Shown here: piece after piece, positions 1 to 64,000 of the stretch
Position numbering within the stretch: the stretch's first letter is position 1
How the letters are laid out: each line of letters opens with the position of its first letter
Origin: Pseudomonadota bacterium
GTDB lineage: Bacteria > UBA10199 > 2-02-FULL-44-16 > JAAZCA01
Direction: 5' to 3'
Assembly (NCBI GenBank): GCA_043798915.1
Contig: JAZDOG010000102.1
Location: 14,249 to 78,248, forward strand
Length of the DNA stretch: 64,000 nucleotides
Program-made: the position numbers and the translations under genes
Notes under the pieces: model-generated
The model's input: the letters and a program-made list of their open reading frames with translations, nothing else
What the model was told of the DNA's origin: nothing
Database searches by the model: none

Positions 1-2
1 CG

Positions 3-1994
3 GAAAAGGCCGGTCTGCCGGAGAACGCCTTTCGCGAGCTGAGCAAAGGCGAGATATACAGCTCCGTGGTCGGCGCGGATGAGCATGTGGCTGAGGTGAC
101 GCCTCGCTCGGTCATCCTCGGCATCCTGATGGTGATCATCTTCTCCGGATCGATAGCGTACCTGACGCTCAAGATCGGCACGGGGATCGAAGCGGCGATA
201 CCGATCGCAATCATCGCGGTCGGGCTCTCGTTCGCATTCAAGCGGCGCTCCACGATCCTCGAAAACGTCATGATCATGGCGATCGGCGCCACCTCGGGGA
301 TAGTCGTGGGCGGCGCCGTCTTCACGCTGCCGGCCCTCTACATCATGGGGCTCGACGGCCACACGAGCATCTTTCAGCTCTTCTTCATCCCCATGCTGGG
401 GTCGGTGCTGGGCGTCATGCTGCTCATCCCGATGCGCCGCTATTTCTGCTCCGAGATGCACGGCAAGCTCCCATTCCCGGAGGCCACCGCCACCACGGAG
501 GTGCTCGTCGCCGGCAAGAAGGGCGGCCGCGACGCCAGGGTGCTGGCCTACACGATGATCATGGGAGGGGCCTACGATTTCGTTTCGTCCGCGATGGGCG
601 CCTGGCGCGACACCTTCTCGACCGAGCTCATCGGCGCCTTCGGGACGATGACCACGAAGGTCAAGGCCGTGTTCTCGCTCAACACCGGGGCTGCGATCAC
701 CGCAATGGGATATATCGTCGGCCTCCGCTACGCCTCGATGATGGCCGCGGGCGGCGCTCTCTCGTGGCTCGTCCTGATACCGATCTTCGCGCACATAGGC
801 TCGATCTCCGGCAACACGCACATCATGGAGATGACCAACGCAAAGATCTTCGCCGAATACGTCCGGCCGATCGGCATCGGCGGAATCTTCATGGCCGGCG
901 TGATCGGCATCATCAGGTCGATGCCCGTCATCTACAACGCCTTCGCCACCGGGTTCCGCGAACTCTTCGAATCGAGGAAGCAGCGCGACCGCGAGGAGAA
1001 AAAGATCGCCCGCACCGACCGCGACATCCGCATGTACGGCGTAGTGGCCGTGCTCGTCGCGACGCTCGCGGCCCTTCTGGTCTACTTCCGCTTCTCGGTG
1101 CTGGCCGGACAGCCCAATCCGTTCCTGCTGGCAGGCGTGGCGCTCATCGTCACCTTCCTGCTCGCGTTCCTGTTCAACTCCGTCTCCGCCTATGCCATCG
1201 CCACGATCGGCACCACGCCCATCTCCGGAATGACGATGATGACGCTGGTCATCGCGTGCCTCCTGCTCATGAAGGCCGGTCTCACCGGGCAGAACGGAAT
1301 GGTCTCCGCGCTCCTGATCGGCGGCGTGGTCTGCACCGCGCTTTCGATGTCAGGCTCGCTCATAACGCAACTCAAGGTGGCATACTGGCTGGGGGCGACC
1401 CCCCGCTGGATCCAGTGGGCGAACGTCGGCGGTTCTGTCATCGCGGCGGTGGTCTGCTCGTTCGTCATCGTCATGCTCTCAAAGGTCTACGGTTTCGCGC
1501 CGTCGCCACAGCACATCCACCCGCTCCCCGCTCCGCAGGCCAACGCCATGGCCGCCGTGATCCAGGGCATAATGTTGCAGGGCAATGCGCCGTGGTTCCT
1601 CTACGCAATGGGCGCGATGATCGCGCTGCTCGTGGAGCTCGTGAGGGTCTCCCCGCTGGCGTTCGCGCTTGGCATGTATCTTCCGTTAGACCTCACGGCG
1701 CCCATGCTCGTCGGCGCGCTCGTCGCCGAGGCCGTGAAGAGGAGCTCGAAGGACAAGAAGGTGAGCGAGCGCCGCTTTAACCGCGGCACCCTCATCGCGT
1801 CGGGCCTCATCGCTGGCGGCGCCCTCATGGGCGTCGTAGGCGCCTTCCTCGAGTGGATTTCGTCCGAGGTCGTCCACACAAACATACTTCCCAAGTTCGG
1901 AAACGACGGCACCGGCGGCAACTGGCTGGGTATCATTATGCTCCTGATGCTCTGCGGCTACATCTATTGGGACAGCAAGCGCGCGAAGGAATAA
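3..1994 (+). CDS. OPT-family oligopeptide transporter (5' end probably outside the window)
   Basis: ORF track 66..1994 (642 aa). The same frame stays open back to nt 3 (EKAGLPENAFRELSKGEIYSS...), so the GTG at 66 may not be the true start. Strongly hydrophobic polytopic protein. The N-terminal ...EVTPRSVILGILMVIIFSGSIAYLTLKIG looks like OPT superfamily permeases (recognised from memory). Confidence 0.8.
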   Translation, partial: EKAGLPENAFRELSKGEIYSSVVGADEHVAEVTPRSVILGILMVIIFSGSIAYLTLKIGTGIEAAIPIAIIAVGLSFAFKRRSTILENVMIMAIGATSGIVVGGAVFTLPALYIMGLDGHTSIFQLFFIPMLGSVLGVMLLIPMRRYFCSEMHGKLPFPEATATTEVLVAGKKGGRDARVLAYTMIMGGAYDFVSSAMGAWRDTFSTELIGAFGTMTTKVKAVFSLNTGAAITAMGYIVGLRYASMMAAGGALSWLVLIPIFAHIGSISGNTHIMEMTNAKIFAEYVRPIGIGGIFMAGVIGIIRSMPVIYNAFATGFRELFESRKQRDREEKKIARTDRDIRMYGVVAVLVATLAALLVYFRFSVLAGQPNPFLLAGVALIVTFLLAFLFNSVSAYAIATIGTTPISGMTMMTLVIACLLLMKAGLTGQNGMVSALLIGGVVCTALSMSGSLITQLKVAYWLGATPRWIQWANVGGSVIAAVVCSFVIVMLSKVYGFAPSPQHIHPLPAPQANAMAAVIQGIMLQGNAPWFLYAMGAMIALLVELVRVSPLAFALGMYLPLDLTAPMLVGALVAEAVKRSSKDKKVSERRFNRGTLIASGLIAGGALMGVVGAFLEWISSEVVHTNILPKFGNDGTGGNWLGIIMLLMLCGYIYWDSKRAKE

Positions 1995-2000
1995 CTGCAA

Positions 2001-2384
2001 ATGAAAAAACTGATCTCCATAGCACGCGCGGCGCGGCTCAAGGCGTACGCACCCTACTCGAAGTTTCGCGTGGGCGCGGCGCTCGAGGCCAAGGATGGGA
2101 GGGTGTTCACCGGCTGCAACGTCGAGAACGCTTCCTATGGCGTCTCCTGCTGCGCCGAGCGCGTGGCGCTATACAAGGCGGTATCGGAGGGTGCCAGGTC
2201 ATTCAAGAGGATCGCGATCGTCGCCGGCACTCCGGAACCCTGCCCGCCCTGCGGCATCTGCAGGCAGGCCCTCTTTGAATTCAGCCCAGCCATGGAACTC
2301 GTGAGGGCCGGCACGAGAGGAGCTGCCGTCGTCGTATCCCTCCGGGACATGCTCCCGCGGGGTTTCCACAAAAACGGCCAATAA
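2001..2384 (+). CDS. cdd: cytidine deaminase
   Basis: 127 aa. Zinc-ligand motifs CAE (VSCCAERVALYKA) and PCGxCRQ (CPPCGICRQALFEF) typical of small tetrameric cytidine deaminases. Starts 7 nt after the transporter stop. Confidence 0.9.
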   Translation: MKKLISIARAARLKAYAPYSKFRVGAALEAKDGRVFTGCNVENASYGVSCCAERVALYKAVSEGARSFKRIAIVAGTPEPCPPCGICRQALFEFSPAMELVRAGTRGAAVVVSLRDMLPRGFHKNGQ

Positions 2385-2395
2385 TGGGAAGTGCT

Positions 2396-2485
2396 CCCTC
2401 CCTTTATAAGGGAGGGATGGGGAGGGTAGACCGTGTATTAGCACGATCTACCCCACCCTGACCCTCCCCTTACAAAGGGGAGGGA
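2396..2485. repeat. family-1 triple-hairpin palindromic repeat, copy 1
   Basis: ccctccctttataagggaggg / atggggagggtagac...gatctaccccaccc / tgaccctccccttacaaaggggaggg: three consecutive hairpins. The same architecture and near-identical arms occur at 14712, 16271, 20744 and 43169. Confidence 0.85.
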
Positions 2486-2680
2486 AGCGTCCGTTAAAAC
2501 CGTCAAAATTCTGACGGTTGGCCCCCTTTCTGCCACCCCCCCAAAAAAATAATTAAAAAAGTACGCAACAAATTTTGAGATCTGCCGATACCACTAGTGG
2601 AGGCTGCCGTGTGAATGTCCGGCGCTCCATCGGGTGGGAGAGGGAATAACATAAACAACGACACACGAAGGAGGGTTCAG

Positions 2681-3559
2681 ATGGGAGCAACATCGGTAAT
2701 CTGCAGTGGTTCATTGCCTGGCGGAAACGCCGAATCGATTCAGGCCGCGCTCCTCCTCTACAGCGCCGACGAGGCTGCCAAGCAAGGCACGGAGGGGATG
2801 ACCACGGAGGAGATTTTAAACACCACCATGCTCCCTGTGTCTGCAAAGGACGAAGGTGCCGCGCGTTTCTGCGCGGAGATCAGCAATTTTTATTCCGAAC
2901 CCCAAAGCAGAAACGTCTTAGGTCGCATCAATGCCGCGCTGAACAAGAGTCCGTTCTTCAACTTCAGCAGCCTGCAAGGGCAGAACTTTGGAGCGTTCCG
3001 AGAGATAGCGGCAAACCTCAGGGGACGAAAAGACAAGCAGGATGTAAGTGTCAACGAGTACTGGAAGGGCGTGAAGCTGATGCTCGAGGCCACATTTATG
3101 CCGCCTGCTGCGCCGGTCTGCCAGGCCGGCAAGACCGACCTCCTCTCGCTTCTCGAAGTTTTCGCTCAGCCGCTGCTTACGATACCGGCGCTGGATGACA
3201 TCCAAATCGCAAAAGCCCTGAACATCCGCGGCAATTCGGACCCGAATTGCGCCGATCCCTTCGCGTCGGTCATCATGGCGTATCACTTCTTCAAGAAGGG
3301 ACAGCTGCCCGGCACAACGCCAGTCAACGCAAAGATGTATTCACAAAAGGCCAGGGAACAGCTGGATTTCGCGATAAAGAACATGGCTCAGATAAGCGAT
3401 AGCCAGAGGGCATTTCTCACAGCGGTGATCGAAGTCATTGGGGCGGCTCCAAAAAAGCCCCTAGGGCCGAAAAAGCCTACAGGCCCGACAAAACCCAAAC
3501 CACCCAAGCCACCCAAGCCGGATGACAATCCGTTTGGTGCTTCAGTTCCAGGGGAATAG
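2681..3559 (+). CDS. hypothetical protein with C-terminal Pro/Lys-rich tail
   Basis: ORF track 2615..3559. The ATG at 2681 is preceded by gaaggaggg (Shine-Dalgarno) about 5 nt upstream and is used as start. No signal peptide and no recognisable family. Tail is KKPLGPKKPTGPTKPKPPKPPKPDD. First gene of a tightly spaced 3-gene operon. Confidence 0.6.
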   Translation: MGATSVICSGSLPGGNAESIQAALLLYSADEAAKQGTEGMTTEEILNTTMLPVSAKDEGAARFCAEISNFYSEPQSRNVLGRINAALNKSPFFNFSSLQGQNFGAFREIAANLRGRKDKQDVSVNEYWKGVKLMLEATFMPPAAPVCQAGKTDLLSLLEVFAQPLLTIPALDDIQIAKALNIRGNSDPNCADPFASVIMAYHFFKKGQLPGTTPVNAKMYSQKAREQLDFAIKNMAQISDSQRAFLTAVIEVIGAAPKKPLGPKKPTGPTKPKPPKPPKPDDNPFGASVPGE

Positions 3560-3592
3560 CGAACACAACCGTAAAAACGTCGAGGAGGGAAT

Positions 3593-6577
3593 ATGTTTGC
3601 AGGCGGCGATCAGAACTACATCACGGGACGCGCGATAAAATACCTCTGCGGCGGAGCGGCCTATCCCGACACCGGACCGAAGGCCTTCGATCTCGCCAAG
3701 GCCGATAAGGACTGCGCGAAAGCCGTGACGGCGGAAATTCAAGACGCCTTTGCCGCGCTTGCCGGAGGCACTCCCAAACAACTGGACAACCTCGAAGCCT
3801 ATCTCAAGCTCCGGAACGATACGGCCTATATGACCTGCTTCATATCATCCGGCGCGGGCGACAGCGGCGTCAACAGAACGACCGGCACGCTGCTAAATAA
3901 GTGCATGGATGAATTCTACAAGGGCAAGGACTCCAGCGGCACTGATAAAAAGGTAAATCTATATAAGACCAACGTCGGCGGTGATTTGCATTTCAAAGTC
4001 ATGGGCGAATACGTGCCGTGGGCGGTGGAACAGGTCAAGGCAGGTATCCCCGCCGCAAGCACCATTCCGCTCCCGGCCGCGTTCATGACCTATCTCGATA
4101 GCATCAAGGACCCCAAATACTTGGTCCTCTACAGAACCATATTGCGCCTCTACTCCGAAGCGAAGGCAGAACTCACATCTGAGCAGCAGCTCGATTCAAG
4201 AATTGCCACGAGGATCGCCGACCAGCTGGTGGAGTGGGCCAGGCTCAGGAAAGATCTCCTCGACCATGCAACAACGGATACCGATAAATATAACGTCGAG
4301 GCGGCGATCGTCACGTCCCTCGTCGAGGGCGTGGACGCTGCACACGACTTCGCAGTAAAGATAGTCGACCTCATCGCAACCGATCTCTTCAAGCCCGAAA
4401 AAATCGGCTACAAGCAGGGAGAAAAGATTGCGCTCGAGGCCCTGGAAGAGCTCCGCCAGCGCTCCTACGAGGTGAAAACCGACGCCGCAAACAAGGAGGC
4501 CGTGGGAAGGGACTTCGGTCGCCTGACCTCCGAGACGGCCAAGACGACGAGCAACTTCGTCAGCAAGCTGCATCCTTCGATGGAAAAACTGGCCGGCAAG
4601 CTCCACAAGTACGCGGCATCGGTGAAGCTCAACGAGGACAAGACGATCAAAGAAGTGGTCTTCAAGAAGAGGGGCGCATCGGAAGTCCCGTCCAAGCTTG
4701 TTGACGCCTTCGGGGCGAAGAATGACCCGCTCCTCACCGCAGTCCTGGCCGAATTGTTGAAACAGCTCATGGATGCGGCCGCTGGGGCGCTCGGCGGCAA
4801 AGACAAGGCCCGCGACAGAGAAGCGGAGCTCATGGAACAACTCATCGACAAGCTCAACAGGCTCTCGACTGCCAACGGCGGCGACGTGAGCCCGGAGTTC
4901 TTCGCCCGCATCTGGATATTCGGAGTGGATCCTGACGGAAAGATACATACGGGGCTCGTTCCTGATGAGCTCTTCTCGCCCAAAATAATGAGACTCATCA
5001 ACGGTCCGGGCGGCATCGCGATCCTCCATGCCCTGAAGCGCCTCTTCATCGAGGCGATACTGGAAGATCCGAAACGCTACATGGGACAGGGAGCGGCTGA
5101 GGAAGGAAATCGCAGCGCCCTGGCCAAGCAGATAAGCGGCGCAGCCCGCAAAAAGATTTATGGCGGCGAGGACCTCGAGTCAGGCGTGAGGGACTTCCTC
5201 GAAGACCAGCATTTCGTCGAATTAAAAACGACCAAGGGCAAAAAGGGCAAACCGGATGTCGTCGAGGCCGTCATCGCGGCGCCTCCGCATTCAGCCAACG
5301 AGATATGCGCCGACAAGAAATGCAGGACGACGCTCACCGTGGGCCTGGACAGCGAGTTTGGCGGCGTGACCCCGACAGAAAAAGCGGAGACAAATCCATT
5401 CCAGGCGCTGGTCATAGCTGGAGTCAAGGGACGTGTTCGGCTGAATGATGAAATAGGCATCACGGCCGACGCTCAGTACATCTACGGAAAATGGGTGGAG
5501 ACGTTCGCCAAGGCCGGCATAAACGACGGCTTCCAGCTCGACCCGAACAATGCGGGTGAAATCTCGGCGTTCAGGGAACTGTCGGTTGGAATCAATGGGC
5601 ACCATGATTTCGAGGATGAAGATGGCAAGGTAACAGGAAAAATAAAAGGAAGCGTCAAGGGAGGCCTTACAAGCAAACGCGTTCCGGCGCTTGGCGCCAT
5701 GGATCTGCTGCCTGATGTTGGAATGGCATATATGCTCTATCCAACAGCCGGATCCAGCGCAACGGCTGGCGGCATCGGACACGTTGAGGGCTCCTACAAC
5801 ACATCCGAGGATGGAAAACTGATAATCGGCGCAGCGGTGGGATTCAACACCTTCCGATACAACGTGAGCTTGAGGCAGGATGCCGACGCGCCTCCCACCC
5901 CGGACGGACCGGGCGGCTGTGTCGTGAGCCCATCGCTCTATGCCGGATATCAGGGCAAGAGGGTCCACGCTGGAGTGGCCTATCGCGGAAACATGACTGT
6001 TGGTGGCGATTATTCGCCGGATATACCGCTAAGAAACGTCACAGACGGCATCAGCCGCCACACCGGGGAAGCGGGCGCTAAGATCTTTTTCGGCGGCGAG
6101 GAGAGCCAGGATCACAGCCTCTTGCTGCATGCCCGATATAACGCCCTCCTGAGCAACCATGCCACAAGTTTGAGCCAGGTCATGGCCACGCTTCAGTACG
6201 AAGGCGTCTGGTTCAATAGAACCAGGTGGATGATACAGGGAGTCGCCAATCTTTCATACATGAGGACGTTCGGCAACGTTGATCCGTCGCTCCCAGGGTC
6301 CACACTTTCAGGCGCAGGCGGCGCGGGCGACATATCGCAGACCAACATATCTGGAGACGTGTCCGTTTTCAACGAGGCCTTCGTAGCCACACTAAAACCC
6401 AAAGTCATTTTGCGGCAAGGACCGCAGTACAGCAGCGGGATTTACTTACAACCAATAGCTCAGTTGATCTGCGCCGACCAGGGTCATGACGGCAACGGCA
6501 TGTCCTGTGCCTTCTTCGGCGGCGCCGCTTTTGGCTTCCTGGGCGATCTCATTGACTTGTTCAAAAAGGGCAACTGA
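3593..6577 (+). CDS. large hypothetical protein (994 aa): helical N-terminal half, beta-rich barrel-like C-terminal part
   Basis: gaggaggg SD 3 nt before the ATG, 33 nt after the upstream stop. No N-terminal signal peptide. The last ~430 aa show alternating-hydrophobic, Gly/Tyr/Asn-rich strands (e.g. AAVGFNTFRYNVSL, LYAGYQGKRVHAGVAYRG, ATLQYEGVWFNRTRWMIQGVANLSYMRTFG) reminiscent of outer-membrane barrels. No family recognised. Confidence 0.65.
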   Translation: MFAGGDQNYITGRAIKYLCGGAAYPDTGPKAFDLAKADKDCAKAVTAEIQDAFAALAGGTPKQLDNLEAYLKLRNDTAYMTCFISSGAGDSGVNRTTGTLLNKCMDEFYKGKDSSGTDKKVNLYKTNVGGDLHFKVMGEYVPWAVEQVKAGIPAASTIPLPAAFMTYLDSIKDPKYLVLYRTILRLYSEAKAELTSEQQLDSRIATRIADQLVEWARLRKDLLDHATTDTDKYNVEAAIVTSLVEGVDAAHDFAVKIVDLIATDLFKPEKIGYKQGEKIALEALEELRQRSYEVKTDAANKEAVGRDFGRLTSETAKTTSNFVSKLHPSMEKLAGKLHKYAASVKLNEDKTIKEVVFKKRGASEVPSKLVDAFGAKNDPLLTAVLAELLKQLMDAAAGALGGKDKARDREAELMEQLIDKLNRLSTANGGDVSPEFFARIWIFGVDPDGKIHTGLVPDELFSPKIMRLINGPGGIAILHALKRLFIEAILEDPKRYMGQGAAEEGNRSALAKQISGAARKKIYGGEDLESGVRDFLEDQHFVELKTTKGKKGKPDVVEAVIAAPPHSANEICADKKCRTTLTVGLDSEFGGVTPTEKAETNPFQALVIAGVKGRVRLNDEIGITADAQYIYGKWVETFAKAGINDGFQLDPNNAGEISAFRELSVGINGHHDFEDEDGKVTGKIKGSVKGGLTSKRVPALGAMDLLPDVGMAYMLYPTAGSSATAGGIGHVEGSYNTSEDGKLIIGAAVGFNTFRYNVSLRQDADAPPTPDGPGGCVVSPSLYAGYQGKRVHAGVAYRGNMTVGGDYSPDIPLRNVTDGISRHTGEAGAKIFFGGEESQDHSLLLHARYNALLSNHATSLSQVMATLQYEGVWFNRTRWMIQGVANLSYMRTFGNVDPSLPGSTLSGAGGAGDISQTNISGDVSVFNEAFVATLKPKVILRQGPQYSSGIYLQPIAQLICADQGHDGNGMSCAFFGGAAFGFLGDLIDLFKKGN

Positions 6578-6626
6578 TGATCCAAATTGTGGGTTGAAAG
6601 ACAACCATTAAGCGAGGGTCAGGGAT

Positions 6627-9302
6627 ATGAAAATCAAAGGGATGAAAAGAACGTGGTGCTTCATGGCCGCGGTCGTCTTCGCGGCGATGGCAGCCGGCTG
6701 CGACGACGGTTCGCTCCAGATGCCGGGGCTGGGGGCGAACATCACGCCGCCGACGCCCAACATCATCGCCTTCAGTGCGGACCCGAATCCGGCCAAGGCC
6801 GGAGAGACGACCAATATCTCATGGGAGGTGGCAAACGCCGACTCCGTCGAGATCACGGCGACGTCCGGCGGAAAGGCGATCTCGTTTGACGTGAAGACGA
6901 CGGACCTCAAGGGCACCGCGCCATCACCCGCCCTCACCGCCACGACGGAATTCACCCTGACCGCAACAAAGAAGGCCCCAACGGAAACGGCCGCACCGGC
7001 CAGCGCAAACGCCGCGAAGGCCGATGAGACAAAACCGCCAGCGGGAACCAATGATTCGCCATCGCTGACCTCGGTTTCGCAGACGATCACCGTGACCGTC
7101 GATCAGGCGAACGAGATCAAAGCGACGATAGACGCGGACAGCAAGAGCCTGACACCGGGCGACCAGACGGTCATCCGATGGAAGGTAGGGCCCGCTGACG
7201 GTCTGACGATCAAGGTTGAGTCCGACACCGGCGAGCCGATCTCGGCCACCGAAAAGTGCGACGGGGACATCAAGACGATTCTGGGACAGACGCCGGCATC
7301 AACCATTCCGGCAGTCGGCTGCGCCGTCGTAGCGCCCCAGGTGAAGACAACCTACACCGTGACGGCCTTGGCCGGCGAAACGGCATTGCTGGCCGGGAAA
7401 AATACAGCCAGCGTGGTGGTAGACGTCAACACACAACTGGAAGTTGCGCGCTTCACGGTCAACCAACAGGAAAATGCGGTGGTCGCCGACTTCAGCGCAC
7501 CTGTCACTCTCGAGTGGACAGTCATCCCCAAGGGAGCGCTCGTGACGATCGTCTCCAGCCCGAGGGCCGCATGCGACCTGCCGGTGGACAGTGCGTCGGC
7601 CGGCGAGGCCGAGCAGCTGCCGTGCATGATCGCCGCCAACACGACGTTCACGCTGACCGCAAAACTCGGCAAGGACGGCGCGTCTCAGACGCGCACCGCG
7701 ACCGTCAGGCAGCAGCAGGCCGGCGGCGCCGACCTCAAAATCACATCCGACGGAGGGGGATGGGCGTTCGCGGGAGAACAGGTCGCCGTGGTGATCGAGC
7801 CGATCGGAAACGCGCAGATGATAGGCAAGGTGACCATCAGCAACGGAAACGGCCTGGCGGTGGTCCCCCCCTTAAGCTCTGGAGCAGTGACCGTAAAGGT
7901 TCAGGTTCCGGCATCCGGCGTGCACGTGAGCTGGACCTGCGATACCTGCGAAGTCAAAGAGCGCAGCGTCCTTGCAGTGCAGGCGATGCCGATGAACCCG
8001 AAGGCCTTCGGCGAGGAAAGCTCCTCCGTCATGCGGATCACGAGCGTGACACCCATCGCCGGATCAGATGGCGTATTCCTCTACGGCGTGGATCGCGGAT
8101 ACAACAAGGGAGTCGCATCGATTTTCAAGTCCGGGATCTCGCTCTCCGATGAGCTGATGATGAACATAGACTTCGGCAGCGCGATGCTCGGCGTCAACGG
8201 ATCGGCGGCCTTCTTCAACCCGGATTTCCTCAGCAAGATGGACTATCCGGTCGGCGCGATCGGCGTCACCAAGGACAACCGCATATATGTCGGAACCTCC
8301 GGCGCGCTGATGTATGAGATCAAGGGCGCCAAGGGTCCGGAATGGAAGATCTTCGACCAGTTCTTCGGCTGGGCAGACAGCGCACACCCCTATCCAGGGT
8401 CGCATCCGACGTGCGCCGGCGAAACGCAGAAGGGCAATCCGGCGAGCGGTTCGAGCACGATTGCAACACTCCATGAGTTCTGCGACATCGCCTTCTTCGG
8501 CGAGAAGGGCCTCATGGTCGCCACGGACCGCGGCGTGTTCGCAATGAAGGATGCGGATGCATATCTCACAGACAGAAAAGCCAACGTGTGGAAGGGAATT
8601 CCGCCCGCCGGCAAGACCTACAAGGACGGTGCAGCCTTCCTGACATTCTCGAGGGTGGCGAACGACCTTCAGCAGGTTGACACCAGGATATTCGCGGCGA
8701 CATCGAAGGGCTCCGGGACTGCGCTCGGCGGCGTGTTCGTCACCGCCGACAACGGCGACACCTGGACTGAATTCGGCCTCAAAGATACGGATGTCTACAG
8801 CCTTGCCTACGACGACCAGGCCAAGAAGCTATACGCAGGCACGGCCAGCGGCGTGCAGGTCTCGGATGTATCCGCCGCATCTTCATGGACTCAGGTCGGT
8901 ACGCTCAAAAAGGCGGTCTTCTCCCTCGCCGTCGACCCGTACAGCTCCGGCGGCGTGCTTGTCGCCGGCACCGCTGACGGCCTGTCGGTCCTGCGCGGGG
9001 TGGGCACGGGAGACTGGGTCGATATCGGGGACAAACACGGCGTTAAACTGGGCAAGATCCGGGCGCTGACCATGGTCAACAAGGTCGACGATGCCAAGGG
9101 CCTCATCCAGCATTACGTTGCGATCGGCACGCTCAAAGGCGCGATCAACGGAAGCGTTGCGGTCCACAAGGCATCCGTGATGCCGACAGCAGTTGTTCCT
9201 GAAACTCCGCAGATTCCGTCGGCGACGCCTGTGGTTACCACCGTGCCGCCAAAAGCAAATGTCACCTCGGCATATATTATGAAGAAGCCAACCGGCATTT
9301 GA
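6627..9302 (+). CDS. lipoprotein with three Ig-like repeats and a BNR/Asp-box beta-propeller-like C-terminal region
   Basis: Signal peptide plus lipobox (MKIKGMKRTWCFMAAVVFAAMAAGC). Three ~90-100 aa repeats each end in TxFTLTA/TYTVTA. The C-terminal part contains an Asp-box-like motif (TADNGDTW) and repeated Gly/Thr/Ala-rich blade-like stretches (e.g. YAGTASGV, VAGTADGL). Confidence 0.75.
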   Translation: MKIKGMKRTWCFMAAVVFAAMAAGCDDGSLQMPGLGANITPPTPNIIAFSADPNPAKAGETTNISWEVANADSVEITATSGGKAISFDVKTTDLKGTAPSPALTATTEFTLTATKKAPTETAAPASANAAKADETKPPAGTNDSPSLTSVSQTITVTVDQANEIKATIDADSKSLTPGDQTVIRWKVGPADGLTIKVESDTGEPISATEKCDGDIKTILGQTPASTIPAVGCAVVAPQVKTTYTVTALAGETALLAGKNTASVVVDVNTQLEVARFTVNQQENAVVADFSAPVTLEWTVIPKGALVTIVSSPRAACDLPVDSASAGEAEQLPCMIAANTTFTLTAKLGKDGASQTRTATVRQQQAGGADLKITSDGGGWAFAGEQVAVVIEPIGNAQMIGKVTISNGNGLAVVPPLSSGAVTVKVQVPASGVHVSWTCDTCEVKERSVLAVQAMPMNPKAFGEESSSVMRITSVTPIAGSDGVFLYGVDRGYNKGVASIFKSGISLSDELMMNIDFGSAMLGVNGSAAFFNPDFLSKMDYPVGAIGVTKDNRIYVGTSGALMYEIKGAKGPEWKIFDQFFGWADSAHPYPGSHPTCAGETQKGNPASGSSTIATLHEFCDIAFFGEKGLMVATDRGVFAMKDADAYLTDRKANVWKGIPPAGKTYKDGAAFLTFSRVANDLQQVDTRIFAATSKGSGTALGGVFVTADNGDTWTEFGLKDTDVYSLAYDDQAKKLYAGTASGVQVSDVSAASSWTQVGTLKKAVFSLAVDPYSSGGVLVAGTADGLSVLRGVGTGDWVDIGDKHGVKLGKIRALTMVNKVDDAKGLIQHYVAIGTLKGAINGSVAVHKASVMPTAVVPETPQIPSATPVVTTVPPKANVTSAYIMKKPTGI

Positions 9303-9340
9303 GGAGAAAATAGAAAGCCCAAGAGGGTGGGGATGGAAAT

Positions 9341-9379
9341 CAAGGCCGGGCCAACAATGGTCCGGCCTTGGTGTTTTAT
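9341..9379 (+). terminator. hairpin plus T-tract after the lipoprotein gene (also copy 1 of a ~55-nt repeat, see 12382)
   Basis: caaggccgg-gccaacaatggt-ccggccttg (9-bp stem) followed by gtgttttat. The wider segment 9325-9379 is repeated at 12382-12437. Confidence 0.55.
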
Positions 9380-9461
9380 ATTAAAAAGGGATGGCGGTTC
9401 AACTATTTGACAATATCTGCCTAGAAAGCTACACGCCTCGCCAGAAGCTATTTAACAAACG

Positions 9462-10949
9462 ATGGGAGACAACATGATCAACATCTGTGACCCGATTCAA
9501 TACATACCGAAGCTGAACGGAAAACCGGAGGATTATTGGCAAAAGCTTCAAGACCAATGTGACAAAGGCCGCAATGCTTTCGATGTCGACAACGCGCCTC
9601 TGATGGAAATAAGAAGGCAAATTGGAAAAGCACGTCTATTGCCTGATGCGAGCACTAAAATTTTTGCGCTGGTCCAAGAGCTGAAGAAAAAAGCCGCTAC
9701 CATTAAAGATGATTATATTAAAAACAAGACACTATGTAAGAAAGGCAAAGAACAGAACGCTGAAGCCTGTGGCTACGTCGACTACTACGACAAATTTGAA
9801 ACCATCCTGGGTCCGGTTGACGAGATAAGAAAGCCTGCCAAGTCGCCGACATCTGTCCCCCTCGTCCCATTGAGGAGCGGCAATCCAACAATCAATCTCC
9901 CCCCTCCATTCAAAGGCCATCAAGTCCAATTTGATACGGGCTCATCAACCTCTCTCTTCTCCAAGAGATTCGTAGAATCTCGCCCTGATAATTTTTTGCC
10001 ATTACAGATTACATCTGGAGATTATGGCCTGGGGGTATACAGGATCGAAGATATCAAAATCAACATAGGCAACGCAGCATTTTCACCTCAGGTGGGCGTA
10101 GCTGTTTCGGCGGTCGATGAGGACGGTGGAACTGACAGGGAAGGTCAGCTTATTGCGACGTTGGGTTTGGACTTTCTCCTCATGAGATCGGTCAGATTCA
10201 ATTACTCCAAACAATCGATCGTCTTTGATCAAAACTTAGACAAGGAACTTCGCACAGGGAAGTGGGAGGCAATCCCCCTGCAGATCCGGAGGGAAGGGCT
10301 GTTTGGAGGGCTTTTTATAAGTCTCGAGGTTCTTCTGAACGGACAAGCAACTCAAATGCATTTTGATACCGGGGCAGAACTGTCATATGTTTTTGAGAGC
10401 TGTCTCCCCAAACTCCCTGAGTTGCCTGATGCCACAAATGACAAATCCTGTGGTTACACGGGCGTAAATAGCCGTGGCAGCTCCAGCAAAACCATTTCCG
10501 ATGTAAAAGTCTCGCTCGGTGGATACGACATCAGAATACCGATGGATGTGCTCCCGGCAGATCTACCACACGTTAAACTGCTGCTGAGTAAAAATATCTG
10601 CGGAATGGCCGGCCTTAATATGTTTACGCGCTTCAATCCAATATTCGATCCAGCGACATCCACGCTGTACCTCGAATCACCCCAAAAAGGGCAAAAGATA
10701 TACAGCTTCAAAAATTTTGATTTTATCTACAGACAACAATTCAGCTATCGCTATGCCAGTGATGTCACAAAGGGCGGGTCTGCAGAAAAGGCCGGCTTGA
10801 AAACAAACGATATAATTTTAAAAATCAACGGCAGCGATGCTGCCAGCATGACAGGACGTCAATATATAGAATTGTCCTACGCTGATACTATAACGCTGCT
10901 CATAGATCGCGATGGCAAAAAAAAGACAATCAGAATAAAACTCCATTAG
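9462..10949 (+). CDS. single-chain double retropepsin-like aspartic protease with C-terminal PDZ domain
   Basis: Two DTG(S/A) active-site motifs (VQFDTGSSTS, MHFDTGAELS), each followed by a retropepsin-type hhGhD motif (ATLGLDFLLM, GMAGLNMF). PDZ-like C-terminus (GGSAEKAGLKTNDIILKINGSDA). No signal peptide. The alternative ATG at 9474 has the better SD (gggaga). Confidence 0.7.
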   Translation: MGDNMINICDPIQYIPKLNGKPEDYWQKLQDQCDKGRNAFDVDNAPLMEIRRQIGKARLLPDASTKIFALVQELKKKAATIKDDYIKNKTLCKKGKEQNAEACGYVDYYDKFETILGPVDEIRKPAKSPTSVPLVPLRSGNPTINLPPPFKGHQVQFDTGSSTSLFSKRFVESRPDNFLPLQITSGDYGLGVYRIEDIKINIGNAAFSPQVGVAVSAVDEDGGTDREGQLIATLGLDFLLMRSVRFNYSKQSIVFDQNLDKELRTGKWEAIPLQIRREGLFGGLFISLEVLLNGQATQMHFDTGAELSYVFESCLPKLPELPDATNDKSCGYTGVNSRGSSSKTISDVKVSLGGYDIRIPMDVLPADLPHVKLLLSKNICGMAGLNMFTRFNPIFDPATSTLYLESPQKGQKIYSFKNFDFIYRQQFSYRYASDVTKGGSAEKAGLKTNDIILKINGSDAASMTGRQYIELSYADTITLLIDRDGKKKTIRIKLH

Positions 10950-11018
10950 CCTACGAACCGCCGACCAAGGCCGGGCCTTGATTTTTTAGCTACACTGAGG
11001 TTTGCCGACCATTCAACT

Positions 11019-12263
11019 TCAAAAATCAAAACTCTCTGGCGTGATGAGTTTGACCTCGCGCCCCATCGCTGGCTTTAGAATCTGCGAGCGCGACTTCACT
11101 TCATATAGCATTGTCTCTTCTCCTCGCCTGATGACGAGGTCCACTTCCTGCCCGGTGCTGGAGGAATACCAGAAGTAAGTGCGCTCAAATTGATGCGCGA
11201 ACTGAGAAGCAACTATCGATTCGAACAAATTTCCCCTCATTCCGGCGTCTGCCAGTGCGCCATCCCACCATCTGGCCACATTTCTGATGCCGCGCAGATA
11301 CCCGCCGGCCACCTGGTAGAGCAGCGGGTCTATGAAATAAATTTTTTTTGCCTTTCTAGGGGCAGCCATGTCCTTGTCAGGATCGTAGCAGGAAAGGACA
11401 TTGCATAAAAACGCCGATTCAAGATGCTCCACGTATGCCGCGGCGGTCTCGTGGCTGCGCACCGGCGATTTTTCAATCAGGCGCTGCCAGGTAACCTGGC
11501 TCGCCAGGGTGTCATAGACACGAAACAGGATGTGGAGCAGCACCTCCCGCGCCAGCTTAAAACGATACGCATCGCCAAAAATCCAGTTTGCATATGTTTC
11601 GCACGTTTCATCTGTAACTTCGCCGCGCTCACAGTAATCCCTGACAGCGTGAGGAAATCCTCCGACGCGGCTGTACACCTTCAAAATTTCATTTTTTTCC
11701 CAGCCTTTAAAAACTGGAAGAATTCGATAGTCGGAAGGGGATAAAGGATAAATCCTGCTTTCGACCACCTTCCGTCCCGGGAAACGCTCCCCCATCTCTT
11801 TTAAGTCCCTTGCGTTCGATCCGGAAATAAATGTCGTGGCGTTGGCCAGAAGTCCGGAATTGATTAACCAGAGCAAAGCGCGTTGCCACCCCACGACAAA
11901 AGTTATTTCATCCAGACACACCAGGACCGGACGGTCTTTTCTCCCCTCCATCCATTCAACGATGGTCGCCCGCAACTCGGAATGAGAATCGATGTTTTCG
12001 CAGGTTAAAAACAGGCAATCCTTTGCATTCACCATCTCTTCCGTCAGCGTTCGCGCAATCATCTCCTTCATCAAAGTTGTTTTTCCTACCTGCCGCGCGC
12101 CACGGAGAATGCAGGTCTTCCCTTTTTTGAAAACAAGGTCGGCTTTGACGGGATTGTCGAAATAAAAGTGCTTGCCGGCAATGGCTTGCAGATGTGAATC
12201 GCTTTTTATCGCCTCAGGGTTTTCCCACCACGGATTCAATACTTCGATCGACTTTCGGTCCAT
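11019..12263 (-). CDS. AAA ATPase of the AAA_14 + DUF4143 type
   Basis: ORF track 11019..12290. The ATG at 12263 is preceded by gaggtg. Walker A GARQVGKTTL, Walker B VLVCLDEI. The overall layout (N-terminal ...LNPWWENPEAI, C-terminal ...YFWYSSSTGQEVDLVI) matches the widespread orphan ATPase family with a C-terminal DUF4143 (from memory). Confidence 0.85.
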   Translation of the reverse strand: MDRKSIEVLNPWWENPEAIKSDSHLQAIAGKHFYFDNPVKADLVFKKGKTCILRGARQVGKTTLMKEMIARTLTEEMVNAKDCLFLTCENIDSHSELRATIVEWMEGRKDRPVLVCLDEITFVVGWQRALLWLINSGLLANATTFISGSNARDLKEMGERFPGRKVVESRIYPLSPSDYRILPVFKGWEKNEILKVYSRVGGFPHAVRDYCERGEVTDETCETYANWIFGDAYRFKLAREVLLHILFRVYDTLASQVTWQRLIEKSPVRSHETAAAYVEHLESAFLCNVLSCYDPDKDMAAPRKAKKIYFIDPLLYQVAGGYLRGIRNVARWWDGALADAGMRGNLFESIVASQFAHQFERTYFWYSSSTGQEVDLVIRRGEETMLYEVKSRSQILKPAMGREVKLITPESFDF

Positions 12264-12381
12264 AACACCTCGATAATTAAGGATAAACAACCACTTTGTA
12301 AATTATGCGATCATGATCGCATAATTTAAATTTCAAATCAAGGCATTACCACAAGCCAGGGAGTTGTCTGTTGCTGGACAT

Positions 12382-12437
12382 GGGGCGGGGAAGGAAATCG
12401 AGGCTGGACCAGCTTTTAGCCCGGCCTTGGTGCTTTA
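12382..12437. repeat. second copy of the ~55-nt hairpin repeat seen at 9325-9379
   Basis: ggggcggggaaggaaatcgaggctggaccagcttttagcccggccttggtgctttat versus gggtggggatggaaatcaaggccgggccaacaatggtccggccttggtgttttat. The hairpin arms are conserved, with a T.G wobble on the plus strand. Confidence 0.6.
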
Positions 12438-12443
12438 TGTTGT

Positions 12444-13898
12444 TCAGCGTGCGGCCTTCCGTTTCGTTCGGTCGATGATGATATTCATCCAGTCCCCGTT
12501 CCGGCGGATAAGGATTTTGGATCTCTTCCTTCTCGCGTAAGCCCACTCGACGATCCAGAACGGCGTCAGCTTCGATGCTGGCGTCTTGTCAATCCCTACG
12601 ATTTCATCGCCAGACCGCAGCCCGCTTTTGTATGCAGTGCTGTCCTCAGTGAGGTTGCCAACAACGAGCCTTCCGTCATCCCGGCGTTCTGTGAGGAAAC
12701 TAGGATTGATCGACGCCTCTCCCTTGGATTTTCGAGGGGAAATAAAGAGCGTGCGCGTCTCGGGGTCAATAATCATATTGAAGCGGGCGAGGACATCGAG
12801 CCCAATCGAGCCGCAGAGGCCATTTTTTTCCACCGTAGCGGAATTGGGGTCGCTCGTCGAAGTTACCGTAAGGCTATCAAGCGGGATATGTGATCCGCCT
12901 AATGTCAACGTAATGTTCCCAATTGCCATTGCGTCGACAGTTGTTCCGTCTGCAATTCGTCCACCACCCAGACTGCGGACGGTCTGTTTCGGAAGTTTCA
13001 ATAGGCAAGACGGGATAATAGAGCTTAAATTTGAACCCGTATCCACGGCAAAGGGAAAGCTCACACCGTCGACGTCTGCCTTGACCAGAATGAGAACACC
13101 CAAATTCGAACTTTGAATTCCCGCTATAGAAAATGGGACAGGCCCCCATCTCTTTTCTGCCAGGCGCCTGCCTACGTCCTGGTTCTCCGTCACCGTCCAG
13201 GAGTCGTAGTTTATCTCAACGGGACTTTGGAGAAAAAAATCGAGACCAAGCAATGCAACAAGGCGTTTGCCGGGTTCCGTGCCCTCGAGCTTGTCGAGAA
13301 GACCGACCTCAACGACGAATGGAGGCGAGTACGATATCTGGCCGAGGACAAAAGCGAGACCGGAGGTATTGTACGCCTTGAGACCATATATTGGAACTCT
13401 GTTCTTCTCGGTAAAATGGGCCGACTCCAAGGTCTGCAAATATTTCGAAACTCCTGAACTACTAGAACCAGTATCGAGGAAGACTTCCCGCCGCTCCCCT
13501 CCCTTTGTCGAAAGCTCGGCGACAAGATAGCCGCTTTTGAGGGGAGTAAGTTTTGCCGAGCGAGGCTCCCCGGAAAAACGCCCAATCTCGCCCGGATTCC
13601 CGAAGAGTTTGACAAAATTATCATAGACGGCGGTGAACCCGCAGGCAAAGGCATCGGCGTTCTCGGAGCAAGACTTGGCCTTATCGAGATACTCCTCTTC
13701 GACTGGCCGGGCTCTTACTGGAAGAAGCCGTTTGAGATTTTCAATCTCGGGGTCTGTGAGGGAAGCGGCCTTCCTCCTCCCAATTTCGCGCCGGATCTCT
13801 ATGAGAGGTGAAATCCATCTATCAAAAGTCACTACGCCTTGGGAGCACTGCTGCCGATCGGATGCGTTGATGTTCGGGGAAAAGCAAAGATTGCCCAT
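12444..13898 (-). CDS. single-chain double retropepsin-like aspartic protease with C-terminal PDZ domain (diverged paralogue of 9462..10949)
   Basis: VFLDTGSSSS and FAVDTGSNLS active-site motifs; ALLGLDFFLQ and GSIGLDVLARF flap-side motifs; PDZ-like EDSTAYKSGLRSGDEIVGID. aggaga SD before the ATG. No signal peptide. Confidence 0.7.
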   Translation of the reverse strand: MGNLCFSPNINASDRQQCSQGVVTFDRWISPLIEIRREIGRRKAASLTDPEIENLKRLLPVRARPVEEEYLDKAKSCSENADAFACGFTAVYDNFVKLFGNPGEIGRFSGEPRSAKLTPLKSGYLVAELSTKGGERREVFLDTGSSSSGVSKYLQTLESAHFTEKNRVPIYGLKAYNTSGLAFVLGQISYSPPFVVEVGLLDKLEGTEPGKRLVALLGLDFFLQSPVEINYDSWTVTENQDVGRRLAEKRWGPVPFSIAGIQSSNLGVLILVKADVDGVSFPFAVDTGSNLSSIIPSCLLKLPKQTVRSLGGGRIADGTTVDAMAIGNITLTLGGSHIPLDSLTVTSTSDPNSATVEKNGLCGSIGLDVLARFNMIIDPETRTLFISPRKSKGEASINPSFLTERRDDGRLVVGNLTEDSTAYKSGLRSGDEIVGIDKTPASKLTPFWIVEWAYARRKRSKILIRRNGDWMNIIIDRTKRKAAR

Positions 13899-14025
13899 AT
13901 TGTTCTCCTGTTCACATCCCCCAAGACTCCATAGGCCAGGCCCTTTTGAAAATCAATGCCCGGTTATGATTTCCCCAATAGTATTGTTGATTATCCAGAT
14001 AAACAGCATTACAATTGCTATTAGT

Positions 14026-14442
14026 ATGAAACACACACGCATCATAGCCGCAGCTGCAATCCTCATCACCGCCTTTGTGCCGTATGCATCGCTGACGCAC
14101 GGCGACGCCATGGCCTCCGCAAAGGCGCCCGTCAAAGGCGCCGGATTCGAGGGATCGGCCGCATGGGCAAAGGCCGATCTGCGCCTGCGCGAGGCATGGC
14201 GCGGCGCCTCTGAAAAGGGAAAGGGATCGGAGAGGCTCGAATGCCTGATGAAGACCCGCATGCCTATCGGCGCGAATGAACGGGCCCTGCTCAAGAGCGC
14301 GGGTTTTGTCGTGCACACCGTGATCGTGACCATCGCAACGGGGGATCTCGCCGCGAAAAACCTCCCCGCCGTGGCTTCGCTGGATTTTGTGGAGTCGATG
14401 GAACTGGCGGCGCCGATGTCTATAAAACGGAAGAAGGATTGA
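14026..14442 (+). CDS. small secreted hypothetical protein
   Basis: In-frame ATG at 14026 inside ORF 13633..14442 gives a 138-aa protein with a signal peptide (MKHTRIIAAAAILITAFVPYASLTHG). Its 3' end overlaps atpC convergently by 23 nt. Confidence 0.5.
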   Translation: MKHTRIIAAAAILITAFVPYASLTHGDAMASAKAPVKGAGFEGSAAWAKADLRLREAWRGASEKGKGSERLECLMKTRMPIGANERALLKSAGFVVHTVIVTIATGDLAAKNLPAVASLDFVESMELAAPMSIKRKKD

Positions 14443-14701
14443 CTGCGGCAACTGAATCTACGAATACGCTTGCCGCGTCCTTTGTCACTTCCACAAATCC
14501 ACTGCCCGCATCGTAATCCTCGCGCCTCGGCTTTTTCTCTTTGTCCAGATATCGAAAATAGATCCTGCCCGGCTTCAAGCCAGCGATCAGGCGGTCGTGG
14601 CCGGGAAGGACCGTGAGCTGGCCCGCCTCACCCGGCAGCGTCACCGAATCGACGTCGCGCTCGAGGACAATCTTTGCAGGTGTAAGAATTTTTAGTTTCA
14701 T
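14420..14701 (-). CDS. atpC: F-type ATP synthase epsilon subunit (short form, beta-sandwich domain only)
   Basis: MKLKILTPAKIVLERDVDSVTLPGEAGQLTVLPGHDRLIAGLKPG... is the classic epsilon N-terminal domain. The ATG at 14701 is preferred over the TTG at 14707. The protein ends where the C-terminal helical hairpin normally begins. Confidence 0.8.
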   Translation of the reverse strand: MKLKILTPAKIVLERDVDSVTLPGEAGQLTVLPGHDRLIAGLKPGRIYFRYLDKEKKPRREDYDAGSGFVEVTKDAASVFVDSVAAVNPSSVL

Positions 14702-14711
14702 CGGCAACTCT

Positions 14712-14811
14712 CCCCCCTCCTTTGTAAGGAGGGGATGGGGGAGGTAGATCAGAGGTGAATCTGTTTCAAATATCTACCCCACCCTGACCCTCCCCTTACA
14801 AAGGGGAGGGG
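14712..14811. repeat. family-1 triple-hairpin repeat, copy 2 (between atpD and atpC)
   Basis: cccccctcctttgtaaggagggg / atgggggaggtagat...atatctaccccaccc / tgaccctccccttacaaaggggagggg. Confidence 0.85.
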
Positions 14812-14829
14812 ATTAAAGCCCCTTGATTT

Positions 14830-16365
<1,536 letters not shown>

Positions 16366-16372
16366 TTAAAAA

Positions 16373-17224
16373 TTATTTCAGCGCCTCGGCCCCACCAACG
16401 ATATCCATCAGCTCGGAGGTGATGTCCTCCTGGCGGGCGCGGTTGTAGACGAACGTCAGGTGGGCGATCATGTCGTCAGCGTTCCGGGTTGCGTTGTCCA
16501 TCGCGGACATGCGCGCCGCAAGCTCCGCCGCGCGCGACTCGAGGATCGCCTGCCGCATGCTGGCGGTGATCGCCATGGCGCAGAGTCTATCCAGGGCCGT
16601 CTCTCTCGTCGGTTCATAGAGATATTCAAGGTGCCTCTCCTTCGCGTTGCCCCGCTTGTGGAGGGGCAGGAGGTTCCAGAACGTCAGCTCCTGCCTGCCG
16701 GCGCTTGCAAACCTGTTGAACGCCACGTTTCCACCGGCGCTCTCTCCCTTTCTGTAGCGCTCCATGAGGCGGGCGGCGATCCACGATGCCACGCCAGCGT
16801 CGTCGCCTCCCGGCACCGCCTCAACATCGCGGCCGCGGGCGCTTAAGTACCGCATACCCTTTTTGCCTATGACGTAGAGCCTGGTATCTATGTTGTGGCT
16901 CGCGGCGTTTGTCACGGCCTCCTCTATCCTGCGCAGGAGGTTCTCGTTGAAGCCGCCGCAGAGACCGCGGTCAGAAGTCACGACGGCCAGATCGACGCAG
17001 TTCAAATCCTTGGGCCTCTGCCACATGAGAGGGGCCCGGGGCCCAAGCCGCCTCGAGACGAGCATAGCAGTATCGATTATTCCGGAGGAGTAGCTGCGCG
17101 CGTCGAAGGCGGTCTGCTGCGCGCGCTTGAGCCTCGCCGCGGCGACAAGCTTCATCGCGCGCGTCATCTTCTGCGTGCTCTTCACCGCCTGAATCCGCCT
17201 TTTGATGTCCTTGAGCGCAGCCAT
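16373..17224 (-). CDS. atpG: F-type ATP synthase gamma subunit
   Basis: 283 aa. N-terminal MAALKDIKRRIQAVKSTQKMTRAMKLVAAARLKRAQ and C-terminal ...YNRARQEDITSELMDIVGGAEAL are typical of gamma. Confidence 0.95.
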   Translation of the reverse strand: MAALKDIKRRIQAVKSTQKMTRAMKLVAAARLKRAQQTAFDARSYSSGIIDTAMLVSRRLGPRAPLMWQRPKDLNCVDLAVVTSDRGLCGGFNENLLRRIEEAVTNAASHNIDTRLYVIGKKGMRYLSARGRDVEAVPGGDDAGVASWIAARLMERYRKGESAGGNVAFNRFASAGRQELTFWNLLPLHKRGNAKERHLEYLYEPTRETALDRLCAMAITASMRQAILESRAAELAARMSAMDNATRNADDMIAHLTFVYNRARQEDITSELMDIVGGAEALK

Positions 17225-18750
<1,526 letters not shown>

Positions 18751-18754
<4 letters not shown>

Positions 18755-19290
18755 GTCAAACTCTCCTTCATTCGTTCCAATTTGCCCCTGATGCTCGCAT
18801 CGTAGCGCATGTCCCCGAGCCAGACTTCGATGCCGCCGAGGAGCGATGCATCCACGCTGACATCGCATCTGCTCGCAAGCTTCAGGACATCGCTCAATAT
18901 CTCCTCGATCCGCCCTTTCACCTCGGCCGCGAGACCGCCGTCGGCCACGTGTGCGCGCGCCACCGCGAGGCGCTCGTGGCGCTCAACCCTTGCGGCAAAA
19001 TCCTCCGAGACGAGTTCGAGAATATTGAGGCGGCCCCTTTCAATCAGGAGTTTCAAGAGATTTTTCGCCATTTTCCCGACCCCGAGCGCGTCTGCTGCGT
19101 CGCCTGCAGCAGCAAGCCGCCTCTTGAGATCGACGCGCTCGTCCGAAAGACCCTTGATGAAATGCGGCACGTCGTTCGCACATTCGCCGATGCGCTGCAC
19201 GTCTGCGAGCAGACGCTTCGCGTCTCCGGACTCCAATGCGAGGTCGAAGATCGCCTTGCCATAGCGCTTTGCGATTGCGCTCTCCCTCAT
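18751..19290 (-). CDS. atpH: F-type ATP synthase delta (OSCP) subunit
   Basis: 179 aa; [12 protein letters not shown]... start is typical of delta. Lies between b and alpha. Confidence 0.85.
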
Positions 19291-19808
19291 CAGCGTCCCC
19301 CCGATTGCAGGCCGGCGAGCGAGCCCGGAAGGATTGTCGAAAATTCACCGAGCCCTTTGCGGACCGCCGCCTTCTTCATCTCTGCCGACATCTCCTCTTT
19401 GAGGATTGATTCGGCCCGAACGAACGCCCCTTCCACTATCCTCCGCTTGAAATCCGCGATGGCAGCGATGATCTCCCCTTCCCCCTGCCTCTCTGCGTTC
19501 TCCCTGATGCGTTCCGCCCGCCTCTGCGCCTCTTCCAGCGCCGCCTTGCTTTCCTCCTCTGCGAAACGCGCGATCAACTGCTTTCGCGCCGCGAGGTCGT
19601 CCGGGAGGCGGGAAGCGAGGCGCGAACTCTCTGCCGCGCGAGCCTTCGCCGCCTTGATCAGCTCCGCTGCGTCGCCGATCTCCTTTTTGATTTTAGCGCG
19701 GCGCGCATAGAAGAAATGGCGCCCCACGCGATGCCAGCTGCGCAGTATCAGGCCGATGAGAAGCCCCAGATTGCCGAGGCCGAACAGGAATATTTTGAAT
19801 TCGCTCAT
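19290..19808 (-). CDS. atpF: F-type ATP synthase subunit b
   Basis: 172 aa: an N-terminal TM helix followed by a long Ala/Glu/Arg/Lys-rich helix. Position is upstream of delta. Confidence 0.75.
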   Translation of the reverse strand: MSEFKIFLFGLGNLGLLIGLILRSWHRVGRHFFYARRAKIKKEIGDAAELIKAAKARAAESSRLASRLPDDLAARKQLIARFAEEESKAALEEAQRRAERIRENAERQGEGEIIAAIADFKRRIVEGAFVRAESILKEEMSAEMKKAAVRKGLGEFSTILPGSLAGLQSGGR

Positions 19809-19818
19809 CGGGCCGCCT

Positions 19819-20265
19819 TTATGATTCGGACGTAATGCGGGAGACTATCTCCCTTGCCAGTTCGCTCGACCGCTTCCCCACCTCTGCGGCGATCGATTCC
19901 TCCGACGGCTTCCCTGCGCGGGACATGCCTGCGATGTTCTTGGCCTCGGCGCGCGCCTCGGCGACGATCTTCCCCGCGGCAATCCTCGCCTCGGCAAGTT
20001 TCGTCGTCCGCTCTGCGTTGGCATCCGCGAGCGCCTTCGACACCGCAGCCACCCTTTCCGCTTCGAGGGCAGCGGACTCTGCGGCCAACAGCGAAGCATC
20101 CTCGCGCGCCCCGCTGGTGAGCTTTTTCCTTTGATCGATTATGCGGAGCACGGGCCTCAAGACAAAAAAGTGGATCGCAGCGGCCGCCGAAAAAAAAACG
20201 CACAGCTGGACGGCGACAGTCCAGTCCGGCATGAGGTGTATCTCTGCACCCAAAACGGCGAGCAT
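19819..20265 (-). CDS. F-type ATP synthase subunit b' (second b-type stalk subunit)
   Basis: 148 aa: one TM helix (WTVAVQLCVFFSAAAAIHFFVL) followed by ...RPVLRIIDQRKK... and a long charged helix. Confidence 0.7.
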   Translation of the reverse strand: MLAVLGAEIHLMPDWTVAVQLCVFFSAAAAIHFFVLRPVLRIIDQRKKLTSGAREDASLLAAESAALEAERVAAVSKALADANAERTTKLAEARIAAGKIVAEARAEAKNIAGMSRAGKPSEESIAAEVGKRSSELAREIVSRITSES

Positions 20266-20294
20266 TTATTTGATTTCCCCCGAGATAGGCTTGT

Positions 20295-20717
20295 TCACAT
20301 CATGAGCGAGTCTTCGCCCTCTTCGGCTATTCCAGAGCTCTTGTGCGCAGTTGTTTGAGCGACCCCTGAGGGAAGCGGCTCCTCCATCATCTGGCACTGT
20401 CCCTGAAAGATGGACCCCTCTTCGATCATGAGCGAGGGCGCGACGATGTTCGCTGAGACGCGGCAACCCCTGCGGAGTTCCACCTTGCGCTTGGCTTCGA
20501 TGAGCCCCTGCAAGGTGCCCTCCACGATGATCGTGTCCACCTGGACCTTGGCGTTCACCTGCGCCTCCGCCCCCACGACGAGCGTACCGTCCGAGAGGAT
20601 CTCCCCCCTGAAGTCGCCGTTGATCTGCACGGTGCCGTCGAACATGAGCTTTCCCTCGAAGCTGCAACCGCGATCGAGCAAGCCATTCAGCTGAGATTCA
20701 TCCTTGTTGCGTCCCAT
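20295..20717 (-). CDS. bactofilin
   Basis: ORF track 20295..20789, but its first 24 codons run into repeat copy 4 and the ATG at 20717 is the likely start. Right-handed beta-helix repeat pattern (SFEGKLMFDGTVQINGDFRGEILSDGTLVVGAEAQVNAKVQVDTIIVEGTLQGLIEA) typical of the bactofilin/DUF583 domain. Confidence 0.85.
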   Translation of the reverse strand: MGRNKDESQLNGLLDRGCSFEGKLMFDGTVQINGDFRGEILSDGTLVVGAEAQVNAKVQVDTIIVEGTLQGLIEAKRKVELRRGCRVSANIVAPSLMIEEGSIFQGQCQMMEEPLPSGVAQTTAHKSSGIAEEGEDSLMM

Positions 20718-20743
20718 TGTGTGCCTCCATTGTGGTTTCACAA

Positions 20744-20840
20744 TCCCCTCTCCTTTGTAAGGAGGGGCTGGGGGAGGTAGATATCGCATCTCTGGAAGGT
20801 CTACCCCACCCTGACCCTCCCCTTACAAAGGGGAGGGGAA
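20744..20840. repeat. family-1 triple-hairpin repeat, copy 4 (between parB and bactofilin)
   Basis: cccctctcctttgtaaggagggg / ctgggggaggtagat...ggtctaccccaccc / tgaccctccccttacaaaggggagggg. Confidence 0.85.
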
Positions 20841-20843
20841 ATG

Positions 20844-21707
20844 CTAATGGTTTATGATCCTTTTGTATATCCTGTCCAAGTCCTGTGCCGAATAATATTC
20901 TATGATGAGCTTCCCTCCGTTCCCTTTGGGGAGAAGCGAGACCTTGGTGCCGAGCGAACTCTTCATCGTATCGAGAAGCTCGTTTGTCTGGGCGCTTATC
21001 TCTGAGCGCTTGCGGAAGGCTCTTCTACCACCGCTCTGATATGACTGCACCATTTTTTCAACATCGCGCACCGTCGGCACTTCGCGCAGGATACGCTCGC
21101 GCAGTTTGAGCTGTTCGTGTATTCCCTCCACAGCGAGTATCGCCCTCGCATGCCCCGCCGTATATCTTCCGCTTGCCACATCATCTTGAATCACGCGCGG
21201 CAGCGCGAGGAGGCGCAAGCTGTTTGCCACGGCAACCCTCGACTTCCCCACTTTTTTCGCGACGTCATCCTGCGTGTAGCCGAACTGCTGCGTGAGTTCC
21301 AGATACGCGCGCGATTCTTCGATCGGATTGAGATCCTCACGCTGGACGTTCTCCATGATGGAGAGGGCGAGAAGCCCCTCGTCATCCACCTTCCTGATGA
21401 CGACAGGGACATCGCTCAGACCCGCCAGGCGAGACGCCCTGAAGCGCCGCTCTCCTGCGATAAGTTCGTAGCGGCCGCCTTCGATAGGAGAGACTGCAAG
21501 CGGCTGGAGCACCCCCTGCTCCCGGATGGAGTCGGCCAACTCCCTGATCTTTTCCTCGTCGAAGACGGAGCGCGGCTGGAGCCGATTGGGCACGATCGAG
21601 TCGATCGATATCATTCTAAGGCCATCTCCCTCCGTCTGCCCTTGAACCATGGGCGGAGGTATGAGCGATTCGAGCCCTCTTCCCAGACCTCGTTTGAGCT
21701 GCATCAA
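20844..21707 (-). CDS. parB: chromosome partitioning protein ParB
   Basis: LGRGLESLIP..., IVPNRLQPRSVFDEEKIRELADSIREQGVLQPL, LIAGERRFRASRLAGL: the canonical ParB boxes. Confidence 0.93.
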   Translation of the reverse strand: MMQLKRGLGRGLESLIPPPMVQGQTEGDGLRMISIDSIVPNRLQPRSVFDEEKIRELADSIREQGVLQPLAVSPIEGGRYELIAGERRFRASRLAGLSDVPVVIRKVDDEGLLALSIMENVQREDLNPIEESRAYLELTQQFGYTQDDVAKKVGKSRVAVANSLRLLALPRVIQDDVASGRYTAGHARAILAVEGIHEQLKLRERILREVPTVRDVEKMVQSYQSGGRRAFRKRSEISAQTNELLDTMKSSLGTKVSLLPKGNGGKLIIEYYSAQDLDRIYKRIINH

Positions 21708-21741
21708 TTCCTCCGCATTACAAATAAGTTATACATATCAA

Positions 21742-22548
21742 CTAGTTATTATCGAAAACTCGTGGAGACTCGGTTGCAACAGAAGAAACAGCCGTTCCCA
21801 GGACCTCTCGCGCGAGGTCGAAATAGCTGGTCGCGCCCTTCGAACTGACGTCGTATAAAAGAATCGGTTTGCCATGGCTCGGGGCTTCGCTGAGCCTCAC
21901 ATTTCGGGGTATCACGACATGAAAGACCGACTCCTTGAAATGGCCGCGGATCTCCTGTTGGACCTGGTGTGAAAGATTGTTTCTCGCATCAAACATCGTG
22001 AGCACGATACCCCTGATCCTCAATTTTGGATTGATTCTTCCCTTTACGAGCGAAATCGTCCGCTGAAGATCGGCTATCCCCTCCATGGCATAGTATTCAC
22101 ACTGCACAGGGATAAGCACCGACTCGGCTGCGGCGAGGGCGTTGAGCGTCACGAGACCGAGCGAGGGGGGACAGTCCATTATCACAAAATCGTAATCATC
22201 CCTTATCGCGTCGATGTGAAAACGGAGACGTGTTTCACGTGAAACAACTCCGACGAGCTCTATCTCGGCACCGACCAGCGACGGGTTCGATGGCACCATC
22301 TTGAGATGGGTGAGATCTGTAGGCTGAACTATGGATGCGATATCGACGCCGTCGACCAGCACATTATATATGCTCTGGCTGATATGATGCTTGTCGAGGC
22401 CCATCCCGGTGGTGGCATTTCCTTGTGCGTCGAGATCTATGAGGAGGGTCCGCTTTTCAGCGGCTGCAAGCGCAGCGGAAAGATTGATGGCGGTCGTCGT
22501 CTTGCCCACACCGCCCTTTTGATTGCATATGGCTATGACTTCTGCCAT
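21742..22548 (-). CDS. parA: chromosome partitioning ATPase ParA/Soj
   Basis: Deviant Walker A NQKGGVGKTTTAINLSAALA; 268 aa; immediately upstream of parB. Confidence 0.93.
   Translation of the reverse strand: MAEVIAICNQKGGVGKTTTAINLSAALAAAEKRTLLIDLDAQGNATTGMGLDKHHISQSIYNVLVDGVDIASIVQPTDLTHLKMVPSNPSLVGAEIELVGVVSRETRLRFHIDAIRDDYDFVIMDCPPSLGLVTLNALAAAESVLIPVQCEYYAMEGIADLQRTISLVKGRINPKLRIRGIVLTMFDARNNLSHQVQQEIRGHFKESVFHVVIPRNVRLSEAPSHGKPILLYDVSSKGATSYFDLAREVLGTAVSSVATESPRVFDNN
22231..22246. promoter_or_regulatory. parS site (inside the parA coding sequence)
   Basis: Perfect 16-bp palindrome tgtttcacgtgaaaca, matching the canonical parS consensus. Confidence 0.85.
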
Positions 22549-22605
22549 CGGACCCCCACGTTGAATCTTTTCTAGGTTGTTTTATCTGAAAGTGCAATGG
22601 AAAAT

Positions 22606-22621
22606 TGTTTCACGTGAAACA
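22606..22621. promoter_or_regulatory. parS site (upstream of parA)
   Basis: Perfect tgtttcacgtgaaaca, 58 nt upstream of the parA start. Confidence 0.85.
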
Positions 22622-22683
22622 ATTGCCATAAAACTATATTAAATTAGTTATTTAACCAATAATATCAACGAGTTAGCTTTGGT

Positions 22684-22784
22684 GTCATTGCGAGGAGCGA
22701 AGCGACGTGGCAATCCCGTGCTAACCACTGTTTTAAGGGGATCGCCACGTCGCTCCAAGTCTATCAAGGGCTCCTCGCGATGAC
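22684..22784. repeat. family-2 nested inverted repeat
   Basis: The outer arms gtcattgcgaggagc / gctcctcgcgatgac pair. The inner arms gcgacgtggcaatccc / gggatcgccacgtcgc pair apart from one mismatch (a vs c). A right-half copy lies at 48124-48164. Confidence 0.8.
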
Positions 22785-22882
22785 AGCCCGGCTCGAGAAC
22801 AATCTTCATTTGAGCACAAAAAAACACAACTCACCCCTTGACTATGGGGAGACAGGTATTATATGAAGACCAACTGAAGCCG

Positions 22883-22909
22883 TTAGCACTCAACTGCAAC
22901 AAGTGCCAA
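22883..22909 (+). promoter_or_regulatory. CIRCE-like HrcA operator upstream of groES
   Basis: ttagcactc-N9-aagtgccaa versus the consensus TTAGCACTC-N9-GAGTGCTAA (left arm 9/9, right arm 7/9), about 50 nt before the groES ATG. A ttgact -35 at 22838 and tatatg about 16 nt downstream could be the promoter. Confidence 0.6.
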
Positions 22910-22961
22910 CAATAAAAATCGATTAGTTGTTAATAACTTAACAACCACAAGGAGGAAGGGT

Positions 22962-23261
22962 ATGGCAACATCAAAGATCAGACCGCTGCAGGACCGCATC
23001 CTGGTCAAACGCCTCAATGAAGAGGAGAAGACCAAGGGCGGAATCATCATCCCCGACTCGGCGAAAGAAAAACCGCAGGAGGGCGAGGTCATCGCCGTGG
23101 GCAACGGCAAGGTGCTCGAGAATGGCACAAAGGTTCAGCTCGACGTGAAGATCGGAGATCGCATCCTGTTCTCAAAATATTCCGGCTCAGAAGTGAAGAT
23201 CGACGGCAACGAGTACACGATCATGCGCGAAGACGACGTCCTCGGCATCCTCACGAATTGA
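22962..23261 (+). CDS. groES: co-chaperonin GroES
   Basis: 99 aa; [42 protein letters not shown] is canonical. Confidence 0.97.
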
Positions 23262-23296
23262 TCAGCAGACAAAAAATTAAACTGGTGCACAAATAA

Positions 23297-24952
<1,656 letters not shown>

Positions 24953-24987
24953 TTGGAGCGGCTTAAGCTTTATTCTGAGAAATACAG

Positions 24988-25021
24988 GGCGGCATCCTCA
25001 AATTGGATGCCGCCTTTTTTT
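24988..25021 (+). terminator. rho-independent terminator after groEL
   Basis: 10-bp stem ggcggcatcc/ggatgccgcc, 7-nt loop, followed by seven T. Confidence 0.85.
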
Positions 25022-25132
25022 GTTCGATGGCTCTTCTTGACGTCAATAAAATCAACGTGTTACTATGCCGCGTTCAGTTGCTGGCTGGCTCTCATCGCAA
25101 GGAGCTTTAGCGGCGTGACAATCCTTTTGAAA

Positions 25133-26824
25133 ATGATATCGCGAGCGGCCCTTGCGGGCATCGTCTTTGTTTCGCTCGCTGCATCCGCATCCGCATCCGA
25201 TTTCTCCCTGCATGGTTATTACAGGAACCGCGTCGTAGCCAACGACAACCTGGATCTGCAGAACAAAAATTCAGGCATTGCACACAGCAACGATCGCTTC
25301 GGCTTCATACAATATAACCAGATGCGGCTTCGGCTCGAGCCCAGCTTCAAGCTGAACGACAACCTCTCCCTCCATGCCCAGTTCGACGTCCTCGACAACA
25401 TCGTCTTCGGAACGAAGGACACCCGCCAGCTGCAGATCACCGCTCCAATCGTCGGGAACCAGACTCTGCCCGCCGGCGGGGGATCGTTCTACATGACAGG
25501 CCCCTCCACGATGGGCGAAAACGGCGCGATCAACGTGCGCCGCATCTGGGCGGACATACTGACGCCCGTCGGAAAGTTCCGCATCGGTCGGCAGCCGTCG
25601 CACTGGGGGCTCGGCATATTCCAGAACGACGGAAACGAGCTGCAGGGCGATTTCGGCGACACGGCAGACCGCATACTCTACCTCCTGCAGTACGATATAC
25701 CCGACGCGGGCTCGTTAACAGGCGGGCTCTTCTGGGATATCGCCTATTCGGCGCAGTGGGATCCGCGCACCGACACGAGGATGACCTCCGTCGCCATGCC
25801 TTCGCACAACAGGGATACGCAGCAGTTCGGCGGCCTGTTTTTGTTCGACCGGCCGGAGGTCTCCGCGGGGCTCTTTGGGGGCATGCGCTACAGAAACGGG
25901 CCCGATGGAGCGACGACGATGACGGCAACGGATGCGCTTGGCACTCCCACCGCTGCCGGAATCGACGGCGACACGCTTCTCTACTTCATAGATCTCTATG
26001 GTCGCTACGCGTTGGAAAACTACACGTTCAAGCTCGAGGGCGTCTTCGTCGGCGGGAAGGTGACGACCGGCCTTGCGCTCAATGCCATACCGTTTGCGGG
26101 CCTCGGGGCAGGGCAGGGTATCATACAGCTGCCGCCTAAGCAGGACATGCGGGTCTTCAATGCCGCATTTGAGGTAGAGGGGCACTACAAGTTCGGCGGG
26201 GCATGGAAATTCCAGACTGGATATGCGGAGGGAGACGGTTCGCCGCTGTCTCAACGGGTCACACAGCTGGGATTCAGGCCCGACTACCAGATCGCCCTCA
26301 TCATGTTCGACATGCCGCTCGGCACCTCCCCGGCCCTCTATGGCGCCAAGGCAGGCGGCGGCGCGGCAACCCAGTTCCTGGCCGGCAACCAGCAGATCAC
26401 CGGCAACTTCATAAACAACGCGTTCTACGTCTCTGCCGGCTACAAACACACCTTCAACTTCAAGGGCAATGACTGGGTCGACTGGTTGAAGGTAGGTGGG
26501 AAGGTAACAACTGCCTGGGCGCCCCAGAAGAACACAAACATAAACTTTCAGGATCTCATCGCCCAGACCGGCAACTGGCCAGCCATCTCCGATACCGCCA
26601 ACTCCATGTTCAAGCGCTGGTACGGACTCGAGGTCGACGTCGCGGCTGAGGCCATGCTGTGGCAGCACTTCTATGCCGCGCTTGAGGGCGGCCTCCTGAT
26701 GCCCGGCAGGGCCTACGACATCAATGTCAATCTCTTCAACCCTGGCTCAATCGTGGATCCAATCCCCAATGACAAAGCTGAGTTGACGTGGATGATAAGG
26801 CTCTCGGCGATCATGGAATTCTAG
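25133..26824 (+). CDS. putative outer-membrane beta-barrel protein
   Basis: In-frame ATG at 25133 gives the signal peptide MISRAALAGIVFVSLAASASA. Gly/Tyr/Asn-rich alternating strands throughout. Terminal ...LSAIMEF (C-terminal Phe) is typical of BAM substrates. Family not recognised. Confidence 0.7.
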   Translation: MISRAALAGIVFVSLAASASASDFSLHGYYRNRVVANDNLDLQNKNSGIAHSNDRFGFIQYNQMRLRLEPSFKLNDNLSLHAQFDVLDNIVFGTKDTRQLQITAPIVGNQTLPAGGGSFYMTGPSTMGENGAINVRRIWADILTPVGKFRIGRQPSHWGLGIFQNDGNELQGDFGDTADRILYLLQYDIPDAGSLTGGLFWDIAYSAQWDPRTDTRMTSVAMPSHNRDTQQFGGLFLFDRPEVSAGLFGGMRYRNGPDGATTMTATDALGTPTAAGIDGDTLLYFIDLYGRYALENYTFKLEGVFVGGKVTTGLALNAIPFAGLGAGQGIIQLPPKQDMRVFNAAFEVEGHYKFGGAWKFQTGYAEGDGSPLSQRVTQLGFRPDYQIALIMFDMPLGTSPALYGAKAGGGAATQFLAGNQQITGNFINNAFYVSAGYKHTFNFKGNDWVDWLKVGGKVTTAWAPQKNTNINFQDLIAQTGNWPAISDTANSMFKRWYGLEVDVAAEAMLWQHFYAALEGGLLMPGRAYDINVNLFNPGSIVDPIPNDKAELTWMIRLSAIMEF

Positions 26825-26856
26825 CAAGCCGTTCACAAATCTGCCAGAAGCTAAGA

Positions 26857-27204
26857 TTATTTCACAACAATTGTCTGCGTGGATAACCCGCTATCGTTGC
26901 AGGTTGCGATGATACGAAACGTGTCGCCGGAACCGGCCGGGATGGCAAACGGCGACATCGCCTGATTGCGGTGGCTCGTCTGAAAATCGAAATCCCGTCT
27001 TGCAACCTCCGTCCCGTTTTTGAAGATCACGACTTCCTTGATAAAATGCCCGTTGCGGTCCGCCGCATGGTGCTGCACGGTGACGTGCAGCTTCTGATGC
27101 TCCAAATCATAGCTGGCGTGAATCGCATTGGGGGCATTAGCCATCAGGACGCCTGAAACCAGCATCCCTGCCACAAGCACGATGTAGAAGATTATCTTCA
27201 TCAT
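26857..27204 (-). CDS. small secreted Ig-fold protein, SoxZ/desulfoferrodoxin-like pattern (tentative)
   Basis: 115 aa with a signal peptide. HVTVQHHAADRNGHFIKEVVIFKNGTEV...SPFAIPAGSGDTFRIIATCNDSG resembles both the SoxZ (HPMETG...NG.EV...NP..SF...G......D..G) and SOR (HP....H.I..I, CN.HG) signatures. Assignment is from memory only. Confidence 0.4.
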   Translation of the reverse strand: MMKIIFYIVLVAGMLVSGVLMANAPNAIHASYDLEHQKLHVTVQHHAADRNGHFIKEVVIFKNGTEVARRDFDFQTSHRNQAMSPFAIPAGSGDTFRIIATCNDSGLSTQTIVVK

Positions 27205-27222
27205 TCTTATGAATGGAGCCAG

Positions 27223-27296
27223 CGCGCCCGGCAGGATTCGAACCTGCGACCCTCTGATCCGTAGTCAGATACTCTAATCCGCTGAGCTACGGGCGC
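27223..27296 (-). tRNA. tRNA-Arg (anticodon ACG)
   Basis: Folded by hand. Acceptor gcgcccg/cgggcgc, D arm gctc-agcggatta-gagt, anticodon arm tctga-ctACGga-tcaga, T arm gcagg-ttcgaat-cctgc, discriminator G. 74 nt, CCA not encoded. Confidence 0.9.
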
Positions 27297-27371
27297 GCTG
27301 ACTCCACCACACATCTCTGTAAACTCGGCCCGGCAGGGTAAACCAGCCGGCCTCAACCTGTCAAGCGCGCC

Positions 27372-31458
<4,087 letters not shown>

Positions 31459-31672
31459 CCACCGGCTTCGCATTTTGGTGTCCGCTATGAGCCCCAAGCC
31501 AAGGCGAATTTCGATGACCTGACGCCGGAGGATAAATATCGCGTCCTTGAGGCGCTCCGGGAGGATCCCTTCAAGAGCCGCCAGTTTCTGGCAAAGCTCC
31601 TCCCAACTCCGTTTCATCTATTCAACATCGCCCCCCTTGAAATGAAGCCTCATTCATGATAGTAAGTGCTCA

Positions 31673-32080
31673 ATGGTTGAATCGAAAAATATCGTGCTCC
31701 AGTGGATGGAGCGGGCCGATTACGATTTGAGTGCAGCGGCAGCGATGAGAAAAAGCGGCCACTTGCTTTATGTCGCCTTCATGTGTCAGCAAGCAGTGGA
31801 AAAAACGCTCAAGGCAACGTGGTGCCGCCGGCGCGACGATTCTCCTCCTTTCACACACAATCTGGCCACGCTGGCGGAGTCTCTTGGTCTGGACATATCT
31901 GAAAAACAAAAGATACTTCTCGATAGGCTTGGCCGGCACTATATTGTCGGCCGGTACCCCACCTTCAAACAGAAGCTGGCGTCGGCTCTGAACAAAGAAG
32001 ATGTGTCTGATATGCTCAAACAGACGGAGGATTTTGTAAAATGGTGCAGGAAATCTATCCCAACGTTGAAGAAGTCGTAA
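31673..32080 (+). CDS. HEPN domain protein (toxin of a HEPN-MNT pair)
   Basis: 135 aa. WMERADYDLSAAAAM..., FMCQQAVEKTLKA, THNLATLAESLG, HYIVGRYP are typical of the PF05168-type HEPN domain. Confidence 0.8.
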   Translation: MVESKNIVLQWMERADYDLSAAAAMRKSGHLLYVAFMCQQAVEKTLKATWCRRRDDSPPFTHNLATLAESLGLDISEKQKILLDRLGRHYIVGRYPTFKQKLASALNKEDVSDMLKQTEDFVKWCRKSIPTLKKS

Positions 32081-32376
32081 ATGCCTTCATAGCCGAGCTG
32101 AAAAAACGCGTGCATGTGCGAAGGGTGATTCTCTTTGGTTCCTATGCGCGCGGGACTCCAAGGCCGTGGAGCGATATCGACCTGGCCGTCATTTCATCAG
32201 ATTTTCATGGCGGGACAGAAGGGGATCATCTCCTATTGGCCGAGGTGGCACGCAGAATAACACCTCAGATAGAAGCCATCCCTTATCTGCCCGAGGATTT
32301 TGCCGGGTGCGACTCGAGGAGCTTCGAGGCTGATATCCTTCGAAACGGGAGGGTCATGTTCGACGAAGCGGCCTGA
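32041..32376 (+). CDS. minimal nucleotidyltransferase (MNT antitoxin partner)
   Basis: 111 aa; ILFGSYARGTPRPWSDIDLAVIS = GS-x10-DxD nucleotidyltransferase signature. Overlaps the HEPN gene by 40 nt. Confidence 0.8.
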   Translation: MVQEIYPNVEEVVNAFIAELKKRVHVRRVILFGSYARGTPRPWSDIDLAVISSDFHGGTEGDHLLLAEVARRITPQIEAIPYLPEDFAGCDSRSFEADILRNGRVMFDEAA

Positions 32377-32384
32377 CTCAGCAT

Positions 32385-32870
32385 TCACGCTATTTTGAGG
32401 CTCTTGAGGAACAGCTGGAAAGGTTTGTAGTATTCCTGGAACCTGTCGTCCGGGAAGCTGGCGGTCATGTTGATGGCGAGGTTGCCCTTGAGCAGGGTGA
32501 CCTGGACCTGCTTTACGATCTGGCCGGGCTTGATGTTCGGCGCAGGCGCGTTGGGCTGCTGCTGCTTCATCAGATCGGCCATCGCCGAGACGTCCCAGCT
32601 GCAGACCATCATCTTGCCGCGCACCCCGGAGATCGCGATGTCGCGCTCGTCGGAGATCTTCAAATCCTTTATGCCACGCTTCTCGATCGACTCCTTTATG
32701 CGGCCGAAATAGCTCGCCAGATCGATTTCCTTGGGAAGGTACTCCTTGGTGAGGATTACATTCGGCTTGACGTTGGGGTCGGGAGAGGGCAGCGTAAGAG
32801 TCAGCATCCCCTGAACGTTCCAGTCTTCCGGGGTCTCCGCAGCCAGCTCCGCCATCTCGATCCGTGGCAT
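32385..32870 (-). CDS. hypothetical protein (DUF1795/DcrB-like pattern, tentative)
   Basis: ORF track 32385..32960. The ATG at 32870 is preceded by caggaggg. 161 aa, no signal peptide. Confidence 0.55.
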   Translation of the reverse strand: MPRIEMAELAAETPEDWNVQGMLTLTLPSPDPNVKPNVILTKEYLPKEIDLASYFGRIKESIEKRGIKDLKISDERDIAISGVRGKMMVCSWDVSAMADLMKQQQPNAPAPNIKPGQIVKQVQVTLLKGNLAINMTASFPDDRFQEYYKPFQLFLKSLKIA

Positions 32871-32948
32871 GTGTCCCTCCTGAAATGGAGGTGAGGGATA
32901 ACACGGGCTTGAGAGGCTTAGCAAGCGGAATTGCCAAGGTGCGATCTT

Positions 32949-34082
32949 ATGGAAAACCATTTCACAGTTGAAAACAGGGACATCGGCCAGCGCCTCGACA
33001 AATGGCTCTGCACGCGACTACCCGGCTTATCGCGAAACCAGATCAAGTCGCTATTGGATGATGGGCGCATCCTCATCAACAACCGCCGGGTTGTGATCGC
33101 AGGCTGGGAGCTGGAGGCCGACGACGTGGTCGAGGTGAGGATCCCGCCGGACTTCGAGAAGAAGGCCGGGGGAGAAGGCTCCGTCCCCAGTCCGCAACAT
33201 GCCGCCCCGGCAAGCCCAGTCACGCCGGATGGGGCGGAGGTCCCCGCTGAAAAGGCCAAGATCAGGGCCTCGATCGAAAGGCATTTCACAAGGCAGAAGG
33301 ATCGGCACCACCGCAAACCCGAGGAGACAAAAAAAGAGAACAAGGAAAATAAGGAGGGCGCACAGTCGAGGCCCGGGCGCCTGAAGATATATCATGAGGA
33401 CAGGGACCTGATCGTAGTCGAGAAGCTGGCTGGTTTGCTCTCGGTTGCATCCCAGGAGGAGCGCGGGAGCCAGGACCTCGTGCGCGAGATCAAGGGCTAC
33501 ATGCGCCGGCGCCACCGCGGGAGCCAGCACTCTTTCGTCGCGCCTCTCCACCGGCTTGATGCGGAGACCAGCGGCATCATGGTCTTCGCACTCTCGAGGG
33601 AGGGACAGAAGCTCGAGCATCAATTCCGCGACCATTCGATCAGGCGCGAGTATACAGCCATAGCAGCCGGACGACTGGAAGAGGAAAAGGGAATCATAGA
33701 CATCCCGCTCGAAAAGGGTGACTTCCACGGCGGGAAGAAAGTGCGCAGCGCAGAAGGCGGCGGGAAGAGGGCGGTGACGGAATTCAGCGTCAAGGAGCGC
33801 TATCGCAACGCGACCCTCCTCGAACTCCGGGTGCGCACCGGCCGCACGCATCAGATCCGCGTCCATCTGGCTGAGAAGGGCTTTCCGCTGATAGGCGACA
33901 AGCTCTACGCCGACCGTGTGCCGGAGGGCATCCCGCCTTTCAGCCGGCACGCGCTCCACGCTCACTCGCTTGGCTTCCGTCATCCGGCGACCGGCAAAAA
34001 ACTGACCTTTCACTCTCCGCTGCCCCGGGACATGCGCGAGTTGATCGATAAGCTCCGCGAAGCTATTGCCAAGGGTGAATGA
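32949..34082 (+). CDS. RluA/RluD-family 23S rRNA pseudouridine synthase with an expanded charged linker
   Basis: N-terminal S4 domain (QRLDKWLCTRLPGLSRNQIKSLLDDGRILINNRRV), catalytic HRLDAETSGIMVFA motif, TGRTHQIRVHLA motif. A ~75-aa low-complexity insert separates the S4 and catalytic domains. Confidence 0.88.
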   Translation: MENHFTVENRDIGQRLDKWLCTRLPGLSRNQIKSLLDDGRILINNRRVVIAGWELEADDVVEVRIPPDFEKKAGGEGSVPSPQHAAPASPVTPDGAEVPAEKAKIRASIERHFTRQKDRHHRKPEETKKENKENKEGAQSRPGRLKIYHEDRDLIVVEKLAGLLSVASQEERGSQDLVREIKGYMRRRHRGSQHSFVAPLHRLDAETSGIMVFALSREGQKLEHQFRDHSIRREYTAIAAGRLEEEKGIIDIPLEKGDFHGGKKVRSAEGGGKRAVTEFSVKERYRNATLLELRVRTGRTHQIRVHLAEKGFPLIGDKLYADRVPEGIPPFSRHALHAHSLGFRHPATGKKLTFHSPLPRDMRELIDKLREAIAKGE

Positions 34083-34097
34083 TGATGTTGATTTTTG

Positions 34098-34178
34098 TGC
34101 CCAGGGCGGGACTCGAACCCGCATAGGTTGCCCCACACGCCCCTCAAACGTGCGCGTCTGCCATTCCGCCACCTGGGC
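34098..34178 (-). tRNA. tRNA-Leu (anticodon GAG)
   Basis: Folded by hand. Acceptor gcccagg/cctgggc, D arm gcgg-aatggcag-acgc, anticodon arm cacgt-ttGAGgg-gcgtg, long variable arm tggggcaacctat, T arm gcggg-ttcgagt-cccgc, discriminator A. 81 nt. Confidence 0.88.
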
Positions 34179-34202
34179 TAAAAAATTCGCAATACATTTT
34201 CC

Positions 34203-34517
34203 CTATTCGCTTTCCTTGGGCGTCTCTCCCAAAGGCGCTGCCGGCTCCGACTGCGCCGGCATCGCCTTGTCGATCACCGTCTGGACCGAGCGAGTCTTGG
34301 ATATCTGCGCAAGCCATATCGACGTGACGAGGAATGCGATCGCCATCCCGGCGGTCATCTTGCTCAGGAACGTCGCAGGGCCACGGCCTCCGAATACAGT
34401 CTGCGAGGCCCCGCCGAACACCGCTCCGATGTCCGCACCCTTGCCCACCTGCAAAAGGATCACGACGATCAAAAAGAAGCAGATCAAATAGTGGACTGTG
34501 ATCAATACCGTTTCCAT
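34203..34517 (-). CDS. secG: preprotein translocase subunit SecG
   Basis: 104 aa. Two TM segments with LLQVGKGADIGAVFGG... (SecG signature). Position after tpiA is the usual synteny. Confidence 0.88.
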   Translation of the reverse strand: METVLITVHYLICFFLIVVILLQVGKGADIGAVFGGASQTVFGGRGPATFLSKMTAGMAIAFLVTSIWLAQISKTRSVQTVIDKAMPAQSEPAAPLGETPKESE

Positions 34518-34526
34518 GTCATCCTC

Positions 34527-35288
34527 TCAATGCGCGCTGCGCACGATCGCAGCGAACTGTTTCGGGTCCAGCGATGCGCCGCCCACTAGCGCGCCGTCTA
34601 TATCCTCCTTCGACAGGAGTTCCCGGCTGTTGGACGGCTTGACGCTGCCACCGTATATTATCCTGATATTTTCCGCAACAGCCGCGCCGAAGGCCTTGGC
34701 AAAGTGTCTGCGGATGAGCGCGTGCACCTCCTGGGCCTGTTCTGGCGTTGCCGTGCGCCCTGTGCCGATCGCCCAGACCGGCTCGTAGGCGACGACGGCG
34801 CTTGCCGCGGCCTCCGCACTCATGCCCATGAGGCCCCCTTTAAGCTGGCGCTCTATGACATCCCACGTCCGGTTCGCTTCCCGCTCGCCGAGCGTCTCTC
34901 CCACGCAGAGGATCGGAATCAGGCCATGGCGCAGCGCCGCCCGAAACCGGCGATTCGCCGTTTCGTCGGTTTCGCCGAAGAGCTGCCTGCGTTCGGAGTG
35001 GCCGATCAGCGCGCAGCTGCACCCGACATCCCTGAGGAAGAGGCCCGATATCTCGCCCGTGTAGGCGCCCGAGTCCTCCCAGAAGATGTTCTGGGCGGCG
35101 AGCTTGAACTCCGTCTCGGCCAGCGCCACACCGATGGAATAGAGCGCGGTGAAGGGCGGGGCGATGACGACATCGACGTGCCCTGCGGCCTTGAGCTCGG
35201 ATGCGAGCGCGGCAACAAACTTGAGCGCCTCCGGGACCGTGTTGTTCATCTTCCAATTTGCGGCGATGAAGGATTTTCTCATATTCAC
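34527..35288 (-). CDS. tpiA: triosephosphate isomerase
   Basis: 253 aa; IAANWKMN, LIGHSERR, AYEPVWAIGTG, YGGSV motifs. Confidence 0.96.
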   Translation of the reverse strand: MNMRKSFIAANWKMNNTVPEALKFVAALASELKAAGHVDVVIAPPFTALYSIGVALAETEFKLAAQNIFWEDSGAYTGEISGLFLRDVGCSCALIGHSERRQLFGETDETANRRFRAALRHGLIPILCVGETLGEREANRTWDVIERQLKGGLMGMSAEAAASAVVAYEPVWAIGTGRTATPEQAQEVHALIRRHFAKAFGAAVAENIRIIYGGSVKPSNSRELLSKEDIDGALVGGASLDPKQFAAIVRSAH

Positions 35289-35294
35289 CCTTGG

Positions 35295-36482
35295 CTATTG
35301 CTCAAGTGCTGCTATTCCAGGCAGCTTCTTGCCTTCCAGAAATTCCAGCGACGCACCGCCGCCGGTGGATATATGGTTTATCTTGTCAGCCACGCCAGCC
35401 TTTGTCACGGCCGCCACGGAATCGCCGCCTCCCACGACCGATACGGCGGCGCTGTCCGCCACCGCCTGCGCCATCCGGTCCGTGCCGACGGAGAAGGGCG
35501 CGAGCTCGAAGACTCCCATCGGCCCGTTCCAGAAGATGGTGCCGGCCTTTTCGATCGCCGACGTGAATTTCGATATCGTCCTGGGGCCGATGTCCAGGCC
35601 CATCATCTCGTCCGGAATCGCCTGGCCCTCGGTCTCCTTGGGGAGCGCCTCCGCACTGCAGACCGAAGCGACGATGTGGTCGAGGGGAAGCATTATCTGG
35701 ATGCCCCTGGTCTCCGCACGTTCGAGTATGCGCCTGGCCGCGTGGATCTTCTCCTCCTCGACGAGCGATTTGCCGACCGCGATACCCTTGGCCTTGAGGA
35801 ATGTGTAGGCCATGCCGCCGCCGATCAGGAGCCTGTCGCAGATGTTCATCAGGTTCTCGACAACGCCCAGCTTGTCCGAGACCTTTGCCCCGCCGAGGAG
35901 CGCAACGAACGGCCGCGCCGGATTCTTGAGCAGGCGCGTGAGCGCCTCCACCTCGGCGCGCATGAGAAAGCCGGCGCCTTTCTGAGCAACATAAGGAACC
36001 ATCCCGACGGTGGATGCGTGAGCCCTGTGGGCGGTGCCGAAGGCGTCGTTCACGTAGACCTCGGCGAGCGAGGCCAGCTGTTTTGCGAAGGCGTCGCCGT
36101 TTGCCTCTTCCTCGGGATGAAAGCGCAGATTTTCGAGGAGCATGACCTGCCCCGGCGCAAGCTCGGATGCTAACTTCTTCACTGCATCGCCGACGCAGTC
36201 CTCCGGGTGCAGGACATCCACATCCCCCAGAAGCTCCGCGAGCCTCTCGCCCACCGGCCTCATCGAATATTTGGGGTTCAGTTTTCCCTTTGGCCGGCCC
36301 AAGTGCGACGCAAGGATGACCCTCGCGTTCTGTCCCAGGGCGTAGCGGATGGTGGGAAGCGCTGCGCGGATGCGCGTGTCATCGCTGATCGCCCCCCCTT
36401 CGTCCATGGCGACATTGAAATCCACGCGGATGAAAAGCCGCCTCTCCGCAATCTGCAGTTCGTCGATGTATTTGATGGTCAT
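35295..36482 (-). CDS. pgk: phosphoglycerate kinase
   Basis: 395 aa; RVDFNV, ASHLGRPKG, FENLRF-like LENLRFHPEEE, STGGGASLEFLEGK motifs. Confidence 0.96.
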   Translation of the reverse strand: MTIKYIDELQIAERRLFIRVDFNVAMDEGGAISDDTRIRAALPTIRYALGQNARVILASHLGRPKGKLNPKYSMRPVGERLAELLGDVDVLHPEDCVGDAVKKLASELAPGQVMLLENLRFHPEEEANGDAFAKQLASLAEVYVNDAFGTAHRAHASTVGMVPYVAQKGAGFLMRAEVEALTRLLKNPARPFVALLGGAKVSDKLGVVENLMNICDRLLIGGGMAYTFLKAKGIAVGKSLVEEEKIHAARRILERAETRGIQIMLPLDHIVASVCSAEALPKETEGQAIPDEMMGLDIGPRTISKFTSAIEKAGTIFWNGPMGVFELAPFSVGTDRMAQAVADSAAVSVVGGGDSVAAVTKAGVADKINHISTGGGASLEFLEGKKLPGIAALEQ

Positions 36483-36492
36483 AGAATGAAAC

Positions 36493-37497
36493 CTATAGTT
36501 TCTTGCCTATGTATTCCGTCAGCCTCAGCATCTGGTTGCAGAAGCCGATCTCGTTGTCGTACCAGGCCAGCACCTTCACCATGTTGTCGATCACCTTGGT
36601 GGACAGCGCATCGACGATGGAGGGGTGGGTCTCGCCCATGAAATCCACCGAGACGCATTCATCCTCGCAGTACGCCAGTATCCCCTTGAGCTCCCCTTCG
36701 GACGCGGCCTTCAGCGCGGAGTTCACCTCAGCTGCCGAGACGGCCTTCTTGAGGACCGCGACGAGATCGACGAGGGAGACGTTCGCCGTCGGAATGCGGA
36801 TCGCCAGTCCGTCGAGCTTGCCGGCCAGAGCCGGCAGAACGAGCCCCACGGCGCGTGCGGCGCCGGTCGTCGTCGGTATCTGGGAGACGGCCGCAGAGCG
36901 GGCGCGGCGGAGGTCCTTGTGGGGGCCGTCGACGACGCGCTGGTCGTTTGTGTAGGAGTGAACGGTCGTCATGAAGCCGCGCTCTATGCCGAACGAGTCC
37001 TGCAGAACTTTTGCGACAGGCGCCAGACAGTTGGTCGTGCAGCTGGCGGCGGAGAGGACGTGGTGCTCGGAAGGCCTGTAGCTCTCGTGATTGATGCCGA
37101 AGACAAACGTCGGCGTGTCCTTGCCCTTGCACGGCGCGGAGACGATGACCTTCTTCGCGCCCGCCGCGATGTGTTTGGAGGCGGACTCCCTGTCCGTGAA
37201 AATACCGGTGCATTCGAGCACGATGTCACAGCGTTGGTTCTTCCAGGGAAGCGCCGAGGGATCCTTCTCGCTATAGACGGGAATCGTGTGGCCATTGACG
37301 ACAAGGCCGGATTCCGAGGCCTTCACCTCGCCTTTGAACCTGCCGTGCGTGGAGTCGTACTTGAAAAGGTGGGCCATCGTAGCCGGCGGGACGATATCGT
37401 TGATCCCGACGCACTCCAAACCCTTTTTCTCCGCCATCACCCGAAGAGCCAGTCTGCCTATACGACCAAAACCGTTGATGCCTATGCGCAATGTCAT
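36493..37497 (-). CDS. gap: glyceraldehyde-3-phosphate dehydrogenase
   Basis: 334 aa; INGFGRIGR, SCTTNCLAP active site, WYDNE motif. Confidence 0.96.
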   Translation of the reverse strand: MTLRIGINGFGRIGRLALRVMAEKKGLECVGINDIVPPATMAHLFKYDSTHGRFKGEVKASESGLVVNGHTIPVYSEKDPSALPWKNQRCDIVLECTGIFTDRESASKHIAAGAKKVIVSAPCKGKDTPTFVFGINHESYRPSEHHVLSAASCTTNCLAPVAKVLQDSFGIERGFMTTVHSYTNDQRVVDGPHKDLRRARSAAVSQIPTTTGAARAVGLVLPALAGKLDGLAIRIPTANVSLVDLVAVLKKAVSAAEVNSALKAASEGELKGILAYCEDECVSVDFMGETHPSIVDALSTKVIDNMVKVLAWYDNEIGFCNQMLRLTEYIGKKL

Positions 37498-37682
37498 GAC
37501 ATGCCTCCTTTTATAGATTTTATATTAGCACAAACGCCCGTTTCTATCGAGGGCGGCGCAGTATACACCTTTGCGATTGCCCGTCAAGCCTTCGCCCGCA
37601 CATGCACAACAGGGGCTCAAATGCGGCTATTTTGCCTTTTGAATGATTGACAGGTACGCATTGGCGGGGATATGAGCCGGAC

Positions 37683-39047
37683 ATGCGTGAGTTGGGCGTG
37701 GGCGACACGATCTGCGCGATAGCGACCCCGCCGGGGCACGGCGGCATCGGGGTCGTGCGGATAAGCGGTGCGGATGCGCGCAGGGTCCTGGCTTCGGTCT
37801 GGCGCGGCCGCGTGGCGGTGTCCGATTTCGAGCCGAGGAGGCTCTACTTGGGCGATGTCGGGGTCGATCGCGTGATGGCGGTCTTCATGCCGGCGCCCGC
37901 TACCTACACCGGCGAGGATGTGGTGGAACTCTCGGCCCACGGATCCCCCGCGGTCCTCCGTCAGATCATGGAGGGCTGTCTTGCCTCCGGCGCCAGGGCG
38001 GCAGGTCCTGGAGAATTTACGAGAAGGGCGTTCGTGGCCGGCAAGCTCGACCTCGCACAGGCAGAGGGCGTCGCGGACCTCATAAACGCGACGAGCGAGA
38101 GGGCCGCGAGGCTGGCCGGCGAGCAGCTCAAAGGCGCGCTCTCGGAGAAGGTCTCCGATGCGGGGGATGCCCTCGCAACTTTGCGCGCCGAGATCGAAGC
38201 GGGGATAGATTTTCCTGAGGAAAATCTGGAGCAGCGCGCGATGGGCGATGTCATCGATCGCCTGCAAGATATTGCATCGAACCTGAAGATCCTCTCGTCG
38301 ACATATGCCGGAGGGCGCCTGATCCGCGAGGGCGCGCGCGTGGCTATCGTCGGCCGCCCGAACGCCGGCAAGTCGAGCATCTTCAACCGCCTCGCCGGCG
38401 CTGACAGGGCCATCGTCCACCATGAGCCGGGGACCACGCGCGATGTGGTGGAGGAACAGATATCGCTCGGCGGGCTTTCGTTCAGGCTCCGCGACACGGC
38501 GGGGCTTCGGGCAAACGCCGGCGAAATCGAGGCGATCGGCGTGGGCCGCGCCCGCGAGGAGATCGCCGCAGCGGATATCGTCGTAGCCGTCTTCGATGGC
38601 TCGCGCGCATGGGACGGCGAAGATGCCGAGCTCATGGCCACGCTCGATCCTCGACGATGTATCGCGGTGATCAACAAGTGCGACCTTACCCTCGCGTTCG
38701 ATCCGGAGAAACTTCCCGTGCTGAGCGGGGGCATAAAACCGCTGCATCTCTCCGCAAGGACCGGATCGGGCATCGAGTATCTTGCAAGCCAGCTCGTCGG
38801 ATGCGCCGCAGCGGATGCGGGCAAGGCCGAAGGCGTCATGGTCGCGAGCGCCAGGCACAAGGCGCTCATCGACGAGGCCCTCCTCGCCATCGACGCCGCA
38901 CAGAACTCGCTCGAAAAAGGCGAGCCGGCCGAATGCGCGGCGGCAAGAATGCTCGCCGCGCAGGATGCGCTGGGCTCCATCACGGGCAGGGTGACAACAG
39001 ACGACATCCTCGACCGGATATTCTCGACCTTCTGCATAGGCAAGTGA
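37683..39047 (+). CDS. mnmE: tRNA modification GTPase MnmE
   Basis: ORF track 37647..39047; conserved sequence begins around the ATG at 37683 ([22 protein letters not shown]). [10 protein letters not shown]1 motif, DTAG, NKCD, terminal FCIGK. Confidence 0.94.
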
Positions 39048-39054
39048 GCCTAAT

Positions 39055-41025
39055 ATGAAATACGACATCATCATCATAGGCGCAGGACACGCCGGCTGCG
39101 AGGCCTCCCTCGCCGCGGCGCGGATGGGCGCCCATGTGGCGCTTGTCACGGCGAGGCGGGACACTATAGCGGCGATGAGCTGCAATCCTGCGATCGGGGG
39201 ATTGGCCAAGGGCCACATCGTCCGCGAGATAGACGCTCTCGGCGGCGAGATGGCCCGCGCCGCCGACGCCACTGGCATACAGTTTCGCCGCCTCAACATG
39301 AGCCGCGGCCCGGCGGTGCGCGCCACGCGCTGCCAGTCCGACCGAAAGCACTACCATCTCTATATGCGGGCGGCGATCGAGGCAGAGGAGAACATCGATA
39401 TCATCGAGGCTGAAGCAGTTGCGCTTTTGACAGACCCCTCCCCCTCGATGGGGGAGGGCAAGGGTGGGGGTGATCTTGGCAATCGCGGCCACCCTCACCC
39501 CGACCCTCTCCCCTCAAGGGAGAGGGAAAAGAGTGTCATCAAGGGCGTTACGATAAAAGGCACGGGAGAGGTCAACCCGAAGCAGGAACTCAGCGCATCG
39601 CGTGTCATCGTCACGACCGGTACTTTTTTAAACGGCCTGCTTCATTTCGGAATGGAATCGGGACCCGGCGGTCGCATCGGCGACCACGTCGCCGGCGGCC
39701 TCTCTGCATCGCTCGCATCGCTGGGCTTCGCGCTCGGTCGACTCAAGACCGGTACTTGTCCCAGACTCGCGCGCGACACCGTCGACTTCAGCGTCTGTGA
39801 GCGCCAAGATGGGGACGATCCACGGCCGCGCTTCTCGGACGACGATGTGGGGAATATGTTGCCTGAGCTCCCCTGTCACATCACGTACACGACGCCGGAG
39901 ACGCACGCCGTGATCCGGGCAAATCTCTCGCGCTCTCCGCTCTACAGCGGCCGCATCAGGGGAACAGGGCCCCGCTATTGCCCCTCGATCGAGGACAAGG
40001 TCGTCCGCTTCGCCGAGCGCGACCGTCACCAGCTCTTCCTTGAACCGGAGGGTATCGACACCGACTGGATCTATGTGAACGGCCTCTCGACATCACTGCC
40101 GCTGGACGCTCAGCGCGAGATGTTGAAGACGATACCGGGACTGGAGCACGCAGAGATAGTGCAACCCGGCTACGCCGTAGAATACGATTTCGTCCCTCCC
40201 ACGCAGCTCAAGGCCACGCTCGAGACAAAGCTCGTGGACGGCCTCTATCTCGCCGGACAGATCAACGGGACGTCCGGCTATGAGGAGGCGGCGGCGCAGG
40301 GGTTGATCGCCGGAATCAACGCGACGTGCGCACTGCGCAAAGAGGGCGAAATAATCCTCAGGCGTGACGAATCGTACATCGGCGTCCTCATCGACGACCT
40401 CGTCACGAAGGGAACGGACGAGCCGTACCGCATGTTCACATCGAGGGCGGAATACAGGCTCCTGCTTCGTGAGGACAACTCCGCAGAGAGGCTCTCTCCG
40501 CTGGGACGGAAGCTGGGCCTGATAAAGGACGAGAGGTGGCAAAGATTCAAAGACAGACAGGAGGCGCTGAAACGAACCATCTCGATCCTCAAGGAGACGG
40601 CGGTGGCACCCACGACGGAGACAAACGCCGCGCTCGGCGCGATGGGGAGCTCCTCGCTCAAGAAACCGGCCTGCCTCGCCGACCTCGTGGCGCGGCCCGA
40701 GCTCGGCATCAGGGAGGTCCTCTCCGCATTCGCCCCGCACGCGATCACGAAAGACTACGGAGGAATGCTGGAGAGCGCAGAGATGGACACGAAATACGCC
40801 GGCTACATCAGGGCCGACCTGGAGCGCGTCGGAAAATTCATGCATCTGGAGGAGATAGGGATTCCCGCCGACTATGAATATTCCTCTACACATGGCCTCT
40901 CGGCCGAGGCGCGCGAGAAGCTCTCGCGTATCAGGCCGGCGACTCTCGGGCAGGCCTCGCGGATTCCGGGGATCACTCCCGCGGCCATATCCGTGCTCAT
41001 GGTGGCCCTTGCGTCGAGGCGCTGA
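39055..41025 (+). CDS. mnmG: tRNA uridine 5-carboxymethylaminomethyl modification enzyme MnmG (GidA), carrying a 33-codon repeat-derived insertion
   Basis: [18 protein letters not shown] motif, [39 protein letters not shown] and the C-terminal ...[13 protein letters not shown]. See the repeat feature at 39436-39534. Confidence 0.95.
39436..39534. repeat. triple-hairpin repeat (family-1-related variant) embedded in frame in mnmG
   Basis: cccctcccc-ctcgat-gggggaggg / caagggtgggggtgat...gccaccctcacccc / gaccctctccc-ctcaa-gggagaggg. 99 nt, translated as [33 protein letters not shown]. Confidence 0.75.
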
Positions 41026-41692
41026 TCTTTCGCACCGGAAAAAGGAACGACACTCCCCCGTTCATGATGACGTCCGCGTTGAACTTGTCGCCGGAGGGAA
41101 TAGGCGTCGGATGGAGGAGGGCGTTGACGTCGAAGCGCACCGCGAGCCACGGCAACGGAGTGTAGACCTTGATGCCCCCGCCCACCACGAAGGCGGGTTT
41201 CCATTCGTGGTTGATGTAGATCGTGCCGCCGCCAAGCGTAAAAAAGAGATCGCTGTCGATGATCGTCTTCCCGGCGCGGATGGCACAGTCGTTGCTGATC
41301 GAAACCTCGGCATCGAGTATGTGTGAATTGTTGGTCGTGAGGCTGTTGCCAAACGATGTCGAGGAGTTGGCCCTTATGTAGCTGTAGAGATACGACGCGC
41401 CGACCGAAAAGGCATTGCTGACATGGAGCATGTACCGGGCGCCCGCGTCCCAGGTGTTGAGCCACTCGTCCCCCAGATAATCCCCGCCGGAGATCTCGAT
41501 TTCGCTCTGCCATTTCTTCGAGAAGCGATCGCGGCGGTCGAGCGCCTTGTGCAGGGGCGCGAACTCCGGCCCTCCGGCCGGGGCCTCACTCGAGATTGTC
41601 GCTGGTTTGTCCTCCGACGAATGGGCAACGCCGCCCGCCAGACAGATGAGGAGCGCCGCAATCATAAATCTGTTCAGGATTTTACGAGTCAT
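40997..41692 (-). CDS. small outer-membrane beta-barrel protein
   Basis: ORF track 40997..41806. The ATG at 41692 gives the signal peptide [25 protein letters not shown]. Alternating beta-strand pattern, ends ...GGVSFLFP. Its 3' end overlaps mnmG convergently by 29 nt. Confidence 0.7.
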
Positions 41693-41697
41693 GGTAA

Positions 41698-43125
41698 CTA
41701 TTCGGCATACGCCTCGGCTTCCTCTTTTGCCAGCTTGCCGGACTTGGAGGCAGCGGCCGCCAGATCCTTCGTCACCTTCCAGGCGCTGCCGGGGAAGCGG
41801 TGGCACCCCTCCATCACCTGCTCGAACGCGGAGAGGAACCTCGTGACGTGCACCTCGTTCAGCACCAGAGGCGGCAGGAGCTTGACGACGTCGAGGTTAT
41901 GGCCGGCCACCTGCGTGAGTATATGGTGTTCCTTCATGAGTGGGACGACGATCATCTGCGGGAAGAGGCTCTTTGAAAGCGCATGGACCAACTTCCAGCC
42001 AGCCTTGAGCCTGAGCGATTTCGGCTCGCCGAACTCAATGCCTATCATGAGGCCCATGCCACGCACGTCCGAGAGCATTTCGAAGCGACACTGCATCGCG
42101 CGGAGCCCGTCGACGAGCAGCGAACCCATCTCCGCAGAGTTTTCAACAATTTTTTCCTCCTCGATCGCGTCGATGGCAGCGAGGCCCGCCGCCATCGCGA
42201 GGATGTTGCGGCCGAAGGTGTTGGAGTGGACCACGCAGTGTTCCATGTCGGTGAAGACGCGGTCATAGATGCTGCGCCTGTAGCAGATCGCGCCCACCGG
42301 GACGAAGCCGCCGGAGAGGGCCTTGGCCATCGTGACGATGTCGGGCTCGATCCCGAAGTGCTGGTGTGCGAACATTTTGCCCGTGCGGCCGAAGCCGGTC
42401 TGCACCTCGTCGCAGATCATGACCGCTTCGTAGCGCCGGCAGAGCGCCTGTGCCTCCGTGTAGAAGGAGCGCTCTGCGATGTAGACTCCCTTGCCCTGGA
42501 TCGGCTCGAAGACGAACGCCGCCACGTCCCCCTTTTTGAGCTCTGCCTCGAGCGCTTCGACGTCGCCCATCGGAATCTTCGTGGCCTCGAGGAGTTCGCC
42601 GAAACCTTTTCGGAATTCTTTTCCGCCGTTGAGCGAGAGAGACCCGGTGGAGAGGCCGTGAAAGGCGTGGTCCCAGAATACGATGCGGTTCTTGCCCGTG
42701 CTCTTCCGCGCGAACTTGATCGCACCCTCGTTGGCCTCCGTCCCGGAGTTCGTGAAGAAGACCGTGTCCACGCCCTCGGGCATGTGGGAGAGGAGCCTCT
42801 CGGCGAGCAACCCTGCCGCAAGCGGGGCGTCCATCTGCACCATGTTGGGATACGAGAGATCCAGCGCATCGTGGAGGGCCTTGCGAATCTTGGGGTGCGA
42901 ACGGCCGAGAGCGAAGACACCATAGCCGGCGAGCATGTCGAGGTAGGAGTTCCCCTCGCGGTCGAAGAGCAGCGCCCCCTCAGCGCGGACGTAGTCGCGG
43001 TCGAAGCCGATGGTGCGCAAAACCCTTACTAGCTGGGGATTTACGTGCCGGGCGAAGAGTTCGTGCTGACGCCCGGCGTTCTCTTCCAGAAGCTGCCTGA
43101 TATCTATCGTCATAGGCCGCAACAC
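41698..43125 (-). CDS. class-III PLP-dependent aminotransferase (acetylornithine/GABA/putrescine aminotransferase-like)
   Basis: 475 aa; ...[19 protein letters not shown]..., [28 protein letters not shown], and a TMAKALSGG lysine motif. Confidence 0.88.
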
Positions 43126-43168
43126 CTATCAGATGCTGACTTTGGAGGCAAGCCCCGTCAACAGCGCA

Positions 43169-43258
43169 CCCTCCCTTTGTAAGGGAGGGATGGGGAGGGT
43201 AGACCACGGATATTTCGCACGATCTACCCCCTCTAACTCCCCCTTACAAAGGGGGAGG
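43169..43258. repeat. family-1 triple-hairpin repeat, copy 5
   Basis: ccctccctttgtaagggaggg / atggggagggtagac...gatctaccccc / tctaactcccccttacaaagggggag. Confidence 0.8.
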
Positions 43259-43262
43259 ACTA

Positions 43263-44198
43263 TCATTCCAAGTGCTGGATACAGCCCTTTGTGAGGCCCA
43301 GACGGTGCAGGGCATCCTCCGCCTCGGCGAATTCTGCCTTCACGACCTTCCGACCGAGGATCGGATCGCCAACCGCCTGGTCCGCCGGAAAATACTGGCT
43401 CATGAGGTTGACCGGCACGTCGGTCGAGAGCTCGCCCGCGATGAACTCGAATACTTTTTCGGATGACGCGAAGCCTCCGGGCAACACGAGGTGGCGGATC
43501 AGGAGGCCGCGCCTGCCTATCCCCTCGCCGTCCATCTCAAGCGGCCCGACCTGCCTGAACATCTCCTTCACCGCAGGGCGGACGTGCTCCCAATAGTCCG
43601 GCGCATCCGAGCATCTCGCCGAGGCATCCCTCGTCGCATACTTGATGTCGGGCATGTAGATGTCGACCACCCCATCGAGGAGCTTGAGCGCCTGCATCCC
43701 GTCGTATCCGCTGCAGTTGTAGACGATCGGGATGCAAAGCCCTTCTTTCGCAGCGATCGCAAGCCCGGCCAGGAACTGCGGGACGACGTGCGAGGGCGTG
43801 ACGAGGTTGATGTTGTGCGCGCCGCGCTTCTGGAGATCGAGCATCATCCGCGCGAGGGCCTGCGGGGGTGCGGGCCGCCCGTGGCGAAGCCGGCTGATCG
43901 GGTAGTTCTGGCAGAAGCGGCAGTGGAGGTTGCAGCCCGTGAAGAAGATCGTGCCAGAGCCGCGCGTCCCGGATATCGGAGGCTCCTCTCCAAAATGGAG
44001 ATTCGCGCTGGCCACGCCGGCAACTTTGTCCGTCCTGCAGACTCCGGGCTTCCCATGAATGCGGTCGACCGCGCAGTCGCGAGGGCAGAGCCGGCAGCTT
44101 TTCAGCGCCGCATATGCCCGCCCAACGCGGCGGGAGAGTTCTCCTGAGGGCAAGAGGTGGAGATATGAAGGATATGATTTAGCTGAATCAGTCACCAT
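43263..44198 (-). CDS. radical SAM protein, PflX-like (pyruvate formate-lyase activase-related)
   Basis: 311 aa; N-terminal CRLCPRDCAVDR cluster and the radical SAM CNLHCRFCQN motif. Confidence 0.8.
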   Translation of the reverse strand: MVTDSAKSYPSYLHLLPSGELSRRVGRAYAALKSCRLCPRDCAVDRIHGKPGVCRTDKVAGVASANLHFGEEPPISGTRGSGTIFFTGCNLHCRFCQNYPISRLRHGRPAPPQALARMMLDLQKRGAHNINLVTPSHVVPQFLAGLAIAAKEGLCIPIVYNCSGYDGMQALKLLDGVVDIYMPDIKYATRDASARCSDAPDYWEHVRPAVKEMFRQVGPLEMDGEGIGRRGLLIRHLVLPGGFASSEKVFEFIAGELSTDVPVNLMSQYFPADQAVGDPILGRKVVKAEFAEAEDALHRLGLTKGCIQHLE

Positions 44199-44640
44199 AC
44201 GACTCTGTTATGATCTGTCCGGCCTTGTAGTCGATGGTCACGCGGAACTGCCTGAAAAAATCGAGGCCAATGAGCGCGTCGATGCCCCAGGATTTTTCAA
44301 AGTGAGAGACATAGACCGCCAGACTCTTCATCGCACAAGAACATGCTTCTATATGAGGCAAAACAATTTGGCCGTATTTTTGGGTCTGCAATCCTGGTTT
44401 CAATTGAACATTCGGGTTTGTGTCCTCAAGGAAACCAAGATGTTGGAGAACTTCGTCAGAAAATTCTGTAGATGGGGCCCCTGTATCGAGAAGCGCAATA
44501 CAATCTCGTTTCCTGCCATTCTTACCTTCTACATAAATTTGAAGGAGGATATATCGACCCTGAGTATCAAACGCCGTGACATTGCGCATGGGCCCTCCAC
44601 CCCCCAGGAAACTGGCTTTCTCCTGTATATCGAAAAGCAC
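44188..44640 (-). CDS. single-domain retropepsin-like aspartic protease
   Basis: ALLDTGAPSTEFS active-site motif and ALIGLDFFRQF. ~130-150 aa (alternative ATG at 44589). Overlaps the PflX-like start by 11 nt and the upstream DUF5678-like gene. Confidence 0.75.
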   Translation of the reverse strand: MLFDIQEKASFLGGGGPMRNVTAFDTQGRYILLQIYVEGKNGRKRDCIALLDTGAPSTEFSDEVLQHLGFLEDTNPNVQLKPGLQTQKYGQIVLPHIEACSCAMKSLAVYVSHFEKSWGIDALIGLDFFRQFRVTIDYKAGQIITESYGD

Positions 44641-44809
44641 AGTCCTTATCTATCGCAGGCAATTGGTAAACCTCGTTCTTTTCGATAGAATGCCTTTGCA
44701 CCACCCCCTCAACTATACAACCAAGCGAATTGGTCTTATAGTCGGTGATCAGCAACCACTCGTCCGGATACGCCTTCTTCATCTCTTCCCAAGTCATCCT
44801 TTGACCCAT
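44567..44809 (-). CDS. DUF5678-like small protein (usual partner of small retropepsin-like proteases)
   Basis: MTWEEMKKAYPDEWLLI...VVQRHSIEKNEVYQLPAIDKDCAFRYTGES matches the remembered DUF5678 pattern (MTWEE..KYP.QWV.I...H....DEVY.......F...YTGE). Confidence 0.65.
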   Translation of the reverse strand: MGQRMTWEEMKKAYPDEWLLITDYKTNSLGCIVEGVVQRHSIEKNEVYQLPAIDKDCAFRYTGESQFPGGWRAHAQCHGV

Positions 44810-44902
44810 GACGTCCTCCTTCTTGTTCGATCTTGCCCAATTCTACGGCTGTGGCCGTTTACTTATCAAGGAGAATTTCGGAACTATCCGTCACTACAAA
44901 TT

Positions 44903-45175
44903 TTACGCTGCCCGTTTATTGAACACAGCCTTTTCAAGTTTCTGCAGCCTCTCCATGATTGTCGAGGTTTCATCCACAAGTATTTGTCGAAGCATTTGAT
45001 TGAGGACTGTCTGATACCTTCCCCCAGATTTGTTCGCCAATTCCTTCAGGGCCTTAAGAACGTCCTCATCAAGATACGTTGTCACGCGAATCTTTGTGCC
45101 GCGAAGCTCATACCTAGACATTTTTGGCCCGGATATTCTTTTCATCTTATTTGGATCTGGAATTTTCTTTTTCAT
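44903..45175 (-). CDS. brnA: BrnA-type antitoxin (CopG/RHH-like)
   Basis: ORF track 44903..45250; likely start at the ATG at 45175 (MKKKIPDPNK...). C-terminal ...RVTTYLDEDVLKALKELANKSGGRYQTVLNQMLRQIL is the typical BrnA end. Confidence 0.75.
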   Translation of the reverse strand: MKKKIPDPNKMKRISGPKMSRYELRGTKIRVTTYLDEDVLKALKELANKSGGRYQTVLNQMLRQILVDETSTIMERLQKLEKAVFNKRAA

Positions 45176-45452
45176 AAAATTTCCTCCATTTGCGCCACCT
45201 GGCGGCGCCGAATATTCTGACGGTCTTCCCTCTGACGGTATAACGCACAATGATCACTGTGCCTTTTAACGTTTTTCCCACAGCATAGAACCTGTCTTCC
45301 TCTGATGAATGTTTTTCATCTTCCAAATGTATAACCTTCGGATCAGCGAATACCTCAATTGCCTCCCGAAACATCACCTTATGTTTGGAAACATTCTTCA
45401 GCTCTCTATAAATGTCCCACTCAAAAGCCAAGCTCATACTATGATTATACAT
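45147..45452 (-). CDS. brnT: BrnT-type toxin (DUF497)
   Basis: FEWDIYRELKNVSKHKVMFREAIEVFADPKVIHLEDEKHSSEEDRFYAVGKT...VRIFGAARW matches the BrnT signature (FEWD..K...N..KH.V.F.EA..VF.DP). Confidence 0.85.
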   Translation of the reverse strand: MYNHSMSLAFEWDIYRELKNVSKHKVMFREAIEVFADPKVIHLEDEKHSSEEDRFYAVGKTLKGTVIIVRYTVRGKTVRIFGAARWRKWRKFYEKENSRSK

Positions 45453-45576
45453 ATATTATATGTATAATGTCAATGTCCTTATTGAGATTGCACCGGAAGC
45501 TTGGGCTCTAAATAAAGCTCGACAATTAAGCTCAATATAGGTAATCTTTAACCAATATTAAGGCCATTCTGCTTCA

Positions 45577-45954
45577 ATGGAAGCGCAAATGAAACATTTA
45601 ATCGTGTCACTGAAGACTTCAGATGAAGTCCTCGATGAATTCAAGAAGGCTTTCCGCAAGGCCAAAAAGGGGAAAGTTAAAACTCCTCATTTTGAAATCA
45701 GCTTCGACAATAAAAGAGACTTCGACCGATTCGTGCGTAATCTCTATATCTTGAAATACATCCTCATTTTCAAACCGAAGTCGGTCTATGAGTTGGCCAA
45801 GATAGCCAAGATCGATGTGTCGAATTTGAACAAGGTAATGCTTTTCTTCGAAGAAGTAGGGGCCATCAAGGTCAAGACGATTAAAACATCCGGCCGCGAA
45901 GTCAAAACGCCCACGGTGGCATACGACGCCATAGAATTTAAACTGACGGCTTGA
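45577..45954 (+). CDS. predicted winged-helix DNA-binding protein (COG4190/antitoxin-like), no adjacent partner
   Basis: 125 aa (alternative ATG at 45589). ...ISFDNKRDFDRFV.....YILIFKPKSVYELAKIAKIDVSNLNKVMLFFEEVGAIKV resembles the HTH antitoxin-like family usually paired with a small toxin gene. Confidence 0.6.
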   Translation: MEAQMKHLIVSLKTSDEVLDEFKKAFRKAKKGKVKTPHFEISFDNKRDFDRFVRNLYILKYILIFKPKSVYELAKIAKIDVSNLNKVMLFFEEVGAIKVKTIKTSGREVKTPTVAYDAIEFKLTA

Positions 45955-46076
45955 GACACGTGGCAGGCCCCAACTGCTCCGGGACCGATGGTTCGAGACT
46001 GATGGTTGACAGTCAGTTGTTTTTATTAATCAGCTGCGCAAAGAGACTGTCTGGTGTCCAAACTTGATCCTTCTTT

Positions 46077-47540
46077 TCAATCAATAGGCAGCACATCACT
46101 TTTTTTAGCCTTTATGCGTTCAACTGTGTTTACGGCCTTTCGAAAGCATGGATGGATTTGAACTTCCTCAAAACGGGGTTCATGACGTTCCTCATTAGAA
46201 TAATAAATTTTGCTTCCACCCTCTCCCCCCTTCACAAAATCACCCAAAAACCCGATTTCATAAAGTACTCGCATAAAAGCTCTAATGTCAGTGCTCTCAA
46301 CAATTTGGTTCCACCATTGCGCATTCAATTCCACTCCTGCTGCAAGTTGCAGCAGCATATCTTCAACCTCCATCTTCGACAAATGATATTTATGGCGAAA
46401 GAATTTCGTCTTCCAGTAGTTGAAGATTGCCACAAGACCCGGATATTGGTTTGAATACTCCGCGCAAAGGTCGTCCAGCTTCCATGATGAATATGGGCCT
46501 TCTGATGCCTTTAGCGCATCGGCGCTCGGCAGTGCTCCTTCAACAGATTCCGTGTAGTACCTTGCCAGCTGAATGAGCTCCCTGGGCCTGCCAAGTGTGC
46601 GCTCAACGAGCCAATTATCAGCATTGCTAGTTCCAATTGTGACTGGAAACACAGTTGAGAAGGGAGATTTCTCGGCTAGTAAGTTGTGGCAAACTCTATT
46701 ATAGTTTATTCGCTGATGGAGAATATTTAACAAGTCTTCCTTGTTCCAACGAACGCGCTCAATATTTCTATACTTGTCTGCGTGCTGCGTTTTTGTGATA
46801 AGAATGGAATATACATCTTCACGCATAAACACACATGTGAAAATGTTAGGCGATCTCCCAGAGAGATAATTTGTTGCAGCCAGGAGACCAAGGAGCATAT
46901 TGTTCGCGGTTAAAGAATTATCCCAACCCAGATCAAGATCATCGATCAATACAACAAATTTACCACCATCATTAGCAATCTTCTGCATATGGTGTTCAAG
47001 GGATTCAACTTCCGCAATACTACGAAGTTCTCGCTCTACGTTGATTCCAAATTCTCCCAAGGATCCAACCTTGCCTTTAACTTTAGCAAGAATATCGGCT
47101 ACATTCTCAACGAGGTCTTTTGAGGTGCGGTTCAGTTCCACTGCAATGTGTCGCGCAAATTCGATGCTGTCTTGGGCAAACTGACCTTTAGCTTTATCAC
47201 CAACGACGCACAAAGAATCGAGTAGTATCTGGCGTAGCCAAACATGTTGAAAAAATATCTCCTCACCGAAAGTGTCAACTATATCTTTTTCATTAAGAAC
47301 GCTCTTGATTGAATTATATTTGGGCGAGATATTAATAACGAAAGTATTAGCTTGATCTTGGAAGTTCTGTTCGAGCTTTTTTCTAAGAGCGCTCTTGCCT
47401 GAACCTTTGCGACCGATGACGATGCATTTGCTCTTTTCATAAATACGACGAAACGCATCTGAGCTAACAAAATATTCAAGAAGATTGGGATCTTTTTCTG
47501 CGCTATCATCGCCCCATTGAATATCTGCGATCTTCATCAT
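46077..47540 (-). CDS. orphan P-loop NTPase (487 aa) with an uncharacterised C-terminal half
   Basis: Walker A GRKGSGKSAL, Walker B FVVLIDDLDLGWD. aggagg SD before the ATG. The gene is AT-rich, unlike the surrounding core genes. Confidence 0.8.
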   Translation of the reverse strand: MMKIADIQWGDDSAEKDPNLLEYFVSSDAFRRIYEKSKCIVIGRKGSGKSALRKKLEQNFQDQANTFVINISPKYNSIKSVLNEKDIVDTFGEEIFFQHVWLRQILLDSLCVVGDKAKGQFAQDSIEFARHIAVELNRTSKDLVENVADILAKVKGKVGSLGEFGINVERELRSIAEVESLEHHMQKIANDGGKFVVLIDDLDLGWDNSLTANNMLLGLLAATNYLSGRSPNIFTCVFMREDVYSILITKTQHADKYRNIERVRWNKEDLLNILHQRINYNRVCHNLLAEKSPFSTVFPVTIGTSNADNWLVERTLGRPRELIQLARYYTESVEGALPSADALKASEGPYSSWKLDDLCAEYSNQYPGLVAIFNYWKTKFFRHKYHLSKMEVEDMLLQLAAGVELNAQWWNQIVESTDIRAFMRVLYEIGFLGDFVKGGEGGSKIYYSNEERHEPRFEEVQIHPCFRKAVNTVERIKAKKSDVLPID

Positions 47541-47863
47541 GCCTCCTATTTGTCGTAAGACTTTCTCTTTTGCATCTGTACCAATTCAATGCCTTCAAGT
47601 CGAGGGTTCTTATCAGCTGGCGGCCGTTCATCTTGCCGGTTAGGGACCCATTTACACCACCACAGAGAGTTTGAATCCTTTTAATTTGAGCCTTCGATCA
47701 TTTCATGGGTATATAAACAGGGGATTTAAGCGGGACGCCGCTTTAAAGATTCCACAAGCTGGGATCCCCCGTCCAGATTGAACAGGAACAGGGGTTGTGC
47801 CAGTTAGCCGATGAGGTGCCTAATTGCACACGAAGGTTGCTCGCTATATGGAGTGGTGAAAGA

Positions 47864-48087
47864 GGGGATGACCTCATCAGGCACCTCGCGGAACGAACCG
47901 ATTTGGTCGGCGAAATGCCGCCGGTCGTGTTCCTTATGCTGTTCACGACGCCGAAGGCTGTTTGATCCGAGCGCTCAACAATCTGACGTTGATTCTGTTG
48001 AGCGCTCGGGAGTTGCCTGAGGCGAGGCGGCATGAGACCGTTACCAAATCGTGCGAGTGTAGCGCTGGTGCCTGGTGAGGTCATCCC
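47864..48087. other. inverted-repeat-bounded structured element (candidate ncRNA or MITE)
   Basis: A 21-bp closing helix joins 47865-47885 and 48067-48087 (one T.G position). Nested inside are helices cgatttggt/accaaatcg, atgccgcc/ggcggcat, gtcgtg/cacgac and the 14-bp hairpin ccgagcgctcaaca/tgttgagcgctcgg. A third partial copy of the arm is at 47809-47820. Confidence 0.5.
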
Positions 48088-48123
48088 ATCTTTCGCCACA
48101 ACCAATGATTTCACGGGATCGCC

Positions 48124-48164
48124 ACGTCGGCCTTCGGCCTCCTCGCGATGACAGCGAGGACTGA
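48124..48164. repeat. family-2 repeat, right-half copy
   Basis: gggatcgccacgtcg...cctcctcgcgatgacag matches the right half of 22737-22786. Confidence 0.7.
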
Positions 48165-49331
48165 TTATTTATACAGGAGATGCACCTTGCGTTCGGACAG
48201 AAGATTTGCGGGTGTCTTACACATCGACTTCAAATCGTCCAAAGAAAGCGCGTCGATTCCCTCGCGGAATTTGGATGAACCGGTGAGGAGGTCGATCGCC
48301 GGGCGGTTCGTGACGAATTCGTATGGCTCATGGCGCCACTCGAAGCCGCGCCCTTTGTAGAGCTTGTTCACAAGCCAGAGGAACGCGAGCCCCGTGAGAT
48401 ATGGCTCAAATGCGCCGACGTCGCTTATTATCCATCGGACTCCGTTGCAGATGAGGCTCTTCCATTTCTGCCGCGTCGGGATGAAGGATGAAGGGGCGAC
48501 TCGCACGCCGGGGAGTTTCAGCGCCCCAAATGCCTCGATGATCTCCTCCGAATCGATATAGGGTGCGCCCACTATCTCAAACGGGGTGTCGGTCCCGCGC
48601 CCCTCGGAGATGTTGGTCCCCTCGATGAGGCACATCCCGGGATAGAGGAGCGCTGCGGTGTATGAGCACATGTTGGGCGAGGGGTTGGTCCATGGGATGC
48701 CGGTGTCGGTCCAGCTCATGTCTCGCCGCCAGCCCTCCATCGGGACGACCGTGAGATTTGCGCCGATCCCGGCCCGATTGTTCATTAACTGAACGATCTC
48801 GCCGATCGTCATCCCGTGCCTGACCGGCAGCGAATGGAGGCCGACGAATGACTCGAAGTCCTCCTCGATCCCGCCCCCCTCGACCCGCGTGCCGCCGATT
48901 GGGTTCGGCCTGTCGCAGACGACGACCTGCTTCCCCGCCTCCGCGCAGGCCTCGGCGCAGAGGCTCGCGGTCCAGACGTAGGTGTAGTAACGGCTGCCGA
49001 CGTCCTGGAGGTCGACCACGAGGACATCTATGCCCTCTAGCATCGCCGCCGTGGGTTTGAGCGAATCGAGCGTTGCGCCGTAGAGGCTGTGTATCTGGAT
49101 GCCGCTCGACGGATCGACGGCGGAGGAGACCGCCTCCATGTCCTGTGCCATCGTGAGCAGCCCGTGCTCCGGACCAAAGAGGGCGGCCATTTTCCCGCCG
49201 CCTCTCGCAATCCGGTCCACTGCATGCAGTCCCTCCGCGTTCAGGCTTGCTGCATGCGCAAGGACGCCGATCCTCCGGCCCTTGAGGAACTCCAACCGCG
49301 AATCCATGAGGACATCTATTCCGAGACGCAT
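48165..49331 (-). CDS. DUF1343 family protein (NamZ-type exo-beta-N-acetylmuramidase family)
   Basis: 388 aa. GIDVL....L.FLKG.RIGVL.H.AS at the N-terminus and overall length fit DUF1343. Confidence 0.8.
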   Translation of the reverse strand: MRLGIDVLMDSRLEFLKGRRIGVLAHAASLNAEGLHAVDRIARGGGKMAALFGPEHGLLTMAQDMEAVSSAVDPSSGIQIHSLYGATLDSLKPTAAMLEGIDVLVVDLQDVGSRYYTYVWTASLCAEACAEAGKQVVVCDRPNPIGGTRVEGGGIEEDFESFVGLHSLPVRHGMTIGEIVQLMNNRAGIGANLTVVPMEGWRRDMSWTDTGIPWTNPSPNMCSYTAALLYPGMCLIEGTNISEGRGTDTPFEIVGAPYIDSEEIIEAFGALKLPGVRVAPSSFIPTRQKWKSLICNGVRWIISDVGAFEPYLTGLAFLWLVNKLYKGRGFEWRHEPYEFVTNRPAIDLLTGSSKFREGIDALSLDDLKSMCKTPANLLSERKVHLLYK

Positions 49332-49445
49332 ATGAAGTTTCTATCAGAATTTTTTCTGAAAGTCAGGCACAGAGTCGGGTGATTGACGTCTGAGGCGGTT
49401 CACGATAGAGCACGAAGCCTGTTCGCCAATCAAGGAGGGAGATCC

Positions 49446-50708
49446 ATGAAGCTCAATCAGGACCGGCTCGTCGACAGATTCGTGAAGTACGCCCGGATCG
49501 ACACCCAATCGGACCCGGAATCCAAAGCCACCCCCAGCACGCCGGGGCAGCTCGTGCTCGCGACGATCGTCGCCGAGGACATGCGCCAGGCTGGGATCGC
49601 CGACGTCCAGATGATGGCGGAGGGCTTCGTCTTCGGGACCATCCCCGAGAATCTCCCCGAGAACCATCCGGCGAAGGGCAAGGCCCCGACGCTCGGTTTT
49701 CTGGCGCACTTCGACACGGCGGGCGAAGCGCCGGGGGCGAACGTCGAACCACAATTCATCAAAAACTATCAGGGAGGAGCGGTTCGTTTCCCCAAGAATC
49801 CGGAGATCACGCTCACGCCGGACACCACCCCGCACCTCAAGCGCTGCATCGGCCACACTCTCATCACGAGCGACGGGACGACGCTCCTGGGCGGAGGTGA
49901 CAAGGCGGGCATCGCGCTGCTCGTGGAGCTCGCGCACGCCTGTCGGGAAAATCCGGAGATCCTGCACGGAAAAATCCGCCTCGCGATCATCCCGGACGAA
50001 GAGATCGGCGTCGGAACGGAAAAGCTCGACCTTAAGACATTCAGCGCCGACGTCGCCTACACGTTCGACGGCGGCGAGATGGGCGAGATCGACATCGAGA
50101 GCTTCAACGGCTTCATGGGCAAGGTCGAGGTGGAGGGCTACGCCGCATTCCCGGGCTACGGCAAGGGGGTCTACCTCAACGCGATCCAGGTCCTCTCGAA
50201 GTTCATCGCGGCGATGGAAGATCGACGATGGCCGCAAAACTCCGACGGCCGCGACCCGATCTGGTGGATCCAGAGCATGGAGGGCAAGGTCGCCAGGGCC
50301 TCCGCGGCGGTCTACCTGCGCGACTTCGACCTGCAGGGCATCGAGAAACAGAAGCAGATCCTCGCCGGAGTTCGGCAGCAGATCCTCAAGGAGTTCCCCA
50401 AGGCGAAGATCGCGATCGACATCGACGAGAGCTATCGCAATTACAAATTCCTGCTGGAGAAGGACCCCCGGATCGTCGCGTACGCCGAAGAGGCGATGCG
50501 CCGCATCGGCATCGAACCCAGGAAAAACTACGTGCGCGGAGGCAACGACGCCTGCCACCTCTGCGTCAACGGGCTCCTCTCGACCAATCTCTTCGTCGGC
50601 ATGCAGAACATGCACAGCCTCGCCGAATGGAACACGGTCGAGTCGATCGAGGGGGCGCTCAAGACCGCGATCTCCCTCTGCGGCGTCTGGCTCGACCATT
50701 CAGTTTAA
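49446..50708 (+). CDS. pepT: peptidase T (tripeptide aminopeptidase, M20B)
   Basis: ORF track 49383..50708. The ATG at 49446 follows aaggaggg. Colinear with remembered E. coli PepT (L..RF..Y..IDTQS, H.DT, LITSDGTTLLGGGDKAG, PDEEIG). Confidence 0.9.
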   Translation: MKLNQDRLVDRFVKYARIDTQSDPESKATPSTPGQLVLATIVAEDMRQAGIADVQMMAEGFVFGTIPENLPENHPAKGKAPTLGFLAHFDTAGEAPGANVEPQFIKNYQGGAVRFPKNPEITLTPDTTPHLKRCIGHTLITSDGTTLLGGGDKAGIALLVELAHACRENPEILHGKIRLAIIPDEEIGVGTEKLDLKTFSADVAYTFDGGEMGEIDIESFNGFMGKVEVEGYAAFPGYGKGVYLNAIQVLSKFIAAMEDRRWPQNSDGRDPIWWIQSMEGKVARASAAVYLRDFDLQGIEKQKQILAGVRQQILKEFPKAKIAIDIDESYRNYKFLLEKDPRIVAYAEEAMRRIGIEPRKNYVRGGNDACHLCVNGLLSTNLFVGMQNMHSLAEWNTVESIEGALKTAISLCGVWLDHSV

Positions 50709-50721
50709 AAGGAGAAATACT

Positions 50722-51111
50722 ATGTCACTCAAAATAGTGAATACGGAGAAAGCACCGAAGGCGGTGGGGCCTTACAGCCAGGCGATCCGCGCCGGGGAGT
50801 TCCTCTTCTGCTCCGGCCAGATCCCGATCGATCCGGCCACCGGCAGGCTCGAGCTCTTCGACGGCAACGTCGCCGAGCAGACGAAGATCGTGATGACGAA
50901 TCTCAAAGCGGTGCTCGCGGCAGAGGGTCTGTCGTTCAAGGACGTGGTGAAGACCACGATATATCTCTCGGACATGGAGAACTTCGCCCAGGTCAACGAG
51001 ATGTACGCCTCGTTCCTCGGCGACCATAGGCCGGCGCGGGCGACCGTCGAGGTCGCCCGCCTCCCCAAGGATGTCGGCGTGGAGATCGACGCCATAGCCT
51101 GGGCAGGATAA
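50722..51111 (+). CDS. ridA: RidA family reactive-intermediate deaminase
   Basis: 129 aa; TEKAPKAVGPYSQAI, CSGQIPIDP, ...[23 protein letters not shown]. Confidence 0.93.
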   Translation: MSLKIVNTEKAPKAVGPYSQAIRAGEFLFCSGQIPIDPATGRLELFDGNVAEQTKIVMTNLKAVLAAEGLSFKDVVKTTIYLSDMENFAQVNEMYASFLGDHRPARATVEVARLPKDVGVEIDAIAWAG

Positions 51112-51250
51112 TGCCAATGGCATTGCAAAATAATGATAAAAATCAATATATTGAAAAGAAAAAACTCCAATAGTCATCATATCTCTTGATAACTACATAA
51201 AATGTGTATACGCTTATTATGTATACATAATAAGTATACGTGGAGTGCTT

Positions 51251-52381
51251 ATGAAAAATCCTTTTCGCTACGGCGTACCCGTAAGTGGCGATTATTATTT
51301 TCCGCGCCCTGATTTTTCGAAAAAACTTTCTCCCTATACCCTGTCGGGTCAGAAAATCCTTCTATATGGCCGCAGGAGGTTTGGAAAAACTTCGTTTCTG
51401 AAGGAGTACTCCGACACCCTCAAAGAGAAAGGCAGCGCGTCCGTATTCGTCGACGTCTATCCCATCACATCGTTGCGCGATTTCCTGCATGCCCTGTCTG
51501 CCGGCATAAAGGAGAGCGGGCTTCTTTCGACGACGGATCGAATGAAAGGGATCGTATTCGATCTCTTCCGAACCCGGCCACGACTCGCTGTGGAGGGAGA
51601 CTCCACTTCGCTCGATTTTTTCATTCCGTCGCTTAAAGACGACGATGTCAAATCCGCCATCGAAGATACGATCCGGCTCTTTGGAAAAATCGCCGAAGCG
51701 CAGCCGATCGTCGTCGTCTTCGATGAGTTCCAGAAGATTGCTGAAATAGATGACGCGGGATGGCTCGAGGGAACGCTCCGGAGCGAAATACAAAAACAGG
51801 AGGCCGTGCCTTACATATTCTGCGGCTCGCGGCGAGGCCTCATACTCGATATGTTTCAAAACTCTTCGAGACCGTTCTATCAGATGTGCACGGCCATAGA
51901 ACTCCCCCGCCTGCAGGATGATTTTGCGAAGTGGCTGCGCACAAAACTGCTCGGCGCAAAAGTCGCCATCGATTCTGAAACATCACTTGCCTTGCTGGAC
52001 AAAATCAATTGGAGTCCTAACTACGCTCAGATGATCGCATTTCACCTTGTAGCGGATCCTCCCGAAGGAAATGTCAGCGTCGATGATATTGAACGCGTCC
52101 TGGATGCGCTCTGCCAGCTGAACGGCTACACGTATATGACGCTCTACGATTCGCTCGGCGCAAATGCGCAGCGGCTCCTGCGCCTTGTCGCAAAAAATCC
52201 AGGCCAGAGCCCCTTCCGCCAGGAACTGATGGCAACATTCGATTTGAGAACGTCGGGCGTTCAGTCCGCCATTCGCAGCCTGATCAACAGACACATCCTG
52301 GATGACACGACGTCGGGCGGGAACGTTTATTTTGACGATCCGCTTTTTTCCAGATGGCTCAAGACCAGGTTGGGGTACTGA
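51251..52381 (+). CDS. ATPase_2 (archaeal-ATPase, PF01637-like) orphan AAA ATPase with C-terminal winged-helix region
   Basis: [18 protein letters not shown]...[14 protein letters not shown] (Walker A), VVVFDEFQ (Walker B). Preceded by a very AT-rich 140-nt region. Confidence 0.8.
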
Positions 52382-52400
52382 AGCGACCAAAGCGCACATC

Positions 52401-52496
52401 CTGGGCGACCACAGGCCGGCGCGGGCGACCGTCGAGGTGGCCCGCCTCCCCAAGGATGTCGCAGTGGAGATCGATGCCATAGCCTGGGCTAAATGA
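52401..52496 (+). pseudogene. duplicated 3' fragment of ridA
   Basis: ~96 nt with about ten mismatches to 51016-51111, encoding [31 protein letters not shown] versus [31 protein letters not shown]. There is no upstream ridA body. Confidence 0.85.
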
Positions 52497-52512
52497 CGCC
52501 GAAATTTGCGCG

Positions 52513-54267
52513 TCATCTATTCCTGGTCGCCAAGGTCAGATACGCTCCTCCGTTCTCTATCAACAATCTTAGGTCGATGAGATCCTGGAGCGCGCTGTCT
52601 CGGCAGGCGAGTTCGTTCCGTTTTTTCGGCGTCAGACATGCAACGAGAATGTCGCTGTGGGGGGGGGTCAATGTATAGTCAAACCACTTTCTACTGGTTG
52701 TTCTTCGATCTTTCACCCGACAATAATCCTTTCCACCAACATACAATTCAAGCGCGCCTCCATCTTCGCCATTCACAATTGACGCTGGGAGAACGCACTT
52801 CGCAGTAGGGCGCGGAGCATAATCCCAATAAAGCGTCGGCTTGAATCTGTAGCGCTTCGGCAAAATCATTTTGTAAAAGTTCGCCGGAGACATCGCCACG
52901 ATTCCACCCTCCGCAGGATAGCCGAAATATCTGCTTCCGTATTTCAGATTGAACGGCATCTGCGAGACAACTCCGTTGATGAGGTGGGAAATGGCGCTCA
53001 GCGTTGTCCGGTTTAGTGCATAATCGTCTCGGGCTCCTCCGGGGTAAGGAGATATAATCGTAAAATCTGCAGTTATGCCAAGACTCTTGGCAGTCTGCAG
53101 CATCACAATATTTTCCAGCGCCGTTACTCCCTTTTTCATCTTTTCAAGGAGTTCATCGCTGAACGATTCTATTCCGACAAAACAGCGCCGCAGCCCGGCT
53201 TTCGAGAGAAGCTCGAAATGCCTGGCGGAAATGCTGGCCCTCAACGCCATGCCAAAATTATAATCATAAGGCGAATCGATAAGGGCTTTGGCGAGCGACT
53301 CCAATTTATTGGGCTGCACCGAGTCGGCAAAGTAAAAATTCAAGCACCTGTGCCGCTTTGCCAGATGTTCCATGCCCGCCACGACGCGATCATCCGACAT
53401 CCGTTCATATGAGCGATGCCCATAACAAACATAATTGCAGAAAGTACATTTTCTCCACCAACAGCCCCTGCTCGCTTCAACTGGAATTTCGGAAGAAATT
53501 TCAACCTGTGATTTTATCCTTCGAAGCGACGGGGAATTAAAATAATCGTCATAGTCCGGGAAAGGAAGGCTCTCAAGGTCTATTGGTTTTCTCAAAGCTT
53601 TATTGATTGTAACCGCTTTTCCAACTCTGCGGCACGTCCCTGCCGGCGCTTCATGCGTTCCCCTCTCTACGATCCTCACAATCTCCGACAGCACTCCCTC
53701 GCCCTCTCCATCTACAACCCAATCGATAAAAGAAAACGCTTTTGCCAATGCGCGTCCGACCTCGCCTATGCACTCTGACCCCCCAAAAATGACTTGAACG
53801 CTTGGATAAAGCTTCTTGACGATATATCCGCAGAACAATGCCGGCATCAGATTGTAATTGGCGCTCACCCCAACAACAGCATAAGGAAATCTTTTTTCCC
53901 AGCGCCTGGCGAGGTGATTGTTGAAACACAGGACGCTTCTCCGGAGTTTGATGAATAATTTTCGCTGATTTTTTTTAGGATCGCGATAGACAGACCTCAT
54001 CGTCTGCAGGTAACGTCTCTCTGATAAATGTTTGGGGAATACCGCTGACGAATAGAGTATATCGGGCAGCTTGCCCAGCGCCTTCCTTCCCATCCACTCC
54101 CGCAGCTCATTGTCAAGATACGCATGAAGATCGAGGTTCGTGTAATGACAATCGCATGACATCCCCTCTGCGCTCAGAGAGGCCTTCAAACGTCCGAGCG
54201 CACAGGATGGCTGATGTATTGGAGCTAGCGGTGGCTGGATAAGGAGAATTCGTCGTTCGTCTGTCAT
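52513..54267 (-). CDS. radical SAM protein with an N-terminal B12-binding-like domain (RiPP-maturase-like)
   Basis: ORF track 52513..54276 (ATG at 54267). RGCWWRKCTFCN = CxxxCxxC cluster. N-terminal ILLIQPPLAPIHQPSCALGRLKASLSAEGMSCDCHYTNLDL resembles the start of TIGR03975-type RiPP radical SAM maturases (from memory). Confidence 0.8.
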   Translation of the reverse strand: MTDERRILLIQPPLAPIHQPSCALGRLKASLSAEGMSCDCHYTNLDLHAYLDNELREWMGRKALGKLPDILYSSAVFPKHLSERRYLQTMRSVYRDPKKNQRKLFIKLRRSVLCFNNHLARRWEKRFPYAVVGVSANYNLMPALFCGYIVKKLYPSVQVIFGGSECIGEVGRALAKAFSFIDWVVDGEGEGVLSEIVRIVERGTHEAPAGTCRRVGKAVTINKALRKPIDLESLPFPDYDDYFNSPSLRRIKSQVEISSEIPVEASRGCWWRKCTFCNYVCYGHRSYERMSDDRVVAGMEHLAKRHRCLNFYFADSVQPNKLESLAKALIDSPYDYNFGMALRASISARHFELLSKAGLRRCFVGIESFSDELLEKMKKGVTALENIVMLQTAKSLGITADFTIISPYPGGARDDYALNRTTLSAISHLINGVVSQMPFNLKYGSRYFGYPAEGGIVAMSPANFYKMILPKRYRFKPTLYWDYAPRPTAKCVLPASIVNGEDGGALELYVGGKDYCRVKDRRTTSRKWFDYTLTPPHSDILVACLTPKKRNELACRDSALQDLIDLRLLIENGGAYLTLATRNR

Positions 54268-54434
54268 AATGAACAACGAGTGTCGTTGCCGGTCTCGTTC
54301 CTCGACGAACCCGCCGCATCAGATGAAGGCAACGCGCGCTCGCAGATCAGCAGTTAATAAACCAAGCCACACAGCGCCTGGCCTTATCGCACCAACACTT
54401 TTAAAACAAAATTCCACGATCCTACCAAGAATCG

Positions 54435-54593
54435 CTACTTTTTGGTGCTTTTCGGAACTCCCACATCATATCCCTTATCATATCCTTTCCCCCATGGGGC
54501 GTTCTTTGAAGCAGCATTTGGATTCCCTGCCGTTTTCCCCGGCCTGGGCGGAACCACCACAACCTTCGGCTGCACCGTCTTAGTGACCGCCAT
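54435..54593 (-). CDS. unannotated 52-codon ORF (Lys-rich peptide), candidate precursor peptide
   Basis: My own translation of the minus strand: aggaggtgtatATG then MAVTKTVQPKVVVVPPRPGKTAGNPNAASKNAPWGKGYDKGYDVGVPKSTKK*. Strong SD. Same strand as the radical SAM gene and 158 nt upstream of it. Too short for the ORF track. Confidence 0.45.
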   Translation of the reverse strand: MAVTKTVQPKVVVVPPRPGKTAGNPNAASKNAPWGKGYDKGYDVGVPKSTKK

Positions 54594-54758
54594 ATACACC
54601 TCCTCTTGTTTTTATTCCCAGATAACCATTTATATTTTACTATTGTTATTGGTTGAAATCAATTAAATCAAAAACGTCGCGTTCGATACTATAATATATA
54701 TAAACCCAAGACGTCGTTATTGCCTGTGTCTGGCGATTCGTGCTAATGGATACCGGTC

Positions 54759-56144
54759 ATGATACGCCGATGCTTTCTTGCCTTGCTCCTGTTCATGCTG
54801 CCATCCGCCTCGCTTGCGGATCCCCAGCATGTCACCATCCTGCACTTCAACGATATCCACGGCCACCTCGAACCCGTCGAGGCGAAGGGCGGCGAGAGAT
54901 GCGGCGCCGCGCGCATAGCGACGATCGTCCATCGAATCGAAGATGAGAACGGCGCGAAGGGCGCCGAGACGATCCTCCTCTTCGGCGGGGATGCGCTCAC
55001 TGGCACGCTCATCTCGCTCGAGTTCAAGGGCGATGCGGAGTTTGATTTCTTCAATGACATCGGCGTAGACGCAATGACGATAGGCAACCACGACTTCGAC
55101 GAGGGCCTGCCTCGCCTTGAGGCACTCATCCAGAAAGCGCAATTCCCGGTCCTCTCCGCCAACATCCGCTGGAAGAAGAGCGGCGAGCTTCTCACCAGAC
55201 CCTGGACGGTGATCAGCGGCCGCGGCCCGGAGGTGGCGGTCGTGGGGCTCGCTACGATAGAAACGCGCACGACTACAGCTCCTCAAAACATAGCGGAGCT
55301 CGACGTAACCGGCCCGGCCAAAGAGGCGCAAGGGGAGATGAAGAAGCTCCCCAAAAACGTACCGCTGCGCATTGCGCTGGCGCACATGGGACAGAAGGAG
55401 GGCGCAGATGTCGCGCAGAAGGTTCGGGGGCTCTCCGCCGTGATCGGCGGCCACGATCACAGCGCCCGGCCGGAGGAGAACTGCCGGATGGTGAAAAAAG
55501 TCCCGGTCTGCCTCACGCCGCCCAACGGCTGTTACGTCGGGAGGTTGGATTTCGAAGTCGACGGAAATAAAGTCAGGTTTGAGGGCTCCAGGCTTTTGTC
55601 TGCGGGCGCATCCGTGCCCAAAGACAAGGCCGTCGCAAAACTGGTCGACGGTTACTCAAGAAGGTTGAGCGGCAAATACGACCGTGTGATTGGAAAGGCG
55701 ACAAAGAATCTGAAGGTGTCGAAGGCCGAACAGACGCCGCTCGGCAGGCTCATCTGCGACGCCATCCGCTGGAAGACGGGAGTGGAGATCGGCTTTATCA
55801 ACAGCAGCGGCGTCCGAGCGCCATTGAAACGAGGGATAATCAAAGTGCGCGACGTCGTCGAGATGCTGCCTTTCAAAAACACCATCACGATCCTCCGGAT
55901 GAAGGGGAGCGAGATCGCGGACGTCGGGGCGCAGGGAAGCAAGCGGGGCGCCGGTTTCATACAGATATCGGGCGCAGACGATCTGGAGAAGGACAGGACA
56001 TACAGTGTCGGCACGGTGGATTTTCTGGCCGACGGCGGCGACGGATTCGAGATGCTCAAGGGCATCGAGGATCGAAAATCCTCGGACATCCTCCTCCGCG
56101 ATGTTGTCATGGATTATATTAAGAAGCGAAGAACCATTCCTTAA
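54759..56144 (+). CDS. secreted 5'-nucleotidase/UshA-like metallophosphoesterase
   Basis: Signal peptide MIRRCFLALLLFMLPSASLA. Metallophosphatase motifs HFNDIHGH, GGDALTG, GNHDFDEG, followed by a C-terminal 5'-nucleotidase domain. Confidence 0.88.
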   Translation: MIRRCFLALLLFMLPSASLADPQHVTILHFNDIHGHLEPVEAKGGERCGAARIATIVHRIEDENGAKGAETILLFGGDALTGTLISLEFKGDAEFDFFNDIGVDAMTIGNHDFDEGLPRLEALIQKAQFPVLSANIRWKKSGELLTRPWTVISGRGPEVAVVGLATIETRTTTAPQNIAELDVTGPAKEAQGEMKKLPKNVPLRIALAHMGQKEGADVAQKVRGLSAVIGGHDHSARPEENCRMVKKVPVCLTPPNGCYVGRLDFEVDGNKVRFEGSRLLSAGASVPKDKAVAKLVDGYSRRLSGKYDRVIGKATKNLKVSKAEQTPLGRLICDAIRWKTGVEIGFINSSGVRAPLKRGIIKVRDVVEMLPFKNTITILRMKGSEIADVGAQGSKRGAGFIQISGADDLEKDRTYSVGTVDFLADGGDGFEMLKGIEDRKSSDILLRDVVMDYIKKRRTIP

Positions 56145-57004
56145 CCGAACATCCCCTTCATCCGCAGGCGATCCCTCTCCGATATTTCGCGCGCGGGGCA
56201 CTCCGACATCCAGCCCTTGAGCATCGCCGCCAGGAAGGCCCTTCTGGCGCCTGGGGCGCGCAGGGCCATGTCGATCAGCGCCGGGTATATCTCTCCTGTG
56301 CGCTCCTCCGGCGTGGAGCGCGACATGAGCTGAATGAACAGATCCCCCACGAGCCGATTGCTGCCCGCGCTGTCGCCGGAGACGACGCCGGCGAGGGTCA
56401 CGAGCCTCACGCGGTTGTCCGCAATCGAAAAGATATGTTTGATGAGCTGCCTTCCCTCCGCCGGACGCAGGCGCGCGACGCGGAGGGATGCGCTGGCAAG
56501 CTCGGGCGACGCCTTGATCCTGTGCTCATCCAGACCATCCGCCAGCTCGAAGGCCGCAGCGCTGTCCCCGCATGCGATCCTGAGGAGCAGCCCCCACTCG
56601 GGCGCGCTTCGATCGCTTTTCTCCGATATCATCCCGATAGCCATCTTGGGATTGTGCGATGCCAGAGAGGCCGCGTCTGAGAGCTTCTCGGCGAAGAACC
56701 TGCGCGCCACCTGCGGCGCGATGGGATAGCAGATGGGGTCGATGACTGCAGCGAAGCTCGTCCTGAAGCCGCCGAACCTCAAGGCGATGCGGCCCCATAG
56801 GCCAGAATCCATCTTCGCAATCGGAGACGGGGCCTCGTCCGAGGAGTAGGATGATTGGACGGAGGCCGGAGACGGCAGGGGCGTGGCAGCAGGGCTGATG
56901 AATACGGAGGAAACCCTGTCAAAAGCGATGTCGGCCGGGATCTTCATCGAAGGGAGAGCATATGGTGGCAGTTTGCGAGCAGGCAAGCTTTTTTTAGAAC
57001 TCAT
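56141..57004 (-). CDS. hypothetical protein downstream of recF
   Basis: ORF track 56141..57085. The ATG at 57004 lies 1 nt after the recF stop. No family recognised. Confidence 0.5.
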   Translation of the reverse strand: MSSKKSLPARKLPPYALPSMKIPADIAFDRVSSVFISPAATPLPSPASVQSSYSSDEAPSPIAKMDSGLWGRIALRFGGFRTSFAAVIDPICYPIAPQVARRFFAEKLSDAASLASHNPKMAIGMISEKSDRSAPEWGLLLRIACGDSAAAFELADGLDEHRIKASPELASASLRVARLRPAEGRQLIKHIFSIADNRVRLVTLAGVVSGDSAGSNRLVGDLFIQLMSRSTPEERTGEIYPALIDMALRAPGARRAFLAAMLKGWMSECPAREISERDRLRMKGMFG

Positions 57005-57005
57005 T

Positions 57006-58118
57006 TCAAAGCGCCATGGCGTGGCCCGAGGCCACCTCGAAGCGCTTGGCCCCGGAAAGGTGGGTGGCCCAAAGGCTCCCGGCATCGGTGGCCGTCACGA
57101 ATACCTGCCCGGCGACATTGCCCAGATAATCGAAGAGAAAACGGCTGCGCTCCGAATCGAGTTCGCTGGCCACATCGTCCAGAAGGAGGATCGGCTCATC
57201 CCCCAGGGCCTCCCTCAACAGCTCCATCTCGGCGATCTTGAGGGCCAGGACGAACGACCTGTGCTGCCCCTGCGAGCCGAAGTGCCGGACGGCGGCGTCG
57301 CCGATCCTCGCCTCCAGGTCATCCCTGTGAGGACCCACGAGCGTGGTCCCGCGGTCGATTTCGTCGGGCCGCCTCTCTGCGAGCGCGAGTTCAAGCGCCT
57401 TCCTGACGGCTGCCTCTCCATCCTTCACCGCCTCCTCGCCACAGTGCGGACGATAGAGAAAAAGCGCCGAGGCGTCCTGCGGGGCGATTGCGGCGTATTT
57501 GTGGGGGATGATCCCGTTGAGCCTCTCGCACCAATGGCTTCGCTCTACCGATATCCTCGTGCCGAGCTCGATGAGCTGCCCGTCCCAGGCGGCGAGTTCC
57601 CTCTCAAGTGAGGGCGGGGGGAGCCCCTCCTGCAGAAGACGGTTCCTGTGGCTTACCACGCGCTCGTAGCGGCCCACTACGCCGCGGTAGGATGGTGAGA
57701 GCTGTGCGATGAGTCCGTCGATGTGCCTGCGCCTCGCCGAGGGCGAGTCGCGAAGGAGGATTATCTCCTCCGGCGCGAAGATGACCGTCCCGAGGCCCAC
57801 GAACCCCCCGGGCCTCGACCTCTTGGAGTTCCTGTAGAATATCTTGGCGGCCGGGTCCATGTTGACCCTGAGTTCGTCCGAGCCGGCGCTGCCAGATGAA
57901 GAAGCCGTAACCCTGGCGGCCTCGCAGTCGCTCCTGATCATATCCCTGAATTCAGAGGTGCGAAAGGACCGTCCGGTCGCCAGGAGCCCGACCGCCTCCA
58001 CGATGTTGGTCTTCCCCTGCGCATTCATGCCTATGAGGAGATTGAAATGCGGATCGAGCTCGACGTGTTCATCGGCGAAATTACGGAAGTTTTTGAGATG
58101 GAGGGACTCTAAATACAT
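57006..58118 (-). CDS. recF: DNA replication/repair protein RecF
   Basis: 370 aa; MYLESLHLKNFRNF..., Walker A GMNAQGKTN, signature FGSQGQHRSFVLALK, LLLDDVASELD. Confidence 0.95.
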   Translation of the reverse strand: MYLESLHLKNFRNFADEHVELDPHFNLLIGMNAQGKTNIVEAVGLLATGRSFRTSEFRDMIRSDCEAARVTASSSGSAGSDELRVNMDPAAKIFYRNSKRSRPGGFVGLGTVIFAPEEIILLRDSPSARRRHIDGLIAQLSPSYRGVVGRYERVVSHRNRLLQEGLPPPSLERELAAWDGQLIELGTRISVERSHWCERLNGIIPHKYAAIAPQDASALFLYRPHCGEEAVKDGEAAVRKALELALAERRPDEIDRGTTLVGPHRDDLEARIGDAAVRHFGSQGQHRSFVLALKIAEMELLREALGDEPILLLDDVASELDSERSRFLFDYLGNVAGQVFVTATDAGSLWATHLSGAKRFEVASGHAMAL

Positions 58119-58133
58119 AGCTGACAGCTGATG

Positions 58134-59243
58134 TCACAGCCTCATCGGCATGATGACGTGCGTGAATCCCTTGTCGGTCTCACTTCGAAGGACGCACGGC
58201 GCAGTTTCGTCGCCCATCTCGAGCACCGCCATCTCATCGTTGACAGAGGCGAGGGCATCCAGAAAATATTTGGCGTTGAATCCCACTTCGAAGGATTCGC
58301 CCTTATAGGTCGTCTCGATCTCCTCGCGGGCCTCTCCGAGGTCGGGGTTCGAGCTCGATATATCGATGTTCTTCGACGACACAGCGAACTTCACCCCGCG
58401 CGATCGGTCGGTCGAAAGGACCGAAACCCTCTTCAGGGCATGGATGAGGTTGTCCCTTTGAACCTGGACCACCCTCTTGGATTGCTTTGGCACCACCTGC
58501 TCATAGGGCGGGAACTGGCCGTCGATCAGCCTCACAACGAGCGTCACGTTGCCCTTGTAGGCCATGATGTGTTTTGAATCCACCCATAGGTCCAGAGGCT
58601 CGTCGCCTGAATCCACAAGCTTCTTTATCTCCTGCACTCCCTTGCGGGGAATTATCGCGCCCTTCTGGATGGAGCACTTCGTCCCCACGTCCCTCTCGAC
58701 GATGGAGAGCCTGTGGCCGTCCGTCGCAACCATCTTGAGCTTCGTCTTGTCCTTCCCTGTCGGATCCACATAGACGCCGTTCAAATTAAATCTCGTCTCA
58801 TCCGTGGACATCGCGAATGATGTCTTGTCTATCATCTGGCTGAGCAAGCTTCCGTCTATCCTCCACACATCCCCCTGCCCGCGCGTCGGGAGGGCGGGAA
58901 ACTCCTCGGAGGATAGTCCGACGATCTTATAGCGGCTCTTGCCGCAGCTCATCTCTATCCAGTTGCCATCCTTGACCGCTATATGGACCGTGTCATCCGG
59001 CAGCTCTCTCGCAATATCGTAGATGCTCCTGGCGTGGACGGCCACTTTGCCATTGGCGATAACATCTGCCGGATAGGTGCAGTTTATTCCAACCTCAAGG
59101 TCCGTCGCTGTGATGGAAAGTTTTTTTGCAGTGGCCTCGAGCAGGACGTTGACGAGAATCGGCATCGTCGTCTTCCTCTCGACGATTCCCTGGACCAGCC
59201 CCAAACCTTTGAGAAGTTCACCTCTGGCTATTTTTATTTCCAT
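58134..59243 (-). CDS. dnaN: DNA polymerase III beta sliding clamp
   Basis: 369 aa; typical start MEIKIARGELLKGLGLVQGIVERKTTMPIL and end ...VIMPMRL. Confidence 0.96.
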   Translation of the reverse strand: MEIKIARGELLKGLGLVQGIVERKTTMPILVNVLLEATAKKLSITATDLEVGINCTYPADVIANGKVAVHARSIYDIARELPDDTVHIAVKDGNWIEMSCGKSRYKIVGLSSEEFPALPTRGQGDVWRIDGSLLSQMIDKTSFAMSTDETRFNLNGVYVDPTGKDKTKLKMVATDGHRLSIVERDVGTKCSIQKGAIIPRKGVQEIKKLVDSGDEPLDLWVDSKHIMAYKGNVTLVVRLIDGQFPPYEQVVPKQSKRVVQVQRDNLIHALKRVSVLSTDRSRGVKFAVSSKNIDISSSNPDLGEAREEIETTYKGESFEVGFNAKYFLDALASVNDEMAVLEMGDETAPCVLRSETDKGFTHVIMPMRL

Positions 59244-59510
59244 GGGCGCCTCGCCTGTTGTTGTTTAAAATATATTAAATACAAAACCAGTAGTAGTAGT
59301 AGTAGGACTGGATATGTTTATAAACCAAAAAATCACGATGTCCTTCGTCCACTTGTCCGCCCCAGGTTAATGCTGATCAGGATGTGGAAGAATGCGCGCC
59401 TGCGGATGTTTTCAGAATGCAGAATGAGAAGTAGTCCACCGACTCAAGGGTTGTCAACAGACAATTGAGAGAGATACACAGGAAATCAACATGGGGGTGT
59501 GGGCAAGTTG

Positions 59511-60851
59511 TTAGTGCAGGATGTCTTTTTCGATGACGGCGATGTCGCTCTGGAGATGGGCGTCCTCCTCGATGAGTTTTTCGATCTTCCGGCAGGCGTG
59601 CATGACGGTGGTGTGATCCTTCCCCCCGAACTTGTTGCCTATCTCCGGGAAAGATGAACGCACGTGCTTCTTGCAGAGATACATCGCCACCTGTCTCGGG
59701 TGGGCGAGCATCTTCGTCCGCCTTGGAGATTTGAGGTCGGAGATGTTTATTTTGTAGTAGTCCGCTACGATCTTCTGGACGGATTCTATCGTGCAGTTTC
59801 GCTCCCTCTCTTCGAGGGCCTTGCCGAGGATCTCCTGCGCGAGTCCGATGGTCATCTGGGCGCCCGTGAGCGATGCGAAGGCGTTTATCCGGATGAGAGA
59901 GCCTTCGAGTTCCCTCACGTTGGTCCTGATCGAGCTTGCGAGGAACATCGCCACGTCGTCCGGGCACTTGAGGCATGAAGCCTCCGCTTTCTTGCGGAGG
60001 ATGGCGATGCGAGTCTCGAGGTCCGGCGGGCCGATGTCGGCGATGAGCCCCCATTGAAATCTCGTGCATAGCCTCTCATCTATCCCCTTGATGTCCTGCG
60101 GGAGGCGGTCGCTGGTGACGACAATCTGCCGGCCGGAGCCATGCAGGGCGTTGAACGTGTGGAAAAACTCCTCCTGGGTCCTCTCCTTCCCCCCCAGGAA
60201 CTGAACGTCATCCAGGAGGAGGACGTCGCAGCGGTCTCGGTGCTTCTTTCTGAAATCTTCCATCCTCTCATTCCTCAGCGCATTTATCAGCTCGTTCATG
60301 AACTTCTCTGCGCTGGCATAGTGGATGTGCATCTGGGGATGCGTGGCCATGAGCTGGATGCCTATGGCATGCAGGAGGTGCGTCTTGCCGAGCCCCACGC
60401 CGCCATAGATGAAGAGCGGGTTGTAGTGACCCCCGGGGAGGTCCGCGACCGCCTTGCATGCTGCGTGGGCGAACTGGTTTGCGGAGCCGACGACGAAGCG
60501 ATCGAAGCTGTACTTGGGGTTCAGCGGCTCCACCGACCTCGCCCGCGGGACCGCCTGCGGCTCCCGATTTTCAGATGCCGCCGCCGGCGCGCGAGGAGGC
60601 TCGTCCGGCGCTATTTCATAGCTGAGTCTGTAATTCATCTGCGTCAGGGAGAAAAGCTCCTGGCGGATCAGATCGCTGTAGTAGTCGTTGATCCAATCGG
60701 CGACGAATTTGTTCGGGACGACGAGGACGAAGGCCCCGTCTTTGACGTTTGCATCGACTATTGGATTGAACCACGTGTTATAATTCAGCTCGCTGATCTT
60801 GCCCTTGATCGATTCCCTGAGCTGTTCGAAGACTTGATTCATAATAGGCAT
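59511..60851 (-). CDS. dnaA: chromosomal replication initiator DnaA
   Basis: 446 aa; NPLFIYGGVGLGKTHLLHAIG (Walker A), LLLDDVQFL, and the C-terminal DNA-binding domain ...LCKKHVRSSFPEIGNKFGGKDHTTVMHACRKI. Confidence 0.97.
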   Translation of the reverse strand: MPIMNQVFEQLRESIKGKISELNYNTWFNPIVDANVKDGAFVLVVPNKFVADWINDYYSDLIRQELFSLTQMNYRLSYEIAPDEPPRAPAAASENREPQAVPRARSVEPLNPKYSFDRFVVGSANQFAHAACKAVADLPGGHYNPLFIYGGVGLGKTHLLHAIGIQLMATHPQMHIHYASAEKFMNELINALRNERMEDFRKKHRDRCDVLLLDDVQFLGGKERTQEEFFHTFNALHGSGRQIVVTSDRLPQDIKGIDERLCTRFQWGLIADIGPPDLETRIAILRKKAEASCLKCPDDVAMFLASSIRTNVRELEGSLIRINAFASLTGAQMTIGLAQEILGKALEERERNCTIESVQKIVADYYKINISDLKSPRRTKMLAHPRQVAMYLCKKHVRSSFPEIGNKFGGKDHTTVMHACRKIEKLIEEDAHLQSDIAVIEKDILH

Positions 60852-60863
60852 TAATTCACAATC

Positions 60864-60883
60864 TTATCCACATCTGTGGATAA
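60864..60883. promoter_or_regulatory. pair of perfect DnaA boxes in inverted orientation
   Basis: ttatccaca (60864-60872) and tgtggataa (60875-60883), 13 nt upstream of the dnaA start. Confidence 0.75.
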
Positions 60884-61099
60884 CTTATTTGGTCCTGCGT
60901 TGAACTTGATTTCATCCCCTGCGGTTTTCCAAGGACATCGAGCTTTGATTTCCTAATGCGAAGGGGGAATTCTTTGCAAGATAAAAAAATAAAATTCGAA
61001 TGCGGAAAATCAGAGGCAAGAGAATCGCCTTGACTCACCAGTTGAAATAAGGTCTCTATCCCCGCGTTCTTGCGGGGACTTGGAGGAAGGCGGCAGATC

Positions 61100-61240
61100 A
61101 TGAAGAGAACCTATCAACCGAGCAAGCGAAAGCGTAAAAACGTGCATGGATTTCGCCAGCGGATGAAGACCGCGGGCGGGAGAAAGGTTCTCGCCAGACG
61201 GCGGCGCCTCGGCCGGAAGCGGATCGGCGTGAAGCTATAG
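61100..61240 (+). CDS. rpmH: 50S ribosomal protein L34
   Basis: My own translation: [46 protein letters not shown] (46 aa), the canonical L34. ggagg SD upstream. Below the ORF-track size cutoff. Confidence 0.95.
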
Positions 61241-61256
61241 TCGCGGTGCGTTTTCG

Positions 61257-61604
61257 ATGCCCCGATTCCCAAAATCCAGGCGGCTCTTGAAACCCGTCGA
61301 GTTCGGCGAGGTGAAAAGACGTGGCGTTTGCGCGCGCGCGGGGGTCGTCTCTGTCGCCTGGCTTGGGAAGGATGGAGTGCGGAGGTTGGGCATCGTCGCC
61401 TCGCGGCGGGCAGGCAACGCCGTCGAGCGAAACAGGTTGAAGCGCGTCATCCGCGAATTCTTCCGCATGGAGGGCTGCCCGTTTCCGATGGGAGATTGCG
61501 TCGTCGTGCTCGCCCCCGGCGCGGGGGCGTTCGACAACTTCCGAATAAGGGCCGACCTCGGACGGGCGCTGGAAAAAATCAAATGGTTTCGATCTTGCGC
61601 ATGA
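61257..61604 (+). CDS. rnpA: ribonuclease P protein component
   Basis: 115 aa, basic, with the RNR-like motif (AVERNRLKRVIRE). Directly after rpmH. Confidence 0.9.
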   Translation: MPRFPKSRRLLKPVEFGEVKRRGVCARAGVVSVAWLGKDGVRRLGIVASRRAGNAVERNRLKRVIREFFRMEGCPFPMGDCVVVLAPGAGAFDNFRIRADLGRALEKIKWFRSCA

Positions 61605-61813
61605 TGTTCGCTGTCTATCGCACGGCGATCTCTCCCGTTCTCGCGGGGCTCGGTTGCGGCTGTCGCTTCCACCCGTGCTGCTCGGAGTATGCCAGGGATG
61701 CATTTCTTTTGCATCCGCCAGGCCGCGCGATTTTGCTGGTGGCGAAAAGGCTCCTCCGCTGCGGTCCGTGGCATCCCGGCGGGATAGACCGCCTGCCAGT
61801 CATTTCTGCATGA
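61583..61813 (+). CDS. yidD: membrane protein insertion efficiency factor YidD
   Basis: In-frame ATG at 61583 within ORF 61328..61813. YRTAISPVLAGLGCGCRFHPCCSEYARDAF...RCGPWHPGGIDRLP is the YidD signature. Confidence 0.85.
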   Translation: MVSILRMMFAVYRTAISPVLAGLGCGCRFHPCCSEYARDAFLLHPPGRAILLVAKRLLRCGPWHPGGIDRLPVISA

Positions 61814-61823
61814 AAGGGAAAAG

Positions 61824-63536
61824 ATGAAACCCGAACACAGAACTATCATTGCGGTAGCGCTATCGGCGGCCTTCTTTATCCTGTGGATCACGGTGATCAA
61901 TCCGTCGAAAAAACCACCCCAGGATGCGACGGCGCCGGCGGCCCAGACGGCGCCGGCGGCAAATCCGCAGGGCGCAGCAGCGGCGCCGACGGTCGCTGGG
62001 ACGCAGGCGACAAATCCTCCGTCTGCTCCGGTCGCTTCCGGACCGGCTGATCCGCAGGCGAAGCTGCCTGTCAAGACGTGGACGATAAAGAACGACCTCG
62101 TGGAGGCGGAGCTCACGAGCGATGGCGCGGTGCTCGCCAGCTATCGAGTCCTCAAGTACAGGCAGACCACAGACGCGGGGAGCCCCGCGATCGACCTGGC
62201 GGCGAGTTCCGTGGGGTTGCCTCCGGCGCTCTCGCTTTTGTTAGAGGGGGCCAACTTCGCGTTCCCTGTTCGGGCCCACTTCGAGCTCGTCTCTGCAGAT
62301 GAATCGAAGGCCGTCTTCGAGTGGCGCTCCCCGGAGGTCGTGGTCGTGAAGACGATCTCGATTCCCAAGGACAGCTACGTCGCCGACGTGTCGGTCGAGG
62401 TGAAGAACCGCACCTCCCGCGCGCTGTCAGCGCGGGCGCTCCTCGCATGGAGCGGCATGACGCCGCCGCCCAAAAAGGGAGGGTTCTTCAGTTTCTTAAA
62501 ACAGCCGTCCTCCGACACGAAGGATCCAGTCTATTACATCAACGGTTCCGTGAAGCGCGAGACAAACCCGGCGAAGATCGGCGCCAGGTCCGAACAGTCG
62601 GGCAGCGTCCTCTGGTCCGGCGTCGAGAGCCGCTATTTCTTAAGCGCCGTGATACCGCGCGTGCAGGGCGAGGGCCTTTCGGTCGAATACGGCTCCGCAG
62701 AGCTTTCGGCTGAACCGGCCGGAACGCGCGGTGTATGGGCCGGCGCGGCACTCCCGCAGTTCACGGCGGTGCCGGGCGAGGCGGCCGTGCAGCGCTTCTC
62801 CGTCTACGCTGGCCCCAAGGAGATAAACCAGCTCAAGGCCGTGGGGGTGAAGCTCGACGAGGCGATTGACTACGGCTGGTTCACGGTCATCGCGGTGCCG
62901 ATCCTCTATCTGCTCAAGTTCTTCTACGGCGCGATCAGAAACTACGGGGTCGCGATCATCCTCCTCACGATCTTCGTCAAGCTCCTGCTCCATCCGGTGA
63001 ACATCAAATCGCTCAAGTCGATGAAGGAGATGCAGAGGCTCCAGCCGAAGCTCAAAGAGCTGCAGCAGAAGCACAAGGGCGACAAACAGCGCATAAATCA
63101 GGAGACGATGCAGCTCTTCCGCGCGCACAAGGTGAACCCGATGGGAGGGTGCCTCCCGATGCTCCTGCAGTTCCCGATCTACATCGCCCTCTACAAGGTG
63201 CTGTGGAACTCGATCGAGCTCTATCACGCGCCGTTCTTCGGGTTCTACCGGGACCTCTCCGCGCCGGATCCGTATCTCATCACGCCGATACTCCTCGGCA
63301 TCTTCATGGTGGCGCAGCAGAAGCTGATGCCTTCGGCTTCGGCTGACCCGGCGCAGCAGAAGATGATGATGTTCATGCCGATCATGTTCGCCGGCTTCAT
63401 GCTCTTTCTGCCGGTCGGGCTAGTCGTCTACATCCTCATCAACACCGCGATGAGCGTCACGCAGCAGTGGATGTACAACAAGGGGATCAGATATCGCGAT
63501 CTAATCAGGGGAAAGTGGCTGCCAAGGTCTGCTTAG
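61824..63536 (+). CDS. yidC: membrane protein insertase YidC
   Basis: 570 aa: N-terminal TM, periplasmic P1 domain, and the conserved C-terminal core (NYGVAIILLTIFVKLLLHP, MQRLQPKLKELQQKHKGDKQR, GCLPMLLQFPIYIALY). Confidence 0.95.
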   Translation: MKPEHRTIIAVALSAAFFILWITVINPSKKPPQDATAPAAQTAPAANPQGAAAAPTVAGTQATNPPSAPVASGPADPQAKLPVKTWTIKNDLVEAELTSDGAVLASYRVLKYRQTTDAGSPAIDLAASSVGLPPALSLLLEGANFAFPVRAHFELVSADESKAVFEWRSPEVVVVKTISIPKDSYVADVSVEVKNRTSRALSARALLAWSGMTPPPKKGGFFSFLKQPSSDTKDPVYYINGSVKRETNPAKIGARSEQSGSVLWSGVESRYFLSAVIPRVQGEGLSVEYGSAELSAEPAGTRGVWAGAALPQFTAVPGEAAVQRFSVYAGPKEINQLKAVGVKLDEAIDYGWFTVIAVPILYLLKFFYGAIRNYGVAIILLTIFVKLLLHPVNIKSLKSMKEMQRLQPKLKELQQKHKGDKQRINQETMQLFRAHKVNPMGGCLPMLLQFPIYIALYKVLWNSIELYHAPFFGFYRDLSAPDPYLITPILLGIFMVAQQKLMPSASADPAQQKMMMFMPIMFAGFMLFLPVGLVVYILINTAMSVTQQWMYNKGIRYRDLIRGKWLPRSA

Positions 63537-63566
63537 AATTTTGTGTCGACGCATGGGGTGAATGAC

Positions 63567-64000
63567 ATGACCGATATTGGTTTGAGAAAGAGGATACAGA
63601 AGCTCTGCCTTTCTTTGCGCGAACTCACGGAACCCCAGCTTGAATTCATTGAAAGCATTGTCGCGCAACTGCGAAAGCGTTTCGTGAGGATAGAGCGCAA
63701 TTCGAGGTCGGACATCGTCGACGAGAAATTTTTGCGGGATTTCGGCGACGTGCTGCGCATTCATCACTGTTTGTCGAAGGAAGCGTTATCGAAGGATCGC
63801 TTTGAATATGCCTTTGAAAGGACACTCAACCAGCGCGGGAAGAAGGCGGAATTAGCCCCATCCCGCGCGCGCCCTGGTTACGACATAACAATTGATGGCG
63901 AACCTTGCTCATTGAAAACGCAGGCCGACAAGGAAATTAAAGACGAGGAAGTCTATATTTCTAAATTCATGGAGCTCGGAAAGGGCAGATGGTCGGGTTC
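63567..64000 (+). CDS. hypothetical protein, 3'-truncated by the window end (possible PD-(D/E)xK nuclease fold)
   Basis: My own translation from the ATG at 63567: MTDIGLRKRIQKLCLSLRELTEPQLEFIESIVAQL...PGYDITIDGEPCSLKTQADKEIKDEEVYISKFMELGKGRWSG, open to nt 64000. The D...D-x5-SLK spacing is nuclease-like. Lower GC than yidC. Confidence 0.5.
   Translation, partial: MTDIGLRKRIQKLCLSLRELTEPQLEFIESIVAQLRKRFVRIERNSRSDIVDEKFLRDFGDVLRIHHCLSKEALSKDRFEYAFERTLNQRGKKAELAPSRARPGYDITIDGEPCSLKTQADKEIKDEEVYISKFMELGKGRWSG

Follow-up and report, generated by a model that had tools for sequence, protein, structure and literature searches.

The window analysed here is a 64-kb stretch of DNA from an uncultured lineage labelled 'Deltaproteobacteria bacterium' at NCBI. 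It holds genes for two predicted aspartic proteases, Prot1 and Prot2, on either side of a gene for a predicted ATPase. The original prediction had read this layout as a candidate protease-ATPase module in an AT-richer patch, possibly an anti-phage system built on aspartic proteases. All three predicted open reading frames (ORFs) are present, with Prot1 convergent on the ATPase gene and Prot2 180 nt upstream of that gene and co-oriented with it; the sequence of Prot2 is identical to NCBI protein P0006. The AT-richer patch is likewise real, as the protease/ATPase segment has a GC content of 49.5% against 58.1% in the remaining window, and GC3 is 0.50 in Prot1, 0.59 in the ATPase gene and 0.58 in Prot2, compared to 0.81-0.89 in atpD/G/A, groEL and OPT. 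The features of the locus are:

6627-9302, + strand: h891, left border of the slot, a conserved backbone gene for an 891-aa lipoprotein (lipobox AAGC)
9325-9379, + strand: hairpin copy 1, strong intrinsic terminator of h891, a 15-pair stem followed by GTTTTAT
9462-10949, + strand: Prot1, ORF of 495 aa
10966-10980, + strand: hairpin copy 3, short, the Prot1 terminator and boundary between Prot1 unit and ATPase unit, not noticed in the original prediction
11019-12263, - strand: ATPase, ATG start, with an alternative TTG start at 12290
12299-12328: perfect 30-bp palindrome TAAATTATGCGATCA/TGATCGCATAATTTA, an operator-like inverted repeat with 100% complementary arms
12382-12437, + strand: hairpin copy 2, degenerate direct copy of the h891 terminator
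12444-13898, - strand: Prot2, ORF of 484 aa with the same four-part architecture as Prot1
14026-14442, + strand: small139, right border of the slot, a conserved backbone gene for a 138-aa secreted protein

A variable slot marked by related hairpins

The region forms a variable slot of the chromosome, enclosed by the conserved genes h891 and small139. A homologue of h891, with 31-35% identity, is found at the corresponding place in L004, L012, L013, L014 and L015; h891 itself has no Pfam match and, at its C-terminus, a weak NCBIfam match to a glycosylhydrolase family. The small139 protein is 46-52% identical to the product of the gene directly after the h891 homologue in L013 and L015, where the slot is empty, and to that of the gene after the slot contents in L004 and L012, the latter containing an unrelated 418-aa ORF. 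Both a protease of the subfamily described below and a DUF4143 ATPase fill the slot in two of the five syntenic genomes in which it is readable, namely the window and L004, and in each the two genes converge tail to tail. Because the genomes are so few, this co-occurrence cannot be demonstrated to be chance.

The ~55-nt hairpin repeat noticed at both ends of the Prot1-ATPase segment consists of direct copies found nowhere else in the window, with a chance expectation of 0-0.09 matches. Copy 1 folds with -30.3 kcal/mol (z = -5.4). Copy 2 is oriented such that it terminates no + strand gene; its + strand folds with -26.2 kcal/mol and its - strand no better than shuffles (z = -0.49), and because of this weak - strand fold, read-through from Prot2 into the ATPase gene is possible. 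A 12-mer, CAAGGCCGGGCC, is common to all three hairpins, and all five of its matches in the window lie inside them (0.67 expected). Spaced 1610 and 1449 nt apart, the three related hairpins mark off two units, one of 1.6 kb with the protease gene and one of 1.45 kb with the ATPase gene.

The genes do not make up one co-oriented ATPase-protease operon. Prot1 runs convergent to the ATPase gene with a terminator between them, and the interval from Prot2 to the ATPase gene contains a hairpin copy, a promoter-like region and the palindrome. The palindrome (fold z = -4.5) overlaps promoter-like hexamers just upstream of the ATPase gene, with sites on the - strand at 12330-12302 and 12302-12273.

Single-chain aspartic proteases with a helical Cys4 domain

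Prot1 and Prot2 are indeed distant paralogues that align over their full length with 29% identity (E 4e-54). Neither can be extended upstream, as no earlier start codon follows the preceding stop. Their parts are as follows:

Prot1, aa 1 to ~125: N-terminal Cys4 helical domain
Prot1, aa ~129-266: retropepsin lobe 1, with D158-T-G
Prot1, aa ~267-408: retropepsin lobe 2, with D302-T-G
Prot1, aa ~409-495: PDZ domain
Prot2: catalytic motifs D142-T-G and D286-T-G

In Pfam, matches are confined to lobe 2 (Asp_protease_2) and the PDZ domain. A profile-profile comparison (hhalign) built across 27 family members establishes that the two lobes are homologous, with a probability of 96.6% and an E value of 6.6e-10, and places DTG on DTG and GxDFL on GxDVL. 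Both catalytic aspartates are invariant in all 27 members, and the hydrophobic-hydrophobic-Gly motif late in each lobe (G-x-D-[FV]-L) is represented by the invariant G235 (LGLDF) and G384 (GLN/GLD). Two homologous retropepsin lobes hence each supply one catalytic Asp, D158 and D302 in Prot1. The C-terminal PDZ domain is likewise present in both proteins, its profile matching RseP and DegP at 1e-17 to 1e-18.

The AF2 model of Prot1 is confident (pLDDT 88.7, pTM 0.89) and bears out the pepsin-like bilobal fold for which such a check had been proposed; it begins with three helices at residues 23-57, 63-94 and 100-116. The best Foldseek match is 9IY9 (E 2.6e-12; profile match to its sequence, 5e-10), a 2025 structure of a putative endopeptidase from Bacteroides fragilis for which a literature search found no describing paper. 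Pepsin, endothiapepsin, chymosin and renin come next, with a probability of 1.00 over ~350 columns; the pepsin-family matches reach E values of about 1e-7 over 345-390 columns and TM scores of about 0.5 normalised to the target. Taken together, the paralogy, the lobe homology, the AF2 model and the Foldseek matches agree with the earlier assignment of the proteins as single-chain, pseudo-dimeric aspartic proteases with a PDZ domain, their activity being predicted.

The subfamily is rare: of 1.84 billion representatives, about 27 clusters belong to it, almost all from metagenomes. The 27 representatives with E < 1e-30 all measure 460-505 aa; beyond them lie ~2,000 weaker matches, mostly of ~390-420 aa among the 150 listed, and many ~400-aa proteins of the secreted family align from query position ~135 to the C-terminus. 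The window proteases do belong to this rare and undescribed branch of bacterial proteases, which are pepsin-shaped and have no export signal, and the branch derives from the abundant secreted family with two Asp_protease_2 lobes and a PDZ domain. Nine secreted relatives were sampled, seven with ~400 aa and two with ~630 aa, and every one carries a signal peptide or lipobox and few cysteines. The predicted lack of a signal peptide holds across the subfamily, whose hydrophobicity peaks at no more than 1.6 on the Kyte-Doolittle scale (first 45 aa, 10-residue window) versus 2.4-3.35 in the secreted relatives sampled, and no transmembrane-like segment occurs anywhere in the subfamily proteins.

As for the Cys-containing N-terminal region, the cysteines are conserved and the region is shorter than first proposed, about 125 aa rather than 150. 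Its four cysteines (C9, C33, C92 and C103) are invariant, and two further conserved ones, C314 and C380, lie in lobe 2. The domain has no sequence match in Pfam or the PDB. This ~125-aa, three-helix Cys4 domain takes the place that the signal peptide has in secreted relatives, for which reason the proteases probably act in the cytoplasm, a location judged solely from the absent signal peptide. Alternatively, the six conserved cysteines could be three disulfides in an exported protein.

The ATPase gene and its neighbours in other genomes

The ATPase combines AAA_14 (2.8e-21) and DUF4143 (2.4e-16) in Pfam; its Walker motifs are GARQVGKT (A) and LVCLDE (B). Near its C-terminus, EVDLV...YEVK provides the D...E-x-K residues of the PD-(D/E)xK type, and DUF4143 is listed within the PD-(D/E)XK superfamily (PMC3424549). 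In PADLOC it matches seven models of PDC-S01, the best being PDLC04787 (5.6e-28, 95.9 bits, residues 55-400), with no curated cut-off shown in the output. PDC-S01 is a single-gene candidate for an AAA_14-DUF4143 'ATP-binding protein' (COG1373); PDC systems are 145 candidates without tested activity (10.1101/2024.01.29.577857). The idea of an anti-phage system built on aspartic proteases finds no echo in PADLOC, which matches the ATPase only, and as a single gene; Prot1 has no match and Prot2 only one of 27 residues (E 0.002).

The proposed linkage of double-retropepsin-PDZ proteases to DUF4143 ATPases is not supported across genomes either. An ATPase lies nearby in only two of ten protease-family neighbourhoods, those of the window and of its syntenic relative L004, in the same slot and with ATPases of different clades. 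None adjoins the protease in L001, L003, L005/6, L007-9, L010, L011, L017/18 or the P0016 contig, although an ATPase a few kb away could be missed because most family contigs are only 2-7 kb long. The L004 ATPase is 23% identical to that of the window, is inverted relative to the flanking genes and is far better matched by a different PDC-S01 model, with 266 bits; the window ATPase reaches 87 on that model and 96 on its own best one. For both ATPases, the scores against plasmid homologues from Moraxella or Acinetobacter exceed the score of the two against each other; these plasmid homologues have no protease neighbour. In L004, a duplication of the upstream terminator forms a 57-nt direct repeat (53/57 identical, spacing 1468, sharp edges) that encloses the ATPase gene and no other. 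The best reading of the window ATPase is that it represents the candidate PDC-S01 and was inserted independently. About 25% identity is found for the proteases and the ATPases diverge likewise fast, versus 76% for OPT; such matched divergence would also fit co-diversification.

The L004 slot also contains a 61-aa relic of another DUF4143 gene beside the ATPase and a HEPN/MNT pair matching the PADLOC candidate PDC-M05. In both genomes, DUF4143 ATPase genes of different clades sit in opposite orientations between duplicated ~55-nt terminator elements, and such terminator-bracketed genes may hint at how these very common orphan genes move.

Origin of the arrangement and its relation to known systems

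The reading that we favour, and hold to be somewhat probable, is that of a variable slot with stand-alone proteases and an independently inserted ATPase. Separate gene units would have collected beside the terminator hairpin of h891. The Prot1 and Prot2 units would encode stand-alone, pepsin-shaped, predicted aspartic endopeptidases, in which the DegP/RseP-type PDZ domain after the lobes may tether substrates or activators through their C-terminal tails. The Cys4 domain might, with low confidence, be a metal-binding or redox-sensitive regulatory domain or a pro-domain. The third unit would encode an AAA_14-DUF4143 P-loop NTPase fused to a PD-(D/E)xK nuclease-like domain, with its own palindrome-bearing promoter, and would have come separately, the terminator hairpin being duplicated in the process. 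Proteases and ATPase would then be adjacent because they share an insertion hot spot and not because of joint function.

The ATPase and one or both proteases might instead form a two- or three-gene conflict system in which the ATPase senses infection and the protease is the effector, or the reverse. The tail-to-tail pairing in the same variable slot of two genomes speaks for it, but both co-occurrences represent one syntenic locus in one lineage, the two ATPases are not mutual closest relatives and eight of ten family neighbourhoods lack the ATPase. Similarly, Prot1 and the ATPase lie together between the longer repeat copies (about 55 nt) in the window, yet the third hairpin stands between the two and the L004 duplication encloses the ATPase alone. 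The atypical composition of the segment, the fast divergence of both kinds of gene and the PDC-M05-matching pair in L004 are consistent with such a system; genes that are convergent or 180 nt apart, an ATPase with its own promoter and palindrome, proteases matched by no PADLOC model and the definition of PDC-S01 as single-gene leave it quite unlikely. A conflict role of the proteases as accessory genes independent of the ATPase, as single-gene abortive-infection effectors or toxins, would explain their hot-spot position and fast evolution, and is unlikely as well. Three proteases from three clades of a star-like tree (Prot1 pairs with P0010, Prot2 with P0007 and P0019 with P0024) occupy a hot spot that is empty in the relatives L013 and L015. 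GC3 is low, the family is very rare and patchy, and between L005 and L010 the protease is 27% identical versus 55% for the neighbouring S8 peptidase, OPT standing at 76%. Fast evolution, however, is also typical of lineage-specific accessory enzymes, and seven contexts lie amid housekeeping genes (YchF, MiaB-like, SMC/FtsY, urocanase/L17, hydrogenase/Moco). Neither plasmids nor PADLOC gave matches, and a viral structure library returned single retropepsin domains only, never the full architecture.

It is also rather improbable that the proteases use a non-Sec route of export or are zymogens, with the N-domain as a targeting or pro-domain and six cysteines forming three disulfides in a pepsinogen-like manner. 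Most members have exactly six cysteines, all conserved, and all sampled ~400-aa relatives are secreted, but these relatives lack the cysteines in question, whereas a role in disulfides would predict the reverse. The protease often has large secreted proteins as neighbours (the h891 lipoprotein, S8 peptidases, a TSP3 protein), and other proteins that have Cys pairs but no signal peptide are repeatedly encoded next to it; against this, secretion-system genes are absent nearby, none of the 27 members has a hydrophobic N-terminal segment, and the lineage does use ordinary signal peptides and lipoboxes (h891, small139). A bolder proposal, to which we give little credence, is that the signal-less, fast-evolving proteases are themselves defence or conflict cargo, independent arrivals at a hot spot that gathers PDC-S01 and HEPN/MNT candidates as well, maybe coupled in this lineage to the adjacent DUF4143 NTPase and kept off by the Cys4 N-domain until triggered. 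Were the proteases such cargo, they would be the first aspartic-protease-based immune effector in bacteria.

Under the favoured reading of independently accumulated units, the striking layout of an ATPase flanked by proteases can come from repeated insertions at one terminator hairpin. With two still-recognisable retropepsin lobes per chain, the proteases are an intermediate between dimeric retropepsins and pepsins. Only a very small number of PDZ proteases are known from the bacterial cytoplasm, and a cytoplasmic branch whose Cys4 helical domain is undescribed, if true, would represent a new way of regulating an aspartic protease.

Among known systems, the locus resembles IetAS-type pairs in that an ATPase gene adjoins a protease gene in AT-richer DNA. 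It differs in having no PADLOC model match for such a pair, in genes that are not one operon, in an adjacency not kept across the family, and in the class of protease, IetS being a subtilisin-like serine protease. The window ATPase resembles the plasmid homologues as an orphan gene amid mobile or variable DNA, and is a distant member of PDC-S01, with 96 bits versus 266 for the L004 ATPase. RimB and RloA are retropepsin-like aspartic proteases of Pseudomonas, the former cytoplasmic and the latter signal-peptide-bearing (PMC11957791, PMC12239564), and here too signal-less and secreted branches stand side by side. Retropepsins are described as homodimers in these papers, with no PDZ domain mentioned for RloA (PMC11957791, PMC12239564), whereas the window proteases are fused two-lobe chains; the RimK or ATP-grasp partners of the RimB/RloA operons are absent at the window locus. 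With the secreted 'aspartyl protease family protein' type of 9IY9 (~400 aa), they share two Asp_protease_2 lobes followed by a PDZ domain, at an identity of at most ~25%, but have no signal peptide, an extra ~125-aa three-helix Cys4 N-domain and two further conserved cysteines in lobe 2. With the pepsin family (MEROPS A1), to which sequence identity is 11-16%, they share the bilobal single chain with one catalytic Asp per lobe. Unlike in pepsins, the lobes are retropepsin-sized and still recognisably homologous in sequence, a PDZ domain is present, and the N-terminal helical domain stands where the pepsinogen prosegment would be.

Paired proteases of pepsin shape

The segment holds three genes, which lie where the original prediction had placed them:

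9462-10949, + strand: Prot1, protease
11019-12263, - strand: ATPase
12444-13898, - strand: Prot2, protease

The segment is indeed AT-richer than its surroundings, with a GC content of 49.5% against 58.1% in the remainder of the window; its genes have a GC3 of 0.50-0.59, where atp, groEL and OPT reach 0.81-0.89. Outside the segment, GC is lowest in the 500-nt bin 22501-23000 (44%), immediately upstream of parA. The presence of parAB and the atp operon on this stretch of chromosome suggests that the replication origin is near.

Prot1 and Prot2 share 29% identity over their full length (E 4e-54), and of either chain Pfam recognizes only lobe 2 (Asp_protease_2) and PDZ. When lobe 1 is compared with lobe 2 by hhalign, the probability is 96.6% (E 6.6e-10) and the motifs line up. 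In an alignment of 27 family members, neither the two D-T-G aspartates nor the two G-x-D-hydrophobic-L motifs vary. The AlphaFold model built on this alignment (pLDDT 88.7, pTM 0.89) finds its top solved-structure match in 9IY9 (E 2.6e-12), a putative endopeptidase of Bacteroides fragilis released in 2025, followed by dozens of pepsin-family enzymes over about 350 columns. The family profile also hits the 9IY9 sequence (5e-10) and the RseP and DegP PDZ domains (1e-17 to 1e-18). From the lobe homology, the model, the structure matches and the PDZ profile, both proteins are predicted to be pepsin-shaped single-chain enzymes in which a PDZ domain follows two retropepsin lobes, and the proposal that they are twin-lobed paralogues holds up.

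A signal-less subfamily with a cysteine-bearing domain

An exhaustive HMMER profile search of 1.84 billion representative proteins recovered 27 full-length relatives of 460-505 aa (E < 1e-30) and, beyond them, about 2,000 weaker matches. Most of the 150 weaker matches listed are approximately 390-420 aa long, and many of these 150 align from about position 135 onward. A word-indexed protein search was swamped by PDZ matches, returning five weak matches for Prot1 and one subfamily member for the family profile. Each of the nine weaker matches sampled is low in cysteines and bears a classical signal peptide or a lipobox. A hydrophobic N-terminus or transmembrane-like segment is found in none of the 27 subfamily members, and neither Prot1 nor Prot2 can be extended upstream, as in each no start codon lies between the preceding stop and the one used; the predicted lack of a signal peptide is thereby upheld. 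Judged by these features, the subfamily is a signal-less branch of a large family of secreted proteins.

The cysteine-containing N-terminal region exists as foreseen, at about 125 rather than 150 aa. It is modeled as three helices (23-57, 63-94 and 100-116) and carries four invariant cysteines (C9, C33, C92 and C103), which by helix register would sit at one end of the bundle. Two further conserved cysteines, C314 and C380, lie in lobe 2, and most members have exactly these six. Since the secreted relatives are without them, we lean toward a cytoplasmic metal-binding or redox role rather than disulfides. The N-domain returned nothing significant against Pfam and PDB sequences. An N-myristoylation-type 'MG...C' motif was considered and set aside, as the residue after the initial Met is variable (G, S, N, T, A, E, P, D, L, F) and D3 breaks the rule in Prot1. 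Taken together, the subfamily is a genuinely undescribed variant, signal-less and with a new Cys4 domain.

Almost all members are known from short contigs of metagenomes, and Prot2 is recorded once, on an 87-kb NCBI contig. The taxonomy of the window rests on AtpD, whose nearest named relatives, uncultured MAGs labeled 'Deltaproteobacteria bacterium', reach 87% identity at most. Two scans of species-representative genomes, made with short motifs from small family subsets only, returned no member. The family tree is star-like, with pairings of Prot1 with P0010, Prot2 with P0007, and P0019 (the protease of the syntenic relative L004) with P0024. Where two loci are syntenic, the protease has diverged much faster than the genes around it: identity is about 25-27% between the window and L004 against 76% for OPT, and 27% between loci L005 and L010 against 55% for the adjacent S8 peptidase.

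Several neighbors of family members were recorded along the way:

L005:11701-14697 and L010:5066-7954: S8 (subtilisin-like) peptidase of about 1000 aa directly after the protease
L005:9196-9828, L010:2620-3204 and L017:153-827: signal-less protein of about 200 aa adjoining the protease on three independent contigs
L003:510-1178 and L007:2810-3670: signal-less neighbors of two other family members
L011:9128-10560: family gene split into two overlapping ORFs

The 200-aa protein has conserved Cys motifs (…FS..GC.Y…RSC.E…) at 29-36% identity, matches no Pfam family significantly and does not occur in the window. The L003 and L007 neighbors combine an N-terminal Lys/Ala-rich stretch, in which a Cys pair a few residues apart echoes the short C92-C103 spacing, with a Gly-rich, beta-barrel-like C-terminal half. 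The two L011 ORFs, one of 314 aa that covers the N-domain, lobe 1 and the beginning of lobe 2 and one of 163 aa that covers the PDZ part, probably reflect a frameshift or a pseudogene.

A variable slot and a possibly mobile ATPase

The three genes lie between h891, an 891-aa lipoprotein gene, and small139, which encodes a 138-aa secreted protein. L004 is syntenic with the window (OPT 76%, an 880-aa h891 homologue 34% and a small139 homologue 47% identity), and further relatives were found with h891 as probe. In L013 and L015 small139 directly follows the h891 homologue and the slot is empty, while in L012 it is occupied by an unrelated 418-aa ORF. Two genomes thus leave the stretch empty and three fill it in different ways, which makes it a variable slot. 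To its left, window 2615-9302 contains three large ORFs (314, 994 and 891 aa) with no Pfam match and intermediate GC3 (0.65-0.78); the 994- and 891-aa ORFs, the latter the lipoprotein, have L004 counterparts in the same order at 22-34% identity. Another S8 peptidase directly follows small139 in L004, L012, L013 and L015.

The original prediction joined the proteases and the ATPase in a candidate module, likened to anti-phage systems. Ten family neighborhoods were compared, a small sample in which many contigs are short. Eight have no AAA_14/DUF4143 gene beside the protease (L001/2, L003, L005/6, L007-9, L010, L011, L017/18 and the contig of P0016), and the sole case besides the window is the syntenic L004. 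The PADLOC models match the ATPase as a single-gene candidate, PDC-S01 (5.6e-28), and neither protease. PDC systems are untested candidates (10.1101/2024.01.29.577857), and DUF4143 is listed in the PD-(D/E)XK superfamily (PMC3424549).

The ATPases of the window and L004 are read as independent acquisitions, because they share 23% identity, stand in opposite orientations relative to their flanks, score differently against PDC-S01 (266 bits for L004 and 87 bits for the window on model PDLC04789; 96 bits for the window on its best model), and homologues on gammaproteobacterial plasmids give each of them a higher score than its counterpart does. The distant homologues on plasmids are orphan 'ATP-binding proteins' that have no protease in their vicinity; around them lie transposases, a recombinase, an integrase-domain gene and a gene for conjugative transfer. 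In the window, promoter-like hexamers overlapping a perfect 30-bp palindrome precede the ATPase. A 61-aa ORF beside the L004 ATPase (L004:11454-11642, - strand) matches only the C-terminal end of the PDC-S01/DUF4143 models (7.8e-08) and resembles the remnant of a former ATPase gene, implying repeated turnover of the slot.

Hairpin repeats mark the boundaries of these units:

9325-9379: 55-nt repeat, copy 1, the h891 terminator
10966-10980: shorter related hairpin between Prot1 and the ATPase
12382-12437: 55-nt repeat, copy 2
L004 11690-11746 and 13158-13214: direct 57-nt repeat, 53/57 identical, sharp edges, spacing 1468

The two 55-nt copies are direct and have no other counterpart in the window, as had been described; the shorter hairpin had been missed. 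All five window matches of the hairpin 12-mer fall in the three hairpins (0.67 expected by chance), which are spaced 1610 nt (Prot1 unit) and 1449 nt (ATPase unit) apart. Copy 2 is oriented such that it terminates no + strand gene, and it is what a duplicated copy of an insertion site would look like. In L004, the terminator element behind the h891 homologue is duplicated, and the two copies bracket the ATPase gene alone. This repeat-bracketed 1468-nt unit and the hairpin-bounded 1449-nt unit of the window, near-equal in size and opposite in orientation, suggest that these ATPase genes insert as discrete cassettes at a terminator hairpin. An integron attC reading was rejected (no RYYYAAC/GTTRRRY ends by eye, no integrase among the genes examined), as was a dispersed REP element, the repeat being absent elsewhere in the 64 kb. 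Between the stop codon of each h891 homologue and the terminator hairpin stands a short motif resembling AAGGCCCAAAGGGGGCT; in L004 it lies inside the duplicated element:

window 9300-9330
L013:12758-12780
L015:6441-6462
L012:8790-8812
L004:13200-13222 (reverse complement)

From the neighborhoods, the relatedness of the ATPases, the repeats and the plasmid homologues, the ATPase emerges as an independent unit in a hot spot shared with the proteases, and the three-gene arrangement is most likely an accident of that sharing. The proteases may nevertheless be conflict-related cargo, with or without the ATPase. A protease of the very rare subfamily and a DUF4143 ATPase stand tail to tail in two of the five readable syntenic slots, and in L004 they share the slot with a nucleotidyltransferase (Polbeta/MNT) and HEPN pair (L004:7467-8481) matching the PADLOC candidate PDC-M05A/B at 3e-63 and 6e-30, so that the slot behaves like a small defense-type island. 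Against such a role, seven family contexts are plainly housekeeping, the protease has no match on plasmids, and a viral structure library offers single retropepsin domains only, leaving the full architecture unmatched.

Relation to known enzymes

A literature search returned no paper linking retropepsins to phage defense or describing two-lobe retropepsin-PDZ proteins, and nothing relevant on 9IY9. The interest lies in the novel domain architecture and the cassette-like behavior of the ATPase rather than in a new defense system. Among described proteins, 9IY9 and the pepsins come closest by fold. Of the bacterial retropepsin-like enzymes that have been studied, the cytoplasmic RimB and the secreted RloA are nearest; no PDZ domain is mentioned for RloA, whereas Prot1 and Prot2 each carry one.

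Follow-up and report, generated by a model that had tools for sequence, protein, structure and literature searches.

A BoxC-type inverted pair carried in frame within the mnmG gene of an uncultured bacterial lineage

Within the coding sequence of an mnmG gene from an uncultured bacterial lineage lies a 99-nt palindromic segment that can be recognized from its sequence as a canonical BoxC/TM_ECO inverted pair, a class of repeat already described. It probably came there as a tolerated in-frame insertion, of the sort known from Rickettsia palindromic elements (RPEs), and it would now be carried along as a passive passenger. Most likely it is neutral or slightly deleterious DNA, not a functional module. 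Two aspects are new: that a BoxC-type element, of a kind described from E. coli as exclusively intergenic, is presumably translated as part of a near-universal enzyme, and that two turns in the FAD domain of MnmG serve as a recurrent landing site across uncultured lineages. The case is a further example of a known phenomenon and not a new biological system, and it is of value mainly for what the element turned out to be and for the insertion hot-spot in MnmG.

The insert in the gene and in the fold

The locus and the insert are laid out as follows in the window (by which is meant the whole 64-kb stretch of DNA that was analyzed):

37647-39047, + strand: mnmE, directly upstream of mnmG and free of inserts in the window (open reading frame, Pfam)
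39055-41025, + strand: mnmG (gidA), intact coding sequence of 656 amino acids (open reading frame, Pfam, PDB matches, AF2 model)
39436-39534, + strand: in-frame insert of 99 nt (33 codons), encoding a Gly/Pro-rich loop at residues 128-160; its core is 39436-39526

The product of mnmG matches the Pfam family GIDA (2.5e-153) as well as GIDA_C_1st and SAM_GIDA_C, and it matches MnmG chains in the PDB at E 1.7e-189. This last alignment splits at query residues 125/179, corresponding to chain residues 149/166, so that MnmG of the window has about 37 extra residues. Homology to MnmG is found in the same frame on both flanks of the insert (...AEAVALLTD on one side and VIKGVTIKG... on the other). Since all columns that are invariant in an alignment of 76 homologues are retained, the reading frame is without signs of degradation. 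A first-pass annotation, made from the DNA alone, had described the segment at 39436-39534, and its coordinates, sequence, translation, flanks, and frame are all as given there. The same annotation called mnmG essential, which is an overstatement, as E. coli mutants in mnmG are viable.

The insert was described as forming hairpins, and it does. Perfect stems of 9 bp pair 39436-39444 with 39450-39458 and 39504-39512 with 39518-39526, while the central stem, at approximately 39462-39500, is imperfect; altogether, pairing is kept at 29 of the 30 stem positions. The outer stems exist as proposed, but the arms of the first one are CCCTCCCCC/GGGGGAGGG, the string originally given being off by one base. 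Folded as RNA, the 111-nt region of the insert reaches -64.1 kcal/mol (z = -4.5, unequaled by any of 200 shuffles), and folded as DNA, -32.2 kcal/mol (z = -4.2). Perfect hairpins of at least 9 bp are scarce in the window (only 18 in the whole 64 kb), and 12 of the 18 belong to this class of element.

Some other accounts of so structured a segment were considered and set aside. An Rfam scan of the gene gave nothing above threshold, turning up just hairpins resembling microRNA precursors (19-32 bits, against gathering thresholds of 50-105), and it is on these sub-threshold scores that a known structured RNA was ruled out. An internal terminator was rejected after a scan for terminators and promoters found nothing within the element, and a replication origin at mnmE-mnmG, as a cause of targeting, was rejected in view of the GC skew, which shows no inflection.

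Was the segment added to a gene that already existed? Homologues of MnmG were scored (8000 in all) and the best 120 listed. The segment of 32-33 residues is found in none of the other 119 homologues among the best 120 of the 8000. The closest of the listed homologues is 68-72% identical to MnmG of the window, and where that protein (P0002) makes a two-residue turn (..FLVE-SN-VICGI..), the window has ..LLTD-[32 aa]-SVIKGV... E. coli MnmG likewise makes a two-residue turn by alignment (..LIVE-ND-RVVGAV..), in keeping with the earlier expectation that proteins of this type have only a few residues at the site. Because the segment is missing from the listed homologues and is homologous to intergenic repeats (described below), insertion into a pre-existing gene is the only reasonable reading.

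AF2, run on an alignment of 76 sequences, gives a model of the window's MnmG with a mean pLDDT of 92.8 and a pTM of 0.93, in which residues 133-155 make up the only segment with a pLDDT below 50. The insert (residues 128-160) joins strands 114-128 and 160-169 of the model at the tip of a β-hairpin in the FAD-binding domain. The model is similar to the E. coli protein in the cryo-EM structure of the MnmE-MnmG complex, chain 9HIP_C (TM 0.87/0.92, rmsd 2.5 Å), and by alignment the insert site falls at about E131-D133 of E. coli MnmG (numbering from a +4 offset). It is within the FAD-domain segment 100-160 and outside the residues of MnmG listed as contacting MnmE in the complex, which are 53-55, 82-92, 273-296, 427-437, 516-517, 548-555, and 608-622 (PMC12397908). 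The proposal that a palindromic element landed in a loop at the surface of MnmG, where it is tolerated as coding sequence, is in this way sustained from several directions: by the listed homologues that are missing it, the intergenic repeats homologous to it, the predicted hairpin tip, and the independent insertions, from this and other repeat families, in the same turns of mnmG in relatives.

An inverted pair of triplex units

BoxC elements, also known as PIT, are said to have been treated earlier by Bachellier and others in the 1990s and by Hoyne et al. in 2000. The parts of the mnmG insert that bear on its relation to them are these (Y, R, and H standing for the three strands of a unit):

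39436-39470, + strand: left triplex unit, consisting of Y CCCTCCCCC (39436-44), loop TCGAT, R GGGGGAGGG (39450-58), loop CAA, and H GGGTGGGGG (39462-70); 9/9 positions triplet-compatible
39471-39491, no strand: spacer between the inverted units, forming the apical loop of the central stem; length and sequence vary among copies
39492-39526, - strand: right triplex unit, CCCTCTCCC-TTGAG-GGGAGAGGG-TCG-GGGTGAGGG, an exact instance of the TM_ECO pattern; 9/9 positions triplet-compatible

Holder et al. (2015; PMC4666352) described the BoxC repeat of E. coli, alias PIT element or TM_ECO, as an intrastrand purine-motif triplex sequence with the pattern 5'-CCCTCNCCC N3-6 GGGNGAGGG N3 GGGNGAGGG-3'. In their survey it turned up 3610 times among 262 genomes of proteobacteria. 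The 23 copies in E. coli K-12 are without exception intergenic, with two inverted units at five of the loci; no link of the repeat with transposons, phages, or plasmids was reported, and no transposase or mobilizing function is known for it (PMC4666352).

Only one site in the window fits the published pattern exactly, namely the right arm of the insert (39492-39526, minus strand), while shuffles give an expectation of 0 by chance. The left arm of the insert departs from the pattern in both of its G-rich stems (GGGGGAGGG and GGGTGGGGG, as against GGGNGAGGG). Compared with the canonical unit, one position has changed in all three strands, from A.A-T to G.G-C. Since the departures in the G-rich stems go together with a matching change in the C-rich stem, a three-way compensation, the left arm keeps to the triplet rule. 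Both arms of the insert are compatible at 9/9 positions with the triplets of the class II purine motif (G.G-C, A.A-T, and T.A-T). Nor is this peculiar to the one element: in the 34 arms of 17 elements, the Y/R/H rule is kept by no fewer than eight distinct stem sequences, and triplet compatibility holds at 290 of 320 positions, versus 118-187 when the third strand is displaced.

Read in this manner, the layout of the insert would be [Y-R-H]-spacer-[H'-R'-Y'], the outer hairpins corresponding to Y/R duplexes and what was taken for a middle hairpin corresponding to the pairing of two third strands. The element had been described as three hairpins, and all three are present, but the description falls short of the layout, each arm being a three-strand triplex motif. 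The element as a whole is an imperfect inverted repeat, and a profile matches both of its strands at full length.

Homology at the level of nucleotides leads to the same place. In a blastn search of 5426 complete E. coli genomes, the 111-nt region finds matches in 4040, and in 3634 of them at least 80% of the query is covered. Identity between the insert region and the BoxC pairs of E. coli is 74-77%, with 91-93% of the query aligned, and the top match has E 3e-8 in a database of 28 Gb. The strongest matches lie in two intergenic regions, gabT-gabP and hrpB-mrcB, and it is at hrpB-mrcB that Table 1 of PMC4666352 places TM_ECO 1+2. It is because the pattern, the triplet rule, and the homology to the E. 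coli copies all agree that the insert is assigned to BoxC.

The insert is like the E. coli repeat in the succession of its parts (C-rich stem, loop, G-rich stem, 3-nt loop, and a mirror G-rich stem) and in its arrangement as an inverted pair, as at the five loci of E. coli K-12. The differences lie in the setting. The E. coli motif is reported to be always intergenic, whereas the mnmG copy is within a translated, conserved gene, and the host is not one of the Enterobacteriaceae but an uncultured lineage, whose nearest relatives by MnmG are labeled as Myxococcales or Deltaproteobacteria MAGs. Furthermore, the mnmG copy is the only one of canonical type in the 64-kb window, beside five related variant copies, which use different stems, of the TTTGTAA type.

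Relatives of the element, in the window and beyond

The five variant copies, referred to here as family 1, were all detected as intergenic relatives of the insert in the first pass, and all are present with the three-part layout that the insert shares:

2394-2487, + strand: intergenic family-1 copy, TTTGTAA/TTACAAA type (nhmmer E 4e-26)
14712-14813, + strand: intergenic family-1 copy (E 3e-6 to the mnmG insert)
16271-16366, + strand: intergenic family-1 copy (nhmmer, triplet rule)
20745-20840, + strand: intergenic family-1 copy (nhmmer, triplet rule)
43167-43261, + strand: intergenic family-1 copy, more diverged (nhmmer, triplet rule)

How close is the relationship? The junction CACCCYGACCCTC, which was thought common to the insert and all five, is exact in the mnmG copy and in four of the five intergenic copies. 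The stems of family 1 are different, for example CCCCTCCTT-TGT-AAGGAGGGG-CTG-GGGGAGGTA, and yet the three-strand rule is obeyed all the same. A profile built from seven family-1 copies (none of them from mnmG) finds the insert at full length with E 7e-4, and a search in the other direction, with the insert alone as query, recovers the window's family-1 copies at E 3e-6 to 4e-5. The insert had been counted with family 1 of the window; with nhmmer E-values of only 7e-4 to 3e-6, it is placed instead in a different subfamily. To count it as a sixth member of family 1 was considered and rejected, as it is closer to canonical BoxC, both to the E. coli copies (74-77%) and to a copy in a relative (L178) with the same TCGAT/CTCAA loops. 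On their sequences, family 1 and the mnmG copy are best regarded as subfamilies of one architectural class.

The motif is widespread. A scan of metagenomes for its 21 specified bases, CACCCTCACCCCNNCCCTCTCCC, found it on at least 120 contigs from many environments. Among the matches listed, nearly all run on into the unspecified loop and GGGAGAGGG, and about twenty have the full inverted-pair layout. Metagenome contigs with full three-part copies match the insert down to E 5e-11. The motif also occurs on 67 contigs of IMG/VR and on large replicons of Azospirillum, Sphingobium, Sinorhizobium, and others. At least seven of the 120 metagenome sites listed are in frame within proteins, with Pfam domains on both sides. 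Proteins that carry BoxC in frame include a lipoyl-E3 protein (in the linker), UvrA, the flavoprotein of CO dehydrogenase (in an interdomain linker), a GT2 glycosyltransferase, a HemN-like radical-SAM enzyme, and an FHA-ABC transporter.

As for MnmG itself, the window's case is far from unique among the uncultured lineages. Insert segments eight or more residues long were counted after aligning the 120 closest clusters of MnmG. Core positions 129-141, which span two consecutive β-turns, have 35 such segments, affecting 31 of the 120 clusters, as against 10 at all other internal positions of MnmG together. In each of the four relatives whose inserts were checked at the level of DNA (L001, L178, L177, and L168), the insert is a repeat element. 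The first of them, a syntenic relative whose MnmG (P0003) is 66% identical, carries in its second turn an element of family 1 (nhmmer E 4e-14). Its mnmE has a 42-residue in-frame insert that contains a second family-1 element, and a third copy is intergenic at the same locus. L178 (P0075), also syntenic, has an element of the same TCGAT/CTCAA subfamily as the window's insert, but in the second turn. L177 (P0031) has an element of the GGGAGAGGG type in the first turn. L168, which surfaced blindly through the metagenome motif scan, has a BoxC unit in the first turn of its mnmG. The other inserts encode peptides (..LDSRLRGND.., ..IPAFAGMT.., ..LRQAQGE.., and ..VRPEPVEG..) that resemble translations of other common palindromic repeats.

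How the element may have come to be in mnmG, and what it resembles

The most probable course of events is this. A BoxC-type inverted pair would have entered mnmG in the lineage of the window, landing in the codons of a tight β-hairpin turn in the FAD-binding domain. Its length of 33 codons and its open frame would have kept the gene in frame, and selection would not have removed it. Three of the six reading frames of the element are open, and for this reason a stop-free, in-frame outcome is not improbable after selection against disruptive insertions. The insert would then be translated as a disordered, Gly/Pro-rich loop at the tip of the hairpin, with the enzyme otherwise unchanged; the protein is presumably made and active, and the insert presumably without function. 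The event itself may be pictured as the insertion of a pre-existing element by some copying mechanism, which supposes that the element is, or was, mobile. No convincing direct repeat that might represent a target-site duplication flanks the six copies of the window or the copies of L001 and L178.

Perhaps the insert has been domesticated. Its structure in mRNA (about -64 kcal/mol) might pace translation of the FAD domain, or its DNA might form a triplex or cruciform that acts on replication or transcription of mnmE-mnmG, or the flexible loop might bind tRNA or a partner. One could point to the 29 of 30 stem positions that remain paired, although a disordered loop should evolve freely, to the two turns that have taken up insertions repeatedly, in a quarter of the related clusters of MnmG, and to the mnmE of a relative, which carries an insert too. 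However, the intergenic copies of the window are equally well preserved, so preservation of the stems is not specific to the coding copy. The recurrent inserts come from unrelated repeat families, at slightly different positions in the turns, and encode unrelated peptides, a pattern to be expected of a permissive site and not of one selected for a function. AF2 predicts a disordered loop, and earlier work found no promoter, terminator, or polymerase-blocking effect of BoxC in vivo (summarized in PMC4666352). Domestication in any of these forms is accordingly unlikely. A broader version would have BoxC elements as currently active mobile DNA that crosses phyla and repeatedly enters coding sequence, with the turns of MnmG and the site in MnmE preferred or selected and the insert playing a role (for example, in setting the pace at which the FAD domain is translated or folds, or in regulating the mnmE-mnmG operon). 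If true, it would constitute a general and unrecognized route of protein-loop evolution in environmental bacteria, but we give it little credence.

Might there be no insertion to explain? The element is repetitive and the contig of the metagenome type, so an assembler could conceivably have misplaced a copy of the repeat inside mnmG. But such an artefact would not be expected to comprise exactly 33 codons, free of stops in the frame used, and to sit precisely at a structural turn, and the same phenomenon is met in independent assemblies (ENA, JGI, Logan, and NCBI). Moreover, the window holds no second copy of the mnmG type, and so there is no local source for a collapse or chimera. Misassembly is for these reasons very improbable. 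Even less should be staked on a native, lineage-specific loop that is palindromic by chance or on an mnmG pseudogene in decay. Ordinary indels do produce Gly/Pro-rich loops, but palindromy by chance is excluded, the segment being homologous for about 100 nt with intergenic repeats both in E. coli and in the window, and the gene has an intact reading frame that keeps every invariant residue of MnmG. We return, then, to the tolerated insertion of a BoxC-type pair. The near-perfect stems are compatible alike with a young insertion and with selection on the structure of DNA or RNA.

RPEs are repeats of approximately 100-150 bp in the AT-rich genomes of Rickettsia, and the first-pass annotation had named them as the precedent. 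In behavior the comparison is apt: the mnmG element, too, is a short palindromic repeat, in frame in a conserved gene, at a site compatible with the fold (a permissive surface position, according to the AF2 model and the alignment), and translated into an extra peptide. In composition and host it is not, since the mnmG element is a triplex pair made of G/C runs, whose hosts include free-living bacteria from several phyla. Both its composition and its host make it implausible as a member of the RPE families, and the likeness is one of behavior only. RPEs are inserted in unrelated housekeeping genes (Ogata et al. 2000, 2002; reviewed in PMC10969869).

There is precedent for in-frame insertion of repeats also in the intragenic ERIC/RU, RUP, and NEMIS/Correia elements (Delihas 2007, PMC2759123). 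These are other sequence families, to which the mnmG element does not belong, and the cases described for ERIC/RU, RUP, and NEMIS mostly concern hypothetical genes or the ends of genes, to which the repeat is fused, in contrast to the mnmG copy, which sits well inside an enzyme that is universally conserved. With REP/BIME elements (mobilized by RAYT) and with MITEs, the mnmG element has in common that it is short, structured, non-autonomous, and probably multi-copy, with the symmetry of an inverted repeat and, as in MITEs, with terminal inverted repeats. Of the conserved GTAG/CGTC tag of REP/BIME, however, GTAG appears only in the family-1 variant (as GGTAGAT) and is absent from the mnmG copy, and BoxC is not known to be linked to RAYT. 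In the literature searched, we found no report of a BoxC-type element translated in a near-universal enzyme or of the turns of MnmG as a landing site.

The case extends the phenomenon of selfish DNA in coding genes, best known from Rickettsia, to a very widespread class of repeat and to a host that belongs to an uncultured lineage of the free-living type. The independent insertions of repeats in two turns of MnmG, in about a quarter of related lineages, amount to a natural map of the protein's tolerance of insertions, and the two adjacent turns may be of use in engineering tags. There is a practical side for annotation and alignment pipelines as well: Gly/Pro-rich peptides derived from repeats in the proteins of MAGs are real features and not errors of frameshift.

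Repeat-derived inserts in coding sequences

The mnmE gene of a syntenic relative (locus L001) carries an in-frame insert of 42 residues (..LPLCKGESEGVDRTVSTSPNPSLQRRGITDTIHGSRITLHGFHDK..), made up of a triplex-pair element of family 1, the variant repeat subfamily, followed by a short tandem repeat of the CACGGAT type.

L001:6880-8367, mnmE of the syntenic relative
L001:7056-7143, family-1 element within the mnmE insert

Since this copy lies in frame within a gene, two of the three element copies in the 22-kb L001 locus are intragenic.

The MnmG encoded in the window itself differs from its closest relatives in the second of two adjacent beta-turns in the FAD-binding domain, the first of which holds the 99-nt insert. 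The second turn (residues 169-178, window ~39559-39588) runs to 10 residues, as against S-G-RD in those relatives, and no palindrome was found there. The extension may be an older insertion, now eroded, or it may be an ordinary indel.

Several repeat-derived inserts occur together in single genes of some metagenome loci (L146, L062, and L093). Among these loci, a UvrA has at least four BoxC-like segments rich in Gly and Pro, and a HemN-like protein has a ~33-residue repeat (consensus TAPSPCKGETFE(S/P)ETVRAA(V/I)AATERDR) in about ten tandem copies, adjoining a BoxC unit.

The GTAG tag and viral contigs

The tetranucleotide GTAG is the tag of RAYT-associated REPs. It is shared by the family-1 variant, where GTAG/CTAC lies at the base of the central stem (GGTAGAT...ATCTACC; copies at 2394-2487, 14712-14813, 16271-16366, 20745-20840, and 43167-43261), but the canonical copy in mnmG lacks it. 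The 21-base BoxC motif appears on 67 viral or proviral contigs of IMG/VR (L182-L248), six times on one contig of 86.7 kb. These copies may sit within phage sequence or in flanking host DNA, a distinction that could be relevant to the spread of the element between phyla.

Possible insertions elsewhere in the window

The GC fraction falls to 0.44-0.46 between 44000 and 48000, compared with about 0.6 elsewhere, and this block may be a foreign island.

46077-47540, AAA_16/ORC-CDC6-like ATPase ORF, inside the low-GC block and distinct from the ATPase gene at 51245-52381
50725-51111, RidA/L-PSP family gene
51245-52381, ATPase_2/AAA gene
52399-52500, second copy of the RidA/L-PSP gene 3' end (89% identity)

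The final ~90 nt of the RidA/L-PSP gene thus recur downstream, and the two 3'-end repeats flank an AT-rich segment of ~1.28 kb that contains the ATPase_2/AAA gene. The arrangement looks like an insertion that duplicated the 3' end of its target gene. A similar ATPase_2 gene is also present in L178, another syntenic relative.
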